A stretch of 64,000 nucleotides of DNA. Source: Anaerolinea sp. (GTDB taxonomy: Bacteria > Chloroflexota > Anaerolineae > Anaerolineales > Anaerolineaceae). The number at the start of each line of letters is the position of its first letter. Positions within the stretch are counted from its first letter, which is position 1. The notes below the pieces were generated by a model. That model worked only from the letters and a program-made list of their open reading frames with translations. It searched no databases and was not told the origin of the DNA. Shown in pieces: positions 1-64,000 of this stretch. Both the position numbers and the translations under genes were made by a program. The stretch is taken from NCBI GenBank assembly GCA_029975055.1, contig JARKPU010000055.1, positions 17,251-81,250 of the forward strand. Direction: 5' to 3'.

Positions 1-1182
1 CTCGGGAATGACCACGTAATCTCCCAGGCGGTCGGGGAGCTTCTCATAGAACCCACGGTTGCCCAGCAGCCCCGAGGCGAGGAACTCCGCCGCGGGCGCC
101 GCCTTAAAACGCCCGCCCCAGGTGTGGCGGACGTACTCAGTGAAGCGCTCTTCGCGCCCGGGGCGCACAAACGCATAAGGCAGGCGCGCCTCGCCGGAGG
201 GCAGCATCGCCAGGCAGTTGAGCAGCTCGGGGTGGCGGCGCACCTCCAGGGCCGGGTCTTTGGGCGTAGAGATGTGCCCGTGATCGGCGGTGAGGAGAAA
301 GAGCGTATCCCCGCCGCGCCGCCCGGCTAAAAAGCGCCGCAGTTGCTGGCTGAAGGCGATCACCTCGCGCCAGACGCGCGGGTCTTGCGGGCCGTAGCGG
401 TGCGAGAGGTCATCCACCGCGCTCCAGTAGATGTAAATGTAGCGCTTCTCGCGGGCAGGCGCGGCCAGCAGGTCTTCCAGGTTGAGGAACAGGTCCGAAA
501 GGCTGAAGACCGGCGCGGTCTCGGCCTCGCGCTGCAGCATCCCTGAGAGGGAAGAGAAGGCGATCGAGCGGTGCAAAAAGGCATGCGGGCGCACGCCCTG
601 GAGCAGCAGGTGCGGCCCCAAGACCGGCACGGGCAGGAAGGCGGCGGCGTCGAACCCGGCCAGGCGCAGCCCGGCGACTCCTTCGGTGTAGGAGGCCGGG
701 CTGTGCAGCAGCATGTTGGCGATCAGGCTGTATTCCTTGAGGAAGACCTCGTAGCCGATGACGCCGTGCTCGGCGGGCAGCGCGCCCGTCCACAGGCTGG
801 TGAGCGCCGCGGCGGTGGTGCTGGGCGCCACGCTGGTCAGCGGAGCCAGCAGCGCATCTGCGGGTAGCTCGCGCCAGACGCGCAGGTCGGGGTCGGCGGC
901 GGCCTCTGCCAGCGCACGCTGGAGCATGTTCAGCCCGAAGCCATCCAGCAGGAGCAGCACCACGTTGCGGAAAGTGCGCCCCCAATAATTCTGGATGGGC
1001 GCCGCCAGCGCCGGGGCGGAAGTCTCGAGCGGGGGCACACCCAGCCAGCCGCAAACCGCGGCGGGCAGGTTGGCGATGGAAAGGCCCGCATAATGCGGGC
1101 ATGTGAATTCCGCGCCCAGCCCCAGGCCGGCGGGGCGGTTGGCGTCAATTTGCGGGAGCAGGTCATCCAGGTAATTTTGCAT
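1..1182 (-). CDS. Alkaline phosphatase superfamily protein (nucleotide pyrophosphatase/phosphodiesterase-like), partial, runs off the left edge
   Basis: My translation from ATG at 1182 gives MQNYLDDLL...VVLLLLDGFG...TSVAPSTTAAALTSLWTG...VDDLSHRYGP...LLTADHG, which are AP-superfamily metal and nucleophile motifs. It is absent from the ORF track because there is no stop in the window. TAGAAT lies 6 nt upstream of the ATG. Confidence 0.8.
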   Translation of the reverse strand, partial: MQNYLDDLLPQIDANRPAGLGLGAEFTCPHYAGLSIANLPAAVCGWLGVPPLETSAPALAAPIQNYWGRTFRNVVLLLLDGFGLNMLQRALAEAAADPDLRVWRELPADALLAPLTSVAPSTTAAALTSLWTGALPAEHGVIGYEVFLKEYSLIANMLLHSPASYTEGVAGLRLAGFDAAAFLPVPVLGPHLLLQGVRPHAFLHRSIAFSSLSGMLQREAETAPVFSLSDLFLNLEDLLAAPAREKRYIYIYWSAVDDLSHRYGPQDPRVWREVIAFSQQLRRFLAGRRGGDTLFLLTADHGHISTPKDPALEVRRHPELLNCLAMLPSGEARLPYAFVRPGREERFTEYVRHTWGGRFKAAPAAEFLASGLLGNRGFYEKLPDRLGDYVVIPE

Positions 1183-1329
1183 GCAGAGATTCTAACCCAT
1201 TCGCATTGCCTGCGATTCAAATCGCCGCTTAGAACAGCGCGAAGCCTGGCGGCGCAGGCCGGTTCTGCGGTTTGCCCGGCGCAGTTTCTGGCTGCCACAG
1301 AGAGGTTGCGGTGGCGCACCGGCCCCATT

Positions 1330-1358
1330 TTGACGCGGCAAGTCTCTTGGGCTATACT
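1330..1358 (+). promoter_or_regulatory. Sigma70-type promoter for the aldehyde dehydrogenase gene
   Basis: TTGACG-17 nt-TATACT, followed by an AAGGAG SD before ATG 1383. Confidence 0.65.
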
Positions 1359-1382
1359 TAACTCAAAGGAGAACCGACCTGT

Positions 1383-2969
1383 ATGGCAGCCGAAACCGCA
1401 TTCAAGCTGACTTACTCGACGATGTTCAACCCGCCCGAAGAGCTTCACACCCGCTTCGAAGAAGCGCTGGCAAAGGTGAAGACCGGCCTGGGCAGGGAAT
1501 ATGGCATGTTGATCGACGGCAAAGAGCGCTTCAGCGCCGAAAAGTTCGAAGACCGCTCCCCCGCCGATACCGAAGTCCTGCTGGGCGTGTTCCAGAAAGG
1601 CACCGCGCAAGATGCGAACGACGCCGTCGCCGCCGCCAAGAAAGCCTTTTACGCCTGGAGCCGCACCCCCTGGCAGGAACGCGTGGCGCTGGTGCGCAAG
1701 GCCGCCGCGTTGATCGACGAGCGCACCTTCGAAATCGGCGTGGCGGTCGCGATGGAAGTGGGCAAGAACCGCATGGAAGCCCTCGGCGACGTGGCCGAAA
1801 CCGCCGACCTCTTCCGCTATGCCTGCGATTCGATGGAGAAGAACAACGGCTACGTGGTTGAGATGGGCCGCGACCCGCTTCAGGGCTTCCTCTCCACCAA
1901 TGTCTCGGTGCTGCGGCCCTATGGGGTCTGGCTGGTGATCAGCCCGTTCAACTTCCCGGCGGCGCTCACCGGGGGCCCGTCGGCGGCGGCGCTGGTGGCC
2001 GGCAACACGCTGGTGATGAAACCTGCTTCCGACACCCCCTGGACGGCGCGGCTGCTCGCCGAGTGCCTGCGCGACGCCGGCCTGCCGGACGGGGTCTTCA
2101 ACTATGTCACCGGGCCGGGCAGCACCCTCGGGCAGGCCCTCATCGATCACCCGGATATCGCCGGGGTGACCTTCACCGGCTCGTACGACGTGGGGATGAA
2201 GATCTACCGCGATTTCGGCCATGGCCGCTGGATCCGTCCGACCATCCTCGAGCTGGGCGGCAAGAACCCGGCCATCGTCTCAAGGCACGCCAACCTGGAA
2301 GACGCCGCGGTGGGCATCACCCGCTCGGCGTTTGGGCTGCAGGGCCAGAAGTGCTCGGCCTGCTCGCGCGTGTTCATCGAAGAACCGGTCTATGATGCGC
2401 TTGTCGAGCGGCTGGTGGCCCTCACCGAAAAGATGAAGGTAGGCGACCCCACCGAACGCAGCGTTTACCTGGGGCCGGTGATTAACCGCTCTTCGTACCG
2501 CGATTATATGAACTTCGCCGAAGACCTGCACCAGAACGCCGTCATCCTCACCGGCGGGAAGACCCTCGCCGAGGGCGACCTTGCGCGTGGTTACTTTGTG
2601 GCGCCCACGCTGGCGGCCAACCTGCCCGCCGAACACCGCCTCTGGCAGCAAGAGATGTTCGTGCCGATCACCACGCTGGCGAAGGTGAAGAGCCTGGATG
2701 AAGCCATGCAGCGCGCCAACGACGTTGCCTACGGCCTGACCGCCGGGTTCTACGGCGCGCCGGATGAGGTGGACTGGTTCTATGACCACATCGAGGCCGG
2801 CGTCACCTATGCGAACCGGCCGCAGGGAGCCACCACCGGCGCCTGGCCCGGCTTCCAGCCCTTTGGCGGCTGGAAAGGCTCGGGGGCCAGCGGCAAAAAC
2901 TCAGGCGGCGTCTATTACCTGCCGCTCTACATGCACGAGCAGATCCGCACGCGGGTGACGCGCATCTGA
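1383..2969 (+). CDS. Aldehyde dehydrogenase, 1-pyrroline-5-carboxylate dehydrogenase-like (RocA/PruA group)
   Basis: ISPFNFP, FTGS, LELGGKNP, catalytic GQKCSACSR, EMFVP and QPFGGWKGSG motifs. Confidence 0.8.
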   Translation: MAAETAFKLTYSTMFNPPEELHTRFEEALAKVKTGLGREYGMLIDGKERFSAEKFEDRSPADTEVLLGVFQKGTAQDANDAVAAAKKAFYAWSRTPWQERVALVRKAAALIDERTFEIGVAVAMEVGKNRMEALGDVAETADLFRYACDSMEKNNGYVVEMGRDPLQGFLSTNVSVLRPYGVWLVISPFNFPAALTGGPSAAALVAGNTLVMKPASDTPWTARLLAECLRDAGLPDGVFNYVTGPGSTLGQALIDHPDIAGVTFTGSYDVGMKIYRDFGHGRWIRPTILELGGKNPAIVSRHANLEDAAVGITRSAFGLQGQKCSACSRVFIEEPVYDALVERLVALTEKMKVGDPTERSVYLGPVINRSSYRDYMNFAEDLHQNAVILTGGKTLAEGDLARGYFVAPTLAANLPAEHRLWQQEMFVPITTLAKVKSLDEAMQRANDVAYGLTAGFYGAPDEVDWFYDHIEAGVTYANRPQGATTGAWPGFQPFGGWKGSGASGKNSGGVYYLPLYMHEQIRTRVTRI

Positions 2970-2989
2970 TCCGGGGGAACGAGTGTAAT

Positions 2990-3048
2990 GGGCACGGGGA
3001 TTCTGACGCTGACGACCGTTTTGCAGCCCCCCGTGCCCGTGTTGTTTT
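2990..3048 (+). terminator. Possible terminator-like hairpin after the ALDH gene
   Basis: GGGCACGGGG (2990-2999) pairs with CCCCGTGCCC (3029-3038); the loop is long and is followed by GTGTTGTTTT. Confidence 0.3.
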
Positions 3049-3051
3049 AAA

Positions 3052-3291
3052 ATGAGCTACTCTAACCGCATCGGCACTTACCTGGTCTTGATCGGCGTCG
3101 TGCTGATCTTTATGTTCATCTTTTCCGATGTCGCCGGAAAACCGGCCTTTGGCTATTTCTTCCTCGGCGCGCTGAGCATGGTGGTGGGCGTGGCGCTGTG
3201 GTGGCGCTCACCCGCTCCGCCTTCCGAGCCGCCGGCGCGCTTTAGAACGATGCGCCGGTTGATGAAAAGAGACAAGAAAGAAAACAAATGA
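3052..3291 (+). CDS. Small two-TM membrane protein of unknown function
   Basis: 79 aa with two hydrophobic helices and a basic tail; ATGA overlap with the next gene. Confidence 0.65.
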   Translation: MSYSNRIGTYLVLIGVVLIFMFIFSDVAGKPAFGYFFLGALSMVVGVALWWRSPAPPSEPPARFRTMRRLMKRDKKENK

Positions 3292-4193
3292 TGGCGAAAC
3301 TTTGCACCCTCTCCGAAGCGATCTCGTCCTACGTTCACGATGGCGACACGCTCTATCTGGCCGGCTTCACTCATCTGATTCCCTTCGCCGCCGGGCATGA
3401 GATCATCCGCCAGGGCCGCAAGAACCTGGTGCTGGCGCGCGCCACGCCCGACCTGATCTACGACCAGATGGCGGCTGCCGGCTGCGCGCGGAAGATCATT
3501 TTCTCCTACATGGGCAACCCGGGGGTTGGCTCGCTCAAGGTGCTGCGCCGCCTGGTGGAAAGCGGCAGGCTGGAGTGGGAGGAATATTCGCACTTCGGCA
3601 TGATCACGCGCCTGCAGGCCGGGGCCTCGGGGCTGCCCTTTTTGCCCATGAACCCGACGGCCGCCTCCAGCCTGGAACAGGCCAACCCCAATTACCGCCG
3701 CGTCACCGATCCTTACTCCGGCTGCGAGGTGGTGGTGCTGCCGCCTCTCCACCCCGATGTCGCCGTGGTGCACGTCCAGCGGGCCGACGCCAACGGGAAC
3801 GCCCACATCTGGGGGATCATCGGCGAGCAAAAAGAGGCCGCTTTCGCCGCGAAACATGTCATCGTCACCGCCGAGGAGATCGTCCCCGAGGAGGTCATCC
3901 GCTCGGACCCGAACCGCACGTTGATCCCTGAATTCATCGTGGACGCGGTCTGCCATGTGCCGCACTGCGCGCACCCCTCTTATACGCAGGGTTACTACGA
4001 CCGCGACAATGAGCTGTACTTGAAGTGGGATGAGATCAGCGAGACGGATGAAGGCGTGCAGGCTTACCTGCAGGAATGGGTGTATGGCGTGAAAGACCGG
4101 GAAGCGTATTGGGCCAGGCTGGGCGCCGAGGTGCATGCGCGCCTGCAGGTGGCCCCGCGCCCGAGCCTGCCGGTGGATTACGGGGAATATTAG
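3288..4193 (+). CDS. Family I CoA-transferase subunit A (GctA/CatI-like)
   Basis: VHDGDTLYLAGFTHLIPFAAGHEIIRQ, GASGLPFLP, DVAVVHVQRADANGN, HPSYTQGYYDRD. Confidence 0.85.
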   Translation: MMAKLCTLSEAISSYVHDGDTLYLAGFTHLIPFAAGHEIIRQGRKNLVLARATPDLIYDQMAAAGCARKIIFSYMGNPGVGSLKVLRRLVESGRLEWEEYSHFGMITRLQAGASGLPFLPMNPTAASSLEQANPNYRRVTDPYSGCEVVVLPPLHPDVAVVHVQRADANGNAHIWGIIGEQKEAAFAAKHVIVTAEEIVPEEVIRSDPNRTLIPEFIVDAVCHVPHCAHPSYTQGYYDRDNELYLKWDEISETDEGVQAYLQEWVYGVKDREAYWARLGAEVHARLQVAPRPSLPVDYGEY

Positions 4194-4245
4194 AGGGTTC
4201 AGCACGCACAGCTGAAGTAGGCTCCGATCAAAGGAGTTCGCCATC

Positions 4246-4659
4246 ATGTTGATGAATCGCACCGCCAAAAGTATTCCCGAGGCCGAGTTAATCTACAAAG
4301 AAGAGGTTTATGCCATCATTGGCGCGGCGATGGAGGTGCAGGTGAACCTGGGAAGGGGGTTCCTCGAACCGGTTTATCAGGAAGCGCTGGCGATGGAATT
4401 CGATTCGAGAGGAATTCCGTACACCGAGCAAAAGGAGATGCCGATCTTTTATAAAGGGGTGAAGCTTTGTAAACAGTATCTGGCAGATTTCCTGGTGTTC
4501 GAGAAGATCATTGTCGAGATCAAGGCGGTGGAGAAGCTCAACAACATTCATGAGGCGCAGTTGTTGAATTATCTGAAAGCCAGCGGGATACAGCTGGGTT
4601 TGTTGATCAATTTCAACTCCTCGCGCCTGGAATGGAAAAGGATGATATTGACGAAATGA
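4246..4659 (+). CDS. GxxExxY protein (PD-(D/E)xK nuclease superfamily)
   Basis: Signature LGRGFLEPVYQEAL, plus ADFLVFEKIIVEIKA and QLLNYLKASGIQLGLLINF; visibly more AT-rich than its neighbours. Confidence 0.9.
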   Translation: MLMNRTAKSIPEAELIYKEEVYAIIGAAMEVQVNLGRGFLEPVYQEALAMEFDSRGIPYTEQKEMPIFYKGVKLCKQYLADFLVFEKIIVEIKAVEKLNNIHEAQLLNYLKASGIQLGLLINFNSSRLEWKRMILTK

Positions 4660-4668
4660 CTCGAGCGT

Positions 4669-4989
4669 CTCTTCGCGGTTAGATTCTGAACCACGAAGAA
4701 ACGCCAAGGAACACGAAAAAAGAGAGGATTGATTGGTTCTTTTTCGCGTCCTTCACCCCGGCGGGTGCGCCAAGGGCGTCGCGGGTAGATTCTGAACCGC
4801 GAAGAAACGCCAAGGAACACGAAATAAGAGAGGATTGCCTGGTTCTTCTTAGCGTTGCTTCGCGTCCTTTCGCGGTTAAATTTTAAAAACCGCGAAGGAA
4901 CGCCAAGGAACGCGAAATAAGAGAGGATTGATTGGTTCTTTTTCGCGTCCTTCACCCCCGCGGGTGCGCCAGGGGCGTCGCGGGTAGAT
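4669..4989. repeat. Tandem array of three imperfect palindromic units downstream of GxxExxY
   Basis: A 43-nt arm AACCRCGAAGRAACGCCAAGGAACRCGAAAWAAGAGAGGATTG at 4689-4731, 4795-4837 and 4888-4930; each copy is followed by a complementary TTCGCGTCCTT(T)C...GCGG arm. Confidence 0.9.
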
Positions 4990-5004
4990 AAAACAAAGGA
5001 GACT

Positions 5005-5772
5005 ATGGACTCGATAACCTGGACTGCATCGGAGCTGATGACGATCAACGCCGCGCGGCTGCTGCGCGACGGCGACGTGGTGTTCGTCGGCGTGGGGCTG
5101 CCCAACCTGGCCTGCAACCTGGCCCGCCGCACCCATGCCCCCAACCTCTACATGATCTATGAAGCCGGGGTGATCGGCGCGCGGCCCAACCGCCTGCCGC
5201 TTTCCATCGGCGACCCCACCCTGGTGAGCGGCGCCGCCGCCGTGTGCAGCATGTACGATATCTTCACCCTCTACCTGCAGCGCGGCAACGTGGACGTGGG
5301 CTTCCTCGGCGGCGCGCAGATCGACCGCTACGGCAACATCAACGCCACCGTCATCGGCGCCTATGACCACCCCAAAGTGCGCCTGCCCGGCTCCGGCGGC
5401 TCCATGGAGATCTCTGCCTGGGCCAACCGCAGCTACATCATCACCCCGCATCAAAAGCGGCGCTTCCCCGAACGGGTAGATTTTTACACCTCGGCGGGCT
5501 TTCTGGGCGGCAAAGGCGAGCGCCAGGCGGCCTGCGTGCGCGGCGGCGGGCCCCAGGCGGTGGTCACCAACCTGGGCATCCTCGAACCGGATGCCGACGG
5601 TGAATTGACCCTCGCCGCCCTCCACCCGGGCGCCACGGTGGAGGCTGCCCGCGAGAACACCGGCTGGCCGCTCAAAGTGGCCGCCGAACTGCGCACTACC
5701 CCGGCCCCAACCGCCGAGGAGCTGCGCATCCTGCGCGAAGAACTCGACCCGCAAGGCATCTACCTCAAGTGA
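5005..5772 (+). CDS. Family I CoA-transferase subunit B (GctB/CatJ-like)
   Basis: DGDVVFVGVGLP, IYEAG (catalytic Glu position), FLGGAQIDRYGNIN, LPGSGGS; AAGGAG SD. Confidence 0.85.
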   Translation: MDSITWTASELMTINAARLLRDGDVVFVGVGLPNLACNLARRTHAPNLYMIYEAGVIGARPNRLPLSIGDPTLVSGAAAVCSMYDIFTLYLQRGNVDVGFLGGAQIDRYGNINATVIGAYDHPKVRLPGSGGSMEISAWANRSYIITPHQKRRFPERVDFYTSAGFLGGKGERQAACVRGGGPQAVVTNLGILEPDADGELTLAALHPGATVEAARENTGWPLKVAAELRTTPAPTAEELRILREELDPQGIYLK

Positions 5773-5802
5773 ACCGCCACGCAACCGGAGTATAATTCGC
5801 GC

Positions 5803-6825
5803 ATGAGCGCCGACACGATCGAAGTTCTCATCACCCTGCCGCTGCCGGAAGACACCCTCGCCCCGCTGCGCGAACTGGCCCCGCGCGTGAACCTGACGGT
5901 TCACCCCGCCCGCCGCCCCGAAGACGCTCCCGATGAGCTGTGGAAAAAGATCGAAGTGCTCTACACCGACCGTGTCTTGCCGCCGCCGGAAAACGTCCCC
6001 AACCTGCGCTGGCTGCAGTTTCACTCCGCCGGCATCGACTTTGCCCTCGACTCGCCCCTCCTGCAAAAAGACGGCCTCAAAGTGACCACCCTCAGCGGGG
6101 CCGCCGCCCCGGCTGCCGCCGAATTTTGCCTCACCGTCTTGCTGGCCCTGGCGCACCACCTGCCCGACCTGTTCGCCGCGCAGGCGCGCTCCGAATGGCC
6201 GCGCGAGCGCTGGGAGCGCCTGGTGCCCCATGAATTGCGCGGCAGCACCGTGGGCATTGTGGGCTATGGCTCCATCGGCCGCGAGCTGGCCCGCCTGCTT
6301 GGGCCGCTTGGAGCGACCATCCTGGCAGCCAAGCACGACGCGATGCACCCCGAAGACGATGGCTACTTCGCCGAGGGCCTGGGCGACCCGCACGGCAACC
6401 TCTTTGCCCGGCTCTACCCCTTCCAGGCGGTGCGCTCCATGCTCAAATTGTGCGATTTCTGCGTCATCGCCACCCCGCTCACCCCCCAGACGCGCGGAAT
6501 GATCGGGCAGGAAGAGATCGCCGCCATGAAACCCGGCGCCCATCTGGTGGTGGTGGGGCGCGGCGGTGTGGTGGATGAAACCGCGCTCCTCGGCGCCCTG
6601 CAGGATAAACACCTGGCGGGCGCGGCGTTGGATGTCTTCGCCGAAGAACCGCTGGCGCCCACCAGCCCGCTGTGGAAGGCCCCCAACCTGATCGTCACAC
6701 CGCACATCGCCGGTTTGAGCGCCCACTACAACCAGCGCGCCGTTGCCCTGTTTGCCGCCAATCTGCGCCGCTACCTCACCGGCGCACCGCTCTACAACCA
6801 GTTCGATCCATCGCGCGGGTATTAA
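5803..6825 (+). CDS. D-2-hydroxyacid dehydrogenase family protein
   Basis: GIVGYGSIG Rossmann motif, GRGGVVDE, ALDVFAEEPL, TPHIAG; TATAAT 6 nt before the ATG. Confidence 0.85.
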   Translation: MSADTIEVLITLPLPEDTLAPLRELAPRVNLTVHPARRPEDAPDELWKKIEVLYTDRVLPPPENVPNLRWLQFHSAGIDFALDSPLLQKDGLKVTTLSGAAAPAAAEFCLTVLLALAHHLPDLFAAQARSEWPRERWERLVPHELRGSTVGIVGYGSIGRELARLLGPLGATILAAKHDAMHPEDDGYFAEGLGDPHGNLFARLYPFQAVRSMLKLCDFCVIATPLTPQTRGMIGQEEIAAMKPGAHLVVVGRGGVVDETALLGALQDKHLAGAALDVFAEEPLAPTSPLWKAPNLIVTPHIAGLSAHYNQRAVALFAANLRRYLTGAPLYNQFDPSRGY

Positions 6826-6885
6826 TCCCCAGCCTTGCACCCCGGCCCGCCTTGCCAGGCATCTTCTCTGCATGACAGGTGATCT

Positions 6886-7626
6886 ATGCGGAAATTCGAT
6901 TTAGTGTTATTCGACCTCGGCGCAACCTTGATCTACTTCGACGGCGACTGGGAAGCCTCCCTCAAAGAAGGCATCCTCGCCATGCAGCGCAAGCTCCACG
7001 AGCTCGGCTACGCGGTGGATGGCGACTTCCCCACCCACTACCGCGAGACGGCGCGTGAATACTTCCGCTGGCGCGATGACAACCTGTCCGAGACGCCCGC
7101 CCCGGAGGTCTTCCGGCAGATCATGGCTTCTTACTGCTGCGAGGACATCCCCGAAGAGCATGTCACCGCCGCTCTCAGCGTGTTATATGCCAGCACCCAG
7201 GCGCGCTGGCAGCCCGAAGCCGATGCCGTGCCCACCCTGGCCCGCCTGAAGGACGCCGGTTACCGCATCGGGCTGGTTTCGAACGCCGGTTACGATGAAG
7301 ACGTGCGCGTGCTGGTGGATAAAGCCGGCCTGCGCCCCTACCTGGAATTTATCATCACCTCCGCTGCAGCGCGCATCCGTAAACCGCACCCCGAGATCTT
7401 CCAGGCTGCGCTCCAATTCTTTGGTATGCGCCCCGCCCAGGCCGTGATGGTCGGAGATTTCCTCCAGGCCGATGTGCTGGGGGCCAACCGGCTCGGCATG
7501 GGCAGTGTGTGGATCACCCGGCGCGTGGATGTGGCCGCCGCCCGGCCTGTTCTGGCAAAGATCCGCCCCGACCGCACCATCGGCGCCCTCTCCGAACTGC
7601 CCGGCGTGTTACACAACTGGGAATAG
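6886..7626 (+). CDS. HAD-superfamily hydrolase
   Basis: FDLGATL (motif I variant), VSNA, KPHPEIF, MVGDFLQADVLGA. Confidence 0.8.
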   Translation: MRKFDLVLFDLGATLIYFDGDWEASLKEGILAMQRKLHELGYAVDGDFPTHYRETAREYFRWRDDNLSETPAPEVFRQIMASYCCEDIPEEHVTAALSVLYASTQARWQPEADAVPTLARLKDAGYRIGLVSNAGYDEDVRVLVDKAGLRPYLEFIITSAAARIRKPHPEIFQAALQFFGMRPAQAVMVGDFLQADVLGANRLGMGSVWITRRVDVAAARPVLAKIRPDRTIGALSELPGVLHNWE

Positions 7627-7632
7627 AGTTCT

Positions 7633-7727
7633 AAACCACCAAGGGGCGCGAAAATCCGCTAAAAATGAAGGGCGCTTTCGCCCTCCACCTGTTCATTTCG
7701 CGTTCCTTCGCTTGGTTCCGCGGTTTT
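7633..7727. repeat. Solo copy of the GxxExxY-associated palindromic repeat between convergent genes
   Basis: TTCGCGTTCCTTCGCTTGGTTCCGCGGTT (7697-7725) resembles the reverse complement of the 4888 arm; left arm AACCACCAAGGGGCGCGAAAATCCGCTAA. Confidence 0.6.
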
Positions 7728-7728
7728 T

Positions 7729-8688
7729 TTATGGCCTGGCCTCGAGGAGCAGCTCCACGCGGGCGATGGCCCCGCCCAGGCTGTACACGCTCAGCTCGAA
7801 CGGCACCCTGCTCCCGCCTGCGGGCGGCGCGGAATTTTCCCAGCGGCGCACCCCCAGCGGGGTTCCATCGGCCGCATAGGCCACCGCCGCCACCCAAACG
7901 ACGCCCGCCCCGCCTGCATCCAGCGCCACGCTGCCCCGCGCGTGCGCCGAAAGCCCGTCTGAAGCGATCGTCACGCTCTGGCCCTCCAGCCGGGCCTGGA
8001 CATAGCGCGTATCGCCCTCGGGGAGCGGCAGCCCGGTGACCAGTTCGGCCCCGGCCTCGAACTCTTCCGGGGCAGGCGCATCCACATAGGCCACCAGCGG
8101 CAGGCTGGCCCCCGGCTCGAGCAGATTGAGCGGCGCGAAGGCCGCCAGCTCGAGGATTTCGCTGGAGGGTTTCACCAGCAGGCGCACCTTTGCGCTCAAG
8201 TTCTCCACGGCCTGGCCGGTGGAATTGGTCGCCAGCGCCAGGCAGGTCAGGCTGCCATCCAGCGCGCGGTAGCAGGCAGGCTGCGCCAGCGTCACCGGCA
8301 GGGGCGTGGGGGTCGGGTTTTGAACGGTGGGCGTGGGGCGGCTGCCCGAAGGGACGATCAACACCGTGCCCACCCGCATCGCGCGCGGGTTGACGGTGGG
8401 GTTGGCGGTCAGCAGCACGTCGAGGGTCACGCCGTAGCGGTACGCGATGCCGAACATATCCTCGCCATCCTGCACCACATGCCTGAGCGGCGTGGGGGTG
8501 AGCGATGGCAGCGGGGAGGGCGTAGAGCGGCTCAGGCTGGGGGTCACCCCGGCCGGGGGCAGAGGGGTGTAGGGGGTGAGCGCCCCGGCGCGCGGCGTTG
8601 CGCTGGGGGTGGCGGCAGGGGCGGCGGCAGGCGGCGCAGCGCAGCCGGCCAGGACGATCGCCGCGAGAAAGGCAAGCAGTTTACGCAT
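7729..8688 (-). CDS. LysM-domain lipoprotein with Thr/Pro-rich linkers
   Basis: Lipobox IVLAGC, LysM HVVQDGEDMFGIAYRYGVTLDVLLTANP...LIVP; start moved to MRKLLAF, which has TATAAT 6 nt upstream. Confidence 0.8.
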   Translation of the reverse strand: MRKLLAFLAAIVLAGCAAPPAAAPAATPSATPRAGALTPYTPLPPAGVTPSLSRSTPSPLPSLTPTPLRHVVQDGEDMFGIAYRYGVTLDVLLTANPTVNPRAMRVGTVLIVPSGSRPTPTVQNPTPTPLPVTLAQPACYRALDGSLTCLALATNSTGQAVENLSAKVRLLVKPSSEILELAAFAPLNLLEPGASLPLVAYVDAPAPEEFEAGAELVTGLPLPEGDTRYVQARLEGQSVTIASDGLSAHARGSVALDAGGAGVVWVAAVAYAADGTPLGVRRWENSAPPAGGSRVPFELSVYSLGGAIARVELLLEARP

Positions 8689-8694
8689 GCGGCA

Positions 8695-8812
8695 ATTATA
8701 CCCGCCCGGGCGCAGCGCATTCCCTTCCCTGCCCGTTAGCCGTTTCTCAGCCTTCCTTCTCGAAGCTGGGCAATTCACCCGGCTTGCCCGCTGGAAAAGC
8801 CTATGCTAAACT
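8695..8812. promoter_or_regulatory. Back-to-back leaderless-type promoters
   Basis: Minus strand: TATAAT (8695-8700) 6 nt from ATG 8688. Plus strand: TTGCCC (8784-8789)-17 nt-TAAACT (8807-8812, TGn-extended) 6 nt from ATG 8819. Confidence 0.6.
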
Positions 8813-8818
8813 CAAAGC

Positions 8819-10630
8819 ATGACCCCCGAAGAGGCCATGTACCAGGAGGCCTTGGCGGCTGTCCGCAGCGGCGAGCGCGCCCGCGCCCGCGACCTGTTCA
8901 CGCGGCTGCTCAAGCTCAACCAGGCCAACGCCGATTACTGGCTGTGGATGAGCGCGGTGGTCGATACCCCCAAAGAACGCTCGTACTGCCTCAACGAAGT
9001 CTTGCGCCGCGACCCCGAAAACCAGGCCGCCCGGCGCGGGCTGCAACTCTTGGGGCAGGCCCAGCCAGATGAAAGCCGCGTCATCCCCCTGCGCCTGATG
9101 AAGCGCAACTGGCAGGCCGCGCCGCTGCCCGGCGCGCAAGAGCGCACCCCCCTGCCGCTGGGCGGCTGGCGGCAGTGGGCCATGATCCTCGGCGCATTAG
9201 TGTTGATCGCCGCGGTGACGGTGGTGGTGGTGCTCGGCTCGCGCCGCGCCACGCAGAAAGCCATCATCCTGCCCACCGACTTTCCCAACCCGCCAACCTT
9301 CACCCCGCTGCCCTCTACCACCCCGCTGCGCCGCAGCGAAACGCCCACCTTCGCCGGTCCCACCCCGCTGTGGATGCAGCTCAAGGCCACCTACACCCCC
9401 ACCCCGCTGTACGTGGATACCCCTCACCCGGTCAGCGAGGCTTACCGCATCGGCATGCGCGCCTACCAGCGCGGCGACTGGGCCGGGCTGGAAACCTACA
9501 TGCTGCAGGTGGTCACGGTGCAGCCCGAGGCCGTGGATGCGCTCTACTACGCGGGCGAGGCAAAACGCTTTGAGGGGAAATTTGACCAGGCAATCGCCTA
9601 CTACACCCGCGCGATCAACACCAACCCCTCTTTCGGCCCGGCCTACCTCGGCCGCGCCCGCGCCGTGTTGAGCGCCGAGCCCAAGGCCGATTCTCCGGCC
9701 AGGGCGCGCGCCGACCTCGAAGCGGCAATCCAGTATGACCCCAACCTCGGCGAGGCTTACCAGGAGCTGGCGAACCTGGACATAGCGGCCGGCGATTACA
9801 CCGCCGCGCTCGACAGGCTGGCCCAGGCCGAGGCGCTGCTGCCCGGCTCGCCGCTCACCCGCATCCTGCGCGGCCGGGCCTACCTGGGCCTGGGTGATGC
9901 CCCCAAGGCGCTCGAAGAAGCCAGGGCCGCCTCCGAGCTGGATTTCACCTCCCTCCCCGCTTACCGCTTCCTGGCCGAAGCGCTGCAGGCAAACAAACGT
10001 GATGCCGACTCGCTCACCCCGCTCAAAACCTACCTGCGCTACGTCGCCGATGACGCCTTCGCCTATGTGATGGCGGCGCGCGCCTACGAAGCCGTCAAGG
10101 AGCCGGAGGCCGCGCTCGAGTCGCTCTCTGCCGCCCTCAAGCTGGACCGCCGCTCGGTGGATGCGCTTTTGCAGCGCGCCCGCCTGTATATGGACTTGAA
10201 GAATTACTCTTCCGCCGTGGACGATTACAAGGCGGCCGCCGAGCTGGATAAAGAATCCTACGCCGCCAGCCTGGGCCTGGGCGTGGCGCTCTTCAAAGCC
10301 CAATATCCCGGCGACGCCTACGTGCAGTTCGAGCGCACCCTCGGCCTGGCCGAAGGTGACAGCCAGACGGCCGAGCTGTACTACTGGGAAGCTCAGTCGC
10401 TCGAAGCGCTCGATAAGCCCTCGGTGGCCTACACCCTCTGGCAAAAGCTGCTCGCGCTGCCCGCCGAAGCGCTCCAGCCGGAATGGGCCGTCCTGGCAAG
10501 GCAGCGCATCGCCGCCCTGGCCACCCGCACGCCCACCCCGGCGCAGAGCGCCACCCTGGCCCCCACCCGCACCCCCGCGCCCACCGCCACCCGCACACGG
10601 GTGCCCCCCAGCCCATCGCCCACCCGTTGA
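8819..10630 (+). CDS. Single-pass membrane TPR protein
   Basis: N-terminal TPR-like domain, TM helix WAMILGALVLIAAVTVVVVLG, Thr/Pro linker, many TPRs (ALYYAGEA..., AYLGRARA...) and a Thr/Pro tail. Confidence 0.8.
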   Translation: MTPEEAMYQEALAAVRSGERARARDLFTRLLKLNQANADYWLWMSAVVDTPKERSYCLNEVLRRDPENQAARRGLQLLGQAQPDESRVIPLRLMKRNWQAAPLPGAQERTPLPLGGWRQWAMILGALVLIAAVTVVVVLGSRRATQKAIILPTDFPNPPTFTPLPSTTPLRRSETPTFAGPTPLWMQLKATYTPTPLYVDTPHPVSEAYRIGMRAYQRGDWAGLETYMLQVVTVQPEAVDALYYAGEAKRFEGKFDQAIAYYTRAINTNPSFGPAYLGRARAVLSAEPKADSPARARADLEAAIQYDPNLGEAYQELANLDIAAGDYTAALDRLAQAEALLPGSPLTRILRGRAYLGLGDAPKALEEARAASELDFTSLPAYRFLAEALQANKRDADSLTPLKTYLRYVADDAFAYVMAARAYEAVKEPEAALESLSAALKLDRRSVDALLQRARLYMDLKNYSSAVDDYKAAAELDKESYAASLGLGVALFKAQYPGDAYVQFERTLGLAEGDSQTAELYYWEAQSLEALDKPSVAYTLWQKLLALPAEALQPEWAVLARQRIAALATRTPTPAQSATLAPTRTPAPTATRTRVPPSPSPTR

Positions 10631-10642
10631 ACCTGCAACCTC

Positions 10643-13495
10643 GTGCGCACGATTGATCTCTTCACATTGGTTCACCGGCGCAAGCTGCGCCGCACCTACC
10701 GGCAGAGCAAAGCGCGCCGCCGCGCCGGGCGCCTGGGGCTTGGCCTGCTGGCGGTGCTCTTCCTGGCCGCTGCCGCCGGGCTGGGGGCCGTTTCCTACTG
10801 GTACAGTTCGCTCACCGGCGGCCTGCCCACCCTGGCCGATCTGCCCGCTTTCTTCGACCCCGGCGAAGGGTTGTTCTTCCAGCCCACGCGCCTGTATGAC
10901 CGCACCGGTCAGCACCTGCTGCTGACGCTCGAAAACCCGGGCATTGTGCGCCGCTACATGCATGTTGATCCCACCGAGGCGGATCACTTCTCGCCCGAGC
11001 TGCTGCGCGCCGCCGTGGCCCTGCTCGACCCGACCTTCTGGAGCAACCCAGGCTTCCATTCGGGCCGCCTGCTCGACCCCCAGCCCGCCACCCTGGCCGA
11101 ACGCCTGGCCTACGACCTCTTCCTGAGCCAGGAACCCGCCGGGCTGCGCCGGGCGCTGCGCATGCGCCTGCTGGCCGCCCAGCTGGTCAGCCAGTACGGG
11201 CGCTCCAAAGTGCTGGAGTGGTACCTGAATTCGGCCTCTTTTGGGCACCTCACCTACGGCGCCGAGGCCGCCGCGCGTCTCTACCTGGATAAATCGGCCT
11301 CCGAGCTCACGCTGGCCGATGCGGCCCTGCTCATCCCGCTCACCTCCGCGCCCGCGCTCAACCCGCTCGATTCGCCAAACGCCGCCGTCGAACGACAGCA
11401 GGCCGCGCTGGAACAACTCCTTGCAGAAAAGGCAATCTCGCCGGATGAGTATCAACGCGCTTCCGCTTCAGAAGTGCGCCTGCGCAAAGAGACCCCCGCG
11501 GGCAAATCATCGGCCGCGGCTTTCACCTCGCTCGCGCTTGACCAGCTCGCGCGCTGCTTTGGCCGCCAGCGCTTAGAGCGCGGCGGGCTGCGCATCATCA
11601 CCAGCCTCGATTACGACCTGCAGTTAGAGATGACCTGCCTGGTACGCACCCAGCTACGCCGCCTGGAAGGTCTGAGCGGGCAGGAAAGCCTGCCCGACGG
11701 CTCGGAGTGCCAATCGGCGCGCCTGCTGCCCACCCTGCCGCCCGGCGATTCGCTTCCCCCCGGCCTGGCCGCCGCCGGAACCGTTCTCGACCCTTCCACC
11801 GGCCAGGTGCTGGCCCTGCTCGGAGATACCACCCTCGAAAGCGAACCCGCCTTCGCCGCCGCTCACTCGCCCGGCTCGCTGCTCACGCCCATCGCCGCAG
11901 CGGCGGCCTTTGCGCGCAGTTACGGCCCCGCCAGCCTGGTGTGGGATATCCCCTCCGGCCTGGCGCAGGCGGCCAACCCCGATGGCGTCTACCACGGGCC
12001 GCTGCGCCTGCGCGCCGCCCTCGCCAACGATTACCTCTCGCCGCTCGCGCAAATGGTGGATCAGATCGGCCCGGCCAGCGCCTGGCGGCTCGCGGCCGCC
12101 CTGGGGCTGCCCGCGCTGGCCGAGGAGCAGTCGGCGGACGTGCTTTTCAGCGGCGCAAAATCCACCCCGGTGGAACTGGCCCAGGCCTATTCGGCCTTCG
12201 CCAACCTCGGCACGCTCAACGGGCAGCGCCTGCCCGGGCTGGCGGCCATTCAACCGGTGACCGTGCTTTACGTGGAAGACGCGCAGCAGCGCATCCTGTT
12301 AGACGCAACCACGCCCGAGGCGCAGCCGGTGCTCAGCCCGCCGCTGGCCTACCTGGTACATCACGTCCTCAGCGACGAGCAGTCGCGCTGGCCCACCCTG
12401 GGCTACCCCAATCCGCTCGAAGTCGGCCGCCCGGCCGGGGCCAAGGTGGGGCGCGTGGAGGGCGGGCAAGAAGCCTGGGCGGCGGGGTATATCCGCCGGC
12501 GCGTGGCCGTGCTGTGGCTCGGCAGCCGGCAGGCCCGGGTGGACCCGCGCTTTGCCGCCGGAATCTGGCATGCGCTCATCCAGTTCACCGCGCGCGACCT
12601 GCCCGCTGAAGATTGGCCGCCCCCCCAGGGCGTCTCTACCGTCAACGTGTGCGACCCATCCGGCCAGCTGCCCACCGCGGCCTGCCCGGCGGTGGTGGCC
12701 GAGCTGTTCCTGGCGGGCAACGAGCCGGTCTCTTACGACTCGCTCTACCAGACCTACCAGGTCAACCGCGAGACGGGCCGCCTGGCGACGGTCTTCACCC
12801 CCGCCGGGCTGGTGGACGAGCGCGTGTACATGCAAGTGCCCCCCGAGGCGCGTGCATGGGCCGCCGCGGCGGGCATTCAAACCCCGCCGGACGTGTACGA
12901 TGCCATCCAGCCGCCCGCGCCATCCGAAAATGTGCAGATCAGCAGCCCGGCGCCGTTCGCCTACGTGCGCGGCAAGGTGGCGCTGCGCGGCACGGCGCGC
13001 GGAGCGGGCTTCAGCTCCTACCGCCTGCAGGCCGGGGCCGGGCTCAACCCGCAGAGCTGGCTGCAGATCGCCCCCGATAGCTCCACCCCAGCCAGCGACC
13101 AGCTGCTGGCCGAATGGGATACGCAGGGCCTGGACGGACTCTATGCCCTGCGCCTGCTGGTGGTGCGCGCCGACCAGACGGTGGAAAACGCCACCATCCA
13201 GGTGACGGTGGATAACACCCCGCCCGTCGCGCGGGTGATCTACCCGCTGCCGGGCCAGGCCTTCAACCTCCCCAGAGACCGCCAGGTCACCTTCCAGGCC
13301 GAGGCCTCCGACGCGGTGGGCATCCAGAAGGTGGAGTGGCTGGTGGATGGCAAACCGGCCGGGCAGAACCTGGTGGCCCCGTGGAGCTACACCTGGCAGG
13401 CCTCCCCCGGCGAGCACACCCTGGCGGTGCGCGTCACCGACCTGGCCGGCAACCTCACCGAATCGGCGCAGGTAAAATTCCAGGTGAACCGCTGA
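10643..13495 (+). CDS. Class A penicillin-binding protein homologue with degenerate catalytic motifs and C-terminal Ig-like domains
   Basis: TM anchor, TRLYDRTG, VLEWYLN...GAEAAARLYLDK, IITSLDYDLQ and a transpeptidase-like region; the catalytic motifs are altered (see findings). GTG start. Confidence 0.8.
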   Translation: MRTIDLFTLVHRRKLRRTYRQSKARRRAGRLGLGLLAVLFLAAAAGLGAVSYWYSSLTGGLPTLADLPAFFDPGEGLFFQPTRLYDRTGQHLLLTLENPGIVRRYMHVDPTEADHFSPELLRAAVALLDPTFWSNPGFHSGRLLDPQPATLAERLAYDLFLSQEPAGLRRALRMRLLAAQLVSQYGRSKVLEWYLNSASFGHLTYGAEAAARLYLDKSASELTLADAALLIPLTSAPALNPLDSPNAAVERQQAALEQLLAEKAISPDEYQRASASEVRLRKETPAGKSSAAAFTSLALDQLARCFGRQRLERGGLRIITSLDYDLQLEMTCLVRTQLRRLEGLSGQESLPDGSECQSARLLPTLPPGDSLPPGLAAAGTVLDPSTGQVLALLGDTTLESEPAFAAAHSPGSLLTPIAAAAAFARSYGPASLVWDIPSGLAQAANPDGVYHGPLRLRAALANDYLSPLAQMVDQIGPASAWRLAAALGLPALAEEQSADVLFSGAKSTPVELAQAYSAFANLGTLNGQRLPGLAAIQPVTVLYVEDAQQRILLDATTPEAQPVLSPPLAYLVHHVLSDEQSRWPTLGYPNPLEVGRPAGAKVGRVEGGQEAWAAGYIRRRVAVLWLGSRQARVDPRFAAGIWHALIQFTARDLPAEDWPPPQGVSTVNVCDPSGQLPTAACPAVVAELFLAGNEPVSYDSLYQTYQVNRETGRLATVFTPAGLVDERVYMQVPPEARAWAAAAGIQTPPDVYDAIQPPAPSENVQISSPAPFAYVRGKVALRGTARGAGFSSYRLQAGAGLNPQSWLQIAPDSSTPASDQLLAEWDTQGLDGLYALRLLVVRADQTVENATIQVTVDNTPPVARVIYPLPGQAFNLPRDRQVTFQAEASDAVGIQKVEWLVDGKPAGQNLVAPWSYTWQASPGEHTLAVRVTDLAGNLTESAQVKFQVNR

Positions 13496-13498
13496 GGA

Positions 13499-14767
13499 TT
13501 AGATTCCTTCCAGCATCAGCAGCGCGTCTTCCCAATGCGCAGGCACCGAGAACCACTCGCTCGTCCAGCGCGCGAAGGTGGCGCCCGTGGCATTGCCGGT
13601 GAGGTATTCGCCCCCCGCCTGGTGCTCGCCGGTGGCGGGGTTGATCCAGGTGGCGCGCGCCTTGCGCGCGGCAATGCGGTCTACCCGCACATAGGCGTGG
13701 CACTGGCTGGAGAGGTAGAGCAGCGCCAGGCGCCGATCGGGGGTGCGCATGGCCGCGTTGAGCGTGCGCCCGCAGCTGGTGCCTTCGTTGAACAGGGTCT
13801 GGTCGGGGATCATTTCCCACCAGGGGAAATGCCCGATGATCTGGCGCAGCATGCCCATGTGGAATGCGCCCGGCGAATCGAGCGCGCCCTGCCAGCCGGG
13901 TTCCATGCGCCACATCTGGTTTTGTCCATACGTGGGGAAGCCCCCGGCCATCACGGCCCACCAGGCCTGCCGGCGCACCACCAGCGGGGTGATCGGCCCG
14001 AGCGGGTATTCCGGGCCGTCTTCATAGGCGCCCTCGGCGTGCACAACCGGCTTGGGCGGGTCGAGCGCCCGGTCGGCCGAGACTGCCTGGTACACCGCCG
14101 GCCAGGCCGACCACGTCTGGATCATATTGAAGTCCAGCCAATCTTCATTGTGGAAGTAGTAGGAAGACGAGAAGAACCCGCACGGGTGATAGGAGATCAG
14201 GTGGCTGCCCCCATCTCCGGCGCGCAGCCCGCGGGCAATGGCCCGCCAGGTATCGGCGCAGTCCGCCGGTTCGCGGTCGCCCCCGTTGACCCAGATGAGG
14301 TTCGGCGCGTCTTTGAAGCGCCTTCCCAGCCATTCGCCGTAGGCGTAGCCGTTTTGCGGGTCGAACACGCGGCTGTCGTTCACATGGAAGCCCCAGGTGG
14401 GCAGCACTGCCAGTACAAGCCCCAGTTCGGCGGCGCGGCGCAGGAGCGTCTCCACGTAATTAAAAAAGGCCGGGTTCGGTTCGGCGGGGGTCTGCTTCCA
14501 GGGCGGTTCGCCGTGATAGTTCGCCCTGGGGGGCGTTCCGGCCAGGTTGGGCGGGATGGGGTCGCCCCAGGCCAGCACGCACTGGATGACGCTGAAGCCC
14601 TTGGCCGCCCGGTTGACCAGGTGACGGTCGGCCGCCTCGGGGCTGTAGCTGACGAAGAAGGGCCAGGCGGTATCGCCCAGCCAGAAGAAAGGCCTGCCGT
14701 TCGCATCAACGAAATAGCGCCGGTTCGGGCTCACGCGAATGGGGCCGGGGAAGGTGGTTGCTGGCAT
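13499..14767 (-). CDS. DUF4038 / GH140 apiosidase-like glycoside hydrolase with C-terminal putative collagen-binding-like domain
   Basis: YFVDANGRPFFWLGDTAW, RAAKGFSVIQ, IWVNGGD, ISYHP, WLDFNMIQTW, KPVVHAEGAYE; SD GAGG before MPATTF; no signal peptide seen. Confidence 0.75.
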   Translation of the reverse strand: MPATTFPGPIRVSPNRRYFVDANGRPFFWLGDTAWPFFVSYSPEAADRHLVNRAAKGFSVIQCVLAWGDPIPPNLAGTPPRANYHGEPPWKQTPAEPNPAFFNYVETLLRRAAELGLVLAVLPTWGFHVNDSRVFDPQNGYAYGEWLGRRFKDAPNLIWVNGGDREPADCADTWRAIARGLRAGDGGSHLISYHPCGFFSSSYYFHNEDWLDFNMIQTWSAWPAVYQAVSADRALDPPKPVVHAEGAYEDGPEYPLGPITPLVVRRQAWWAVMAGGFPTYGQNQMWRMEPGWQGALDSPGAFHMGMLRQIIGHFPWWEMIPDQTLFNEGTSCGRTLNAAMRTPDRRLALLYLSSQCHAYVRVDRIAARKARATWINPATGEHQAGGEYLTGNATGATFARWTSEWFSVPAHWEDALLMLEGI

Positions 14768-15029
14768 ATGAACCTCGCTGAAACGGATTGAACCTTGCGA
14801 AGGAATTCGCTTCCAGGGATCAGTCGAAATGCACACAGCCTTGCGCGGGATGGTCGTCAACCGCATGGTCAGGCTCGTTAATATTATCCATCAAAACCGC
14901 GCAATTTCCATCGAGGATTCTCAACGAGCCGGCACCTTCGCCGTGGATTAGAATACCGATAAAACCAACCGTTTTAGGCGAATTTTTTGGTATAATATCA
15001 TAAATATCTTCTGAATTGAACGGTGCCCC

Positions 15030-16010
15030 ATGGCCCTTGACCGTTTTGGACGCGACATCCATTACCTGCGCATCAGCCTGACCGATCACTGCAATTTGCG
15101 CTGCGTTTATTGCATGCCGGAGGATATGACCTTCCGGCCCAACAAGGAGATGATGCAGGACGACGAACTGCTCCTGCTGGTGCGCCTCTTCACCAGCCTG
15201 GGGTTCGATAAGCTGCGCCTCACCGGCGGCGAGCCGACCGTGCGCGCCGGAATCGTGGACCTGGTGCGCGAAATCAGCCGCACCCCCGGCGTGCGCCACC
15301 TGACAATGACCACCAACGGCGTCCTGTTGGGCAAACTGGCCCGCCCGCTCAAAGAAGCCGGGTTGCAGCGCGTCAACATCAGCCTCGATACGCTCGACCC
15401 CGCCAAGTTCAAGCGCCTGACGCGCTGGGGCAGCTTTGACCAGGTGTGGGAGGGCATCCGCGCCGCCGAGGAAGCCAGGCTGGCCCCGGTCAAGCTCAAC
15501 GCGGTGGTGGTGCGCGGCTACAACGAGGCCGACGTGGTGGACCTGGCGCGCCTGACGCTCGAGCACCCCTGGCAGATGCGTTATATCGAGATGATGCCCT
15601 TCGCCGGGGCCACCGAACTGCAGCAGACGCAGGTAGTGCGCGCCGCCGAGATGATCGAGCGCATCGAAGCCGCTCTGGGGCCGCTGGAACTGCTCAACGA
15701 GGGCGAGCTGGATGGCGAAGCGCGCCTCTTCCGCCTGCCCGGCGGGGTGGGCACGCTCGGGTTCATTTCTTCCGTCTCGCTGCCCTTCTGCGCCACCTGC
15801 ACGCGCGCCCGCCTGACGGCCGATGGCAAGCTGCGCCTGTGCCTGCTGCGCGAAAAAGAGGTGGATTTGCTCAAGCCGCTGCGCGCCGGGGCCTCCCTCG
15901 AAGACCTGCGCAAGCTGATCTTAGACGGGGTGTGGTACAAGCCCTGGGGTCACGGCCTCCAGGAAGGCAAATTCGCCCTCAACCGCGTGATGAGCGAAAT
16001 CGGAGGGTAA
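15030..16010 (+). CDS. moaA: GTP 3',8-cyclase (molybdenum cofactor biosynthesis)
   Basis: YLRISLTDHCNLRCVYCM (radical SAM), TGGEP, FCATCTRARLTADGKLRLCL, C-terminal MSEIGG. Confidence 0.95.
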   Translation: MALDRFGRDIHYLRISLTDHCNLRCVYCMPEDMTFRPNKEMMQDDELLLLVRLFTSLGFDKLRLTGGEPTVRAGIVDLVREISRTPGVRHLTMTTNGVLLGKLARPLKEAGLQRVNISLDTLDPAKFKRLTRWGSFDQVWEGIRAAEEARLAPVKLNAVVVRGYNEADVVDLARLTLEHPWQMRYIEMMPFAGATELQQTQVVRAAEMIERIEAALGPLELLNEGELDGEARLFRLPGGVGTLGFISSVSLPFCATCTRARLTADGKLRLCLLREKEVDLLKPLRAGASLEDLRKLILDGVWYKPWGHGLQEGKFALNRVMSEIGG

Positions 16011-16064
16011 AAGAGAGCGCGCCCCGGCCCCGGGGAAGCCCACCTGCGAGCCGGAATTGACGAT

Positions 16065-17033
16065 CTACCCCGCGTGGAACCAGCTCAACGCTTCGGCAAC
16101 CGCCTCTTCCACCGGGCGCGGAGGGGCAAGGCCCAGCTCCACCTGCGCCTTGCGCAGGTCGTAATGGAAGTTGTAGCCCGCCAGGTGGAAAAGCTCCGCG
16201 CTGACCGGCAGGTCGAGGAAGTTTTGCAGCGGCAGCGCCAGCCGCCCCAGCGCGCGCACCAGCCCCGCCGGCAGCACCAGGTTCGGCGCGGGCACGCCTG
16301 CTGCGCGGGCGATGATTTGCAGCAGTTCAAGGTACGTCAGGTTCTCGCCGCCCAGGATGTAGCGCTCGCCGCACCTGCCGCGCTCGAAGGCCGCCAGGTG
16401 CCCCTCCACCACGTCGGCAATGTGCACGGCGTTGATTCCCCCCTCCACCGCCACGCTCAGCTTGCGTGCCGCCACCAGGTTGATGATCGAGCTCGACTGG
16501 CGGTGGACATCTCCGGCCCCAAAGACCATGCCCGGGTTGGTGATCACCACATCCAGCCCCTGCGCCACGGCCTTTTGCACTTCCATCTCGGCCAGGTACT
16601 TGGCATACCCGTAGGGGTAGTATTCCGGGGGGATGTTCCAGGTGTGGTTCTCGTTGAGCAGTGAAGGCGCGCCGCGCTCGGGCACGCCTAAAGCGGCCAC
16701 CGAACTGGTGTGCACCACGCGCCGCACGCCCGCTTTGCGCGCCGCCGCCAGCACCTCGCGCGTGCCTTCCACCGTGACGGCATACAGCCTTCCCGAGTCG
16801 TTTCCGCCCATCCACGCCGCGGCGTGGAAGACCCCTTCGATGCCCTGCATGGCCGCCAGGAGCGTCTCCGGCTGGGTCAGGTCGCCGAGGGCGTGCTCGA
16901 TCTCCAGCCCTTCGAGCAGGCGCAGTGTGCTGGCCGGGCGGTGAAACGCGCGCACCTTGTGGCCTGCCTGCACGAGGGCGCGGCACAGTCTGGAGCCGAT
17001 GAACCCGGTGGAGCCGGTGACGAGGACATTCAT
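16065..17033 (-). CDS. NAD-dependent epimerase/dehydratase (extended SDR, HpnA/DFR-like)
   Basis: [28 protein letters not shown] (YxxxK), [10 protein letters not shown]; the start overlaps the thiolase stop. Confidence 0.8.
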
Positions 17034-18253
17034 GCCAGGCACTCCACCAGCATGGCCTCGCCCTGACCCACGCCCACGCACAGCGTCGCCAGGCCGTAAT
17101 AAGGGCGGGGCGCGCCGGCGGCGCGGCGGCGCATTTCGTGCAGCAGGGTGGTGAGGATGCGCGCCCCCGAGCACCCCAGCGGGTGGCCCAGCGCCACCGC
17201 CCCGCCGTTGACGTTGACCATCTCATGCGAAAGGCCCAGTTCGGCCATCACCGCCAGCACCTGCACGGCAAAGGCTTCGTTGATCTCCACCAGCCCCACC
17301 TGGTTCAGCTCCAGGCCGGCGCGCGCCAGGGCTTTGCGGGTGGCCGGAACCGGCCCAAGGCCCATCACCCGCGGGGCCACGCCCGCCGCCGCCGAAGCGA
17401 CCACGCGCGCCAGCGGCTTGAAGCCCAGCGCAGCCGCGCGCGCGGCGCTCATCACCAGCAGGGCTGCCGCGCCGTCGTTCAGCCCGGAAGAGTTGCCCGC
17501 CGTGACGCTCCCGCCCTGCCGGAAGGCAGGCTTGAGGCGCGCGAGCGATTCGTAGGTGGTGTCGCGGCGCGGGCGCTCGTCGGTATCCACCACCAGCGGC
17601 TCGCCTTTCTTTTGCGGCACGGGCACGGGGGTGATTTCCTCGGCGAACCTGCCCGAATCGATCGCCTCGATCGCCCGCCGGTGGCTCTCGAGAGCGAAGC
17701 GATCCTGCGCCTCGCGCGAGATACCGGTCTGCCCGGCGATGTTTTCAGCCGTCTCGCCCATCGACTCAAGGCCGTAGAGCTGCTCCATGCGCGGGTTGGG
17801 GTAACGCCAGCCCAGGGCCGTGTCGTAGGCCGTCAGGTTGCCAAAGGGGAAGCCCGCCTCGGCCTTGGGCAGCGAATAGGGCGCGCGCGACATGCTCTCC
17901 ACGCCCCCGGCGATGAACACGTCACCCTCGCCGCTGCGGATAGCCCTGGCCGCCATGCTCACCGCAGTCAACCCCGAAGCACACAATCGGTTGAAGGTGA
18001 CCCCCGCCGTCTCCACGGGCAGCCCGGCCAGCAGCGCGGCCATGCGCGCCACGTTGCGGTTATCTTCGCCGGCCTGGTTGGCGCAGCCGAAGTACACCTC
18101 TTCCACCAGGGCCGGGTCGAGGCCGGTGCGCTGCAACAGCGCGCGGATGGCGTGTGCGGCGAGGTCGTCTGGCCGCACGCGCGCCAGCGCCCCGCCCAGC
18201 GCCCCGATGGGCGTGCGGATGGCATCGATGATGACAGGGTCTTGTGGGTGCAT
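17030..18253 (-). CDS. Thiolase (acetyl-CoA C-acyltransferase, PcaF-like)
   Basis: [46 protein letters not shown]. Confidence 0.9.
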
Positions 18254-18405
18254 TGGGTTCCTTAGGGTTTAAAAGGCACGCGGGCGCTTTGGCGCTCAGG
18301 GCAAGAGACCAGCGTTGTCCAATCGCCTCGGCGCCCGAGCACCTGCTCCCATTCCTTCCCAATATTCTACAACGGAAAGCGGAAGGATTGGTATACTAGC
18401 TAACG

Positions 18406-19302
18406 ATGAGCAAACTTCAGGTTTGGGTACTGGCGGCCCGGCCGCGCACCCTGCCGGCGGCGGTCGCCCCGGTGATTGTCGCCTCGGCGCTGGCTTTCTA
18501 CGCCGGCCAATTCTCCCCCGGCCCGGCGCTGGCGGCGCTGATCGGCGCGCTGCTGATCCAGGTGGGGGCCAACTTCTCCAACGACCTGTTCGATTTTCAG
18601 AAAGGCGTGGATACCTCGCAGCGCCTGGGGCCGGTGCGCGTCACGCAGGCCGGGCTGTTGACGCAGGCCGAGGTAGCCTGGGGCACGGCGCTGGTTTTTG
18701 CCATGGCGGCCCTGTGCGGTGTTTACCTGGCGCTGGCCTCAGGCTGGCCGGTCATCGCCATCGGCGCGCTCTCGGTGCTGGCAGCCCTGGCCTATACCGG
18801 CGGCCCCTATCCGCTCGGCTACAACGGCCTGGGAGAGGTATTCGTCTTCCTCTTCTTTGGGCTGGCGGCGGTGGTGGGAACGTACTTTGTGCAGGCAAAG
18901 GCCGTCAGCCTGGCAGCCTTTGCGGTGGCCTTCCCGGTGGGCTGTTTGGTGGTGAATATTTTGGTGGTCAACAACCTGCGCGACATCCCCACCGACATGG
19001 CCACCGGCAAGCGCACGCTGGCGGTGCGCAACGGCGCCGCCTGGACTCGCCGCGAATACCTGGTGGTGCTTGGGCTGGCGTACCTTTCCACGCTGCTGAT
19101 GGCACTCTCCGGGCTGCTGCCGGGCTGGGTGCTGCTCTGCTGGCTCTCACTGCCGCTTGGCGTGCGCCTGGTGTGGAACGTCTGGCAGGATACAGGCCGG
19201 GCGTTGAACAAATCGCTGGCAGGCACGGGCCAGCTCGAACTGATCTTCTGCCTGCTCTTCTCGCTCGGCCTGCTCATCGCTAAATTCCTTCCCGGAACCT
19301 AG
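18406..19302 (+). CDS. menA: 1,4-dihydroxy-2-naphthoate polyprenyltransferase
   Basis: ARPRTLPAA, NFSNDLFD, YTGGPYPLGYNGLGE, NNLRDIPTD...GKRTLAVR. Confidence 0.9.
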   Translation: MSKLQVWVLAARPRTLPAAVAPVIVASALAFYAGQFSPGPALAALIGALLIQVGANFSNDLFDFQKGVDTSQRLGPVRVTQAGLLTQAEVAWGTALVFAMAALCGVYLALASGWPVIAIGALSVLAALAYTGGPYPLGYNGLGEVFVFLFFGLAAVVGTYFVQAKAVSLAAFAVAFPVGCLVVNILVVNNLRDIPTDMATGKRTLAVRNGAAWTRREYLVVLGLAYLSTLLMALSGLLPGWVLLCWLSLPLGVRLVWNVWQDTGRALNKSLAGTGQLELIFCLLFSLGLLIAKFLPGT

Positions 19303-19500
19303 CCGCTAAAGGACGCGAAAAAAAGAGGCGACCTCTCTTCTCTTCGCGTTCCTTCGTGTTTTTCCCCCTGCGGGTGCACCCCGGGTCTCCCCCAACATCG
19401 CGGCGATTTGGCCCACCGCCAGGCCCTCCCTCAAAACCGTTTTTGTTTTGGGGAGGGCTAAGGGAGGGGGGCCGGGCCGCATTGGTTTGAGCATGAAAGA
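19303..19500. repeat. Mosaic of GxxExxY-type arm, GGGTGCACCC mini-module and CCCTCCCC hairpin repeats
   Basis: CCGCTAAAGGACGCGAAA...TTCGCGTTCCTTCGTG, then CCTGCGGGTGCACCCCGGGTCTCCCCCAACATCGCGGCGAT (near reverse complement of about 40255-40295), then GCCCTCCCTCAAAACCG...TTTTGGGGAGGGC. Confidence 0.7.
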
Positions 19501-19501
19501 T

Positions 19502-19766
19502 GGTGCGGTCATGCAATCGACCGCGCCATTCGGGCTTGTAGGGTGCGGCCGCCTTGGGCCGCACCATCTTTTACTGTCAAAAAGGGTGCGGTCATGCAAT
19601 CGACCACACCCTACAAGAAGAGAAAGAGGTGCGGTCATGCAATCGACCGCACCCTACAAGAGTCGCTTTGGGCTGCACCGTCTTAGCTTGTAGGGTGCGG
19701 CCGCCTTGGGCCGCACCATCTTTTACTGCCAAAAAGGGTGCGGTCATCAAATCGACCGCACCCTAC
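19502..19766. repeat. GTAG-tagged REP cluster with two REPIN/BIME-like doublets
   Basis: REP-A GTAGGGTGCGGCCGCCTTGGGCCGCACC at 19538 and 19690. Inverted REP-B GGTGCGGTCATSMAATCGACCRCACCCTAC at 19585-19614, 19628-19657 and 19737-19766, with a degenerate copy at 19502. The 77-nt doublets are 19538-19614 and 19690-19766. Confidence 0.85.
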
Positions 19767-19813
19767 GCGAGGTGCTCGACTCTTCCCTTCGCGGTTAAAT
19801 CCTTGCTGCCGGA

Positions 19814-21193
19814 TTAGAGCCGGGTTTCCCCTTTCCCCCTCATCAAAATTCCCGCAGCGATCACCACCACGATCGCGATCGCGAGGGCGTACCCGTAAAC
19901 CGGCAGAACACCCAGCCCCCACAGCACGTACGGTGCCGCTGCCAAAACCGACAGCAGCAGGGCTAGCGGCAGGTGGTTCAGCAGCTTCAACCTCAACCTC
20001 GCCGCCGCACCTGCCAGCAGCGCCAGAGTCAAAAGACCCGTCACAGCCAGCCCCGCCGCCGGGAAGATACCCGTGTAGGGCCCGTTGGCGAGCTCGGGGA
20101 ACAGCGCGAGCGCCGACCCCGCCAGTGAAAGCCACGCCAGCACGCTCACCACCGTCCAGGCGCGGCGCGTGCCGGCCAGCACCCCGCTCGCCAGCCAGAT
20201 CAGCCCGCCGAGCAGAGCCAGAACCAGCTCTCCCGCCAGCAGCGTGAAGTAACTGCCCGGCGCCGAAGCCCGCAGCGTGTCGTGAGCGTTATCCCCCACA
20301 GCCGCCCACTGCAATGACCCATCCGGCCGCACAATGGCCACACCCTCCAGCCCCATTGCCAGGAGCAGGCTGCCCGTCGCCGGGTCGATCAACGCATCGA
20401 CCGGGGCCGCCTGTACAAACACATTGTTCGCGCGGGTTTTCCGCAGGTAGGCTTCTTCCGGCTCAGAGAGAGGCGCAAAAGCCCCAACAGCCTGCCAGGT
20501 TGCACCCCCGTCTGCAGAGCGCTCCACCGGCCCGCCGGAAGTCACGCGGAACTCCGCACCGCCGCCCGGCGCGCTCAGAACGAGAGGCCCGGCGTTCTGC
20601 AGCTTCCAACACTCACCCCGGTCCTGCCAGGAGTCGCCTTCCACCTGCCAGGTCAGGCCCCCGTCACGGCTGGCATATACCCGCCCAAAGCCCGCCTGGG
20701 CATAAAAAGAGCCGTCTTTCTCGGCCAGGCACGTGACACCCATATCCGGCATAGCCGAGTCGGCCAGCGCCGTGACCGCCGCGAGTGGCAGGGCCAGCAG
20801 CCGCCAGCGCAGCGGGCTGGCAGGCGCCGATTCGCCGCGCCTCCACAACCAGAAAGCCCCGGCCAGCGCCGGCAGAGCGAGCAAATCGGTCGGGTCTGCG
20901 ATCGACCGCAGCGGCAGAAAGCCCAACCACCCGGCAGTGACCGGGCCGGCCTTGAGAAGCACGAACGCCCCGGCTACTATTCCAAAACTCAAGGCAGCTG
21001 CCCCCCACCGCGGCAGAGCCAATTCCAGCAGCCCAGCCAGAAGCAGCGGCAAGAAAACCAGCATACCCAGGTCGCTCAGCTTGCCGGTGAGCCAGGAAGG
21101 GGCCAGGGGTTTGAGCAGGAAGTCGTTGAGCGCCACGAGCAGAATCGCCAGCAGCGCCAGCGGGTGAGTCAACATGCGCAGAGATTTGCTCAT
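19814..21193 (-). CDS. Hypothetical multi-pass membrane protein with extracytoplasmic BNR/beta-propeller-like segment
   Basis: N-terminal TMs (NDFLLK...GKLSD), SRDGGLTW and SADGGATW Asp-box repeats, C-terminal TM bundle; TATAAT 6 nt before ATG 21193. Confidence 0.7.
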   Translation of the reverse strand: MSKSLRMLTHPLALLAILLVALNDFLLKPLAPSWLTGKLSDLGMLVFLPLLLAGLLELALPRWGAAALSFGIVAGAFVLLKAGPVTAGWLGFLPLRSIADPTDLLALPALAGAFWLWRRGESAPASPLRWRLLALPLAAVTALADSAMPDMGVTCLAEKDGSFYAQAGFGRVYASRDGGLTWQVEGDSWQDRGECWKLQNAGPLVLSAPGGGAEFRVTSGGPVERSADGGATWQAVGAFAPLSEPEEAYLRKTRANNVFVQAAPVDALIDPATGSLLLAMGLEGVAIVRPDGSLQWAAVGDNAHDTLRASAPGSYFTLLAGELVLALLGGLIWLASGVLAGTRRAWTVVSVLAWLSLAGSALALFPELANGPYTGIFPAAGLAVTGLLTLALLAGAAARLRLKLLNHLPLALLLSVLAAAPYVLWGLGVLPVYGYALAIAIVVVIAAGILMRGKGETRL

Positions 21194-21253
21194 AGATTCA
21201 TTATACAATTGTGGGGAGCAGAGTGAACGGCCATGCAGATAAGCCGCGTTTAA

Positions 21254-21994
21254 TTACGGGTTCTGCCAGCCGCAGAGCTTCTTTTCCAGCCAATCAACGA
21301 TGAAATAGAGCGCCAGCCCCAGCAGACTCATCACCACAATCCCGGCATACATCGCCGGGTAATTGATCATCGAAGAACCCTGGAAGTAAATGTAATATCC
21401 CAGCCCAAAGCGCGTGGCAAACACCTCGGTCACATAAAGCACCGCCACCGCCGTGCCGATAGACTGGCGCAGCGCGGTGAGGATGCCCGGCAGGCTGGCA
21501 GGCAGGTAAACGAAGCGGAAGAGCGCCCTTCGCCCCGCCCCCAGGCTGCGCACCGAGAGGATCAACTCGGGGCGCAGCGCCGCGGCCTGGTCGCGCACCA
21601 GGACGAGAATCTGGAAGAACAGGATCAGAAAAATGATCAGAATCTTCGAAAGGTCGCCGATGCCAAAGAAGAGCAACAGCACCGGCACGAAGACCACCTT
21701 GGGAATCGGGTAAAGAATGTAGATCACCGGCAAAAAGAACTCGTTGAGGCGCTTGCTCTGGCCCAGCAGCAGCCCGGCGGGGGCCGCCAGGCCAATAGAA
21801 AGCAGCGTAGAGGCCAGCACGCGCCACAGGCTGGCGAGGAAGTGCTTCGGCAGCTCGCCGTGCAGGGTTTCCTCCACCAGCGTGCGCGCCACCTCCACCG
21901 GCGCCGGCAGAATGCTCTGGCGCAGCAACATCGCCAGCAACTGCCAGGCCGCCAGGAGCGCCAGCGTGGCTACCAGCACGCGCCCGCGCTTCAT
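21254..21994 (-). CDS. ABC transporter permease, NitT/TauT/SsuC family
   Basis: YPIPKV, EAA-like LILSVRSLGAGRRALFRFVYLPASLP. Confidence 0.85.
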   Translation of the reverse strand: MKRGRVLVATLALLAAWQLLAMLLRQSILPAPVEVARTLVEETLHGELPKHFLASLWRVLASTLLSIGLAAPAGLLLGQSKRLNEFFLPVIYILYPIPKVVFVPVLLLFFGIGDLSKILIIFLILFFQILVLVRDQAAALRPELILSVRSLGAGRRALFRFVYLPASLPGILTALRQSIGTAVAVLYVTEVFATRFGLGYYIYFQGSSMINYPAMYAGIVVMSLLGLALYFIVDWLEKKLCGWQNP

Positions 21995-22752
21995 AAGCGC
22001 ATCAGCCTTTCGCGCAGCTCGCGCACCACGGCCGCGTACTCCGCGCTCTCGCGGTAGCCGGGCTGCGCCGCGCCGGGGTTATCGATCACCTCCGGCTCGC
22101 GGTTGGGGGGCCGGCCGAGGAGCAAGATCCTCTGGCCCAGCACGGCCGCCTCTTCGATGGCGTGGGTAACCGTCACCAGCGTCAATCCCTGCTCGGCCCA
22201 CAACTCCAGCACCAGCCCCTGCAGGCTTTCGCGCGTGGGCGCATCCAGCGAGGAAAACGGCTCGTCCATCAAGAGCAGGTCGGGTTCCAATGCCAGCGTG
22301 CGTGCGATGGCCGCGCGCTGCCTCTGCCCGCCCGAAACCTGCCCCGGGTACTTGGCGGCCACATCCTGCAGGCCCAGGCGCTTCAACCACGGGTCCACCT
22401 GCAGCGAGGGCTTATAATCGCGCGGGGCGTGGGTGCCATCGGGGCCGTAGAAGTTGCGCACACGCAGCCCAAGCTCGGCGTTCTGGCGCACGGTGGCCCA
22501 GGGCAGCAGGCCGTAATCCTGGATGATCAGCCCGGTGTGCGGCCGCGGGCGGTGAAGCTCCTGGCCCTCCACCAGCACCTTCCCGCCGGTGGGCTGCAGC
22601 AGGCCGGCCAGCAAATTGAGCAGCGTGCTCTTGCCGCAGCCCGAAGGCCCCAGCACCGCCCAGGCTTCGCCGCGCGCCGCGCTCCAGCTAAAGCCGGAGA
22701 AGATCGGCGCACCGCGCCCGTACGAGAAGGTGAGGCTGGAGAGGTGAATCAT
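21991..22752 (-). CDS. ABC transporter ATP-binding protein, NitT/TauT family
   Basis: GPSGCGKST, VSGGQRQR, LLMDEPFSSLD. Confidence 0.9.
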   Translation of the reverse strand: MIHLSSLTFSYGRGAPIFSGFSWSAARGEAWAVLGPSGCGKSTLLNLLAGLLQPTGGKVLVEGQELHRPRPHTGLIIQDYGLLPWATVRQNAELGLRVRNFYGPDGTHAPRDYKPSLQVDPWLKRLGLQDVAAKYPGQVSGGQRQRAAIARTLALEPDLLLMDEPFSSLDAPTRESLQGLVLELWAEQGLTLVTVTHAIEEAAVLGQRILLLGRPPNREPEVIDNPGAAQPGYRESAEYAAVVRELRERLMRL

Positions 22753-22872
22753 AGCTGGAGAAGGTGAGATGACGAGAGATGAGACAACGAGTTGCAGGAT
22801 GAATCCAGAATTTAAGGAACCCGTTTCCCTGGAAGCGCCGTACTCATTGCCTCATCATCTCGTTGACTTTCT

Positions 22873-23841
22873 TCAGGGCAAAAAGCCCCCGTTCACGCAG
22901 TCCGAATAGGCGATATCGGCGCTCAGGTAACCCTTCTCTTTAGCCCAGGCCAGCGCATCGTTATACTGCTCGGCGGTGGGCACCCCCGCGGTGACAAACT
23001 GCGGCACCTGGAAGGAATCGGCCAGCGCCGGCGGGAGAATCTTCTGCGCCGAAAGCAGCGCCTTCCACTTGGCCGGGTCCTGGTTGATCAACTTCACGGC
23101 CTCCTCCAGCCCGGCCAAAAAGGCGCGCACCGCTTCAGGCGAGGCATCGAGCACCTCTTTGCGCATGGTATAGGTGCTGAAGCTATATTCGGGGTGGCTC
23201 GTATCGGCCAGCACCGGCACGGCCCCGTCCAGCGCGGCGGCGCTTGCCAGCGGTTCGGGCAGCACGGCCCCATCAAGCTCACCGCTCTTGAGCAGCGCCA
23301 GGCGCGCATCGATCTTCGGCACCGAGACGAACTTCACCTCCGCCGGCGGCAGCCCTTCGGCCGCCAGCATGCGCTCGGTGGTGTAGGCGATCACCGTGCC
23401 CTCCGAAATGCCGATCGATTTGCCCTTCAACCCGGCCACGTCCGTCACCCCGCTCTGCGAACTGGCCAGCAGGGTGAAGAGCGGTGAGCCGCTGGTGGCC
23501 GCGCGCGCGTAGCGCACGATCTGCACACGCACGCCGTCTTTGTTGAAGAACATCGCCGAAAGCACTTCGTTGATCATCCCGTCCGCCTGCCCTGAGGCAA
23601 TCAACTGGTCGCGCTCGGGGGCCGAACCGGCGGGGATGAACTCCACCTTGACGTTGTGCTTCTCAAAGAGCCCCTGGTCCTGGCCCACAAAAATCGGCAG
23701 CGCGTCCAGAATGGGCAGGGCGACAATCTTGAGCGTGACGGGCGCCGGGGTGGGCGTGGGCGCAGCCACCTGAGGGGCGCAGCCCGCCAGCCCCGCGAGG
23801 ACCGACACGGCCGTCAGGAGAGAGAGGACAACCTTCTTCAT
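22873..23841 (-). CDS. ABC transporter substrate-binding lipoprotein (SsuA/THI5/NlpA-like)
   Basis: MKK...LAGLAGC lipobox, LPIFVGQDQGLFEKHNV, LDGAVLPEPL; AAGGAG SD. Confidence 0.8.
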   Translation of the reverse strand: MKKVVLSLLTAVSVLAGLAGCAPQVAAPTPTPAPVTLKIVALPILDALPIFVGQDQGLFEKHNVKVEFIPAGSAPERDQLIASGQADGMINEVLSAMFFNKDGVRVQIVRYARAATSGSPLFTLLASSQSGVTDVAGLKGKSIGISEGTVIAYTTERMLAAEGLPPAEVKFVSVPKIDARLALLKSGELDGAVLPEPLASAAALDGAVPVLADTSHPEYSFSTYTMRKEVLDASPEAVRAFLAGLEEAVKLINQDPAKWKALLSAQKILPPALADSFQVPQFVTAGVPTAEQYNDALAWAKEKGYLSADIAYSDCVNGGFLP

Positions 23842-24081
23842 CAAACAACTCCTTAGCATGAAATCTGTTTGGTCGAGTGCAAGAGGCCCGAAAACCCCGC
23901 CGGGCCTCGTGGCTCCAATGAACTGATGAACAAAAGCAAAACCGATCTGCCTTCAATCAACCGGAAGCATCCGTCGGGCGACCGGCCAATTTTACTGTAG
24001 CAGATTTCACGCGTGATTATATCAGCACCTAACAGTTGCTTTACAATCCCTCCGGCAAGGCCCTGGCGCGGCGAGGCTCGC

Positions 24082-24110
24082 TTGACATGCCATAACCGCT
24101 GTGTTAAAGT
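24082..24110 (+). promoter_or_regulatory. Sigma70-type promoter for the roadblock-V4R cluster
   Basis: TTGACA-17 nt-TAAAGT with an extended TGn. Confidence 0.6.
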
Positions 24111-24169
24111 TGTAAATGGCTCTTTCGTTCTTTTCCCTTACGTGAAAATACCAGCAAAGGAGTGCAACC

Positions 24170-24541
24170 TTGACTCGATCACGCACCCAAATGATGGTTG
24201 ACCGGCTACGCGAACTGCAAGCCTCATCGCCCGATATCGAGGCGTCTGCTGTCGTCAGCGTGGACGGCCTGCCAATCGCCTCTGCACTCCCCCAGGGGGT
24301 AGAAGAAGACCGCGTTTCAGCCATGTCGGCAGCCATGCTCTCGCTTGGCGAGCGAATCGCTACCGAATTGGGCCGCGGGTCACTCGACCAGGTGTACATC
24401 AAAGGCGAGAAGGGTTATGTCGTCCTCATGTCGGTCGGCGAAGAAGCCGTGCTCACCGCCCTGGCGCGCGAACAGGCGAAACTCGGCCTGATCTTCCTCG
24501 ATATGCGCCGCGCCGCGGAAGACCTTACCAAACTCATCTAA
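24170..24541 (+). CDS. Roadblock/LC7 (MglB-like) domain protein
   Basis: IEASAVVSVDGLPIASALP...VSAMSAAMLSLGERIATELGRGSLDQV; TTG start after AAGGAG. Confidence 0.85.
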   Translation: MTRSRTQMMVDRLRELQASSPDIEASAVVSVDGLPIASALPQGVEEDRVSAMSAAMLSLGERIATELGRGSLDQVYIKGEKGYVVLMSVGEEAVLTALAREQAKLGLIFLDMRRAAEDLTKLI

Positions 24542-24555
24542 CCGGGAGTCACCTC

Positions 24556-25188
24556 ATGGAGCCAATTCCTAAGGCCGGCCTGTATTACCCCAACAAGATT
24601 GCCCGCCTGGCGCTGATGGCGCTGGAGGATGTGATGGGCAAAAACGGCCTGAATGCCATCCTCAACCTCGCCGGCCTCGGGCATCTGATCGACAACCTCC
24701 CCGCCAACAACCTGGAACGGGCCTTCGATTTTGCCGATTTCTCCGCCTTGAACGGGGCGCTGGAAGAAATGTACGGCCCGCGCGGCGGGCGCGGCCTGGC
24801 TCAGCGCGCCGGCAGGGCCGTCTTCATGGAAGGGCTGCGCAACTTTGGCGCGCTGGCCGGAGCGGGCGACCTCGCTTTCAAAATCCTCCCGCTTTCCACC
24901 AAACTGCGCCTGGGCATCCCGGCGATGGCGAAAATCTTCTCCACCACCAGCGACCAGTTGAGCACCGTGGAGGAGAAGGCTGATCACTTCATCTACACCA
25001 TTCATCGCTGCCCGGTCTGTTACGGCCGCCACACCGATAAACCCTGCTGCCACATCGCCACCGGGCTGCTGCAAGAGGGCCTCAAGTGGGTCTCCGGCGG
25101 GCGTGAATTCCGCGTCGTCGAAACTCAGTGCATCGCCACCGGCGAAAAGACCTGTGATTTCCAGATCTTCAAAGAGCCAATCGCCTGA
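24556..25188 (+). CDS. Stand-alone V4R (4-vinyl reductase) domain protein
   Basis: LEDVMGKNGLNAILNLAGL, YGPRGGRGLAQRAGR, CPVC...PCC...ETQCIATGEKTCDF Cys cluster. Confidence 0.8.
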   Translation: MEPIPKAGLYYPNKIARLALMALEDVMGKNGLNAILNLAGLGHLIDNLPANNLERAFDFADFSALNGALEEMYGPRGGRGLAQRAGRAVFMEGLRNFGALAGAGDLAFKILPLSTKLRLGIPAMAKIFSTTSDQLSTVEEKADHFIYTIHRCPVCYGRHTDKPCCHIATGLLQEGLKWVSGGREFRVVETQCIATGEKTCDFQIFKEPIA

Positions 25189-25296
25189 CGGAACGTGCTT
25201 ATTTCTCCTTGAAAATAGCGGTGAAGCACCCGCCATTTTCAGCGAACCGCACGCACCATTGCCCGGCGTGCTCCAGCCGGGCCGCAGGGGTGGATT

Positions 25297-26157
25297 TTGA
25301 ACGAAGCCAAGCCGACCATTCTCATCGTCGAAGACGACCTCGATATCGCAGATATGCTCAACGCGTATTTCCGCGTGCAAGGCTATGACGTGCTGGCGGT
25401 AAACTGGGGTGAAGACGGCGTGCGCGCCGCCCAGAGCAACAGCCCCGACCTGGTGATCCTGGATATCCGCCTGCCGGATATAGACGGCTTTGAAGTGGCC
25501 CGCCGTCTGCGCTCGAACCGCAAAACCAAGACCATCCCGATTATCTTCCTGACTGAAAAACGCGAGCGCTCCGACAAGCTCAAAGGCCTCGAATTGCAGG
25601 CCGATGATTACATCACCAAGCCGTTCGATATTCAAGAACTGCGCCTGCGCGTGCGCAACGCCTTGCAGCGCGCCAGGCAGAACTCGCTCACCAACGCAGT
25701 CACCGGGCTGGCCGAGGGCAGGCTGGTAGATGAAGCCCTCGAAGCCGCCCTCGGGCGCGCGAGCGAGGTGGTGCTGGTCGTCTCGCTGCGCAACCTCGAC
25801 CAGTTCCGCGAGGTCTATGGCTTTGTGGCCGCCGACGACCTGCTGCGCGCCGTGGCGATCATGCTGCGCAACTCGGCGCGCGAAGCAGCCTCTGCTGAAG
25901 ACTTCATCGGCCACCTCTCGCCCACCGATTTTGTCATCATCTGCCCTCCGGGCAGCGCCGCGGCCCTCAAAGAGCGCTCGCGCCGCCGCCTGGAGCAGTC
26001 GTTCGAGTATTTCTACTCAGGCCAGCACCGCGAGGCCGGCACGTTCAGCGGGCGCGGGCTGGCGCTGCAGGTCGGCGAAGTTCGCCTCTCCAGCGCCGGT
26101 CTGAACAGCCTGGCTGCGTTGAAATCCGAACTGGAAGGCTTCTGCCGCCCATCGTGA
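25297..26157 (+). CDS. Response regulator with degenerate GGDEF-like output domain
   Basis: REC domain: ILIVEDD, DLVILDI, FLT, KPF. C-terminal NAVTGL...FREVYGFVAADDLL...FIGHLSPTDF in place of GGDEF. Confidence 0.8.
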   Translation: MNEAKPTILIVEDDLDIADMLNAYFRVQGYDVLAVNWGEDGVRAAQSNSPDLVILDIRLPDIDGFEVARRLRSNRKTKTIPIIFLTEKRERSDKLKGLELQADDYITKPFDIQELRLRVRNALQRARQNSLTNAVTGLAEGRLVDEALEAALGRASEVVLVVSLRNLDQFREVYGFVAADDLLRAVAIMLRNSAREAASAEDFIGHLSPTDFVIICPPGSAAALKERSRRRLEQSFEYFYSGQHREAGTFSGRGLALQVGEVRLSSAGLNSLAALKSELEGFCRPS

Positions 26158-26873
26158 AAACCACCTTCGTTGTTCCAACCTATAATGAGGCGGAGAACCT
26201 GCCCAGGCTGGTCTCCGCCGTGCTGGCCCTGCCAATGCCCGCGCTGAGCCTGCTCATCGTGGACGATAACAGCCCAGACGGCACCGGCAGAATCGCCGAC
26301 GAACTGGCCGAACAGACCGGCGGGCGGGTGAGCGTGCTGCACCGCGCCGGAAAGCTCGGGCTTGGCACGGCTTATATCCAGGGCTTTCAGCTCCTGCTGC
26401 AGCGCGGCGCAGAGGCCATCGGTCAGATGGACGCGGATTTCTCGCACCCCATCGAGAAAATCCCCGAGCTGGCCGCGCTGCTCGAGCGCTGCGACGTGGC
26501 CATCGGCTCGCGCTACGTCAAGGGCGGCCGGCTGGATGAGCGCTGGCCCTTCTGGCGCAAGGCGCTCTCGGGCTTCGGGAATTTCTACGCGCGCACCATC
26601 CTTGGGCTCTCGATCCGCGATGTGACCGGGGGCTTCAAGCTCTGGAAGGCCGAAACCCTGCGCCGCATGCCGCTCGAGCGCGTGCGCTCCAACGGCTACA
26701 TCTTCCAGGTGGAGATGAACTACATCGCCACGCGCCTGGGGTTCAAGGCCCTCGAAACGCCCATCTATTTTGCCGACCGGCGCTGGGGGCAGTCGAAGAT
26801 GAATTTTCGCATCCAGTACGAAGCCGCCGTGCGCACCTGGCAGTTGCCCGCGATGTATAAAGACCTGAAGTAG
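26154..26873 (+). CDS. Polyprenol-monophosphomannose synthase (GT2, Ppm1/Dpm1-like)
   Basis: VVPTYNEAENL, VDDNSPDGTG, GKLGLGTAY, QMDADFSH, GSRYVKGG, SNGYIFQVEM. Confidence 0.85.
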   Translation: MKTTFVVPTYNEAENLPRLVSAVLALPMPALSLLIVDDNSPDGTGRIADELAEQTGGRVSVLHRAGKLGLGTAYIQGFQLLLQRGAEAIGQMDADFSHPIEKIPELAALLERCDVAIGSRYVKGGRLDERWPFWRKALSGFGNFYARTILGLSIRDVTGGFKLWKAETLRRMPLERVRSNGYIFQVEMNYIATRLGFKALETPIYFADRRWGQSKMNFRIQYEAAVRTWQLPAMYKDLK

Positions 26874-26890
26874 GCGCTTCTTTCGAGGAA

Positions 26891-26940
26891 AAAAAGCAGG
26901 CAGGAGAGCGGGTCACGGCCCGCCCTCCTGCCTGCTTTTT
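26891..26940. terminator. Bidirectional rho-independent terminator between convergent genes
   Basis: AAAAAGCAGGCAGGAG ... CTCCTGCCTGCTTTTT. Confidence 0.8.
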
Positions 26941-26960
26941 CTTAACCTGTGGCGGCTTTG

Positions 26961-27167
26961 CTACTGCGCCGTGTACCCCAGCCCGGCGATTGCCTCGCGG
27001 ATCTCCTCCTCGCTGAGGAGCGTTTCGTCATAACTCACCTCGAGCGTCTGGCGGTGATAGCTGCCGCGGATCTCAAGGATGCCCTGCAGGTCATCCTCGA
27101 TGCCCTCCAGGCGCATCACGCAGTTGGCGCAGTGCATATCGGGGATCTTAAAAACCTTCTTCACCAT
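26961..27167 (-). CDS. Heavy-metal-associated (CopZ-like) small protein
   Basis: PDMHCANC metal motif, IAGLGY terminus; alternative start at 27185. Confidence 0.85.
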   Translation of the reverse strand: MVKKVFKIPDMHCANCVMRLEGIEDDLQGILEIRGSYHRQTLEVSYDETLLSEEEIREAIAGLGYTAQ

Positions 27168-27181
27168 ACCGCGTCCCTCTC

Positions 27182-28294
27182 TCATTGGAAGATAATCACC
27201 CCGCTGAACATGCCCATCGAGCAGGCAAACTGCAGGCGCGTGCCCGCTTTCTGCGGCGGGATCTCCAGCGTCTTGGTGCCCCTGGCAGGCAGCAGCGCCG
27301 AAAGGTCCAGCGCCGGGATCACAAACGCGCGCGCGCAGGAATAGGTGTCGTTGGTGGTCAAATTGAGCTTGATCGTCTTCCCAGCCGGCACGCGCACGCG
27401 CGACGGGCTGTAACCGGTATCGGTCACTTTGATCTCCACCACCTCCCCGCCCTGCGGGGCGGCATCCTGCTGGATGATGCCGTTGTCTTGCCCGGGGAGC
27501 GTATAGGTCTGCAGGCTTTGCCCGGGCGAGAAGGCCTCGGCAACCAGCTGCGGAATGCGGCTGAGGCTGACGGGCGAGCCCATCAGGTTGAGGCCGGTAT
27601 CAAAGGTGAGCACCCCCAGGACGAGCAGCACCAAGGCCACCACGCGGGTGAAGTTCTTCTCGAGCAACGCCCCAAGGCGCGTCGCCAGGTAAGTCAGGCC
27701 AAAGAAGACCGGGCTGGCCCCCAGGGTGAAGGCAAAGAGGATCACCGCGCCCAGCCACGGGCTGCCCGAACCGACCGCCAGGGCCATCATCGCCTGCGTG
27801 ACGCCGCACGGGATGAGCACCGTCAACGCGCCGAGCATGAGCGGGGTGAGCGGCGAATCGGCGCTCTTCGACTTGCGCCGCAGGTAGCGCGTCACCCGCG
27901 CAGGCGGCTCAAAGGTGAAGTAGCGGAAGATGGGGTGCACGTTGAACATGCGCAGGGCGTTGCCGACCATGAAGATGCCGATGCCCGCCTGCAGAATGCC
28001 GCGCGTCACCGCCGAGAGCGAAAGCACCGACCCCAGCGCGCCGAGCAGGAACCCAAGCAAGGTGTAAACGGCCAGCTTGGCCGCCAGGAAGAGCAAAATG
28101 GGCTGAGCCAGCCCCGCGCCGCCCGGCCTGGCCTGCGCGGGCTTCTTTTTACCGCCGGCTTTGGCGGCGCTTTGCAGGCCGGCTTCCAGGCGGTTGGCGA
28201 GCGAGGTGGTGATCAACCCGCCCTGGACGGCCATGCAGCTCAACCCGCCGGTGGTGATGCCGGTGACAAATGCAGCCACAATCACATTATCCAT
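27182..28294 (-). CDS. DsbD_2 / TauE-like membrane protein fused to a C-terminal cupredoxin-like domain
   Basis: GGLSCMAVQGGLI, LIPCGVTQAM, GYSPSRVRVPAG, CARAF, FACSMGMFSG. Confidence 0.8.
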   Translation of the reverse strand: MDNVIVAAFVTGITTGGLSCMAVQGGLITTSLANRLEAGLQSAAKAGGKKKPAQARPGGAGLAQPILLFLAAKLAVYTLLGFLLGALGSVLSLSAVTRGILQAGIGIFMVGNALRMFNVHPIFRYFTFEPPARVTRYLRRKSKSADSPLTPLMLGALTVLIPCGVTQAMMALAVGSGSPWLGAVILFAFTLGASPVFFGLTYLATRLGALLEKNFTRVVALVLLVLGVLTFDTGLNLMGSPVSLSRIPQLVAEAFSPGQSLQTYTLPGQDNGIIQQDAAPQGGEVVEIKVTDTGYSPSRVRVPAGKTIKLNLTTNDTYSCARAFVIPALDLSALLPARGTKTLEIPPQKAGTRLQFACSMGMFSGVIIFQ

Positions 28295-28426
28295 TCAGTA
28301 TTCAAACTCCTTCGAGGGCAATGCCGCAATGGGATTATTATAACCGTCCCTTAACCCCAGGAATAAGATCAAATATGTATATTTTTCCCGTCAAATGTCA
28401 CATTTTGGGGAGTGGAGCGCTGCGGG

Positions 28427-28888
28427 TTACGTGTTCTCGTCCAGGTAGGCGTTTTTAATCGCGGTCTGCCGGGGCCGGGCGGGGTTCACCAGCAGGGTCA
28501 CCCAATCGCCGGGCTTGATCGCCTTGGTGCGGCGGTTGGTGTGCAGGTGACTCACCGAGCGGCGCTTGTCCTTCTCGCCGCGCAGCGTGAATTCCACCAC
28601 CACCTGCCCGCGGTCGCGGTAGAAATCCGATTTCGTCACCCGGGCGCGCACTTCCTCGCCCTGCTGGAAGATGCGCCGCACCGAGAAGAAGCGCCAGGCG
28701 ATCAGCCCCAGCGCCGCCGCCGTCACCCCCGCCGAAAAGATCAGGTAAAAGCGCTCGTCGCGGAAATTCCAGCTGAGGATCTTGAAGAGCACATACAGCA
28801 CCCAGACGGTCACCAGCGAAACGAACGAGAAGGTGGCGATGTAATCGGTATCCAGGATGCGCCAGAAGGTGGGGGTGGGTTTTTCCAT
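28427..28888 (-). CDS. Hypothetical membrane protein (two TMs plus small beta domain, DUF3592-like)
   Basis: MEKPTPTFW start with TATAAT 6 nt upstream; two TMs; VTLLVNPARP motif. Confidence 0.6.
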   Translation of the reverse strand: MEKPTPTFWRILDTDYIATFSFVSLVTVWVLYVLFKILSWNFRDERFYLIFSAGVTAAALGLIAWRFFSVRRIFQQGEEVRARVTKSDFYRDRGQVVVEFTLRGEKDKRRSVSHLHTNRRTKAIKPGDWVTLLVNPARPRQTAIKNAYLDENT

Positions 28889-29007
28889 ACTTGAATTATA
28901 AGGGAAAAGAGATCGGTTGCTCAGGCGCTCTGGCCGAAAGGCCCGGGTTCGCAGAACCCTGAGCGCCCAAAGACGGCAATTCAACTTTTTTGCAAAGAAA
29001 ACCCATT

Positions 29008-30090
29008 CTACGGCTCCAGCACGATCAACAGGCTGGAGAGCGCCACATTCCCCGGGATGCGGCTGCCCTCCTGCCGGAAGGTGAGCCTCACGGGGGTGGG
29101 GCCGTCCACCTGGTAGGGGATTTCCAGCAGGAAGGGCATGTGGCTCTGGTCGCCGGCGGGTTTCGCCGCATTGAACGAACCGCTGGCCACCACGCGCCCG
29201 TCTTCGGCGATGCACTCCACCAGCACCGGCGAATCGTTCACGGGGCGCGCCAGCCCGCTCACCAGCAGCACGCCCCCCGAGATGGCGTCTCCTTCCCTGG
29301 GGAAACGCACGATGTACGGTTCCTGGGTGATCTCCGGGGCAAAGATTTCGGCCCGCCCCACCGAGAGCAGCACCAGATCCACCGACATGAGCGCCACGGT
29401 GCGCCCGTGGCTGTCGCGCGTGGAGGCCTGCAGGCGCGCCGTCTCGGCCATCGCCACGATCTGGTAGGGAATATCCGGGTAGAAGGCAATCGAGCGCCCG
29501 CGGTACTGGCTCAGGTTGCGGTCTTCACGGTAGATCGTGCGCCCGTCCTCGCCGATCAACTCCACCGTCACCAGGCCGTCGTCGCCGGGGACGGCGTAAA
29601 TTTCCGCCTGGATCGGCGAAACCACCCGCGAGAGCAGACCCGGCCGGGCGATTTCCAGCCGCGGGGCGGGCGGCGTGGGCGTGTTGGTGATCGTCGGCGT
29701 GTTGGTGATGGTGGGCGTCTTGCTCGGCGTGCGCGTGCGGGTGGGGATGCGCGTGCGCGTGGGCGTGCGCGTGGGCGGGCCGGTGCGCGAAGCCGTGGGG
29801 CTGGGGCCGGGCGTGGCGGTCTCGCTGGGGGTGAGGGTGGGGCTGGGCGTATCGGTCGGCTCGCCGGTGGGGCCGGGGCCGCGCGTGGGCGTGGGCGGAA
29901 CGGGGCTGGGGGTTTCGCTCGGCGGGGGCGTCGGCGTAAAGGTCGGCGCGCTCGTGGCGGTGGGCGTGCGGGTGGGGGTGAGCAGGTTCGCCAGCGAGAC
30001 GCCTCCGCCGCAGCCCGCCAGGAGCAGGCCGATGAAGGCGGCCCCCAGCAGGGCCGGCAGCCAGCGCGCGGCCGTGCGGCTCAAGGTCAC
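29008..30090 (-). CDS. Lipoprotein with long Thr/Pro-rich linker and C-terminal Ig-like (Gmad2-like) domain
   Basis: LLLAGC lipobox, (TP)n tract, IVRFPREGDAISGGVLLVSGLARP. Confidence 0.65.
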   Translation of the reverse strand: MTLSRTAARWLPALLGAAFIGLLLAGCGGGVSLANLLTPTRTPTATSAPTFTPTPPPSETPSPVPPTPTRGPGPTGEPTDTPSPTLTPSETATPGPSPTASRTGPPTRTPTRTRIPTRTRTPSKTPTITNTPTITNTPTPPAPRLEIARPGLLSRVVSPIQAEIYAVPGDDGLVTVELIGEDGRTIYREDRNLSQYRGRSIAFYPDIPYQIVAMAETARLQASTRDSHGRTVALMSVDLVLLSVGRAEIFAPEITQEPYIVRFPREGDAISGGVLLVSGLARPVNDSPVLVECIAEDGRVVASGSFNAAKPAGDQSHMPFLLEIPYQVDGPTPVRLTFRQEGSRIPGNVALSSLLIVLEP

Positions 30091-30956
30091 CCTGCCATTT
30101 GCGGGAGGATCTCGCGCGCGAAGAGGCGCATCGCCCGCTCGCGTTCGGGCTGCGATTCCGCGGCGAATTGCAGCACCATATACGTCACGCCGGCGGCGGC
30201 ATAGGCCTGCATGGCTTCCACCACCTGCCCGGGCGGGCCGGAAAGCGGCTGCTCGGGCCGCGCCTCGCCGCCCAGCGAGATGCTCAGGCGCGGGGCCACC
30301 TCAAAAGGCCGCCCCGCCAGCAAAGGGCGGATGACGCGCAGCATCTGGCCGATCTCATCCGGCTTGAGCGTGGTGGGGTGCCAGCCGTCGGTGAGCAGCG
30401 CCGCGCGCCTGAGCGCCTTCGGTGAGTTGCCCGCCGTCCACAGCGGCGGCCCGCCGGGCTGCACCGGCGCGGGCGCAAACTGGGCACGCTCGAAGTGATA
30501 ATACCTGCCCTGGTACGAGATGACGCGTCCGCCGCGCCACAAAGTGCGCAGCACCTGGATGCCCTCATCCATGCGCTTGCCGCGGTTGGTGAACTCGTAG
30601 CCCAGGTTGGCATACTCGCCCTTCGACCAGCCGATGCCGAGCGCCAGCATCACCCGCCCGCCCGAGAGCGCATCGATGGTGGCAAGCGCTTTGGCCATCT
30701 CGTAAGGGTTGCGCTGCGGCAGAATCAGCGCCGAAATGCCCAGCCGGATGCTGCCCGTGCTCGCCGCCAGGTACGCCGCCGTCGAGACGGCCTCGAAAAT
30801 CGGCGTATAGGCGGGGCCGTCGCTTTCGGGCATCGCCATGTGGTCCGTCAGCCAGGCCGAATGAAAACCCAGGCTCTCGGCCAGCAGGGCGGTATCGAGC
30901 ACGGCCAGCCGGGTGGCCTGCGCACCGTAGTTGGGAAGAATCACGCCGAATTTCAT
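30087..30956 (-). CDS. LLM-class (probably F420-dependent) oxidoreductase
   Basis: MKFGVILP, AESLGFHSAWLTDH, LAKALATIDALSGGRVMLALGIGW, DGWHP. Confidence 0.8.
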   Translation of the reverse strand: MKFGVILPNYGAQATRLAVLDTALLAESLGFHSAWLTDHMAMPESDGPAYTPIFEAVSTAAYLAASTGSIRLGISALILPQRNPYEMAKALATIDALSGGRVMLALGIGWSKGEYANLGYEFTNRGKRMDEGIQVLRTLWRGGRVISYQGRYYHFERAQFAPAPVQPGGPPLWTAGNSPKALRRAALLTDGWHPTTLKPDEIGQMLRVIRPLLAGRPFEVAPRLSISLGGEARPEQPLSGPPGQVVEAMQAYAAAGVTYMVLQFAAESQPERERAMRLFAREILPQMAG

Positions 30957-30966
30957 AGGTTTTCTA

Positions 30967-30996
30967 CACAGGGGCGCACGGTGGTGCGCCCCTGTG
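30967..30996. repeat. Perfect 13-bp hairpin, REP-like
   Basis: CACAGGGGCGCAC-GGTG-GTGCGCCCCTGTG. Confidence 0.55.
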
Positions 30997-31008
30997 ATCT
31001 CCGGTTCG

Positions 31009-32505
31009 TTACAGGCCGTAGATTTCGCCGTACTTGGCCTTCAGGTAGCGCAGGTAGGGCTCCGGGGCGATCTTCGAGCCCGTCACCTTCTTCACCAGCA
31101 CCTGCGGTTCATATTTGGCGCCCACGGCGTGGATGTTCTCACGCAGCCAGCCGAGCAGCGCGCCGAATTCGCCGCGCTCGATCTGCTCGCTCAAATCGGG
31201 AATCTGCCGATTGATCTGCTCCCACAACTGCACCGAGACGAGGTTGCCCAGCGCATAGGTGGGGAAGTAGCCCATCATGCCGCCCGACCAATGGATATCT
31301 TGCAGCACGCCCTTGGCATCGTTCGGCGGGGTCACCCCCAGGTATTCCTGCATGCGCGCGTTCCAGGCCTCCGGCAGGTCCTTCACCTGCAGGCTGCCTT
31401 CCAGCAGGGCGATCTCCAGCTCCATGCGCAGCATGATGTGCAGGTTATAGGTCGCCTCGTCGGCTTCCACGCGGATGTAGGAGGGCTGCACGCGGTTGAT
31501 CGCCTTGTAGAACGTCTCCAGGCTCACGTTGCCCAGCTGGCTCGAGAAGATCTGCTGCATGCGCGGGTAGAAGTGCTTCCAGAACGGCAGCGAGCGGCCG
31601 ACCAGGTTCTCCCACATACGCGATTGCGACTCGTGCAGCGCCATCGAAGCCGCGCTGGAAAGCGGCGTGCGGTTGTGAGCCGGGCTGTGGCCCAGGTCAT
31701 ACAGGGCGTGGCCGCACTCGTGCATGGTGCCGAAGAGCATCGTGCCGGGGTAGTTGGCGTCGAGCCGCGTGGTGATGCGCACATCGTTCTGCCCGAAGCC
31801 GGTGGTGAAGGGGTGCGCCGAGCGGTCTTGCCGCCCGCGGTTCCAATCATAGCCGAATTTGGTGATCACCTCCACGCCGAAATCCCACTGCGCCTGCTCG
31901 GGGTAATGCTGGTAGAGGAAGCCGAACTCCACCTGCGGGCGCGCGGCGATGGCCCGCACCAGCTCCACCTGTTCGGCGCGCAGTTGCTTGAAGATCTCCT
32001 GCACCTCGGCCGTCTTCATCCCCGGCTCGAAATCATCCAGCTGGGCGTCGTAAACATGCTCGTAGGGCGCGAAGAAGGTCGAATATTCGCGGCGCAGCTC
32101 AAGGTTGTGCTCGAGGAAGGGCTTGAACTGGGCAAAATCGCTGGCATGCCGCGCCTTCACCCAGGCCTCCTGCCCGAGCGTGGTGGCGTTGCTGAACTCT
32201 TCCACCCAGCGCGCCGGCACGCGCGTGTGCTTTTCGTAGTTCCGGCGCGTCACCCGCAGCAGGGCTGCCTCGTCGGAATCGGGGTCGAACTGGTCTGCCG
32301 AAAGGCTCTCGAGCAGGTTGCCCATCTCGTCCGAGACCCAGCGCTCGTGCTCCAGGCGGGCCAGCGTGCCGATCTGGTTGCCGCGGTCTTCCGCGCCGCC
32401 CGGCGGCATGTAGGTCTGCTGGTCCCAACTCAAAACCGCCTGGGCGCGCCCCAGGTCGTCGATTTCCGCCAGGATTTCCTTGAGCCGTTTCAATTTATCA
32501 TTCAT
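31009..32505 (-). CDS. Carboxypeptidase M32 (Taq-like)
   Basis: HPF, DVRITTR-like, HECGH (HExxH), HESQSR, IRVEADE, GVLQDIHW, GYFPTYALGN. Confidence 0.95.
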   Translation of the reverse strand: MNDKLKRLKEILAEIDDLGRAQAVLSWDQQTYMPPGGAEDRGNQIGTLARLEHERWVSDEMGNLLESLSADQFDPDSDEAALLRVTRRNYEKHTRVPARWVEEFSNATTLGQEAWVKARHASDFAQFKPFLEHNLELRREYSTFFAPYEHVYDAQLDDFEPGMKTAEVQEIFKQLRAEQVELVRAIAARPQVEFGFLYQHYPEQAQWDFGVEVITKFGYDWNRGRQDRSAHPFTTGFGQNDVRITTRLDANYPGTMLFGTMHECGHALYDLGHSPAHNRTPLSSAASMALHESQSRMWENLVGRSLPFWKHFYPRMQQIFSSQLGNVSLETFYKAINRVQPSYIRVEADEATYNLHIMLRMELEIALLEGSLQVKDLPEAWNARMQEYLGVTPPNDAKGVLQDIHWSGGMMGYFPTYALGNLVSVQLWEQINRQIPDLSEQIERGEFGALLGWLRENIHAVGAKYEPQVLVKKVTGSKIAPEPYLRYLKAKYGEIYGL

Positions 32506-32542
32506 ACGTAGAGGTCCTTTTCGTGTGGTTGCTTCAAATTTT

Positions 32543-32575
32543 GAACATCACACGGGCCGGGCCCGTGTGATGTTC
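32543..32575. other. Perfect 15-bp inverted repeat between the SerA-like and M32 genes
   Basis: GAACATCACACGGGC-CGG-GCCCGTGTGATGTTC; no U-tract on the coding strand. Confidence 0.55.
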
Positions 32576-32588
32576 GATGACTGGTCGT

Positions 32589-33530
32589 TTAGATCACCCG
32601 CCAGCGCAGCGCCTCGCCCTTGAGGGCGGCGCAGATCTCGGTGGCGATGTCATAGCCCGCGCGCGCCTGGGCTTCCACCGTCTGCGCGCCGATGTGCGGC
32701 GTGCAGATCACCTTCGGGTGGCTCACCAGCGCCGTCTGGCCAGGCGGCTCGGTGGCAAAGACGTCCAGCGCCGCGCCGGCCACCTTCCCGGAATTGAGCG
32801 CCGCCACCAGCGCCTCTTCATCTACAATCCCGCCGCGGGCCGCATCCACCAGGTAAACCCCGTCTTTCATCCTGGCGAAAGTCTCCGCGTTGAGCATGCC
32901 GCGCGTCTCGTTGGTGAGCGGCAGGTGCAGCGAGATGAAATCCGCTTCGGCCAGCAGGGTTTCCCAGCTCACCGGCTCGCCGCCCCGCGCGCGGATATCT
33001 TCGACGGTTTTCAGCCGGTCATAGGCCATGATTTCCATATCGAACGCCCTGGCGCGTTTGGCCACCGCCGAGCCGATGCGCCCAAAGCCGATGATGCCCA
33101 GCTTCTTCCCGTACAGCTCGACGCCCTCGAATTCTTTCTTCAGCCACTTGCCTTCCTTCATGGATCTGTCGGCGCGGGGCAGCTCGCGCACCAGGGCGAG
33201 CATCATCCCCATGGCCAGCTCGGCCACGGTGACGGTGGTCGCCAGCGGTGAATTGACCACCTTGACCCCGTGAGCCTTGGCGGCGTTGAGGTCGATGTTA
33301 TCCACGCCGATGCCCGCGCGCCCCACCACTTCCAGTTTGGTGGCCGCATCGAAAACCGCCGGCGTGACCTTCGTGCGGCTGCGCACGATCAATGCCTCAT
33401 ACTCGCCGATCTCCTTGATCAAATCGTCCGCTGAAATGCCCGTCCGGTCGGCAACCTGTCCCACCGATTTGAGCACCTCGATGCCTTTCGCGTCCAGGCC
33501 GTCGGCGATGAGTATCTTGTAGGCAGCCAT
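32589..33530 (-). CDS. D-3-phosphoglycerate dehydrogenase-like protein (SerA catalytic core, no ACT domain)
   Basis: LIVRSRTKVT, GRAGIGVDNID, GIIGFGRIG, AARGGIVDE, TPHIGAQTVEAQ. Confidence 0.85.
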   Translation of the reverse strand: MAAYKILIADGLDAKGIEVLKSVGQVADRTGISADDLIKEIGEYEALIVRSRTKVTPAVFDAATKLEVVGRAGIGVDNIDLNAAKAHGVKVVNSPLATTVTVAELAMGMMLALVRELPRADRSMKEGKWLKKEFEGVELYGKKLGIIGFGRIGSAVAKRARAFDMEIMAYDRLKTVEDIRARGGEPVSWETLLAEADFISLHLPLTNETRGMLNAETFARMKDGVYLVDAARGGIVDEEALVAALNSGKVAGAALDVFATEPPGQTALVSHPKVICTPHIGAQTVEAQARAGYDIATEICAALKGEALRWRVI

Positions 33531-33690
33531 TTTGTGCGACTCCTTCGTTCTTTGTTGGATTGATGAGGGCTTTCCCCTCCCCGCTATGATTTTACCTTAC
33601 AAACGGAAATGCGGCGGCCGCTCCGGCAGGTGGCGATCGCTTCCTCAAGCTGAAGAACACCCGTCTTGTGCTAGAATCCACTCATCACCT

Positions 33691-34260
33691 ATGCCGCAGC
33701 GAACCATCAACCCCCGCATGCTCATCCCCGAACCGATGCAGCGCTGCAAGCTGCATGAATGCCGCGGTGCATGCTGCCTGCACGGTGTGTGGATCGACCT
33801 CGCCGAGCAGGCCGACCTGCTGGCCCACGCGGAGCTGATCGCCCCCCACATGCCCGAGGCGCTGCGCGACCCGCAGGCCTGGTTTGATGGGCGCCGCGAG
33901 GCAGACGAATTTGCTCCCTCCGGCCAGGTGGTGCACAGCACCGTCTTGCCGGACCGTTCTCATTACGGCGGCACGGCCTGCGTCTTCCTGCGCGACGACT
34001 TCAAGTGCGCCCTGCAGGTGGCCGGGCAGGCCGCCGGGCTGCATCCCTGGCGCTTCAAGCCCTTCTATTGCGTCCTGCACCCCCTCGACCTGGATGAGCA
34101 AGGGCGCATCACCCTCGATTCCGCCGCCGCCCTGCTGAGCGAAGAGGGCAGCTGCCTGCGCCCCGCCCCGCAGCCCATCTCGCTGCTCGAAACCTTCGAA
34201 CCCGAACTGCGCTACCTGCTTGGCGATGAAGCTTTTGCCCGCCTGGCATCGAAAGGATGA
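33691..34260 (+). CDS. DUF3109-like Cys-rich protein
   Basis: CKLHECRGACCLHG, ACVFL...CALQ, KPFYCVLHPL. Confidence 0.7.
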   Translation: MPQRTINPRMLIPEPMQRCKLHECRGACCLHGVWIDLAEQADLLAHAELIAPHMPEALRDPQAWFDGRREADEFAPSGQVVHSTVLPDRSHYGGTACVFLRDDFKCALQVAGQAAGLHPWRFKPFYCVLHPLDLDEQGRITLDSAAALLSEEGSCLRPAPQPISLLETFEPELRYLLGDEAFARLASKG

Positions 34261-34263
34261 CCC

Positions 34264-35181
34264 ATGCCGGTTTTGCACACCACCCTCGGGGCCTACGAGG
34301 CCTCTCAACTTGGCCTGATCCTCCCCCACGAGCACATCTTCGTGGATCTGCGCACCCTCGAAACCGAGGGCCACGGGCAGGCTTCTGCAGAGCAGGTGGT
34401 GCGGGTGATGGCCCCGCGCCTGCTCGAAGCGCGTTCCGCCGGGGTGAGCGCCCTGGTGGAATGCACCCCCCAGGGCGTCGGCCGCCGCGTGGATCTGGTG
34501 CTCGCCGCCTCGCAGGCGGCAGGCTTCCCGGTGGTGGTCGCCACGGGCGTTTACCGCGAGCCGTGGGTGCCCGCCTGGGCGCGTGAGGCCCCCGAAGAGA
34601 TTCTGCAGGGCTGGATGGCCGGCGAGCTGGAAACCGGCATCGGTCAGACGGGCGTGCGCGCGGGCTTCATCAAGCTCAGCGCCGGCGATGATGGCCTGAC
34701 GCCGGTGGAGGAGAAGATCCTGCGCGCCGCCGGGCAGGCCGGAGCGCAGACAGGCGCGGCCATCGGCAGCCACACCATCCGCGGGCGGGTCGTCCTCCGC
34801 CAGCTCGATATCCTCGCCTCGCTGGGCTTCGACCCCGCCCGCTTCATTTCCATCCACGCCCAGGCCGAGGCCGATTTCGCCCTCAACCTTGAGGTGGCCC
34901 GGCGCGGCGCGTGGGTCGAATATGACGGCATCGGCTGGGGAGATGACGACGACATGTACATCCGGCGCATCCTGCAAATGCTCGAGGCCGGTTTCGGCGC
35001 ACAGGTGCTGCTCTCGATGGACCGCGGCTGGTTCGACCCTGCCCAGCCGGGCGGCGAGAACGTGAAGCCTTTCACCTACCTGAGCGAGGTTTTCCTGCCC
35101 AAACTGCGCGCCGCCGGGGTGGATGAGCCCACGCTGCGCAGCCTCACCATAGATAACCCCTTCCGCGCCTTCTCGCGCTAG
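34264..35181 (+). CDS. Phosphotriesterase-family (PHP-like) amidohydrolase
   Basis: PHEH (HxH), GFIK (carboxylated Lys position), SHT, IHAQ, LLSMD, DNPFR. Confidence 0.85.
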   Translation: MPVLHTTLGAYEASQLGLILPHEHIFVDLRTLETEGHGQASAEQVVRVMAPRLLEARSAGVSALVECTPQGVGRRVDLVLAASQAAGFPVVVATGVYREPWVPAWAREAPEEILQGWMAGELETGIGQTGVRAGFIKLSAGDDGLTPVEEKILRAAGQAGAQTGAAIGSHTIRGRVVLRQLDILASLGFDPARFISIHAQAEADFALNLEVARRGAWVEYDGIGWGDDDDMYIRRILQMLEAGFGAQVLLSMDRGWFDPAQPGGENVKPFTYLSEVFLPKLRAAGVDEPTLRSLTIDNPFRAFSR

Positions 35182-35185
35182 CCGC

Positions 35186-36061
35186 ATGCCCGTCCTCCTG
35201 GCGTTTGCCGCCATCCTCTTGTGGAGCACGCTGGCCCTGCTTGGCTCGCGATTGGTGCATCTTCCGCCCTTCCTGCTGCTGGGCTGCGCGCTCGGCCTGA
35301 GCGGGTTGATCAGCGCGGCCCGGCCGCGCGCCTGGCGCGTGCCCCTGCGCACCCTGGCGGTGGGGGTGGGGGGCATCTTTGGCTACCACTTCCTCTACTT
35401 TCGCGCCTTCGCGCTGGCCCCGGCGGTGGAAGCCAACCTGATCAACTACCTCTGGCCGCTGTTGATCGTCTTGCTCTCGCCGCTGGTGCTGAGGGGGGTG
35501 CGCCTGCGCCCCTGGCACCTGGCGGGGGCGCTGCTCGGGCTGGCCGGCGCGGGGCTTATCGTCTCGGGCGGGCGGCTGAGCCTGCGGACGGAATACCTGC
35601 CCGGTTACCTGTGCGCCGCCGGGGCGGCCTTCACCTGGGCGCTCTACTCGCTCCTCACCCGCCGCCTGCCGCCCTTCCCGACCGACTCGGTGGCGGCCTT
35701 CTGCGCGGCGGGCAGCCTGCTGGCGCTGGGCTTCCATGCCCTTTCGGGCGGCTCGTTTGCCGTGCTGGCCGCCCTGCCCGCGCAGGATTGGCTCCTGCTC
35801 GGGCTGATCGGCCTCGGCCCGATGGGCGCGGCCTTCTTCTTCTGGGATGCCGCCCTCAAACGCGGCGACCCGCGCGTCATCGGCTCGCTGGCTTACCTGA
35901 CGCCCCTGCTTTCCACGCTCAACCTGGTGCTGCTCGCCGGGCAGAAGCTCACACCGCTCAGCCTGGCGGCGATGGCCCTCATCGTCGGCGGGGCAGTCAT
36001 CGGCTCCTGGAAGCCCCGCCCCGCGAACGCCGGGCAGGTTGATGTCGGCGCCGGAGGATAA
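35186..36061 (+). CDS. DMT/EamA family transporter
   Basis: Ten TMs in two EamA repeats, NYLWPLLIVLLS, LAYLTPLLS. Confidence 0.85.
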   Translation: MPVLLAFAAILLWSTLALLGSRLVHLPPFLLLGCALGLSGLISAARPRAWRVPLRTLAVGVGGIFGYHFLYFRAFALAPAVEANLINYLWPLLIVLLSPLVLRGVRLRPWHLAGALLGLAGAGLIVSGGRLSLRTEYLPGYLCAAGAAFTWALYSLLTRRLPPFPTDSVAAFCAAGSLLALGFHALSGGSFAVLAALPAQDWLLLGLIGLGPMGAAFFFWDAALKRGDPRVIGSLAYLTPLLSTLNLVLLAGQKLTPLSLAAMALIVGGAVIGSWKPRPANAGQVDVGAGG

Positions 36062-36086
36062 GAAGAGCGCAGCCGCACGCAGGTGC

Positions 36087-36115
36087 TTGACAGCTCTTCC
36101 CTGCCCCCTCACAAT
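36087..36115 (+). promoter_or_regulatory. Sigma70-type leaderless promoter
   Basis: TTGACA-17 nt-CACAAT-6 nt-ATG (36122). Confidence 0.65.
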
Positions 36116-36121
36116 GGAAGC

Positions 36122-36856
36122 ATGACCCTGAACATCTGGATCGTCGAAGACAACCCCGCCCTCAGCCGGGCGCTCAAAGCCGGCCTGGAAGCGACCGGCG
36201 CGGCGGCCGTCTGCGGGCAGTTCGCCCGCGCCGAAGACGCCCTGGCGCAGCTCCCCTCCGGGCCGCCCGAAGCCGTGTTGATGGACGTGCACCTGGCCGG
36301 TGAGTTGAACGGCATCCAGGCGGCGGTGGCGCTGCGCCGCGAATATCCACGCCTGCCGGTGGTGTTCTACTCCATCCAGGACGACGAGGAATACTACCGC
36401 GCTTTCCTGCGTTCGGGCATCCTCAGCCATTACGCATACGTGCGCAAGAGCAATTACCTGCTCCCCGAGAGCATCCTGCCGCTGCTGCGCGAGGCGCGCG
36501 CCGGGGGCAGCTTTATCGACCCGGAGATCGAAGCGCGCGTGGAAGCCGTGCGTCACAAAGACGCCAACGACCCCCTGGCCCTGCTGGAACCCAACGAGCA
36601 GGCCGTGGCGGGGCTGCTGGCGCTCGGCCTGACCAACGAGCAAATTGCCGCGCGCCTGGGCTACCACGACGCGCGCGCCGTCAGCCGCACCAACGGGCAG
36701 ATCTACACCGCCTGGGGCCTGAACAGTTCCACCACCGATGAGAAGGTGGCCCGCACCCGCGCAGCGTTGATCTACACCCGCCGCGAGCTGGTGGTGTGGG
36801 ATGAAGACGGCGTCGCCCGCGTCCTCGTGCCGGACGGGAACTGGAAGGCCCTATAA
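36122..36856 (+). CDS. NarL/LuxR-type response regulator (no kinase in the window)
   Basis: IWIVEDN, AVLMDVHL, GGSFIDPEI, LTNEQIAARLG HTH. Confidence 0.8.
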   Translation: MTLNIWIVEDNPALSRALKAGLEATGAAAVCGQFARAEDALAQLPSGPPEAVLMDVHLAGELNGIQAAVALRREYPRLPVVFYSIQDDEEYYRAFLRSGILSHYAYVRKSNYLLPESILPLLREARAGGSFIDPEIEARVEAVRHKDANDPLALLEPNEQAVAGLLALGLTNEQIAARLGYHDARAVSRTNGQIYTAWGLNSSTTDEKVARTRAALIYTRRELVVWDEDGVARVLVPDGNWKAL

Positions 36857-36857
36857 A

Positions 36858-36891
36858 CCAAAAAGAGGCCGGTTTGCCGGCCCCTTTTTGG
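36858..36891 (+). terminator. Rho-independent terminator
   Basis: AAAAAGAGGCCGG-TTT-GCCGGCCCCTTTTTG. Confidence 0.65.
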
Positions 36892-37033
36892 GACAGCCCG
36901 CGCCAATGCGGCAGGCAGGTGCTCTCCCCGCGAAACCATCCCCGGCTCAGTTTACAGCTTTGCAAGTTCGGCTCCGCCCGTCCCCCAAGCGGCACGATCC
37001 TCTCTATAATGAGCATAGAAGGGTCTGCAAACC

Positions 37034-37393
37034 ATGAGTGAGCCTGCTCCAGATCAAAATCCGCCCCCGACGATGACCGCGCTCAAAGCAGTGATGCTTG
37101 GGCAGTTGATGGTGAACCTGCCGTTGTTCCTCATCGTCCTGATCACCTTTATCCTCTGCGGAACGCTGTTTCCCAACCAGCCGTTCATCGGGCTGGTGGC
37201 TGCGCTGGCGCTGGGCTGGGGCTGGTGGACGCTTGCCACGCGCCGCTGGCGCGCCTGGGCGCTCGCCAGGGGCGTCCCTCCGCGCGAACTCACCCGCATG
37301 GCTTCGTTCACCGGGCTGGCCTCGCCGCGCGATTACTACAACCAGGAACTCGAAGACAAAGAAGAGGACGACGACACGCCCCCTTACAGGTAA
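37034..37393 (+). CDS. Hypothetical two-TM membrane protein with acidic tail
   Basis: GQLMVNLPLF..., WRAWALARG; upstream TATAAT at about 37005. Confidence 0.6.
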   Translation: MSEPAPDQNPPPTMTALKAVMLGQLMVNLPLFLIVLITFILCGTLFPNQPFIGLVAALALGWGWWTLATRRWRAWALARGVPPRELTRMASFTGLASPRDYYNQELEDKEEDDDTPPYR

Positions 37394-37397
37394 GCGC

Positions 37398-38675
37398 ATG
37401 AGACTACCCCAAACCGATCCAAGCAAGCTGGCGCTGCCCGCCGAGAAGATGCAGTGGTGGCGCGACGCCAAGTTCGGCATGTTCCTCCACTGGGGCATTT
37501 ATGCCATCACCGGGCGCGGCGAGTGGGTGATGTGGAACGAGCGCATCCCCTTGCGCGAATATCGCAAGCTGGCCGACCAGTTTGCCCCGCAAAAGTTCAA
37601 CCCGCGCGCCTGGGCCGAGGTGGCCCGCGCAGCGGGGATGAAGTACATGGTGCTCACCGCCAAACACCACGACGGCTTCTGCCTCTTCGACAGCGCAGCG
37701 AGCGACTTCACCAGCGTCAAAACCGCCGCCCGGCGCGATTTCGTCGCCGAGTATGTGCAGGCCTGCCGCGAGGCCGGGCTGGGCGTTGGCCTCTATTACT
37801 CCCCGCTCGACTGGCGCTTCCCGGGCTTCTTCTTCCCCGATCTCTACCGCGAAAGCGCCGAGGAGATGAAGCAGCAGACCTATGCCCAGGTGCGCGAGCT
37901 GCTCAGCAACTATGGCAAGATCGACATCTTCTGGTTCGACGGCGGCGAGGACGACTGGCTGGGCTTCGGCGGCCTCGAGTGGGGCCCGGGCGGCTGGCAT
38001 TCGCGCGATACGCGCTGGCCTCAAGAGAAACACTACCCCGGCAAACCGCTCTGGGAGGCGCACAAACTGGTGGCGATGATGCGCGAGCTGCAGCCCGACG
38101 TGGTGATCAACAACCGCAGCGGCTGGGAGGGCGATTTTCTGACCCCCGAGCGCAAGGTGGGCGCGTTCAATACGCAGCGCGCCTGGGAAACCTGCGATAC
38201 GCTGGCTGAATCCTGGGGGTATATGCCCAACCGCAGGCTGCGTTCGCTGCGCAGCATCATCCACCTGCTCGTCCAGGTGGTCACCGGCGATGGCAACCTG
38301 CTCCTCAACGTGGCCCCCACGCCGGATGGAGAGATCGAGCCGCGCCAGGCGCGCCGGCTGGCCCAGGTGGGCGAGTGGCTGGCTGAATACGGGCAGAGCA
38401 TCTACGCCACGCGCGGCGGGCCGTTCGCCCCGCAGCCCTGGGGGGGCTTCACCTGGCAGGGCAACCGGCTTTACGCGCATGTGATCGACTGGCCCGAAGA
38501 TATGATCGCCATCCCGGCCATGCCGCAGCGCATCCTGCGCGTCCGCTCGCTGACTTCCAACGAGGTGATCCTCGAAAAGCCCAACGGCGAGCTCTTTGTG
38601 CGCGTGCCGCCGGCCGACCGCCAGGCCATCGACACGATCATCGAGATCGAGCTCGAAAGCCCCGTGGAGGGTTAA
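37398..38675 (+). CDS. Alpha-L-fucosidase (GH29)
   Basis: WWRDAKFGMFLHWG, LTAKHHDGF, GLYYSPLDW, WFDG, VVINNR, GNLLLNVAP. Confidence 0.9.
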   Translation: MRLPQTDPSKLALPAEKMQWWRDAKFGMFLHWGIYAITGRGEWVMWNERIPLREYRKLADQFAPQKFNPRAWAEVARAAGMKYMVLTAKHHDGFCLFDSAASDFTSVKTAARRDFVAEYVQACREAGLGVGLYYSPLDWRFPGFFFPDLYRESAEEMKQQTYAQVRELLSNYGKIDIFWFDGGEDDWLGFGGLEWGPGGWHSRDTRWPQEKHYPGKPLWEAHKLVAMMRELQPDVVINNRSGWEGDFLTPERKVGAFNTQRAWETCDTLAESWGYMPNRRLRSLRSIIHLLVQVVTGDGNLLLNVAPTPDGEIEPRQARRLAQVGEWLAEYGQSIYATRGGPFAPQPWGGFTWQGNRLYAHVIDWPEDMIAIPAMPQRILRVRSLTSNEVILEKPNGELFVRVPPADRQAIDTIIEIELESPVEG

Positions 38676-38695
38676 GTTCGGCTGCGCTGCTTATG

Positions 38696-38753
38696 CCCCC
38701 TCTCCCGCCGGGGCACGCATCGCGCACCCATAGGGGTGAGGGCAGGGTGAGGG
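38696..38753. repeat. CCCTCNCC/GGGAGAGGG-type hairpin repeat
   Basis: The reverse complement reads CCCTCACCCTGCCCTCACCCCTATGGG...GGGAGAGGGGG, the same style as 40227, 43740 and 51400. Confidence 0.45.
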
Positions 38754-38855
38754 CTCTTTGCCGGCTTTGAGAAAGCCATGTTCCTGCCCCATGAAATACA
38801 ACCAGGCGAAGGTATTGACGCTACAATAAAGTAACCTTCCCCTGGCAGGAACAGC

Positions 38856-39560
38856 ATGTTCACCCTTTCCGCAAAATATTACGACCTCATCTACAACTTC
38901 AAAGACTACCGCGCCGAGGCCGAGGCGCTGGCGGGCATCCTGCAAACGCAATTGCGCTCGGGCGGCCGCCGCCTGCTGGATGTGGCCTGCGGCAGCGGCC
39001 GCCACCTCGAGTACTTGCAGGCACACTTCAAGGTAGAAGGCCTGGACCTCTCGCCCGAACTGCTCGAGCTGGCCCGCGAGCGCCTGTCGGGCGTGCCCCT
39101 GCACCAGGCCGATATGAGCCGCTTCGACCTCGGCCGCCGTTTCGACGCCATCACCTGCCTGTTCAGCTCCATCGGCTACCTCAAGACGCTCGACGCCGTG
39201 CAGCAGGCCGTGGATTGCTGGGAGCGCCACCTCGCGCCGGGCGGCATGCTGGCCATCGAGCCGTGGTTCACCCCCGAAAACTGGCACCCGAACACGGTCC
39301 ATGCCATGCTCGTCGAGCAGCCAGACCTGGCCATCGCGCGCGTGAACACCAGCTTTCAAGAAGGCCGCCTGTCGTACTTCGACCTGCATTACCTGGTCGC
39401 CACCCCGGAAGGGACGCAGCACTTTGTGGAGCGTCACGAGATGGGCCTCTTCGAGACGCAGGAGCAGCTCGACTGCCTCACCCGCGCCGGCCTGGAGGCC
39501 TGGCATGACCCCACCGGGTTGACCGGGCGCGGCCTGCTGCTGGCGCGCAAGCCGCTCTGA
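38856..39560 (+). CDS. Class I SAM-dependent methyltransferase
   Basis: LLDVACGSG, GLDLSPELL, DMSRFDL, FDAITCLFSSIGY. Confidence 0.9.
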   Translation: MFTLSAKYYDLIYNFKDYRAEAEALAGILQTQLRSGGRRLLDVACGSGRHLEYLQAHFKVEGLDLSPELLELARERLSGVPLHQADMSRFDLGRRFDAITCLFSSIGYLKTLDAVQQAVDCWERHLAPGGMLAIEPWFTPENWHPNTVHAMLVEQPDLAIARVNTSFQEGRLSYFDLHYLVATPEGTQHFVERHEMGLFETQEQLDCLTRAGLEAWHDPTGLTGRGLLLARKPL

Positions 39561-39570
39561 GGGAGTTGCC

Positions 39571-40215
39571 ATGTTCAACGTGTGCTACCGCTGCGGCGCA
39601 TACCGCGCCGATAAAACCATCGAACCGGAAGGCGGAGGCACCGCAGCCTTTGCCGCCTGCCCGGAATGCGGCTTCAGGCATCCCTTCCTCAGACTGCCGC
39701 TCTTCATCATCGGCGGGGCCAGCGGGGCGGGCAAATCGGCGGCCTGCGCGGCCCTGGCGCGGAATTTCGGCGCGGCGGTGGTGCTCGAATCCGACATCCT
39801 CTGGAACGATTTTTACGCCGATCCGCAGCGCTACCCCGAATACTTCAACACCTGGCTGCGCCTGGGCAAGAACATCGCCCAGGCAGGCAAACCCGCGGCG
39901 CTGTGCGGAGCCGGGCTGGGCGTGCCGGGCAACATCGAGCCGTGCGTGGAGCGGCGCTACTTCTCGCAGGTGCATTACCTTGCCCTGGTCTGCGAGGATT
40001 CAGCCCTCGAAGCCCGCCTGCGGGCGCGGCCTGCCTGGCGCGGCTCGGGCGCGGCGGAATGGCTGAAAAGCCAGTTGAGTTTCAACCGCTGGTATCAAGA
40101 GCAGGCCCCGCAGGGCTGCCCGCCCGTGGAGCTGTTCGACACCACCCGCACCACCGTCGAAGCAACCGCCGCCGCCATCGCCGCCTGGATCACCTCCAAA
40201 TTATCGCGGGCCTGA
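39571..40215 (+). CDS. P-loop kinase (AAA_33-like) with N-terminal Zn-ribbon
   Basis: CYRC...CPEC, then IGGASGAGKS Walker A. Confidence 0.75.
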   Translation: MFNVCYRCGAYRADKTIEPEGGGTAAFAACPECGFRHPFLRLPLFIIGGASGAGKSAACAALARNFGAAVVLESDILWNDFYADPQRYPEYFNTWLRLGKNIAQAGKPAALCGAGLGVPGNIEPCVERRYFSQVHYLALVCEDSALEARLRARPAWRGSGAAEWLKSQLSFNRWYQEQAPQGCPPVELFDTTRTTVEATAAAIAAWITSKLSRA

Positions 40216-40226
40216 TGCCCGCGTTC

Positions 40227-40314
40227 ACCCCCTCCCAAACCCTCCCCCAAGATCGACGCGATCTTGGGGGACACCCGGGGTGCGCCCGCAGGGGCGGGGC
40301 TACGGGTGGGGGTC
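40227..40314. repeat. CCCTCCCCCAAG hairpin repeat interrupted by the GGGTGCGCCC mini-module
   Basis: CCCTCCCCCAAGATCG-ACG-CGATCTTGGGGGA|CACCCGGGGTGCGCCCGCA|GGG...GGGTGGGGGTC; the uninterrupted form is at 43757-43803. Confidence 0.7.
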
Positions 40315-40346
40315 GGGCCTGGGGTAAGCTCCCCGCACCATTCCCA

Positions 40347-40375
40347 TTGACCTGTACCTGAATCCATACTACGAT
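40347..40375 (+). promoter_or_regulatory. Sigma70-type promoter for the DUF5107 gene
   Basis: TTGACC-17 nt-TACGAT. Confidence 0.5.
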
Positions 40376-40420
40376 TCACCTGCTCGCCGGCTCAGTCCAC
40401 CCCTCGTGAGGTAAACAGGC

Positions 40421-43400
40421 ATGTCCCCAACCCCCAATCCCGTCCAGGCGCGGGTAGAGCGGATGACCATTCCCACCTACCCGGCCCTCGAACCCGACCC
40501 CAACCCGATGTTCTTCGAATCGCGCAACATCCAGGGCAGCAAAGGCAACATCTACCCCCACCCCTATATTGACCGCCTCTCCTCCGAGAAGGTCGAGCGC
40601 GATTACACCGCCGTGGTGCTCGAAAACGAATACCTGCAGATGATCCTGCTGCCGGAGATCGGCGGGCGCATCTTCGCCGGGCTGGATAAAACCAACGGCT
40701 ACGACTTCTTCTACCGCCACAAGGTGATCAAACCCGCCCTCATCGGCCTCTTTGGCCCGTGGATTTCCGGCGGAGTCGAGTTCAACTGGCCGCAGCACCA
40801 CCGCCCCTCCACCTTCGACCCAACCCATTTCAGCATCGAAGAGGGCGCCGATGGCTCGCGGACCGTCTGGATGAGCGAGCATGACCCGCTCAACCGCACC
40901 AAAGGCATGGTGGGGGTCACGCTCTACCCCGGCAAAGCGTTCGTCGAGACCAAAGTGCGCCTCTACAACCGCACGTCCTTCCCGCAGACTTTCCTCTGGT
41001 GGGCCAATGCGGGTGTGCACATCAACGAGAAATACCAGGTCATCTTCCCGCCCGATGTGCATTATGCCGTTTATCACACCAAGAACCCGGTGACGGAATA
41101 CCCCATCTCGAAGGGCGGTTTTGGCCGCGATGAAGAGAACGGCGAGGGCGTGGATGTGAGCTGGTGGGCCAACTCGCCCAACGCCACCTCGTTCTTTGCC
41201 GCCCCCTCGCGCTACGAGTTCTTCGGCGGCTACGACCACGCCGTTCGCGCCGGGGTGGTGCACGTGGCCGACGCGGGCATCTCGCCGGGCAAGAAGTTCT
41301 TCACCTGGGGCAACGGGCCATTCGGCCACACCTGGCAGAAGAACCTGATGGACGACACCGGCGAATACCTCGAGCTGATGGCGGGCGTCTACACCGATAA
41401 CCAGCCGGATTTCTCCTGGATCATGCCGCACGAGACGCGCACCTTCAGCCAGTTCTGGTTCCCGGTTCAGGAGATCGGCCCGATGAAGAACGCCAACCTG
41501 CGCGCGGCCGTCAACCTGGAAGTACGGGGCGGGCAGGCTTTCGTTGGGGTCTATGCCACCGAACCCACCCCCGGCGCGCGCGTCAGCCTCTCGGCGCGCG
41601 GGCTCACCTTGCTCGAGCGTGCGCTCGACCTGGCCCCCGGCAAGCCCTTCACCCACGAAGTACCGCTGCCCGCCGGCCTGCCCGAGACCGACCTGCTCCT
41701 GCGCGTAGAGGACGCCTCCGGCGCGGAGATCATCCGCTACCAGCCCGAAGGCCCGTGGGACGGGAAAATCGCCGAGCCTTACAAGGCCCCGCCTGCCCCG
41801 CAGGATACCGTCGAGATCGAGCAGCTGTTCTTGATCGGCCTGCACCTCGAGCAGTACCGCCACCCCACCCTCTCGCCCGAGCCCTACTGGCAGGAAGCCC
41901 TGCGCCGCGACCCCGGCGATGCGCGCTGCAACCTGGCCCTCGGCAAGGCCGCCCTGCGCCGCGGGCTGTTTGCTCAGGCCGAAGAGCACTTCCGGGCCGC
42001 CGTTCGGCGCCTGACCGCCTGGAACTTCAACCCCTACGACGGTGAAGCCCATTACAACCTGGGCCTGGCCCTGCAATACCAGGGCCGGCTGGATGAAGCC
42101 TACCCGGCGTTCTACAAGGCCGTCTGGAATTACGCCTGGCAGTCGGCGGGCTACTTCGCCCTTGCGCAGATCGACATCACCCGCGGAGACTTCGCCAAAG
42201 CCCTCGATCACCTCGAGCGCTCGCTGGCGGTCAACCGGTACAGCAGCCGGGCGCGCCTGCTCAAAACCGCCCTCCTGCGCCGCGCCGGGCGGCTGGATTC
42301 TGCCGAAGCGCTGGCCGCCGAGAGCGCCGCGCTGGATATGCATGATTACGGCGCGCACTTCGAACTGGCCCTGTTGGCCGGGGCGCGCGGCGACCCATCC
42401 GCGCAGGAGGCGCGCCTGGCCGCGCTCAAAAGCCTGCTGGGCGGCGATGTGCAAACCGCCCTCGACCTGGCCTTCGATTACGCTTCATCCGGCCTCTATG
42501 CTGAAGCGCAGCGCCTGCTGGGGCTGTTTACCCAGGCCGGGCCGCTCTACCCGATGACGGCCTACCTGCTGGCCTGGCTGGCCCGCCGCCTTGGCGCAGA
42601 CGAGCAGGCCCGCGTCTGGTCCGAGAAGGCCGCGCAGGCCGATGCGGCGTATTGCTTCCCCTGGCGGCTGGAAGAAATGCTCGTCTTGCAGGAAGCGCTC
42701 GCGCACTCCCCCGCCGATGCCCGCGCCGCCTACTACCTGGGCAACCTGCTCTACGACCGGCGCCGCTGTGCCGAGGCGGTGGAGCTTTGGAAAAAAGCCG
42801 CCGCGCTCGAACCGGGCTTTTCGATCCCCTGGCGCAACCTGGGCCTGGCCGCCTACAACCAGGAGAAAGACCTCGACTCCGCGCTCGAATATTACCGCAA
42901 GGCCATCGCCGCCAACCCCGCCGACCCGCGCCTGTTGGTCGAGTATGATCACCTCTTGCAGCGCAAGGCCGTTTTGCCCGAAGAGCGCCTGGCCCTGCTG
43001 GAGGGCAGCCTGCCCGTGGTGGAGCTGCGCGACGACCTGACCATCCACCTGATGAGCCTGTACAACCGCACCGGCCGGCCCGAAAAGGCGCTCGCTATTG
43101 CCCTCGCGCGCAAGTTCCACGCCTGGGAGGGCGGCGAAGGCTCGGTGGCCGGGCAGTACATCAACGCCCACTGGCTGCTCGGGCGGCAGGCCCTCGAAGC
43201 AGGCGACGCGCCCCGCGCGCTCGAGCATTTCGAGGCCGGGCTGACCTTCCCGGAGAACCTGGGCGAGCATCCCTGGGAGGGCCTCTATGCCCCGCTGGTC
43301 TATTGCAAGGGCCTGGCGCTGGCAAAACTCGGGCGGCAGGAGGAAGCCCGCGCGGCCTTCGAGCACGCCGCGCGCATCCGCGGCTGGTTCTCGGCCCCGG

Positions 43401-43714
43401 CGGTGACGAACGCGCTGGCGAAAATCCAGCTCGGCCAGGTGGAAGAAGGCCATGCCGCGCTGCTCGAGGTTCGCCGCAAAGCCGAGGAGGAGGCCCGCAA
43501 GCCCTTCGAATGGAATTACTTCTACTCCGGCAACCCCAGCCCCACCTTCGAAGAAGACCACCAGGAACTTAAACGCCTGAACTGCCTGCTCACCGCCGGG
43601 CTGGCATCGGCGGCGCTGGGTGACGTGCCTGCTGCGCGCAGCGCACTCGGGCAAGTGCTCGCCGCCGATCCCTCCAACCTGGCCGCCTGGGAGGAATACC
43701 GGCGCCTCCCGTAA
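40421..43714 (+). CDS. DUF5107 domain plus C-terminal TPR array protein
   Basis: VVLENEYLQMILLPEIGGRI, WISGGVEFNWPQHHRP, KKFFTWG, ELMAGVYTDNQPDF, then many TPRs. Confidence 0.8.
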   Translation: MSPTPNPVQARVERMTIPTYPALEPDPNPMFFESRNIQGSKGNIYPHPYIDRLSSEKVERDYTAVVLENEYLQMILLPEIGGRIFAGLDKTNGYDFFYRHKVIKPALIGLFGPWISGGVEFNWPQHHRPSTFDPTHFSIEEGADGSRTVWMSEHDPLNRTKGMVGVTLYPGKAFVETKVRLYNRTSFPQTFLWWANAGVHINEKYQVIFPPDVHYAVYHTKNPVTEYPISKGGFGRDEENGEGVDVSWWANSPNATSFFAAPSRYEFFGGYDHAVRAGVVHVADAGISPGKKFFTWGNGPFGHTWQKNLMDDTGEYLELMAGVYTDNQPDFSWIMPHETRTFSQFWFPVQEIGPMKNANLRAAVNLEVRGGQAFVGVYATEPTPGARVSLSARGLTLLERALDLAPGKPFTHEVPLPAGLPETDLLLRVEDASGAEIIRYQPEGPWDGKIAEPYKAPPAPQDTVEIEQLFLIGLHLEQYRHPTLSPEPYWQEALRRDPGDARCNLALGKAALRRGLFAQAEEHFRAAVRRLTAWNFNPYDGEAHYNLGLALQYQGRLDEAYPAFYKAVWNYAWQSAGYFALAQIDITRGDFAKALDHLERSLAVNRYSSRARLLKTALLRRAGRLDSAEALAAESAALDMHDYGAHFELALLAGARGDPSAQEARLAALKSLLGGDVQTALDLAFDYASSGLYAEAQRLLGLFTQAGPLYPMTAYLLAWLARRLGADEQARVWSEKAAQADAAYCFPWRLEEMLVLQEALAHSPADARAAYYLGNLLYDRRRCAEAVELWKKAAALEPGFSIPWRNLGLAAYNQEKDLDSALEYYRKAIAANPADPRLLVEYDHLLQRKAVLPEERLALLEGSLPVVELRDDLTIHLMSLYNRTGRPEKALAIALARKFHAWEGGEGSVAGQYINAHWLLGRQALEAGDAPRALEHFEAGLTFPENLGEHPWEGLYAPLVYCKGLALAKLGRQEEARAAFEHAARIRGWFSAPAVTNALAKIQLGQVEEGHAALLEVRRKAEEEARKPFEWNYFYSGNPSPTFEEDHQELKRLNCLLTAGLASAALGDVPAARSALGQVLAADPSNLAAWEEYRRLP

Positions 43715-43725
43715 GATTCCCAAAA

Positions 43726-44005
43726 ACCTCCCGGTAGCCCTGCCCCCTCCCTTAACCCTCCCCCAAGAACGCGGCGATCTTGGGGGAGGGTTTGGGTGGG
43801 GGTCAAAACGCGGTGAAATTGGGCGCGGCTCCACGCGAGGGGATATGCCTTTCGGATCACCTCCCGGTAGGGTGCGCTCGATTTGATGAGCGCACCATCT
43901 TTCATGCCCAGGCCGGTTCAGTCCTGCCCCCTCCCTTAGGGTTTGGGTGGGGGTCAAAACGCGTCGATTCTTAGCGCGGCTCCACGCGAGGGGGTATGCC
44001 TCTCG
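43726..44005. repeat. Two tandem composite repeat units, the second carrying a GTAG-REP insert
   Basis: Both units begin ACCTCCCGGTAG (43726, 43859) and share CTGCCCCCTCCCTTA...GGGTTTGGGTGGGGGTCAAAACGCG...GCGCGGCTCCACGCGAGGGG; REP at 43867-43896. Confidence 0.8.
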
Positions 44006-44054
44006 GGCGATTCAGGTATACTAACTACTGGATGTACCTCACCCGTTCAGGAGA

Positions 44055-45476
44055 ATGACCATGCCGGAATGGAACCTGCCTGAGGAGCGTTGCTTCGACC
44101 CCGACCCCGCCACCCGGCGCACTGCGCTGTTTCTCTACGAAGCCATCGCCGGCCTGCCGATCGTCAGCCCGCACGGCCACGTGGACGCCCGCCTGTTCGC
44201 CGATCCCGCCGCGTCTTTTGGCTCTCCGGCCGACCTGTTGATCATCCCCGACCATTACGTCTTCCGCCTGCTCCACTCGCAGGGCGTGCCCCTCGAAGAC
44301 CTGGGCATCGCGCGGCTGGATGGCGGCCCCGTGGAGCGCGACCATCGCAAGATCTGGCAGCGTTTCGCCGAGAATTTCCACCTCTTTCGCGGCACGCCCT
44401 CGGGCCTGTGGCTGGCTTATGAGTTCAAATACGTGCTTGGCATCCATGAGCAGCCCGATGCCGAGAACGCCTCCCGGCTGTATGACCAGGTGGCCGAACG
44501 CCTGGCCTCGCCCGAGTTCCGCCCGCGCGCCGTCTTCGAGCGCTTCAACATCGAGGTGCTTGCCACCACCGACCCGCCCGCCGACCCGCTGGCAGCACAC
44601 GCTGCCCTGCGCGCCTCGGGCTGGCCGGGCCGGGTGATCCCCACCTTTCGCCCCGATGCGCTCTTCAACCTCTCCGACCCCGGCTGGCGCGAGCAGATCG
44701 AAGCCCTCAGCCAGGCCAGCGGCATCGCCGTGCACGATTACCCCTCCTTCCTCGCCGCGCTCGAGAACCGCCGCGCTTACTTCAGGCAGATGGGCGCCAC
44801 CGCCACCGACCAGGGTCTCTTCGAGCTGGAGGTGGAGCCGCTGGATGAGACCGACGCCAAAGTGATCTTCCGCCGCGCGCTGGACGGCATCGCCAACCCG
44901 GACGATGCGGTTCAATTCGCCGCCCACATGCTGCTGGAGATGGCGCGCATGTCTTGCGCCGACGGGCTGGTGATGCAAATTCACCCCGGTTCGCTGCGCA
45001 ACCACAACCCGGCGGTGTTCGAGCGCTTCGGGCGCGATAAGGGCTACGATATCCCCGTCCGCGCCGAGTTCACGCGCTCGCTTCGCCCTCTGCTGAGCCG
45101 CTTCGGCGAAGACCCGCGCCTGCGGCTGATCCTCTTCACCCTCGATGAAACCACCTACGCGCGCGAGCTGGCCCCCCTGGCCGGGGTTTACCCGGCGGTG
45201 CGCCTCGGGCCGCCCTGGTGGTTCCACGACTCGTGGAACGGCATGCGCCGTTACTTCGACCAGGTGATGGAAACCGCCGGAATCTACAACACCGCCGGCT
45301 TCAACGACGACACGCGCGCCTTCCTCTCCATCCCGGCCCGGCACGACCTGTGGCGGCGCGCCGGCGCCAACTGGCTGGCCGGGCTGGTGGCGCGCGGCAT
45401 GCTTGGCCGCGACGAGGCCGCCGATATGGCCGTGGAACTGGCCTACCGCCTGCCCAAGAAGGCCTATAACCTCTGA
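44055..45476 (+). CDS. uxaC: Glucuronate/galacturonate (uronate) isomerase
   Basis: IVSPHGHVD, IIPDHY, MQIHPG, LGPPWWFHDS, AGFNDDTRAF. Confidence 0.92.
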   Translation: MTMPEWNLPEERCFDPDPATRRTALFLYEAIAGLPIVSPHGHVDARLFADPAASFGSPADLLIIPDHYVFRLLHSQGVPLEDLGIARLDGGPVERDHRKIWQRFAENFHLFRGTPSGLWLAYEFKYVLGIHEQPDAENASRLYDQVAERLASPEFRPRAVFERFNIEVLATTDPPADPLAAHAALRASGWPGRVIPTFRPDALFNLSDPGWREQIEALSQASGIAVHDYPSFLAALENRRAYFRQMGATATDQGLFELEVEPLDETDAKVIFRRALDGIANPDDAVQFAAHMLLEMARMSCADGLVMQIHPGSLRNHNPAVFERFGRDKGYDIPVRAEFTRSLRPLLSRFGEDPRLRLILFTLDETTYARELAPLAGVYPAVRLGPPWWFHDSWNGMRRYFDQVMETAGIYNTAGFNDDTRAFLSIPARHDLWRRAGANWLAGLVARGMLGRDEAADMAVELAYRLPKKAYNL

Positions 45477-46870
45477 TGATCGCCTACCCTGCATCCATCG
45501 TCGCGCACGAAGGCACCCGTTACACCCTGGTGCGCCTGGCCTCCGGCGAGAAGGCCCTGCTGGTAGAGGGCCGGGCGGGCGGCTTTGAGCCGCTCGGCCA
45601 AACCCCCGGCGGGGGCGTGCTCTGCCCGCTCACAGCGGCCAATGCCGCCGCGCTGCGCGCCAGGCTGCCCTGGCTCAACCCCGCGCCGCTGGGCCGCCGC
45701 GCATCCATCGGCCTGGGCGACCGGCTCGGCCTGGCCACACCCGGCCATGCCCGCGCCGTGCAGGGGTCGGGCACCCTGCCGGTCTTCGCGCAGCAATCGG
45801 TGCGCGAGAATGCCCGCACCGGCCGCACCCCCCAGCAGGTGCTGGATGACGCCGCCTGGGGGGTCTTCCAATCCGGCTGGCAGGGCCCCTGGGGCGCAGA
45901 TGCCGATCACCTCAAACGCGCCGAAGACCTGCCCCCCTTCCTCGCCTCCGGTTACACCTTCTTCACCATCGACCCCGGCGAGCACGTCCAGGCCGTGGAA
46001 CCCGCCGAAACGCCCGATGCGCTGCGCGCCCGGCTGAGCCCCGCCGAGCTGGCGGAACTGCGCGCCGCCTACCGCGGGCGCAGCTACAGCCTCGACAGCC
46101 TCACGCTCTCCTTCGATGAAGAAAGCCTGCTGCGCGCGGCGGTCAAATATGGGCGCGCCGTCGAGCACGCCGTGCGCCTCTACCGGCAGATCGAGCGCTC
46201 GCTGGGCGGCAAGGCCTTTGACTTCGAGCTTTCGGTGGACGAGACCGGGCAGCCCACCAGTCCGCTCGAGCACCTCTTCATCGCCGCCGAGCTCGACCGG
46301 CGCGGCGTGCGCTGCACCAGCCTGGCCCCGCGCTTCGTCGGCGCGTTCGAGAAGGGCGTCGAATACATCGGCGATCTGGTGGAGCTGGAAGACCACATGG
46401 CCCGGCACGCCGCGGTGACGCGCCTGTTCGGCGGTTACAAGCTCAGCCTGCACTCCGGCTCCGATAAATTCACCGTCTATGGCCCGGCCGCCGGCCACAC
46501 CCGCGGCCTGCTGCACCTCAAAACGGCCGGCACCTCTTACCTGGAGGCGCTGCGCGTCGTCGCCCGCCGCGAACCGGGCCTCTTCCGGCGCATCTTCACC
46601 CTCAGCCTGGAGTGCTACCCCTCCGAACGGGCCAGTTACCATGTCTCGGCCCGCCCGGAGCGCCTGCCGCCCCTGGATATGCTCTTCGACGTGGCTCTGC
46701 CCGGCCTGCTCGACCACCCGGATGCGCGCCAGGTGCTGCACGTGGCCTACGGCGCAGCCCTGGCCCGGCACGGCGCGGAGCTGCGCGCGGCGCTCCTGCA
46801 AAACGAGGAAGAGTACGCCGCCGCCCTGGCGGAGCACCTCGGCAGGCATGTGCGGGAGATGAGGGTCTAG
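45476..46870 (+). CDS. uxaE: Tagaturonate/fructuronate epimerase
   Basis: GLGDRLGLATPGH, FAQQSVRE, ADADHLK, FELSVDET, KLSLHSGSDKF, HLKTAGTSYLEALR. Confidence 0.88.
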   Translation: MIAYPASIVAHEGTRYTLVRLASGEKALLVEGRAGGFEPLGQTPGGGVLCPLTAANAAALRARLPWLNPAPLGRRASIGLGDRLGLATPGHARAVQGSGTLPVFAQQSVRENARTGRTPQQVLDDAAWGVFQSGWQGPWGADADHLKRAEDLPPFLASGYTFFTIDPGEHVQAVEPAETPDALRARLSPAELAELRAAYRGRSYSLDSLTLSFDEESLLRAAVKYGRAVEHAVRLYRQIERSLGGKAFDFELSVDETGQPTSPLEHLFIAAELDRRGVRCTSLAPRFVGAFEKGVEYIGDLVELEDHMARHAAVTRLFGGYKLSLHSGSDKFTVYGPAAGHTRGLLHLKTAGTSYLEALRVVARREPGLFRRIFTLSLECYPSERASYHVSARPERLPPLDMLFDVALPGLLDHPDARQVLHVAYGAALARHGAELRAALLQNEEEYAAALAEHLGRHVREMRV

Positions 46871-46951
46871 ACACTCAGGAGACGATCCGGGGCACCTGAG
46901 TGACCGGGCGCCTGATCCCTGAGCGCGAACATCACCACAAGGAGCAGACCA

Positions 46952-47785
46952 GTGATCGAATCGTACCTTACCAACCTCTTCTCCCTTAGCGGGCAGGTGG
47001 CCGCGGTCACCGGGGCCACGGGCGTGCTCGGCGGGGCCATGGCCCGCGGGCTGGCCAGGGCCGGGGCAAAGGTTGCCATCCTGGGGCGCAATGCCGAAAG
47101 CTGCTCCGCGATGGCCGCCGAACTCCAGGCCGAAGGCAGCCAGGCTCTGGCCGTCACCTGCGACGTGCTCGACCCGCCCGCCGTGCAGGCCGCCTGCGCG
47201 CAGGTGGTGGCGGCCTTTGGCAAGGTGGATATCCTCGTCAACTCCGCCGGCGGCAACCAGCCGGGGGCCACCGCCGGGCCGGGCCAGCCCTTCTTCGACC
47301 TGCCCCCCGAAGCCCTCCAGGCCGTCTTCGACCTCAACCTGCTCGGCACGCTCTACCCCTGCCAGGCCTTCGGCGCGCAGATGGCGCGCCAGAAAGGCGG
47401 GGTGATCCTCAACATCACCTCCATGGCCGCCTACCGCCCGCTGACGCGCGTGGTGGCCTACGCGGCGGCCAAGGCCGCGGTGAGCAACTTCACCGCCTGG
47501 CTGGCGGTCCACCTGGCCAGGGAATATTCGCCCGAAATCCGCGTGAATGCCATCGCGCCGGGGTTCTTCCTCACCGCGCAGAATCGCTTTTTGCTCACCG
47601 ACCGCCAGACGGGCGAGCTTTCGCCGCGCGGCCAGGCCATCATCGCGCACACCCCCATGGGGCGCTTTGGCCAGCCCGATGACCTGGTGGGCACGGCCAT
47701 CTGGCTGGCCTCGCCTGCCGCGCGCTTCGTCACCGGCGTGGTGGTGCCGGTGGATGGCGGCTTCAACGCCTTCAGCGGGGTGTAA
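46952..47785 (+). CDS. SDR oxidoreductase, fructuronate reductase (D-mannonate oxidoreductase, UxuB-like)
   Basis: TGATGVLG, NSAGGN, LTRVVAYAAAK, VNAIAPGFFLTAQNRFLL, VDGGFNAFSGV; context after uxaC-uxaE. Confidence 0.75.
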   Translation: MIESYLTNLFSLSGQVAAVTGATGVLGGAMARGLARAGAKVAILGRNAESCSAMAAELQAEGSQALAVTCDVLDPPAVQAACAQVVAAFGKVDILVNSAGGNQPGATAGPGQPFFDLPPEALQAVFDLNLLGTLYPCQAFGAQMARQKGGVILNITSMAAYRPLTRVVAYAAAKAAVSNFTAWLAVHLAREYSPEIRVNAIAPGFFLTAQNRFLLTDRQTGELSPRGQAIIAHTPMGRFGQPDDLVGTAIWLASPAARFVTGVVVPVDGGFNAFSGV

Positions 47786-47824
47786 AGCCCCGCGCCGGGC
47801 ATGGAACGATCTGAGGACAACCCG

Positions 47825-48577
47825 ATGAACGCCACATTCAAATCGAAATTAACCCGCCACGAACGCCTGCTGGGCACGGTCGTCAGCCTGCCGCTGCCCG
47901 AAATCGCCGAGATGAGCGCCAACGCCGGCTTCGACTGGCTTTTCCTCGATATGGAACACGGCCTGCTCGACTTCGACATGGTGCAGCGCATGGCCATGGC
48001 CGCCGGCACGCGCTGCGCCTGCCTGGCGCGCCTGCCCGCCTCCACCAGCGTGTGGATCAAAAAAGCTCTCGACCTGGGCATCGCCGGCATCATCGTGCCC
48101 ATGGTCAACACGCCCGAAGAAGCCGCGCGCGTGGTGCGCCACGCCAAGTACCCGCCCTTGGGGCAGCGCAGCGTGGGCGTGGGCCGCGCCCACCGCTACG
48201 GGGCCAACTTCCGCGTCTATGTGGATATGGCCAACGAACACACCAGTGTCATCGTGCAGATCGAGCACATCCAGGCCGTCGAGAATGTGGAGGCCATCCT
48301 GGAGGTGCCGGGCGTCGATGCCGCGCTCGTCGGGCCGTTCGACCTTTCGGCCAGCATGGGCAAGCCGGGCTTCACCGACGACCCCGCCGTGCGCGCGGCC
48401 ATCCTGCGCGTGCTGGAAGCCTGCAAAGCGCGCGGCAAAGCCGCCGGCATCTTCATGGGCGATACCCCGGGCGCCCGCTGGGCCATCGAACAGGGCTTCA
48501 CGCTGGTGGCCTGCTCCAGCGATATGCTCCAGCTTTCGGGCGCGCTCGGCGGCCTGTTGAAGGAGTTGAAGCCCTAG
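47825..48577 (+). CDS. HpcH/HpaI-family class II aldolase (GarL-like)
   Basis: FDWLFLDMEHG, IIVPMVNT, YPPLGQRSVG, VQIE, GPFDLSASMG; alternative start at 47801. Confidence 0.85.
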   Translation: MNATFKSKLTRHERLLGTVVSLPLPEIAEMSANAGFDWLFLDMEHGLLDFDMVQRMAMAAGTRCACLARLPASTSVWIKKALDLGIAGIIVPMVNTPEEAARVVRHAKYPPLGQRSVGVGRAHRYGANFRVYVDMANEHTSVIVQIEHIQAVENVEAILEVPGVDAALVGPFDLSASMGKPGFTDDPAVRAAILRVLEACKARGKAAGIFMGDTPGARWAIEQGFTLVACSSDMLQLSGALGGLLKELKP

Positions 48578-48628
48578 ACCTTGTGAATCAGAGAAGACCC
48601 GAAAGGTCTCTCGAATGAAAGAGGCCCT

Positions 48629-49888
48629 ATGACTGCCAATGGAATTGGGTTTACCGACCGCTACCTCTCGGAAGCCGAGCTGGCCTCCGTCATCGCCGAG
48701 GGGGTTGAAGCCCTGGGCCTGCCCGGCAGGCGCGTGCTGGTGATCATCCCAGACGGCACGCGCACCATGCCCCTGGCGCAGATGTCGCGCCTGCTCGAAG
48801 AGCAGCTCGCCGGGCGGGTGAAAGCCCTCGATTACCTGGTGGCCCTCGGCACCCACATGCTCATGGATGACGCCGCCCTGAGCCGCCACTTCGGCAGGCC
48901 CGTGACGGGCGGCAGGCTGGGGGCGGGGCGCGTCTTCAACCACCGCTGGATGGACGCCGACACCTTCGTCCGGCTCGGCGTCATCCCTGCCGAAGAGGTG
49001 CGCTCGCTGACGGACGGACTCTTCGCCCAGGAGGTGCCGGTGCGCCTCAACCGCCTCGTGCTGGAGTATGAGCGCATCCTCATCCTCGGGCCGGTCTTCC
49101 CCCACGAGGTGGTGGGGTTCTCGGGCGGCAACAAGTATTTCTTCCCGGGCGTCGCCGGGCCGGAGATCATCAACTTCACCCACTGGCTGGGCGCGGTGCT
49201 CACCAACTACCGCGTCATCGGCTCGGGCTACACGCCCGTCCGTGCGGTGATCGACTCGGCGGCGCGGATGATCCCCACGCCCGCCGGCTGCTTCGCCCTG
49301 GTGGTGACGCACGAAGGCGTCGCCGGGCTGTATTACGGCTCGCCGCAGGAAGCCTGGCAGAGCGCCGCCGCGCTTTCGGCGCACAAGCACATCGTCTATG
49401 TGGAGAAGCCCTACCGCCGCGTCATCTCCGTCATGCCGCGCCTCTATGACGACCTGTGGACCGGCGCCAAAGGCATGTACAAGATGGAGCCGGTGGTTGC
49501 AGACGGCGGCGAGGTGGTCATCTTCGCGCCGCACATCGGCGAGGTGAGTTACACCCACGGCAAAGTGCTGGATGAAATCGGCTATCACACGCGCGATTAC
49601 TTCCTCCAGCAGTGGGAGCGCTTCAAGCACCACCCCTGGGGCGTGCTGGCGCACTCCACGCACGTCAAAGGCCTGGGAACGTATGACGCCGCAACCGGCA
49701 TCGAAAGCCCGCGCATCCAGGTGACGCTGGCAACGGGCATCCCCGCCGCGCGCTGCGAGCGCATCAACCTGAACTACCTCGACCCTGCCGCGCTGTACCT
49801 CGAAGACTGGCAGAACCGCGAGGCCGAGGGCGTGCTGGTGGTTCCGCGCGCCGGCGAGATGCTCTACCGCCTGAGGGAAGGGGTATAA
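48629..49888 (+). CDS. Lactate racemase (LarA) superfamily nickel-pincer racemase/epimerase
   Basis: IIPDGTRT, VALGTH, FNH, PHEVVGFSGGNKYFFPG, GAKGMYK. Confidence 0.85.
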   Translation: MTANGIGFTDRYLSEAELASVIAEGVEALGLPGRRVLVIIPDGTRTMPLAQMSRLLEEQLAGRVKALDYLVALGTHMLMDDAALSRHFGRPVTGGRLGAGRVFNHRWMDADTFVRLGVIPAEEVRSLTDGLFAQEVPVRLNRLVLEYERILILGPVFPHEVVGFSGGNKYFFPGVAGPEIINFTHWLGAVLTNYRVIGSGYTPVRAVIDSAARMIPTPAGCFALVVTHEGVAGLYYGSPQEAWQSAAALSAHKHIVYVEKPYRRVISVMPRLYDDLWTGAKGMYKMEPVVADGGEVVIFAPHIGEVSYTHGKVLDEIGYHTRDYFLQQWERFKHHPWGVLAHSTHVKGLGTYDAATGIESPRIQVTLATGIPAARCERINLNYLDPAALYLEDWQNREAEGVLVVPRAGEMLYRLREGV

Positions 49889-49975
49889 TTTCCTGGCCGC
49901 CTGTCTCACAGGCTTCATCCTTTATTGAACTGAGATCGAGCGGAATTTCGAAGCGCATCAACCGGAGGTATCAAC

Positions 49976-51388
49976 ATGGCAAAAGCATCCATTGGCGTGG
50001 TTGGGCTGGGCGTGATGGGCCGCAACCTCGTCTTGAACATCGAACGCAACGGCTTCCACGTGGCCGTCTATAACCGGACTCAATCGAAAATGCAGGCCTT
50101 CTTGCAGGGCGAAGCCGCCGGCAAGCATATCACCGGCAGCGACTCTTACCCCGCGCTGATGGCCCAGCTCGAAAAGCCGCGCTGCGTGCTGCTCATGGTC
50201 ACCGCGGGCAGCGCAGTGGACGCCGGGATTGAAGAGATCAAGCCTTTCCTCGAACCGGGCGACATCTTGATCGACGGCGGCAATTCCTACTTCATGGATA
50301 CCGAACGGCGCAGCCTGGCGCTCACCGCCGAGGGGCTGCACTTTGTGGGCATGGGCGTCTCGGGCGGCGAGGAAGGCGCGCTGTGGGGGCCTTCCATCAT
50401 GCCGGGCGGCACGCCCGAAGCCTGGCAGGCGCTCGCGCCCATCCTGCGCAAGATTGCCGCCAAAGCCGAGGAAGACGGCGAGCCGTGCGTCACGCACATC
50501 GGGCCGCGCGGCGCCGGCCACTACGTCAAGACCGTCCACAATGGCATCGAGTACGCCGATATGCAGCTCATCGCCGAGATCTACGACCTGCTCTCCCGCG
50601 GGGCGGGCCTGCCCGCCGCCGAGCTGGCGGGTATCTTCGATGAGTGGAACCGGGGCGAGCTGCGCTCGTATCTGATCGAGATCACTGCCAAGATTCTGCG
50701 CCGCACCGATGAAATCACCGGCAAGCCCCTGGTTGAAATGGTGCTGGATGAAGCCCAGCAAAAAGGCACCGGCAAATGGACCAGCCAGAACGCCTTCGAC
50801 ATCGGCGCGCCGATCCCCACCATCAACGCCGCCGTCGAGAGCCGCATCCTTTCCTCGCTCAAGGCCGAGCGCGTCGCCGCCAGCCGGGTGCTGCGCGGCC
50901 CCAGCCCGCGCTTCACAGGCGACCGGGCCGCGCTGGTCGAAGCCGCCCGCGCGGCGCTCTATGCCAGCAAAATCCTCTCCTACGCCCAGGGGATGAGCCT
51001 GCTGCGCATCGCTTCGGCCGAGTACGATTATCACCTCGACCTGGCCGAGATCGCGCGCATCTGGCGCGCAGGCTGCATCATCCGCGCCGGGCTGCTGGGC
51101 GATATCACCGCCGCCTACCGGCGCAACCCGGCCCTGAGCAACCTGCTGCTCGATGACGCCTTCCGCCAAGCCGTAGAGAGCCGCCAGGCCGCCCTGCGCC
51201 ACGTGCTGCAGACGGCCATCGGGCTGGGCATTCCGGCGCTGGCGCTGGGGAGCGCATTGGCCTATTACGATGCCTACCGCAGCGAGCGCCTGCCCGCCAA
51301 CCTCACCCAGGCCCAGCGCGATTTCTTCGGCGCGCACACCTACCGCCGGGTAGATCAAGAAGGCATATTCCACACCGATTGGGAATAG
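49976..51388 (+). CDS. gndA: NADP-dependent 6-phosphogluconate dehydrogenase, decarboxylating
   Basis: [48 protein letters not shown]. Confidence 0.95.
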
Positions 51389-51399
51389 AGACGGACCGG

Positions 51400-51495
51400 C
51401 CTCCCACCCCAACCCCTCCCCCAAGATCGCGGTGAATCCCCTCCCCTGGCCCCTCCCCCAAAAACGCAACGCTTTTGGGGGAGGGGGTTCACCGC
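51400..51495. repeat. Nested CCCTCCCC hairpin repeats
   Basis: A partial CCCTCCCCCAAGATCGCG arm, then GCGGTGAA (51429)...TTCACCGC (51495) enclosing CCCCTCCCCCAAAA...TTTTGGGGGAGGGG. Confidence 0.6.
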
Positions 51496-51514
51496 AAATT
51501 CCATCCTGCTTCCC

Positions 51515-51543
51515 TTGCACGCCGGTTGGAAATGTGCTAGAAT
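51515..51543 (+). promoter_or_regulatory. Promoter of the nusA operon
   Basis: TTGCAC-17 nt-TAGAAT with an extended TGn. Confidence 0.7.
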
Positions 51544-51581
51544 CTGCGTGTCTTAGTGCTGTGCCAATATCGTCGACGTTG

Positions 51582-51610
51582 AAAAGTGGGCCGAACCCAC
51601 TTTTCTTGTT
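51582..51610 (+). promoter_or_regulatory. Terminator-like leader hairpin upstream of nusA (rimP-leader-like attenuator)
   Basis: AAAAGTGGG-CCGAA-CCCACTTTT-CTTGTT lies between the promoter and nusA. Confidence 0.6.
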
Positions 51611-51646
51611 GTAAGAGGTCTTTTGAAGTGGGAGTAAGCTGTAACA

Positions 51647-53548
51647 ATGAAGAACGAGTTTGTCCTGGCCTTCAATGAAGTTCTCGAGGAAAAACAACTG
51701 CCGCGGGAAATCATCATCAAGGCGCTTGAATCCGCCATGGTCTCGGCCTATCGCCGCGCGGTGAACGCCTCGAACGCCCAACAGGTCGAAGCGAAAATCG
51801 ACCTGGAAACCGGTAAGGTGACGATCACCGCCGAAAAAGAAGTGGTGGAGCAGGTGCAAGACCCCCGCACCGAGTGCTCGCTGGCCGAGGCGCGCCGGGT
51901 TGACCCCTCGGCCGAACTCGGCAGCATGGTGCTGGTCGAATCCACCCCGCGTGATTTCGGCCGCGTGGCCGCCCAAACAGCCCGCCAGGTGATCCAGCAG
52001 CGCATCCGCGACGCCGAACGCCAGGCCCAGCTCAGCTTCTACGAAAAGCAGCTCGGTGAGATCGTCTCCGGCGTCATCCAGGCGGTCAACTCGGCGGGCC
52101 TCACCGTCGGGCTGGAAATGCGCGCCGAAGGCACCATGCCGCGCAAAGAAATGATCGGCGGCGAGCGTTTCCGCATTCATGACCGTGTGCGCGCCCTCAT
52201 CGCCGAGGTGAAGGACTCGCCCCGCGGGCCGCAGATCATCCTTTCGCGCACGCACCGCAACTTCTTGCGCCGACTGCTCGAAAACGAAGTGCCCGAAATC
52301 TACCACGGCATCGTCGAAGTGCGCTCGATCGCCCGCGAGCCGGGCGAGCGCGCCAAAGTGGCCGTCTCGGCCACCCAGCCGGGCATCGACCCCGTCGGCG
52401 CGTGCGTGGGCGTCCGCGGCGTGCGCATCCAGGCCATTGTGCGCGAACTGCACGATGAAAAGATCGACGTGATCGAGTGGAACCCCGACCAGGCCCTCTA
52501 CATCGCCAAGGCGCTCAGCCCGGCGCGCGTCCTGGGGGTCTACCTCAACGACAAAACCAACGGCGGCAAGACGGCCACCGTGGTGGTGCCCGAAGACCAG
52601 CTCAGCCTGGCGATCGGCCGTGACGGGCAAAACGCGCGCCTGGCAGCCAAGCTCACCGGCTGGCGCATCGATATCAAGAGCCTGCCCGAAGCCGCTGCCG
52701 ACGCCCTCGCTCACCTGCAGGCCGACCCGGCTTACGCCTTCCTGGCCGAAGCCGAGGCCGAAAAGATGGAAGCCGTCGCCGGGATGCTGGCCCGCAAAGC
52801 CGAGAACCGCCCCCTCACGCCGGAAGAATACGACCAGATGATGCAGTTCGTCGACCGCGTGGAGCGCAAAGTCTCGGCCAAGCGTGCCCCCGAGAAGAAA
52901 GTCGAAGAGCCGCTGGTGCTGGAAGTCCGCTCGAGCATCGACCCGGCCGATTACGAGCGCAGCATCCTCGATAGCAGCCTGCCCGAGCACGTGGCCTACA
53001 CGCTGCAAGAGGCCGGCTACGCCACCCTGGGCGAGCTGGTGGTGCAAATGCTCACCAACCCGGATGAAATCCTCAAGCTGCAGGGCATTGGCCCGCGCGC
53101 CATGCAGGAGATCAACCGCATCGTCGAGAGCGTCTATCACCCGGCCCCGGCCGTGGAGGCCCCCGCCGAACCCGAAGCCGCAGAAGCTCAGCCCGCCGAG
53201 GAAGCCCCCGCCGCTGCCGAACCTGCCGCGGAACTGCCCGTGGAGGCCGCGCCGCTCGAGCCTGCCGCCGTCGAGGCCCTGGCGGCCGGGCCTGCCGCTG
53301 AACCGGCGGCCGCTCCGGTGGCGGAAGAAGAAGAACCATCCTTTGACGAACTCTTCACCCTCAAGCCCGATATCATCCCCGCCGTGACCGGCGACGAAGA
53401 AGAATCGGAGGAAGATCAGAAGGGCAAGAAGAAGGCCGGCAAGAAGGGCAAGAAGAAATTCGTCGAGATCACCTACGACCCAGACGCCGACGTGACCACT
53501 GCGCGCAAGAAGCACAAGCGCGGCGACGAGCCGTGGGATTGGGAATAA
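51647..53548 (+). CDS. nusA: Transcription termination/antitermination factor NusA with long C-terminal extension
   Basis: [15 protein letters not shown]1, [45 protein letters not shown]. Confidence 0.97.
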
Positions 53549-53608
53549 CCGGATGATTCGCGGCCCGGCTGCCGTTGAAGCAGCCAGGCCGCGCACAAGA
53601 AGATTGAG

Positions 53609-53953
53609 GTGGCTAAAAAAGCGCCAAAACGGGTGAAACACGTTCCCCAGCGCACATGCGTGGGCTGCCGCCAGGTGATCGCCAAACGCGGCCTGCTGCG
53701 CATCGTGCGCGGCGTCGAGGGAACCCGGGTGGACCCCACCGGCAAGGCTGCCGGCCGTGGAGCCTACCTGCACGCGCAGCGCTCCTGCTGGGAAAAGGCC
53801 CTCAAAGGCCCGCTGGCGCAGGCCCTCAAAACCGAATTGACCGAGCAAGACCGGGAGTATTTACGAGCCTACATGGCTGGTTTATCGGATGAACCGGACG
53901 ACCACGCAGAGACACACGCCGGGCTTGAGCAGGACACGAAGGATCAACCCTAA
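53609..53953 (+). CDS. ylxR: YlxR (DUF448) RNA-binding protein
   Basis: [26 protein letters not shown]. Confidence 0.9.
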
Positions 53954-54079
53954 GGTACTTATGGACCGCTGATCCTCTGCCCGCCAACCGCTCTAAACCG
54001 CCGCGCGTCTCGCCGGTCTGCCACCTTCCCGCCGGAAGCCCCTTGGGGTTCCGCGGCGGGGCAATCGCAGGAGGTGTTT

Positions 54080-55858
54080 ATGAGCGATAACGGGCGCAAG
54101 AAAATTGAGCTCCCCATGACGGTAACCGTGCGCGACCTTGCCCAGCGCACCGATGCCAGCCCCATTCAGGTCATCAAAATATTGATGTCCAACGGGGTGA
54201 TGGCCAATATCAACCAGCAGATCGATTACGACACGGCCGCCATTGTGGCCTCCGAACTGGGCTTTGAAGTGACCCAGGAGAGCATCGAGGCGGAAGAGGA
54301 AAAAGAAGTCGGCGAGATCCCACTGTGGCGGCGCGTCATCGCCACCGAAAAGGACGCCAGCCTGGTCAACCGCCCGCCGGTGGTGACGATCCTCGGCCAC
54401 GTGGATCACGGCAAGACCACCCTGTTAGATGCCATCCGCAACACCAACGTCGCCTCCGGAGAGGCGGGCGGCATTACCCAGCACATCGGCGCCTACCAGG
54501 TGGAGCATAAAGGCCGCCTGATCACCTTCCTCGACACGCCCGGGCATGCCGCCTTCACCGCCATGCGCGCGCGCGGCGCCCAGGGGGCCGATATCGTCAT
54601 CCTGGTGGTCGCCGCCGACGACGGCGTGATGCCGCAAACCCGCGAGGCCATCGCCCATGCCAAAGCCGCCCGCGTGCCCATTGTGGTGGCCCTTAACAAA
54701 ATCGACAAGGCCGACGCCAACCCCGATTACGTCAAGCGCCAGCTGGCCGATCTGGGCCTTGTGCCGGATGAATGGGGCGGGAACACCCTGGTGGTGCCCG
54801 TCTCGGCCAAGCAGAAGATCGGCATGGAAGACCTGATGGAAGCCATCCTCCTCACCGCCGAATCAGCCGACATCCGCGCCAACCCGAAGGGGAAAGTCAT
54901 CGGCACGGTGGTGGAAGCCTCGGTAGACCGCACCAAGGGCGTGGTCGCCACCCTGCTGGTGCAAAACGGCTCACTCGAAACCGGCGATACCATCGTGGCG
55001 GGCACGGCCTACGGCAAACTGCGCGCCATGTTCGACTTCCGCGGCCGCAAGATCCGCGCCGCGGGGCCGTCTACGCCGGTGCAGGTGATGGGCCTCAATG
55101 AAGTCCCCGGCGTGGGCGAAGTCTTCTCCGTCTATCCCTCCGAGCGCGAAGCCCGCGCCGTGGTGGAAGAGCGCAAGATGCAGGCCCAGGCCCGCGCTCA
55201 AAAGGCCACCAAGGCCAGCCTGGAAGAGCTGTTCTCGAAGGTGCAATCCGGCGAAGAGCGCGAACTGCGCCTGATCCTGAAAGCCGACGTGCAAGGCTCG
55301 CTCGAACCGATCGTCAACTCGATCAACGACCTGAAGAAAGGCGAGATCAACATCAACGTGATCTATGCCGAAACCGGCAACGTCAGCGAGAACGACGTGA
55401 TGCTTGCCTCGGCCTCCAAGGCCATCATCCTGGGCTTTAACGTCTCCGCCGACCCCGCCACGCGGCGCACCGCCGAGGCGGAGGGCGTCTCGATTCGCCT
55501 GTATGACATCATCTACCGCCTGACCGAAGACCTCGAAAAGGCCCTCAAAGGCATGCTGGCCCCCGAAGAGGTGGAAGTGCTGGTGGGCAAAGCCGAGGTG
55601 CACCAGGTGTTCACCATCTCCAAGGTGGGCAACATCGCCGGCTGCCGCGTCCTCCAGGGCGAGCTGCGCCGCAACGGGCGCATCCGCGTGATGCGCGGCG
55701 AGAAGAAATTATTCGAGGGTGAAATGTCCTCGCTCAAGCACCTCAAAGACGATGTGCGCGAAGTGCGCGCGGGCTTCGAGTGCGGCGTGGCGCTGCGCGG
55801 CTTCAACGACTTCGCCGTGGGCGATATCCTCGAATGCATTGTGATCGAAAAGGGTTAG
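54080..55858 (+). CDS. infB: Translation initiation factor IF-2 (short form)
   Basis: [42 protein letters not shown]; AGGAGG SD; alternative GTG start at 54074. Confidence 0.97.
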
Positions 55859-55865
55859 ACGCACC

Positions 55866-56255
55866 ATGCCTTCCGCGATTCGCTTGAAACGCATCTCCGA
55901 CCAGATCAAAGAAGACCTGTCGGAAATGCTCGTCCGTGAAATTGCCGACCCCCGCCTGAGCGGTATCTCGGTGACGGATGTCAGGGTCGACCGCGAGCTG
56001 GCCTTCGCCGACGTGTTTGTCTCGGCGGTCGAAGGCCAGGCGCGCAGCAAAGAGGTGCTCGCCGGGCTGCAGCACGCCGCCGGCTTTTTGCGCTCGGCGC
56101 TGGCCGGCCGCATCGAACTGCGCACCTTCCCGCGCCTGCGCTTTCACTGGGACCCAACCCCCGAGCGCGCCGACCACATCGAGCGCCTGCTGGCCTCGCT
56201 GCGCGGCGAAGAGACCCCCGCCAGGCCTGAGGAAGACCTGCCTGCCGATGAGTGA
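55866..56255 (+). CDS. rbfA: Ribosome-binding factor A
   Basis: DPRLSGISVTDVRVDRELAFADV, LRTFPRLRFHWD. Confidence 0.93.
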   Translation: MPSAIRLKRISDQIKEDLSEMLVREIADPRLSGISVTDVRVDRELAFADVFVSAVEGQARSKEVLAGLQHAAGFLRSALAGRIELRTFPRLRFHWDPTPERADHIERLLASLRGEETPARPEEDLPADE

Positions 56256-57222
56256 ACCGGCCCCTTCGCTCCACGCACGCATCGCCTCCGAGCTGCACGC
56301 TGCAGGCCGCATCCTGGCCGTCTCGCACGTGCGCCCCGATGGCGATGCCGTGGGGGCTTTGCTGGGCTTCGGCCTCAGCCTGCAGGCTGCCGGCAAACAG
56401 GTGCAGATGGTCCTCGCCGATGGCGTCCCCGCCGGATTGCGCCACCTGCCCTCCGCCGGGTTCATCCAGCGCCGCGCCAAAGGCGATTTCGACTACGCGG
56501 TGGTGCTGGACGCATCAGACCTGGAGCGCACCGGCAAGGCCCTGGGGGGCCGCCCGGCCGACTTGAACATCGACCACCACGTCACCAACCTCCAGTTTGC
56601 CCGCCTCAACCTGGTGGAGCCTGGCGCCGTCGCCACCAGCGCCATCCTGGCAGAGCACCTGCCGCGCTGGGGCTTCGCCATCGGATTGGAGGCCGCTTCA
56701 GCCTTGCTTACCGGGATTATCACCGATACAATAGGATTTCGGACCTCTAATATGACCCCCGCCGCGCTGCGGCTGGCAGCCAACTTGATGGAGTGCGGCG
56801 CCAACCTGCCGGAGCTTTACCGCGCGGGGCTTGGCCAGAAAAGCTTCGAGGCCGCCCGCTACTGGGGCGCGGGGTTGACCCGCCTCCAGCGCGATGGAAA
56901 ACTAATTTGGACGACGTTGTACCTTTCAGACCGCCAGTCTGTGGGGTACAATGGGAACGATGATGCCGATCTCGTTAACTTCTTAAGCTCTACCGATGGC
57001 GACGTGGTCGTGCTTTTCAATGAACAAAACGGCGGGAAGGTAAAAGTTAGCTGGCGCGCCCGCCCGTCATTGGATGTTTCGGAGCTGGCCGTTCAGTTCG
57101 GCGGCGGTGGTCACCCGGCCGCCGCCGGGGCCGAAATCCCCGGGACGGTCGCCGACGTGCAGGAAAAAGTATTAGAGGTAACGCGGGCTTTCCTGGCCGC
57201 CCAGGCAGGCAGCCTGAAATGA
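56248..57222 (+). CDS. nrnA: DHH/DHHA1 oligoribonuclease / pAp phosphatase
   Basis: SHVRPDGDA, VVLD, IDHH, TDT, SWRAR, GGGGHPAAAG; the start overlaps the rbfA end. Confidence 0.85.
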   Translation: MSEPAPSLHARIASELHAAGRILAVSHVRPDGDAVGALLGFGLSLQAAGKQVQMVLADGVPAGLRHLPSAGFIQRRAKGDFDYAVVLDASDLERTGKALGGRPADLNIDHHVTNLQFARLNLVEPGAVATSAILAEHLPRWGFAIGLEAASALLTGIITDTIGFRTSNMTPAALRLAANLMECGANLPELYRAGLGQKSFEAARYWGAGLTRLQRDGKLIWTTLYLSDRQSVGYNGNDDADLVNFLSSTDGDVVVLFNEQNGGKVKVSWRARPSLDVSELAVQFGGGGHPAAAGAEIPGTVADVQEKVLEVTRAFLAAQAGSLK

Positions 57223-57328
57223 CCAAGATCGTCCCTTCTTTTGTCAATACGAGGGGTATCCCTCTTAACCGGATGCGGAAAAAACTTTGCGGCATTGGCG
57301 CCGCGATTGGGGAGTAGATGTTGGTTCT

Positions 57329-58240
57329 ATGAACGACAACCAGGTTGACGTCAGAAACGCCATTTCTGGGGTGCTGGTTGTGGACAAACCCGTCGGGCTT
57401 ACCAGCCATGACGTGGTTCAAATCATCCGCAAAGGCACCAATATCCAGCGGGCCGGTCACACCGGCACCTTAGACCCGCGCGCCTCAGGCGTGCTGGTGG
57501 TGCTCATCGGCCCGGCCGTCCGTCTCAGCCAGTATGTTTCGGCATCCGATAAGCGTTACCAGGCCATCCTGCACCTGGGCGCCACCACCGATACGTACGA
57601 CGCAGACGGGAAAGTCACCCGCTCGAGGCCGGTTGAGCATATCACCGAGGAGCAGTTCGAAGAGGCCCTCTCGAAGTTCGTCGGTGAGATCGAACAGGTG
57701 CCCCCGCCCTACTCCGCCGTCAAGGTGAAGGGGCGCAAGGCCTACGAGATGGCCCGCCAGGGCGAGGAAGTGGACCTCACCCCGCGCAAGATCAAGGTCT
57801 ATAACCTTGAGCTGCTCGAGTGGGCTCCGCCGGAGGCCGTCATTGACGTGTACTGCTCCTCGGGCACCTACGTGCGCTCGCTGGCCTATGACCTGGGCGA
57901 AGCCCTGGGCTGCGGCGCGCACCTGGTGGGGCTGCGGCGCACCAAGAGCGGGCGCTTCACCCTGCGCGATGCCGTGCCGCTGCGCAAGCTCAGGGACGCG
58001 TTCGAGGAAGGCAACTGGTATCAATACGTCATCCCGGCGGCCGAGGCCCTTTCGGATTGGCCCGCGCTGGAGTTGGACGAGCAGCAGATCGAAGAGATTC
58101 GCCACGGCCACCGCATCCCCGCCGAACCGGGCAGCCCGCCGCAGGTGCGCGGCATCAGCGCCATGGGTGAATTGGTGGCGCTGTTAGACTTCGACCCGGC
58201 GGCCAACCAGTGGCAGCCAAGAAAGGTCTTCTTCTCTTAG
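57329..58240 (+). CDS. truB: tRNA pseudouridine(55) synthase
   Basis: VDKPVGLTSHDVV, GHTGTLDP, PPPYSAVK, CSSGTYVRSLA. Confidence 0.95.
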   Translation: MNDNQVDVRNAISGVLVVDKPVGLTSHDVVQIIRKGTNIQRAGHTGTLDPRASGVLVVLIGPAVRLSQYVSASDKRYQAILHLGATTDTYDADGKVTRSRPVEHITEEQFEEALSKFVGEIEQVPPPYSAVKVKGRKAYEMARQGEEVDLTPRKIKVYNLELLEWAPPEAVIDVYCSSGTYVRSLAYDLGEALGCGAHLVGLRRTKSGRFTLRDAVPLRKLRDAFEEGNWYQYVIPAAEALSDWPALELDEQQIEEIRHGHRIPAEPGSPPQVRGISAMGELVALLDFDPAANQWQPRKVFFS

Positions 58241-58244
58241 CTTC

Positions 58245-59174
58245 ATGCAGCATTACCGGTCGTTCGACGGCGTCAACCTTCAGGGCGCGTGGGCCAGCGT
58301 GGGAACCTTCGACGGAGTCCACCGCGGCCACCGCGCCCTCTTGGAGCCGATGGCTGAGGCCGCCCACGCCGCCGGCGCGCCCGCTGCCGTGGTGACCTTC
58401 TTCCCCCATCCGGCCGTCGTCCTGCGCGGGCTGCAAAGCCCCCATTACCTCACCTCGCCGGAGGAACGCGCTGCGCTGCTCGGCCAGGCAGGCATCGATG
58501 TGGTGGTGACGCTCGAATTCACCCGCGCTCTGGCGGCGCTCGGCGCGCGCGAGTTCATCACCCTGCTCAAGGAACACCTGGGTCTGCGCCGGTTATGGGC
58601 CGGGCCCGATTTCGCCCTCGGCCGCAACCGCGAGGGCAGCCTGCCCGTGCTGGAGCAGCTTGGGCGCGAACTGGGCTTCTCGCTCCACAGCGTCGAGGCG
58701 CTCGACCTGGACGGCAGGCAGGTTTCCTCCAGCCAGGTGCGCGCCTTGTTGGCCGAAGGCCGCGTGCGCGAAGCCGCGGAACTGCTCGGCCGCAATTACT
58801 CGGTGAGCGGCCCGGTGGTGCACGGAGACGGGCGCGGGCACGGCATCGGCATCCCCACCGCCAACATCGCGACGTGGAATCAAAAAATCCTCCCTCTCAA
58901 CGGCATCTATGCCTGCTGGGTTCACCTGGATGGCACGCGCATCGCGGCGGCCACCAATGTGGGCCTGCGCCCCACCTTCCCCGATACGCCCCCCGCGCCG
59001 CGCGTGGAAGCGCACCTGCTCGACTTCCACGGCGACCTGTACGGCCGGCACCTCGAGCTGGAATTCGTCGAGTTCCTGCGCCCCGAGGAGCGCTTCGACA
59101 CGATCGCGGCCCTGGTTGACCAGATCCACGCCGATATCCGGACCACCGCGGAGGTACTCACGCATGAGCGCTAA
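58245..59174 (+). CDS. ribF: Bifunctional riboflavin kinase / FAD synthetase
   Basis: GTFDGVHRGH, TFFPHP, GPDFALG, GIPTANI, NVGLRPTF, EAHLLDF. Confidence 0.95.
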   Translation: MQHYRSFDGVNLQGAWASVGTFDGVHRGHRALLEPMAEAAHAAGAPAAVVTFFPHPAVVLRGLQSPHYLTSPEERAALLGQAGIDVVVTLEFTRALAALGAREFITLLKEHLGLRRLWAGPDFALGRNREGSLPVLEQLGRELGFSLHSVEALDLDGRQVSSSQVRALLAEGRVREAAELLGRNYSVSGPVVHGDGRGHGIGIPTANIATWNQKILPLNGIYACWVHLDGTRIAAATNVGLRPTFPDTPPAPRVEAHLLDFHGDLYGRHLELEFVEFLRPEERFDTIAALVDQIHADIRTTAEVLTHER

Positions 59175-60609
59175 GCGCGAAATCTACCTGCTAGACCCGA
59201 TGGACCTGCCACCCGAGACGATCGCGGTGGCTTTTGCTAAAACCAGCCGTTCGCCGCAGTCCTTCCGGCAGATCGCCGCCGAGCTGACCAACGAGAAGAG
59301 TGCCGAGTTTCACGAAAAGTGGGTCGTCGGCTACGGGCATGCTTCGGTGGCCGAGCACGCCATGCTGCACATCGCGGTGGAAAATATCTCGCGCCTGGCG
59401 GTGGAATGCCTCGAATCCAACCGCCTGGCCTCCTACACCGAAAAATCCACCCGCTACCAGAAGTGGGGCCGCGAAGATTTCCTCACCCCGCCCGAACTGG
59501 AAGAGCACCCCCTGCGCGGCATGTACGAAGACACCCTGGGCCTCCTCTTCGAGACCTACCTGGAATCGCTCGGGCCGGTGCGCGAGGTCATCGCCGCCCA
59601 GGCGCAGCGCAAAGAGGGCGAATCAGACGGAGCTTTCGACCGGCGCATCCGCTCGGAATACGTGGATGTGTGCCGCTTTCTGCTCCCGGCCGCCGCGCTG
59701 GCCAACGTGGGCATGACGATCAACGCCCGCGCGCTCGAGCACGCCCTGCGCAAGATGCTCTCGCACCCGCTCGAGGAAGTGCGCCAGATGGGCGCGGAGA
59801 TGAAGCGCGTGGCCGAGTCGCGCCTGCCAACCTTGATCAAGTACGTCGAGCCGGTGCCTTACCTGAGCGCAGCTGCGCACGCCCTCGAACAGGCCGCCGC
59901 GGGCCTGCCCGCCGCCGCCCCCGGCGAGGATTGGTGCCGCCTGGAAGCCTGCGGCGAACAGGGCGAAGAGAGCGTGCTGGCGGCGGCGCTCTACCGCTTT
60001 GGCGCCTCCAGCTATACGCAGGCCCTCGAGCGCGTGCGCGGCGCCTCGGCTGCCGAACGAGAGGCTATCGCCGAAGCGCTGCTGGGCGTGCGCAAAAAGC
60101 ACGATATCCCCCTGCGCGAGCTGGAATATGCCGCTTACACGGTGGATCTCACCCTCGACCAGGGCGGTTACTTCGAGCTTAAGCGCCACCGCATGATGAC
60201 TCAAACCCCGCAGGCGCTTTCCACCCTGCTGGGCTACGCCCTCCCGCGCGCCATCGTCGAAGCCGGCTTCGAAGCCCCCTACCGCAAGGCCATGAACGCC
60301 GCCCACGCCGCCTGGACACGCCTGCACGCCGTGCTGCCGCAGGCGGCGGGCTACGTGGTGCCCAACGCGTATAACCGCCGCGTGCTGCTCCAAATGAACC
60401 TGCGCTCGGCCCTGCACCTGGTGAGCCTGCGCGGGGCCGCCAATGCGCACTTCTCCATCCGCCGGGCGGCGCAGCGCATCGCCGCGGAGATTCGCCGCGT
60501 TTCGCCCTTGCTCGGCAAATATGTGGTCATCGACACGCCCGAGACGTGGCAGTCCATCGAAGAACGCCACTTCGCCGGAACCGCCGAACAGCCCGCCCCG
60601 GCGGGCTGA
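59164..60609 (+). CDS. thyX: FAD-dependent thymidylate synthase with tandem Thy1 domains
   Basis: YGHASVAEHA, ESNRLASYTEKSTRY, DVCRFLLP, ELKRHRMMTQ, YVVPNAY; the start overlaps the ribF stop. Confidence 0.85.
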   Translation: MSAKREIYLLDPMDLPPETIAVAFAKTSRSPQSFRQIAAELTNEKSAEFHEKWVVGYGHASVAEHAMLHIAVENISRLAVECLESNRLASYTEKSTRYQKWGREDFLTPPELEEHPLRGMYEDTLGLLFETYLESLGPVREVIAAQAQRKEGESDGAFDRRIRSEYVDVCRFLLPAAALANVGMTINARALEHALRKMLSHPLEEVRQMGAEMKRVAESRLPTLIKYVEPVPYLSAAAHALEQAAAGLPAAAPGEDWCRLEACGEQGEESVLAAALYRFGASSYTQALERVRGASAAEREAIAEALLGVRKKHDIPLRELEYAAYTVDLTLDQGGYFELKRHRMMTQTPQALSTLLGYALPRAIVEAGFEAPYRKAMNAAHAAWTRLHAVLPQAAGYVVPNAYNRRVLLQMNLRSALHLVSLRGAANAHFSIRRAAQRIAAEIRRVSPLLGKYVVIDTPETWQSIEERHFAGTAEQPAPAG

Positions 60610-60630
60610 CCCTGCTCGCTGCGGGATCGT

Positions 60631-60691
60631 GTGTATCGTTTCCTGTAAATCAGGGGGCAAGCCCCACAATTTACACGAAAACTGGAACACT
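60631..60691. repeat. 61-nt palindromic element, copy 1
   Basis: GTGTATCGTTTCCTGTAAATCAGGGGGCAAGCCCCACAATTTACACGAAAACTGGAACACT. Confidence 0.75.
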
Positions 60692-60747
60692 TTCCGCTGC
60701 GGGAACGGTGGAGGGGGGCTTCTCAACCCGCAAGGGAGGCCGGATAC

Positions 60748-61719
60748 ATGCTGAAGGTGTTTCTCGCCCTTTTCTGGAATTCAAACCAGCGCCGGCTGCG
60801 CGCGCTCTGGCGCCTGGGCCTGCAAACCCTGGCAATGGTGGTGCTCCTTGGCCTGTCGCAGCTCGTCCCGGCGGGTTTTGCGCGCCTGGGCTTCCAGGAT
60901 AACCGCCCGGCGCTGGCCGCCTCGGTGCTGGCCTCCGCCGCGGCCATCACCCTCTCTGTGGCGCTTGCCGGCCGGCTGCTCGACAGGCGCCCCTTTGCAC
61001 ACTTCGGCCTGCGCTTCTCGCCCGCCTGGTGGGGAGATTTTGCCTTTGGCCTCGCGCTTGGAGCGGGCCTGATGGCGCTGATCTTCCTCGTCGAGCGCGC
61101 CGCCGGCTGGGTGAGCGTCGCCGGGTATTTCAACTCGGGCGGGCATTCCTTCGCCGGGGTGATCTGGCTGCCCGCGCTGGCGTACATCTGCGTGGGCATC
61201 CAGGAAGAGCTTGCGGCGCGCGGCTACCTGCTGCGCAACCTGGCCGAAGGCCTGAACTTCAAACCCCTCGGCCCGCGCCGCGCCCTCCTGGCGGCATACC
61301 TGCTTTCCTCGCTGATCTTCGGCTTCCTGCACGCCGCCAACCCCAACGCCACCCTGCTCAGCTCGCTGCTCGTCGCCTGCGCGGGGTTGTTCCTCGGGCT
61401 GGGGTTCATCCTCACCGGCGAGCTGGCCATTCCCATCGGCCTGCACATCGCCTGGAACTTCTTCCAGGGCAACGTCTTCGGCTTCCCCGTCAGCGGAACC
61501 TCGGCCGGCCCGAGCGTGATCGCCATCCGCCAGGCCGGGCCGGTTTGGGCCACCGGCGGCGCCTTTGGGCCAGAAGCCGGGGTCATCGGGCTGGGAGCCG
61601 TCTTGCTGGGCTGCCTGCTCACGCTTGCCTGGCTGCGCCTGCGCCGGGGCAGCCTGAGCCTGCACGCCCCTCTGGCAGAGTATAATCCTGTGCATGGAAA
61701 GCAAAATGACCCAGTCTGA
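60748..61719 (+). CDS. CPBP (Abi/CAAX-like) intramembrane glutamic endopeptidase
   Basis: QEELAARGY, FGFLHAANP, IGLHIAWNFFQG. Confidence 0.88.
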   Translation: MLKVFLALFWNSNQRRLRALWRLGLQTLAMVVLLGLSQLVPAGFARLGFQDNRPALAASVLASAAAITLSVALAGRLLDRRPFAHFGLRFSPAWWGDFAFGLALGAGLMALIFLVERAAGWVSVAGYFNSGGHSFAGVIWLPALAYICVGIQEELAARGYLLRNLAEGLNFKPLGPRRALLAAYLLSSLIFGFLHAANPNATLLSSLLVACAGLFLGLGFILTGELAIPIGLHIAWNFFQGNVFGFPVSGTSAGPSVIAIRQAGPVWATGGAFGPEAGVIGLGAVLLGCLLTLAWLRLRRGSLSLHAPLAEYNPVHGKQNDPV

Positions 61720-62194
61720 GCTGGTGGCGCGCATCCGCGCCGGGCGCCAGGTGCTCCTCGCTGTGCTGGCGCGCGTTCCGCCCGCCGAGCGTGAAACCCC
61801 CGGGGCGATGGGCGAATGGTCGGTCAAAGACACCATCGTGCACCTCAACTACTGGGGCGGGCAGCTCGTCACGCTGCTCTACCAGGTGCGCAGCGGGCAG
61901 ACCCCCGCCACCCTCAGCGTGGCTCCCGATTTGGACGTGGAAGCCGTTAACCGGCGCTGGCACGCCCAGGGCAAGAACCGCCCCTGGGAAGCCGCCTGGA
62001 GCGACTTCAACGGCATCCACGCCCAGGTCATCCGGCGGGTGAAGGAGTTCAGCGACGCAGAGCTCAACTCCACCACAATCGAGCCCAAGCTGCGCGGCCG
62101 CCCGCTGTGGAGCTGGGTCGCCGCCGATACCTACGACCACGACGAAGAACACGCCCGCGCCATCCTGGCCTGGCTGGAAGCCAAAGGCCTTTGA
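61694..62194 (+). CDS. DinB-like four-helix bundle protein (ClbS/DfsB/DUF1706-like)
   Basis: WSVKDTIVHLNYW, DTYDHDEEH; TATAAT 7 nt before ATG 61694. Confidence 0.75.
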   Translation: MESKMTQSELVARIRAGRQVLLAVLARVPPAERETPGAMGEWSVKDTIVHLNYWGGQLVTLLYQVRSGQTPATLSVAPDLDVEAVNRRWHAQGKNRPWEAAWSDFNGIHAQVIRRVKEFSDAELNSTTIEPKLRGRPLWSWVAADTYDHDEEHARAILAWLEAKGL

Positions 62195-62337
62195 ACCCCC
62201 GCCCGGCCGGGGCCGGTTTTCCTTCCACCCACCCGGCCGCCTGGAACGTTCATTGCACACCCTGCAAGCAACGGAAAAAAATACACCCACGAGCCATGCA
62301 TGGAACCAATTCGAGCAGAGGGCCGTCTTAGGACCAT

Positions 62338-62399
62338 GTGTAGCTTTTTCTGTAAGTTGAGGGGCAAGCCCCACAATTTACAGGAAAAATAGAAACACT
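62338..62399. repeat. 62-nt palindromic element, copy 2
   Basis: GTGTAGCTTTTTCTGTAAGTTGAGGGGCAAGCCCCACAATTTACAGGAAAAATAGAAACACT. Confidence 0.75.
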
Positions 62400-62477
62400 A
62401 TCCATCTTAGCTGCACAGTCCCTCATCAAGAGCGTATTTTGCGTTTGCCTGTCTGTTTATGCTAAAATCGATCCAGG

Positions 62478-64000
62478 ATGATGACAAACCAACCCGACCC
62501 GACCCCTGGCGACGCGGAGGATGAGAACACCCCCGGCCGCCGGCTGCGCAAGTTGATCGAAGCCGGCCAGCAGGCCGAAGAAGAAGCCCGGCAGCAAGAA
62601 CTCCCTGCTTCCGAGCCAGCCCCGCCCCCGTCTGCCTTCCCGCCCGCTTCAGCCGAACCCCCCACCCAGGAACCGCCTGCCCCCGCCGCCGAGGATGCTT
62701 TCATCCCGCCGCTGCCGCCCAGGCATGCCATCGACCCCGACGCGCCGACCATCCCGCCGCTGCCGCCCGAGCCGCCCCTCGGCGAAGGCGCCACGCCGCC
62801 GCGCGCCGACCCCCTGGCGAATACCCCCTTTGACGACCGCACCATCCCCGCCGGTTCCGATGCCACCCCGCCCGCCCGGCATGCCGCGCCGCCCTTCGAC
62901 TTCACCAGCGACGAGAGCCTGCTCCCCCGCCATGTCGAAGAGGTGGACCCCGACTCCACCCAGGTGACCGCCTCGGCTTACCAGCACAACGGCATCTCCG
63001 GCCAGCCGCCCGCCGATAGCACGCAGCCCACCCGCCCGGTGCAGCCGCCTGCCTACCAGGCCGAAGGCCCCGCGGCCAGGGCGCAGCGCAGGCACATCAT
63101 CGCCCAGCAGCGCGCCCAACAGCAGGTTCATCCTTACCCGGCGCAGGCCCCGGCGCGCCCTCTGCAGAAACCCGCCCGCCCGGCCCCTGCAGGGGCTTCC
63201 GGCTGGCGCACCGGCCTGGGCTGCCTGCTGCGCATGCTGCTGGTTTTCTTCATCGTGGTCATCCTCGTCGCCGGGGCGGGAGCCACCTTCCTGGTTTACC
63301 AGTATTTTTCCATCGCCCGCACCCTGCCGGATATTTCCAGCCTCGGCGAGCGCGCCTCGCAGTTCGAGACGACCCGCATCCTCGACCGCAACGGCAACGT
63401 GCTCTATGAAATCCTCGACCCCAACGCCGGGCGGCGCACTTACGTCTCGCTGGATAAAATCTCGCCCTATGTCGTCGCCGCCACCATCGCCACCGAGGAT
63501 AAAGAGTATTACAACCATCCCGGCTTCGATCCCATCGCCATCGCGCGCGCGTTTTGGTCTAACTACACCACCGGAGAAATCGTCTCCGGCGCGTCCACCA
63601 TCACCCAGCAGCTCGCGCGCATGCTCCTCCTCGGCCCCGAGGAGGCCTCGCAGCGCACCTACCAGCGCAAAGCCCGCGAGATCGTCCTGGCCGCCGAGTT
63701 GACCCGCCGCTACAGCAAGGATGAGATCCTCGAGCTGTTCCTCAACGAGAACAATTACGGCAACCTGGCTTACGGCATCGAAGCCGCCGCCGAAACCTAC
63801 TTCCACACCTCCGCCGATAAGCTCAACCTGGCCCAGGCGGCCTTCCTGGCCGGGCTGCCCCAGGCCCCGGCGGTGTATGATATCTACACCAACCGCGAAG
63901 AGACCCTGCGCCGCCACAAGCAGGTGCTGGTGCTGATGTACCAGCTCAGCAAAGAAAAGAACTGCATCGAGGTCTCCAACAACGTCCAGCCGGTCTGCGT
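62478..64000 (+). CDS. Class A penicillin-binding protein (PBP1A-like), partial, with long Pro/acidic N-terminal extension
   Basis: My translation gives about 240 low-complexity residues, a TM, then the canonical GT51 motifs ATEDKEYYNHPG, GASTITQQLAR, RKARE and KDEILELFLN; runs off the right edge. Confidence 0.9.
   Translation, partial: MMTNQPDPTPGDAEDENTPGRRLRKLIEAGQQAEEEARQQELPASEPAPPPSAFPPASAEPPTQEPPAPAAEDAFIPPLPPRHAIDPDAPTIPPLPPEPPLGEGATPPRADPLANTPFDDRTIPAGSDATPPARHAAPPFDFTSDESLLPRHVEEVDPDSTQVTASAYQHNGISGQPPADSTQPTRPVQPPAYQAEGPAARAQRRHIIAQQRAQQQVHPYPAQAPARPLQKPARPAPAGASGWRTGLGCLLRMLLVFFIVVILVAGAGATFLVYQYFSIARTLPDISSLGERASQFETTRILDRNGNVLYEILDPNAGRRTYVSLDKISPYVVAATIATEDKEYYNHPGFDPIAIARAFWSNYTTGEIVSGASTITQQLARMLLLGPEEASQRTYQRKAREIVLAAELTRRYSKDEILELFLNENNYGNLAYGIEAAAETYFHTSADKLNLAQAAFLAGLPQAPAVYDIYTNREETLRRHKQVLVLMYQLSKEKNCIEVSNNVQPVC

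Follow-up and report, generated by a model that had tools for sequence, protein, structure and literature searches.

A class A penicillin-binding protein with substituted catalytic motifs in both domains, conserved across Anaerolineales as a probable non-catalytic subunit of wall synthesis

[quoted passage not shown] A gene of Anaerolinea sp. raises the question of what such a protein does when the motifs of both of its active sites have been replaced. The gene lies at positions 10643..13495 (+) of the window, meaning the whole 64,000-nucleotide stretch of DNA analysed, and encodes a class A PBP-derived protein of 950 aa between a GTG start and a TGA stop. An earlier note on this DNA had called the reading frame intact, and it is indeed free of internal stops.

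Domain analysis revealed, in order, a transmembrane (TM) anchor, a GT51-like domain, a transpeptidase-like (TP-like) domain, a small beta module and two Ig/FN3-like domains. The anchor (residues 1-58; 10643..10816, +) combines a basic cytoplasmic N-terminus, R/K-rich at residues 11-30, with a single hydrophobic TM segment at residues 31-54, and residues 3-58 form one long helix in the AlphaFold model. The GT51-like domain (residues 61-270; 10823..11452, +) was delimited by profile, alignment and structural match; PF00912 (Transgly) matches residues 113-259 with 74 bits against a cut-off of 27, spanning only profile positions 19-177. PF00912, Foldseek and the modelled TM helix together recover the arrangement expected of a class A PBP, in which a GT51 fold comes after a membrane anchor at the N-terminus. 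An interdomain linker (residues 271-375; 11453..11767, +), placed by model, structural match and domain analysis, leads to the TP-like domain (residues 376-655; 11768..12607, +), which was delimited by profile, PDB alignment and Foldseek. Here the PF00905 (Transpeptidase) match is marginal (residues 380-526; 21.5-23.8 bits across searches, cut-off 22.1), and the penicillin-binding transpeptidase fold was recovered by Foldseek and PDB alignments spanning residues 376-700. Against TIGR02074 (NCBIfam PBP_1a_fam) the protein scores 211.4 bits, under the cut-off of 508.75.

Structure prediction, proposed in the earlier note as a check, yielded a confident class A PBP fold (AlphaFold2; pLDDT 92.2, pTM 0.79). 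The top PDB matches in Foldseek were full-length aPBPs, the best being S. aureus PBP2 (3DWK; E 2e-31, target TM 0.68-0.74). The TM anchor and two C-terminal Ig-like domains that had been proposed were both found in the AlphaFold models and by Foldseek: Ig/FN3-like domain 1 covers residues 761-858 (12923..13216, +; AlphaFold, Foldseek), and Ig-like domain 2, of Big_7/BiPBP_C type, covers residues 859-950 (13217..13492, +; Pfam, model, Foldseek). A small Cys-containing beta module at residues 656-760 (12608..12922, +), identified by conservation and in the model, is additional to the domains named earlier; it carries a conserved cysteine pair, C670 and C681.

To read the catalytic motifs, the protein was aligned with PBP1a proteins of solved structure, with canonical paralogues and with sister sequences, and these alignments bore out all six of the earlier readings: every catalytic motif of the protein is substituted, in both domains. 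The same dead motifs occur in 87 of 107 sampled Anaerolineales sequences, here called the dead clade, and additional order-level fragments all carry them as well.

In the GT51-like domain, motif 1 (canonical EDxxFxxHxG) reads LLDPTFWSNPG (11021..11053, +); Leu128 occupies the place of the catalytic Glu, and the neighbouring Asp of the pair is retained. The Glu position holds L, T, A, S, N, V or F in the dead clade, with rare exceptions that have ED (L011, L118), and Glu in 15/15 sister sequences. Motif 2 (canonical GxSTITQQ) reads QPATLAER (11081..11104, +), and a 13-residue deletion just before it removes the flap between motifs 1 and 2. Motif 3 (canonical RKxxE) reads RALRM (11150..11164, +), with Lys replaced by Ala171 and Glu by Met174; its Lys is gone throughout the dead clade, and its Glu persists in 44/87 members, none of them from the subclade of the window. 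Both GT Glu residues are thus absent from the window protein. The catalytic role of E94/E233 was established in E. coli PBP1A/1B (PMC4632607), and that of the flap and motifs I-III in SaMGT, from which we take the definition of the flap (PMC6053601). Head-subdomain motifs of the GT domain (VLEWYLNS, YGAEAAA, NP) are retained.

The TP-like domain is altered as well. SLLT replaces SxxK (11876..11887, +), with S412 retained and the general-base Lys changed to Thr415; DYL replaces SxN (12029..12037, +), with Asp463 in place of Ser; and KVG replaces KTG (12443..12451, +), with K601 and G603 retained and a hydrophobic residue in place of Thr. The role of the catalytic serines S473/S510 was established in E. 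coli PBP1A/1B (PMC4632607). Across the dead clade the pocket follows a recurrent alternative pattern: position 412 is S or T in 83/87 members (54 S, 29 T; Ala, Asn or Phe in a few), the replacement Asp463 is itself fixed, being found in 84/87, K601 is present in 86/87 and G603 in 80/87, and W434 is conserved in 99%. The SxxK Lys is missing in 87/87 and the SxN Ser in all members, the SxN Asn has become Leu, Val or other residues, and the KTG Thr has given way to varied hydrophobic residues.

Such conservation could be read as the mark of a protein that is still an enzyme, in which only the GT function is lost and a rebuilt catalytic site, made up of Ser/Thr412, Asp463 and Lys601 or lying elsewhere, acts on stem peptides, for instance with hydrolase or carboxypeptidase-like activity. 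The TP pocket still contains the Ser/Thr of SxxK, a conserved Asp and the Lys of KTG, the domain evolves under constraint (dN/dS 0.11), and pseudoenzyme reviews warn that catalytic residues may migrate (PMC10211241). However, the residue at the nucleophile position is mixed, the general-base Lys and the KTG Thr are lost as described, and in the deeper dead lineages of other orders, f45 and f64, the Ser and KxG have disappeared too. We therefore regard a new catalytic activity as improbable.

The same residues bear on the suggestion in the earlier note that the protein might act as an antibiotic decoy or sensor, soaking up beta-lactams or moenomycin-type glycolipids and so shielding the active PBPs. 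A PBP fold with a retained Ser is present, and BlaR/MecR-type sensors are a precedent for PBP folds without a synthetic role. Beta-lactam acylation, however, depends on the Lys of SxxK and the Ser of SxN, both missing in all clade members, and the protein has no cytoplasmic signalling domain detectable by Pfam. Moenomycin binds the GT51 donor site, and a second pocket is lined by conserved residues of motifs I, II and III (PMC6053601); those residues and the flap are likewise lost. Because the residues for beta-lactam acylation and those of the moenomycin donor site are missing, a decoy function is highly improbable.

Phylogenetic analysis placed the 87 dead sequences in one clade (SH-aLRT 100) nested among canonical aPBPs of ~1010 aa, and identity to the active sister orthologues is 35-40%. 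In the three-paralogue pattern of these genomes, a ~1010-aa copy is either dead or canonical, and no sampled genome holds both forms, which indicates an orthologue that died in place. Synteny, applied as a test of orthology, found no common neighbours of the dead and canonical copies within about 8 kb. On the question of one origin or several across the class, all dead sequences, including families f45 and f64 of other orders, group together (SH-aLRT 92-97), on long branches with discordant indels, and an AU test of a species-like alternative topology gave p = 0.057.

Recent inactivation of a gene heading for loss, as strain-specific decay, has nothing in its favour but the degenerate motifs themselves. 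The earlier note had argued that orthologues keeping EDxxF and SxxK would speak for such decay; in the clade of the window the orthologues carry the dead motifs instead. A full-length intact reading frame is found in about 90 species-level genomes from at least 10 families, and cultured carriers include Anaerolinea thermolimosa, Longilinea arvoryzae and Leptolinea tardivitalis. Comparison of dead orthologues, another check that had been proposed, showed the dead motifs to be conserved, and pairwise dN/dS values were 0.06-0.23. Resolved by domain, dN/dS was 0.115 for the GT-like and 0.111 for the TP-like domain (13 pairs), 0.079 for the post-TP module and 0.093 for Ig1, and the domains of active sisters gave 0.067-0.121; for the two domains that are dead here, the sisters have 0.07-0.09. 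Orthologue motifs, tree and dN/dS rule out strain-specific decay, and with a confident model besides, its probability is practically nil.

Three features expected of a pseudoenzyme are present: the fold is retained (AlphaFold, Foldseek), the catalytic residues are missing in a state conserved among orthologues, and both dead domains are under purifying selection. The earlier view of a pseudo-enzyme, as opposed to a decaying pseudogene, is backed by shared dead motifs in a single clade, dN/dS of about 0.1 and the confident fold, and as judged from sequence this status is well supported. An ancestral bifunctional Anaerolineales aPBP of ~1010 aa lost the catalytic residues of both sites together with the GT51 flap, and what remained after the loss were the anchor in the membrane, the two folds and the beta modules at the C-terminus. 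Purifying selection has since preserved the dead form in a large clade, where it is the orthologous replacement of the active enzyme.

Within the dead protein, constraint is strongest on the post-TP beta module, and the C-terminal modules are more constrained there than in active sisters. The latter would suit a non-catalytic reader of peptidoglycan or lipid II, which would bind nascent glycan strands or stem peptides through remnants of the clefts and the C-terminal beta modules, marking sites of synthesis or tethering membrane to wall without directly regulating another enzyme. Both cleft folds are kept with conserved pocket residues, the tandem Ig/FN3-like modules resemble those of adhesins and carbohydrate-active enzymes, and LysM and TPR proteins are encoded next door. 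Yet the flap and the motif I-III residues that line the substrate and moenomycin pockets of GT51 are lost, and Ig/FN3 modules are generic spacers; a fold search with the C-terminal part returned nothing beyond tandem Ig/FN3-like modules of a generic kind, which point to no particular function. A pure reader is a credible alternative, albeit an unlikely one.

The genomic neighbourhood was examined across the dead clade. Directly upstream lies a gene for a membrane-anchored TPR protein of 603 aa (8819..10630, +), whose stop is 12 nt from the start of the pseudo-PBP gene with no terminator in the gap; the pair is conserved across the family of the window, where the TPR gene is invariably the one directly upstream, as seen in 15 family-level loci. 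A divergently transcribed gene for a LysM-domain protein (7729..8778, -) is syntenic in several family members. A scan of the locus for promoters and terminators found nothing exceeding shuffle expectation. No universal operon partner emerged: the order LysM, TPR, pseudo-PBP is confined to the family of the window, and in deep clade members the dead aPBP gene is preceded by NAD kinase-RecN or by other genes.

The genome retains other means of wall synthesis. A canonical class A PBP begins at 62478 (62478..64000, +, running off the window; 1163 aa in the genome; identified by motifs and Pfam), and the expectation that it keeps canonical GT motifs proved correct: ATEDKEYYNHPG, GASTITQQ and RKARE are followed by SSIK, SYN and KTG. 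It is the only GT51 gene with intact motifs in the source genome, where the remaining synthases are this one aPBP, three class B PBPs (bPBPs) and three SEDS proteins. Public records label proteins like the dead one 'membrane carboxypeptidase' or 'transglycosylase domain-containing protein', so PBP counts for Anaerolineae overstate the synthase repertoire.

In the same genomes a SEDS polymerase is fused to a bPBP that has itself lost SxxK, SxN and KTG. A coupled death of the aPBP and this SEDS-associated bPBP was considered and rejected: the bPBP is dead also where the ~1010-aa aPBP is canonical, and the two deaths were therefore sequential. A bolder proposal is that Anaerolineae rebuilt their wall machinery on two non-catalytic subunits, both derived from PBPs and acquired one after the other. 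The bPBP would have died and fused to its SEDS, and the ~1010-aa aPBP would later have died in both domains to become an obligatory allosteric or adaptor subunit, TPR-assisted, for the SEDS-dead-bPBP polymerase or the single remaining aPBP, with cross-linking left to the remaining bPBPs and L,D-transpeptidases. If true, the dead aPBP would be the first regulator of peptidoglycan synthesis with an aPBP fold to be found in nature, but we hold this full scenario to be speculative and rather doubtful.

Collectively, the evidence makes it probable that the protein is a class A PBP-derived pseudoenzyme kept by selection as a non-catalytic subunit of wall synthesis, and a non-enzymatic job in wall building is the most likely reading. 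The dead aPBP would no longer polymerise lipid II or cross-link peptides, and would act as a membrane-anchored extracytoplasmic subunit that serves the remaining synthases as scaffold, spacer or allosteric regulator. Its TP pocket, remodelled yet conserved ([ST]xx[TS], D-Y-L, K-hydrophobic-G), may be used for binding, as may its C-terminal modules, and in the Anaerolineaceae-like family of the window it may work with the putatively co-transcribed membrane TPR protein. We infer a scaffolding or regulatory role because the retained architecture and the conserved TPR neighbour fit it. There is precedent for a catalysis-independent structural role in B. subtilis, where inactive PBP 2B supports division (PMC5656894).

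A full-text literature search turned up no account of a natural class A PBP with both activities lost. Here evolution has disabled the two active sites and has then preserved the protein over a long time in many genera; the aPBP scaffold therefore arguably has a selectable function of its own. The co-occurrence of the dead aPBP with a SEDS-dead-bPBP fusion suggests that wall synthesis is organised in an unusual way in the filamentous Chloroflexota of the Anaerolineales, and the carriers in culture make testing possible.

Among known systems, the dead protein shares architecture and fold with canonical class A PBPs (S. aureus PBP2, 3DWK; A. baumannii PBP1a, 3UDF; E. coli PBP1b), but lacks their GT Glu residues, motif 2, flap, SxxK Lys, SxN Ser/Asn and KTG Thr. 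Its nearest relatives of all are the ~1010-aa aPBPs of other Anaerolineales families (L023-L030), at 35-40% identity. The dLytM factors (EnvC, NlpD and relatives) are likewise wall-enzyme homologues that lost catalytic residues and were kept as regulators (PMC8416486, PMC10268282). They differ in having another fold, in belonging to the hydrolase side and in having known partner enzymes.

E. coli PBP1C is also an aPBP with an extra C-terminal Ig-like domain, and the dead protein has a BiPBP_C match of 36.6 bits; this match, however, is overlapped by a stronger Big_7 match (Pfam, residues 861-940), and the score of 142 against TIGR02073 (PBP1C), under the cut-off of 494, places the protein outside the PBP1C equivalog. 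PBP1C, moreover, retains its catalytic motifs. The dead aPBP also resembles PBP 2B of B. subtilis and the dead bPBP fused to SEDS in Anaerolineae, whose PBP modules persist in a structural or activating capacity. Those two are class B proteins with a known SEDS partner, whereas the dead aPBP stands alone and has lost two activities.

The gene under study (10643..13495, + strand, GTG start) derives from an Anaerolineales bacterium (Chloroflexota) and encodes a class A penicillin-binding protein (aPBP) homologue in 950 uninterrupted codons. Pfam analysis identified a partial GT51 Transgly domain (residues 113-259, 74 bits), a transpeptidase (TP) match just below threshold (residues 380-526, 21.5 versus 22.1 bits), and a C-terminal Big_7/BiPBP_C domain (861-940). 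NCBIfam scores were 211 bits for the PBP1A-family model (cut-off, 509) and 142 bits for the PBP1C model (cut-off, 494).

Alignment with solved PBP1a structures, canonical paralogues, and sister proteins revealed substitutions in every catalytic motif. Within the glycosyltransferase (GT) domain, EDxxFxxHxG reads LLDPTFWSNPG (motif 1, with Leu128 replacing the Glu), GxSTITQQ reads QPATLAER (motif 2, preceded by a 13-residue deletion), and RKxxE reads RALRM (motif 3, without Lys or Glu). The TP domain likewise reads SLLT for SxxK (no Lys), DYL for SxN (neither Ser nor Asn), and KVG for KTG (no Thr). Glu94/Glu233 and Ser473/Ser510 are documented important residues of E. coli PBP1A/1B (PMC4632607). 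The deletion removes the equivalent of the S. aureus MGT "flap," the stretch of the jaw subdomain between motifs I and II that separates donor from acceptor site (PMC6053601). An earlier note had read these same motif losses and an intact 950-residue frame from the sequence, with a second aPBP starting at 62478 as internal control; the alignments bear out each reading, and the second protein (1163 aa) retains every motif. The 950-residue protein is thus predicted to be catalytically inactive, and we refer to it as the dead aPBP. Because the residues for beta-lactam acylation and those lining the GT51 moenomycin-binding sites are among the ones missing, a role as an antibiotic decoy is unlikely.

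The AlphaFold2 model (66-sequence alignment; mean pLDDT 92.2, pTM 0.79) shows a confident class A PBP fold that lacks the helix usually found between motifs 1 and 2. The top Foldseek matches in the PDB were full-length class A PBPs, led by S. aureus PBP2 (3DWK, E 2e-31, target TM 0.68-0.74) and followed by A. baumannii PBP1a, H. influenzae PBP1A, and E. coli PBP1b. Modelled alone, the C-terminal 299 residues (pLDDT 94.3) form a small Cys-containing beta module and then two Ig/FN3-like sandwiches, matching the two Ig-like domains proposed earlier. Their best structural matches, the tandem Fn3-like modules of C. thermocellum CbhA and other adhesin/spacer modules, are generic, so no specific ligand can be inferred from them. 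Many relatives also encode small proteins (~210-280 aa) that share 30-40% identity with Ig-like domain 1 (residues 755-870), for example at G001:C7:71044-71358 and G027:C7:7097-7429 (genome:contig:positions); the window's own genome yielded none.

All adequately complete genomes of the genus and the family, and many across the order, encode orthologues that are full-length and free of stops (36-71% identity), including those of the cultured Anaerolinea thermolimosa (65%), Longilinea arvoryzae (54%), and Leptolinea tardivitalis YMTK-2 (46%). Public databases name them "membrane carboxypeptidase" or "transglycosylase domain-containing protein," and at least 120 metagenome clusters (90% identity clustering) match at ≥50% identity. 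The same degenerate state was found in 87 of 107 aligned sequences and in all seven additional fragmentary order-level copies. Of the order's 17 sampled families, 10 show it; in the remaining seven, a ~1010-aa protein shares the architecture but has every motif canonical (EDKTF, GGSTITQQ, RKxRE, SSFK, SYN, KTGT).

In the maximum-likelihood tree, the 87 degenerate sequences formed a single clade (SH-aLRT 100) nested among the canonical ~1010-aa proteins. One state change suffices to explain this dead clade, and a site-heterogeneous model agrees. The aPBP paralogues recur as a set of three (~1010, 835, and 1150 aa), the ~835-aa member having been lost from the window's genus. Among sampled genomes, the ~1010 slot is filled by one form, dead or canonical, and no genome combines the two, which indicates an orthologue inactivated in place and not an extra copy.

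Some individual copies vary. Two dead-clade members, L011 (genome G015) and L118 (G032), have a Glu-Asp pair in motif 1 (LEDPDYW and IEDPGFW); even so, both have lost motif 2, the flap, the Lys of motif 3, and the readable TP motifs (SxxK and SxN, plus KTG in L011). At three loci of family f15 (G038:C23:16531-19017, G117:C2:75026-77536, G157:C1:440790-443363), the match to the dead aPBP crosses one in-frame TAA or TAG stop, which may reflect read-through, a gene split in two, or the loss of a domain; the G038 frame ends at 854 aa, directly before the last Ig-like domain, and a fourth f15 genome, G188, has no such stop.

To extend the survey across the class, we used an even sample of 150 genomes, in which most other orders carry a canonical homologue. 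Dead-looking homologues appeared in two further families of other Anaerolineae orders. Those of f45 (L160-L162; G153, G184, G112) keep "ED" and the flap, whereas motifs 2 and 3 are gone along with every TP motif, the Ser included; among those of f64 (L151, L155, L156; G087, G168, G130), the G087 copy has retained both "AED" and the insert that precedes SxxK in canonical proteins. In the trees, the dead sequences all cluster (SH-aLRT 92 and 97), but with long branches and discordant indels, and the AU test of a species-like alternative, which would imply independent deaths, gave p = 0.057. Class-wide, inactivation may have occurred once or up to about three times; for the main clade containing the window, the sequences solidly support a single origin.

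Pairwise dN/dS was 0.06-0.23 in 11 close dead-clade pairs versus 0.03-0.11 in three active-sister pairs. Together with the shared motifs and the single clade, this purifying selection upholds the earlier note's view that the gene is not a decaying pseudogene. Pooled over 13 pairs, per-domain values (dead clade versus active sisters) were 0.115 versus 0.067 for the GT-like domain, 0.111 versus 0.088 for the TP-like domain, 0.079 versus 0.121 for the post-TP module, 0.093 versus 0.120 for Ig1, and 0.178 versus 0.106 for Ig2. Constraint on the dead catalytic domains is thus only slightly relaxed; on the post-TP module and Ig1 it is, if anything, stronger than among the active sisters.

Several replacement residues are conserved in the dead clade: Asp at the SxN Ser position (84/87), Lys601 (86/87), Gly603 (80/87), and Trp434 (99%). 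The former nucleophile position is Ser or Thr in 83 of 87 members, and the former SxxK Lys is Thr or Ser in 75 of 87. A re-invented catalytic site in the TP pocket is improbable: against it stand the Ser/Thr mixture where the nucleophile was and the f45 and f64 homologues, which have lost the pocket completely. Where motif 1 once had its catalytic Glu, the residues L, T, A, S, N, V, and F mix freely, as would be expected of a position freed from constraint. The motif 3 Glu persists in 44 of 87 members, whereas the window's subclade has Met there, a pattern suggesting that the GT site eroded step by step.

The start codon lies 12 nt past the stop of a gene whose 603-aa product has a single TM segment and numerous TPR repeats, and a scan found no terminator-like site between the two. 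This TPR gene lies directly upstream in 15 family-level loci (35-62% identity), and an adjoining, divergently transcribed LysM-domain gene is syntenic in several relatives. Beyond the family, other genes flank it (NAD kinase-RecN among them), so no operon partner is shared clade-wide. On the other side, a convergent apiosidase-like glycoside hydrolase gene (13499-14866, - strand; PF13204, 255 bits) ends 3 nt past the pseudo-PBP stop, with synteny in the closest relative only.

The 1163-aa aPBP is the sole other GT51 gene of the 4.59-Mb genome (99.98% complete). Ahead of its TM helix, this only intact aPBP (62478-64000, continuing beyond the window) carries a cytoplasmic N-terminal extension of ~250 residues rich in Pro, Ala, and Gln; its C-terminal tail is rich in Pro and Thr. 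Genome-wide, there are three class B PBPs (bPBPs) with intact SxxK, SxN (or SxD), and KTG, and three genes for SEDS (RodA/FtsW-type) polymerases, one of them fused to a bPBP-like module (G000:C24:340774-343356, - strand, outside the window) in which SxxK reads AAIA and SxN and KTG are gone. Across the window's genome and 15 relatives, the SEDS-associated bPBP is present and dead in all sampled Anaerolineales, including those with a canonical ~1010-aa aPBP. This distribution marks the class B pseudoenzyme as the older; the class A pseudoenzyme is a later, second event in a lineage already carrying it. Six YkuD-type L,D-transpeptidase genes lie outside the window (G000 contigs C70, C75, C24, C4), and 3-3 cross-linking may be important in this genome with two PBP pseudoenzymes.

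Collectively, the dead aPBP is a folded, membrane-anchored homologue without the residues for either reaction, kept as such by purifying selection; it takes the place of an active orthologue and, in the window's family, is paired with the TPR gene. It is a pseudoenzyme from a well-known enzyme family, and full-text literature searching uncovered no account of a class A PBP that is naturally inactive in both domains. We propose that it would be a wall-synthesis subunit whose structural or regulatory role is exerted through binding. Its closest functional analogies are the dLytM activators of amidases (PMC8416486, PMC10268282), the structural role that B. subtilis PBP 2B plays independently of catalysis (PMC5656894), and the dead bPBP fused to SEDS in the same genomes.

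What the first reader, a model, noticed from the sequence alone, without database searches (positions are those of the whole stretch)
44055..51388. UxuA-independent hexuronate route via a LarA-family epimerase into the pentose phosphate pathway
Seen: the order uxaC-uxaE-SDR-aldolase-larA-like-gnd, with no mannonate dehydratase (uxuA), kdgK or eda in the cluster. Known: UxaC, UxaE and UxuB convert galacturonate or glucuronate to D-mannonate; some LarA-superfamily enzymes are D-mannonate/D-gluconate 2-epimerases (GntE, described from Thermotoga); Gnd consumes 6-phosphogluconate. Inference: mannonate to gluconate to 6-phosphogluconate to ribulose-5-phosphate, yielding NADPH. This needs a gluconokinase and LarB/C/E for the nickel-pincer cofactor, none of which is in the window.
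Basis: partly seen in the sequence, partly recalled or inferred. Interest (0 to 1): 0.62.

Follow-up and report, generated by a model that had tools for sequence, protein, structure and literature searches.

The report
Known nickel-epimerase hexuronate operon, Chloroflexota copy
Six adjacent genes in this Anaerolineae-type (Chloroflexota) bacterium most likely turn uronic acids from plant cell walls into pentose phosphate through a nickel-cofactor mannonate/gluconate epimerase, a route proposed for Thermotoga in 2012 whose key enzyme was confirmed in 2020, so it is a useful annotation rather than a discovery.

Summary
Window 44055-51388 carries, on one strand, uxaC, uxaE, a mannonate-oxidoreductase-type SDR, an HpcH/HpaI aldolase, a LarA homologue and gnd.

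The LarA homologue is a GntE-type enzyme:
- Its best solved relative is Thermotoga maritima GntE2 (PDB 4NAR, E 1e-60, full length).
- All nickel-pincer (NPN) binding and catalytic residues are present, as is the published GntE signature E-V-A-H.
- The genome has larB-larE-larC.

The route mannonate to gluconate to 6-phosphogluconate to ribulose-5-phosphate is therefore well supported. It is also already published: the Thermotoga operon gnd-uxaRED-gntEK, with GntE2 assayed in 2020. This scan has noted the same module in at least 40 other genomes.

"UxuA-independent" is not shown. A UxuA homologue, a KdgK-like kinase and two Eda genes lie elsewhere in the genome, as in Thermotoga.

Two local oddities remain:
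- There is no kinase in the cluster. In 15 of 17 Chloroflexota loci compared, a PfkB- or PFK-type kinase lies within 6 kb of the epimerase gene. The best candidate here is an unlinked FGGY gluconokinase-like gene.
- The intact aldolase has no assigned step.

The organism is Chloroflexota (Anaerolineae), not Acidobacteriota.

The parts
44055..45476 (+). uxaC, uronate (glucuronate/galacturonate) isomerase; the only copy in the genome
   Evidence: NF002794 513 bits against a cut-off of 387; PF02614 260 bits. tblastn finds a single copy in G000.
45476..46870 (+). uxaE, tagaturonate/fructuronate 3-epimerase; its start overlaps the uxaC stop; the only copy in the genome
   Evidence: PF16257 464 bits, covering positions 50-473 of the 475-position profile. 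Single copy.
46952..47785 (+). SDR-type fructuronate reductase / D-mannonate oxidoreductase, the counterpart of Thermotoga UxaD
   Evidence: NF006132 373 bits against a cut-off of 281. A 57-76% identical SDR lies beside the LarA homologue in 16 of 17 Chloroflexota and 22 of 35 Acidobacteriota loci.
47801..48577 (+). HpcH/HpaI class II pyruvate aldolase with an intact active site; its substrate is unknown and it is an accessory found only in this sub-clade. The gene call on record starts 8 codons later, giving 250 aa.
   Evidence: PF03328 123 bits. HpaI, GarL and RhmA equivalogs score 144-183 bits against cut-offs of 369-441. His53, Arg77, Glu155 and Asp181 align with the conserved DxEH, R-x-P, Q-x-E and GPxDL motifs of solved HpcH-family aldolases; that these are the catalytic and metal-binding residues is from memory of GarL/YfaU/HpaI. 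The gene occurs only in the LarAH sub-clade made of the window, L080, L091, L095 and L127.
48629..49888 (+). gntE-type LarA homologue: an NPN-dependent D-mannonate/D-gluconate 2-epimerase (predicted)
   Evidence: Best PDB match is 4NAR (T. maritima GntE2), E 1.2e-60 over residues 13-417, 33% identity. Residues D42, R45, H76, H159, K169, H185 and K281 are present, with the GntE signature E160-V161 and A341-H342. In the tree it groups with GntE2 and apart from the three LarA paralogues of the same genome.
49976..51388 (+). gnd, NADP-type decarboxylating 6-phosphogluconate dehydrogenase; a second copy tied to this cluster
   Evidence: NF006765 697 bits against 413; TIGR00873 668 bits. A second, 36% identical gnd-like gene lies on C70, 8 kb from a zwf.
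43871..43896 (+). terminator-like hairpin upstream of uxaC, marking the end of the preceding transcription unit
   Evidence: 10-pair stem followed by a T-rich tail. This is a consensus match only.
51581..51605 (+). terminator-like hairpin between gnd and nusA
   Evidence: 10-pair stem followed by a T-run. This is a consensus match only.

Best explanation
The six genes form one operon for glucuronate and galacturonate catabolism. It is the Chloroflexota counterpart of the Thermotoga gnd-uxaE-uxaD-gntE(-gntK) route.

Proposed steps:
1. UxaC isomerises the uronates to fructuronate or tagaturonate.
2. UxaE epimerises tagaturonate to fructuronate.
3. The SDR reduces fructuronate to D-mannonate.
4. 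The LarA homologue, loaded with the nickel-pincer nucleotide made by LarB/LarE/LarC encoded on another contig, inverts C2 by transient hydride transfer and gives D-gluconate.
5. A kinase encoded elsewhere makes 6-phosphogluconate. The best candidate is the FGGY gluconokinase-like gene at G000:C78:37537-39072.
6. The cluster's own Gnd converts 6-phosphogluconate to ribulose-5-phosphate, CO2 and NADPH.

This route runs beside, not instead of, the UxuA/KdgK/Eda route encoded elsewhere in the genome.

Shown here: gene identities, active-site and signature residues, presence of the cofactor genes, and conserved linkage of SDR, epimerase and gnd.

Inferred: the substrates, the direction of flux, the identity of the kinase, and transcription as one unit.

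The aldolase is catalytically intact but has no place in this scheme. My best guess is a side branch that cleaves a 2-keto-3-deoxy sugar acid such as KDG to pyruvate plus an aldehyde.
For: Gene identities: all six genes match their families, five of them above curated cut-offs.

The LarA homologue:
- It aligns over its full length with the assayed GntE2, PDB 4NAR, at E 1e-60.
- GntE2 scores 214 bits against it and 45 bits or less against the three paralogues in the genome.
- It keeps the residues that Desguin 2020 lists for NPN binding and catalysis (PMC7583248).
- It carries the E, V, A, H signature given for GntEs in PMC11770544.

Cofactor genes: larB, larE and larC lie together on C53, each above its cut-off.

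Linkage, within 6 kb of the epimerase gene in 17 Chloroflexota loci with enough flank: gnd in 16, the SDR in 16, uxaE in 8, and a kinase in 15.

Other points:
- The window's gnd is a second copy in addition to a zwf-linked gnd-like gene.
- uxaC and uxaE are single-copy, so all uronate isomerisation passes through this cluster.
- The Thermotoga operon has the same core and is induced on pectin (PMC3750489).
- The FGGY gene on C78 scores higher against gluconokinase (370 bits) than against xylulokinase (294 bits).
- That gene has a 73% identical orthologue in the nearest genome that carries the same kinase-less cluster.
Against: - No enzyme of this cluster has been assayed.
- Identity to GntE2 is only 33%, and GntE2 sits on a long branch in the tree.
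- GntE2's Km for mannonate is 17 mM, and GntE1's high Km (120 mM) made the authors doubt its native substrate.
- The cluster has no kinase. The FGGY candidate is far below its equivalog cut-off (370 against 649 bits) and sits among unrelated genes.
- Orthologues of the FGGY candidate elsewhere in the phylum occur only in genomes without the epimerase.
- The aldolase is unexplained.
- A UxuA route is available for the same mannonate.
- Co-transcription is inferred from spacing only.
Confidence: 0.7

Rival explanations
1. Same pathway, opposite order, as in Lactobacillus suebicus. Mannonate is phosphorylated first, and the LarA homologue is a 6-phosphomannonate 2-epimerase whose product goes straight to Gnd.
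For: In L. suebicus extracts mannonate was converted only after phosphorylation, and a GntE homologue was expressed on galacturonate (PMC6978723). GntE2 has a Km of 17 mM for free mannonate. In most related loci a sugar-acid kinase is tightly linked to the epimerase and gnd.
Against: GntE2, GntE1 and LarAH15 all epimerise unphosphorylated mannonate and gluconate in vitro. No 6-phosphomannonate epimerase gene has been identified anywhere. The window's cluster has no kinase at all.
Confidence: 0.14
2. The epimerase acts on a different hexonate or aldarate, and the aldolase belongs to that route. For example, a 2-keto-3-deoxy acid formed after epimerisation and dehydration would be cleaved to pyruvate plus an aldehyde. 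In this reading gnd is linked only loosely.
For: The best NCBIfam model is the untested group-18 'putative hexonate epimerase', at 182 bits against a cut-off of 500. The authors suspect that GntE1 has another native substrate. An intact aldolase sits immediately upstream of the epimerase gene in this sub-clade.
Against: No dehydratase is in the cluster. The signature residues are those of GntEs. The SDR-epimerase-gnd linkage holds in many loci that lack the aldolase. The nearest aldolase homologues outside this clade lie in contexts unrelated to sugar acids.
Confidence: 0.09
3. The epimerase mainly runs from gluconate to mannonate, feeding gluconate into the UxuA/KdgK/Eda route. Its position next to gnd reflects shared regulation of sugar-acid genes rather than consecutive steps.
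For: The reaction is freely reversible. The genome has a UxuA homologue, a KdgK-like kinase and Eda, and no clear gluconokinase.
Against: uxaC, uxaE and the reductase in the same operon all produce mannonate. gnd linkage is nearly universal in the loci compared. The UxuA homologues are not in sugar-acid contexts.
Confidence: 0.07

Closest known systems
Thermotoga maritima UxaR-regulated operon aldH-pelB-gnd-uxaR-uxaE-uxaD-gntE-gntK (GntE2 = LarAH20, PDB 4NAR)
   Same: The core is the same: UxaE, an SDR fructuronate reductase, a GntE-type NPN epimerase and a dedicated gnd. The proposed chemistry is the same: mannonate to gluconate to 6-phosphogluconate to ribulose-5-phosphate. In both organisms the route coexists with UxuA/KdgK/Eda genes.
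   Different: Here uxaC is inside the operon. No regulator or FGGY gntK is adjacent, and an HpcH/HpaI aldolase sits between the reductase and the epimerase. The epimerase is only 33% identical to GntE2. The host is Chloroflexota.
UxaE-SDR-LarAH-Gnd-PfkB kinase modules of Anaerolineae and Terriglobia (loci L086-L155)
   Same: The epimerases are orthologous (62-74% identical), with the same SDR and gnd neighbours.
   Different: Those loci carry a KdgK-like PfkB kinase (12 of 17 Chloroflexota loci) or a PPi-PFK-like gene (3 of 17) within 6 kb of the epimerase gene, usually just after gnd. The window's genome has no orthologue of either and has the aldolase instead.
Lactobacillus suebicus galacturonate pathway (mannonate kinase plus 6-phosphomannonate 2-epimerase)
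   Same: The upper pathway (UxaC, UxaE, fructuronate reductase) and the end point (6-phosphogluconate, then Gnd) are the same.
   Different: The order of kinase and epimerase is reversed. The genes for the two new steps were not identified there, and the products go to phosphoketolase.
Classical Ashwell isomerase pathway (UxaC, UxuB/UxaB, UxuA/UxaA, KdgK, Eda)
   Same: The entry steps as far as mannonate are the same. The genome also encodes a UxuA homologue, a KdgK-like kinase and Eda elsewhere.
   Different: The cluster itself has no dehydratase, KDG kinase or KDPG aldolase.
Lactate racemase LarA of Lactiplantibacillus plantarum
   Same: Same fold. The NPN-tethering Lys, the Ni-binding His and the two catalytic His are shared, and both depend on LarB/C/E.
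   Different: The substrate-pocket residues differ: E-V and A-H here instead of F-F and W-T. phmmer against LarA chains gives only 14-26 bits.

Membership tests
GntE (NPN-dependent D-gluconate/D-mannonate 2-epimerase, LarA superfamily) | NPN-binding residues equivalent to LarA R75, K184 and H200 | tested here: met
   R45, K169 and H185 align with GntE2 R41, K164 and H180 (alignment; residue list from PMC7583248).
GntE (NPN-dependent D-gluconate/D-mannonate 2-epimerase, LarA superfamily) | Catalytic residues equivalent to LarA D72, H108, H174 and K298 | tested here: met
   D42, H76, H159 and K281 (in the motif WTGAK) are present.
GntE (NPN-dependent D-gluconate/D-mannonate 2-epimerase, LarA superfamily) | Substrate-pocket signature E, V, A, H at the positions of LarA F175, F176, W358 and T359 | tested here: met
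   E160, V161, A341 and H342. A341-H342 align with A351-H352 of GntE2 (signature from PMC11770544). The mapping of the last two positions rests on a sequence alignment, not on a structure.
GntE (NPN-dependent D-gluconate/D-mannonate 2-epimerase, LarA superfamily) | Closer to characterised GntEs than to Lar, Mar, Hgr or Plr | tested here: met
   phmmer against PDB: GntE2 209 bits, Lar and Mar chains 14-26 bits. NCBIfam: hexonate group 18 scores 182 bits, MAR 76 and LarA 62. In the tree it groups with GntE2 and apart from the three paralogues (SH-aLRT 100), although GntE2 is on a long branch. No curated model is passed (182 against 500). GntE1 and LarAH15 could not be fetched for the tree.
GntE (NPN-dependent D-gluconate/D-mannonate 2-epimerase, LarA superfamily) | Cofactor biosynthesis genes larB, larC and larE in the genome | tested here: met
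   LarB 306 bits against 175, LarE 293 against 150 and LarC 216 against 90, adjacent at C53:33539-35699. A second larE lies on C68.
GntE (NPN-dependent D-gluconate/D-mannonate 2-epimerase, LarA superfamily) | Measured C2 epimerisation of D-mannonate/D-gluconate | not testable with these tools
   This needs an enzyme assay with the NPN-loaded protein.
Thermotoga-type hexuronate-to-pentose-phosphate route | Linked UxaE, fructuronate reductase, GntE and gnd | tested here: met
   All four lie in one same-strand cluster. The linkage recurs across loci.
Thermotoga-type hexuronate-to-pentose-phosphate route | A gluconate (or mannonate) 6-kinase | tested here: inconclusive
   None is in the cluster. 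No SKI-type gntK is in the genome. The FGGY gene on C78 scores 370 bits against a cut-off of 649, though gluconokinase is its best family. There is no orthologue of the cluster-type PfkB or PFK kinases. A zinc-ribbon P-loop kinase at 39571-40215 has gluconate kinase among its fold neighbours, but not specifically.
HpcH/HpaI class II pyruvate aldolases | Conserved active-site motifs carrying the catalytic His and Arg and the metal-binding Glu and Asp | tested here: met
   His53, Arg77, Glu155 and Asp181 sit in the DxEH, R-x-P, Q-x-E and GPxDL motifs shared with 1DXE (GarL), 2VWS (YfaU), 7V8T and 4MF4. The catalytic roles are from memory of those enzymes.
GarL / HpaI / RhmA (specific aldolase equivalogs) | Score above the NCBIfam equivalog cut-off | tested here: not met
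   HpaI 183 against 369, GarL 166-173 against 393-407, RhmA 144 against 441. The substrate therefore cannot be assigned.
6-phosphogluconate dehydrogenase (decarboxylating, NADP) | Score above the equivalog cut-offs, with full-length two-domain architecture | tested here: met
   NF006765 697 against 413; TIGR00873 668 against 427; PF03446 plus PF00393.

The most novel reading that the evidence does not exclude
In this Anaerolineae sub-clade the operon has gained an HpcH-type aldolase, and in the window's lineage it carries none of the kinases found in related clusters. The most novel reading not excluded is that the aldolase opens a kinase-free outlet. It would cleave a non-phosphorylated 2-keto-3-deoxy-hexonate (KDG made from mannonate by the unlinked UxuA) or a 2-keto-hexonate to pyruvate or hydroxypyruvate plus glyceraldehyde. 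The operon would then split uronate carbon between an NADPH-yielding Gnd branch and a non-phosphorylative aldolase branch.
Probability: 0.12. Interest if true: 0.5.

Novelty: new member of a known kind. Interest (0 to 1): 0.27.

Why it matters
It gives a sound annotation for a gene that databases label 'lactate racemase'. It also shows that the GntE shunt from uronic acids to the pentose phosphate pathway occurs in Anaerolineae (59 of 301 sampled genomes of the phylum carry a homologue) and in Terriglobia, both common in soils and sediments where pectin and hemicellulose are degraded. The route yields NADPH and pentose phosphates instead of pyruvate plus glyceraldehyde-3-phosphate, which changes the predicted redox and carbon budgets in metabolic models of these organisms. 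The open points are the kinase step and the aldolase. Across relatives, three unrelated kinase families appear to fill the same slot, and none of them has been assayed.

Tried and rejected
1. Acidobacteriota origin. This was my first guess from the names on protein hits. I rejected it: the nearest genomes are Chloroflexota. G148:C2 is a Brevefilum contig, and L080 is labelled 'Chloroflexia'.

2. Co-occurrence test for the FGGY kinase. Orthologues (39% identity or more) occur in 13 of 300 genomes of the phylum, and none of those has the epimerase. This gives no support beyond the one close relative.

3. The zinc-ribbon P-loop kinase at 39571-40215 as a hidden gluconokinase. The AlphaFold model is confident (pLDDT 94). 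Its fold neighbours, however, are generic small-molecule kinases: chloramphenicol phosphotransferase first, then gluconate and shikimate kinases, with TM-scores of 0.5-0.6. NCBIfam gives no match. It stays a weak lead.

4. Inferring the aldolase substrate from the contexts of its 55-59% identical homologues. These sit near ffh, lpxR and biotin carboxylase genes, which says nothing about sugar acids.

5. Genomic contexts of the UxuA homologues and of the C78 kinase. None is a sugar-acid cluster.

6. Rodionova 2012 (PMC4505799) is not held. It is cited only through papers that quote it.

8. The 89-nt direct repeat upstream of uxaC is local only, not a family spread across the genome.

Full report
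**What is there**

Window 44055-51388 holds six same-strand genes with high third-position GC:
- uxaC, 44055-45476: NF002794, 513 bits against a cut-off of 387.
- uxaE, 45476-46870: PF16257, 464 bits.
- An SDR of the 'D-mannonate oxidoreductase' subfamily, 46952-47785: NF006132, 373 bits against 281.
- An HpcH/HpaI aldolase, 47801-48577.
- A LarA homologue, 48629-49888.
- NADP-type gnd, 49976-51388: 697 bits against 413.

The gaps between the genes are -1, 81, 15, 51 and 87 nt. Ten-pair terminator-like hairpins lie just outside the block, at 43871-43896 and 51581-51605. These are consensus matches only, and the total count in the region is no higher than in shuffled sequence.

Downstream come nusA, infB, a DHH-family protein and truB. 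Upstream are a 1097-aa DUF5107/TPR protein, a small P-loop kinase, a methyltransferase and an alpha-L-fucosidase.

**The organism**

The nearest genomes are Chloroflexota. A same-family genome contig (G148:C2, 218,803 bp) is the Brevefilum sp. record DAOSSA010000002.1. The closest cluster (74% identical LarA homologue) is in an 'uncultured Chloroflexia bacterium' MAG. G000 is 4.59 Mb in 81 contigs and 99.98% complete.

**The LarA homologue is a GntE-type enzyme**

- Its best solved relative is 4NAR, at E 1.2e-60 over residues 13-417. Desguin et al. 2020 identify 4NAR as T. maritima GntE2/LarAH20 and measured D-mannonate/D-gluconate 2-epimerase activity that requires NPN (PMC7583248).
- Identity to GntE2 is 33%. 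The three other LarA homologues in the genome score 45 bits or less against GntE2.
- From the alignment and the sequence, the NPN-binding residues R45, K169 and H185 are present, as are the catalytic residues D42, H76, H159 and K281.
- The four specificity positions read E160, V161, A341 and H342. This is the 'E, V, A, H' pattern that Urdiain-Arraiza et al. 2024 give for GntEs (PMC11770544).
- In a maximum-likelihood tree of 102 sequences, the window protein and its homologues group with GntE2 and apart from the three paralogues (SH-aLRT 100). GntE2 sits on a long branch, so the orthology is distant.
- No NCBIfam equivalog is passed. The best is the untested group-18 'putative hexonate epimerase', at 182 bits against 500.

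**Cofactor genes**

larB (306 bits against 175), larE (293 against 150) and larC (216 against 90) are adjacent at C53:33539-35699. A second larE lies on C68.

**Linkage across genomes**

A scan of one genome per species returned 396 relatives, and the best 80 were fetched with 10-kb flanks. I mapped the window's proteins and candidate partners onto them and counted genes within 6 kb of the epimerase gene in loci with enough flank.

| Neighbour | Chloroflexota (17 loci) | Acidobacteriota (35 loci) |
|---|---|---|
| gnd | 16 | 11 |
| SDR | 16 | 22 |
| uxaE | 8 | 1 |
| uxaC | 4 | 0 |
| KdgK-like PfkB kinase | 12 | 8 |
| PPi-PFK-like gene | 3 | 5 |
| HpcH aldolase | 3 | 0 |

The recurrent module is UxaE-SDR-epimerase-Gnd-kinase. 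This is strong comparative support for mannonate to gluconate to 6-phosphogluconate to ribulose-5-phosphate.

Within G000:
- uxaC and uxaE are single-copy.
- The window's gnd is a second copy. A 36% identical gnd-like gene lies on C70 about 8 kb from one of two zwf genes.

**This is already known**

- The T. maritima UxaR regulon contains the operon aldH-pelB-gnd-uxaRED-gntEK. It is induced on pectin and coexists with kdgAK-uxuBA (PMC3750489).
- Valk et al. 2020 state that Rodionova et al. 2012 proposed exactly this epimerase/kinase link to 6-phosphogluconate and had already noted gntE homologues in other genera (PMC6978723).
- Desguin 2020 then demonstrated the enzyme activity.
- This scan's own notes list the same module in at least 40 other genomes, with follow-up verdicts like mine. 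I checked the PfkB linkage and the PFK-plus-HAD linkage myself.

**'UxuA-independent' is not established**

- G000 has a UxuA homologue that passes the NCBIfam subfamily cut-off (C43:158358-159350, 234 bits against 191) and a weaker one on C41.
- It has a KdgK-like PfkB kinase at C4:187152-188237, with 502 bits to the kinase part of a KDPG-aldolase/kinase fusion model.
- It has two Eda genes, on C41 and C4.
- These genes are scattered and not in obvious uronate clusters.
Both outlets for mannonate are therefore possible, as in Thermotoga. Which one carries the flux cannot be told from sequence.

**The kinase gap**

- The cluster has no kinase, and neither do its two closest relatives.
- No SKI-type gluconokinase is found in the genome.
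- Of the FGGY kinase genes found in the genome, I scored six against NCBIfam. Only C78:37537-39072 has gluconokinase as its best family (370 bits against 294 for xylulokinase), still below the 649-bit cut-off. Its neighbours are unrelated.
- A 73% identical orthologue exists in the nearest genome with the same kinase-less cluster.
- Elsewhere in the phylum, its orthologues occur only in genomes that lack the epimerase.
- The genome has no orthologue of the cluster-type PfkB kinase (best hit 30%, which is the KdgK-like gene), nor of the cluster-type PFK or the HAD-like protein.
- A zinc-ribbon P-loop kinase at 39571-40215 folds confidently (pLDDT 94). It resembles gluconate kinase no more than chloramphenicol phosphotransferase or shikimate kinase.
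The kinase step is the weakest link. The FGGY gene is the best candidate, but only tentatively.

**The aldolase**

- It keeps the conserved active-site motifs of solved HpcH-family aldolases, with His53, Arg77, Glu155 and Asp181 at the expected positions.
- It matches no specific equivalog.
- In the epimerase tree, the loci that carry it (window, L080; L091, L095, L127) form one clade with SH-aLRT 98. It was therefore probably acquired once.
- In the Anaerolinea loci the order is AraC regulator, GFO oxidoreductase, xylose-isomerase-like TIM protein, UxaC, SDR, HAD, HpcH, epimerase, Gnd, PFK, LacI regulator.
- Its 55-59% identical homologues elsewhere lie in contexts unrelated to sugar acids.
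No step of the published route needs an aldolase. A side branch that cleaves KDG or a related 2-keto acid is my guess, with low confidence.

**Verdict**

The finding is a new member of a known kind, of modest interest. The residual questions are the kinase and the aldolase.

Noticed in passing
L060:10938-12023 and equivalents in L088, L097, L100-L102, L112, L120-L125, L128-L135, L143, L146, L148, L149, L152, L153, L155: A KdgK-like PfkB kinase, 70-82% identical among loci, follows gnd or the epimerase gene in 12 of 17 Chloroflexota and 8 of 35 Acidobacteriota loci. It is a likely gluconate or mannonate 6-kinase from a family not known for that activity. The window's genome lacks it.
   Followed up: partly
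L027:11309-12592; L095:12925-14208 and L095:8322-9236: In other loci a PPi-phosphofructokinase-like gene (NF010675, 355 bits against 273) takes the kinase position. In the Anaerolinea loci it comes with a 304-aa HAD-like protein. Earlier notes of this scan report the same PFK-plus-phosphatase pair.
   Followed up: partly
window 39571-40215 (+): A 214-aa zinc-ribbon plus P-loop small-molecule kinase belonging to a large uncharacterised family (1669 homologues found). The model is confident (pLDDT 94). Its fold neighbours include gluconate kinase, chloramphenicol phosphotransferase and shikimate kinase. The same synteny is seen only in the closest relative (L029).
   Followed up: partly
window 43740-43860 and 43922-44010: An imperfect direct repeat of about 70-90 nt (87% identity), present twice in the uxaC upstream region and nowhere else in the genome. 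It could be a duplicated regulatory region.
   Followed up: partly
tree; loci L080-L159: Epimerase sequences from Chloroflexota and Acidobacteriota interleave in the tree. Terriglobia proteins are 65-71% identical to the window protein, against 63-64% for the same-family genus Brevefilum. This points to transfer of the module between phyla.
   Followed up: partly
G000:C4:747818-748426, C4:353213-353800, C4:464040-464630: Three further LarA homologues lie in the same genome. One has the lactate-racemase-like motif EPHFFAGFSGGGK. Their substrates were not examined.
   Followed up: no
window 13499-14866 (-) and 37233-38675 (+): An apiosidase-like glycoside hydrolase and an alpha-L-fucosidase lie in the window. 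Both sugars occur in pectin side chains (rhamnogalacturonan II), which fits a pectin-degrading lifestyle.
   Followed up: no
G000:C4:166225-168227: A GFO/IDH/MocA oxidoreductase and a xylose-isomerase-like TIM protein, 66-68% identical to the pair that precedes uxaC in the Anaerolinea clusters, lie on C4 about 12 kb from eda and about 20 kb from the KdgK-like gene. This looks like a second sugar-acid region.
   Followed up: no
window 40421-43714 (+): A 1097-aa DUF5107 plus TPR protein lies directly upstream of uxaC. In relative L029 the same gene is split into several short ORFs.
   Followed up: no
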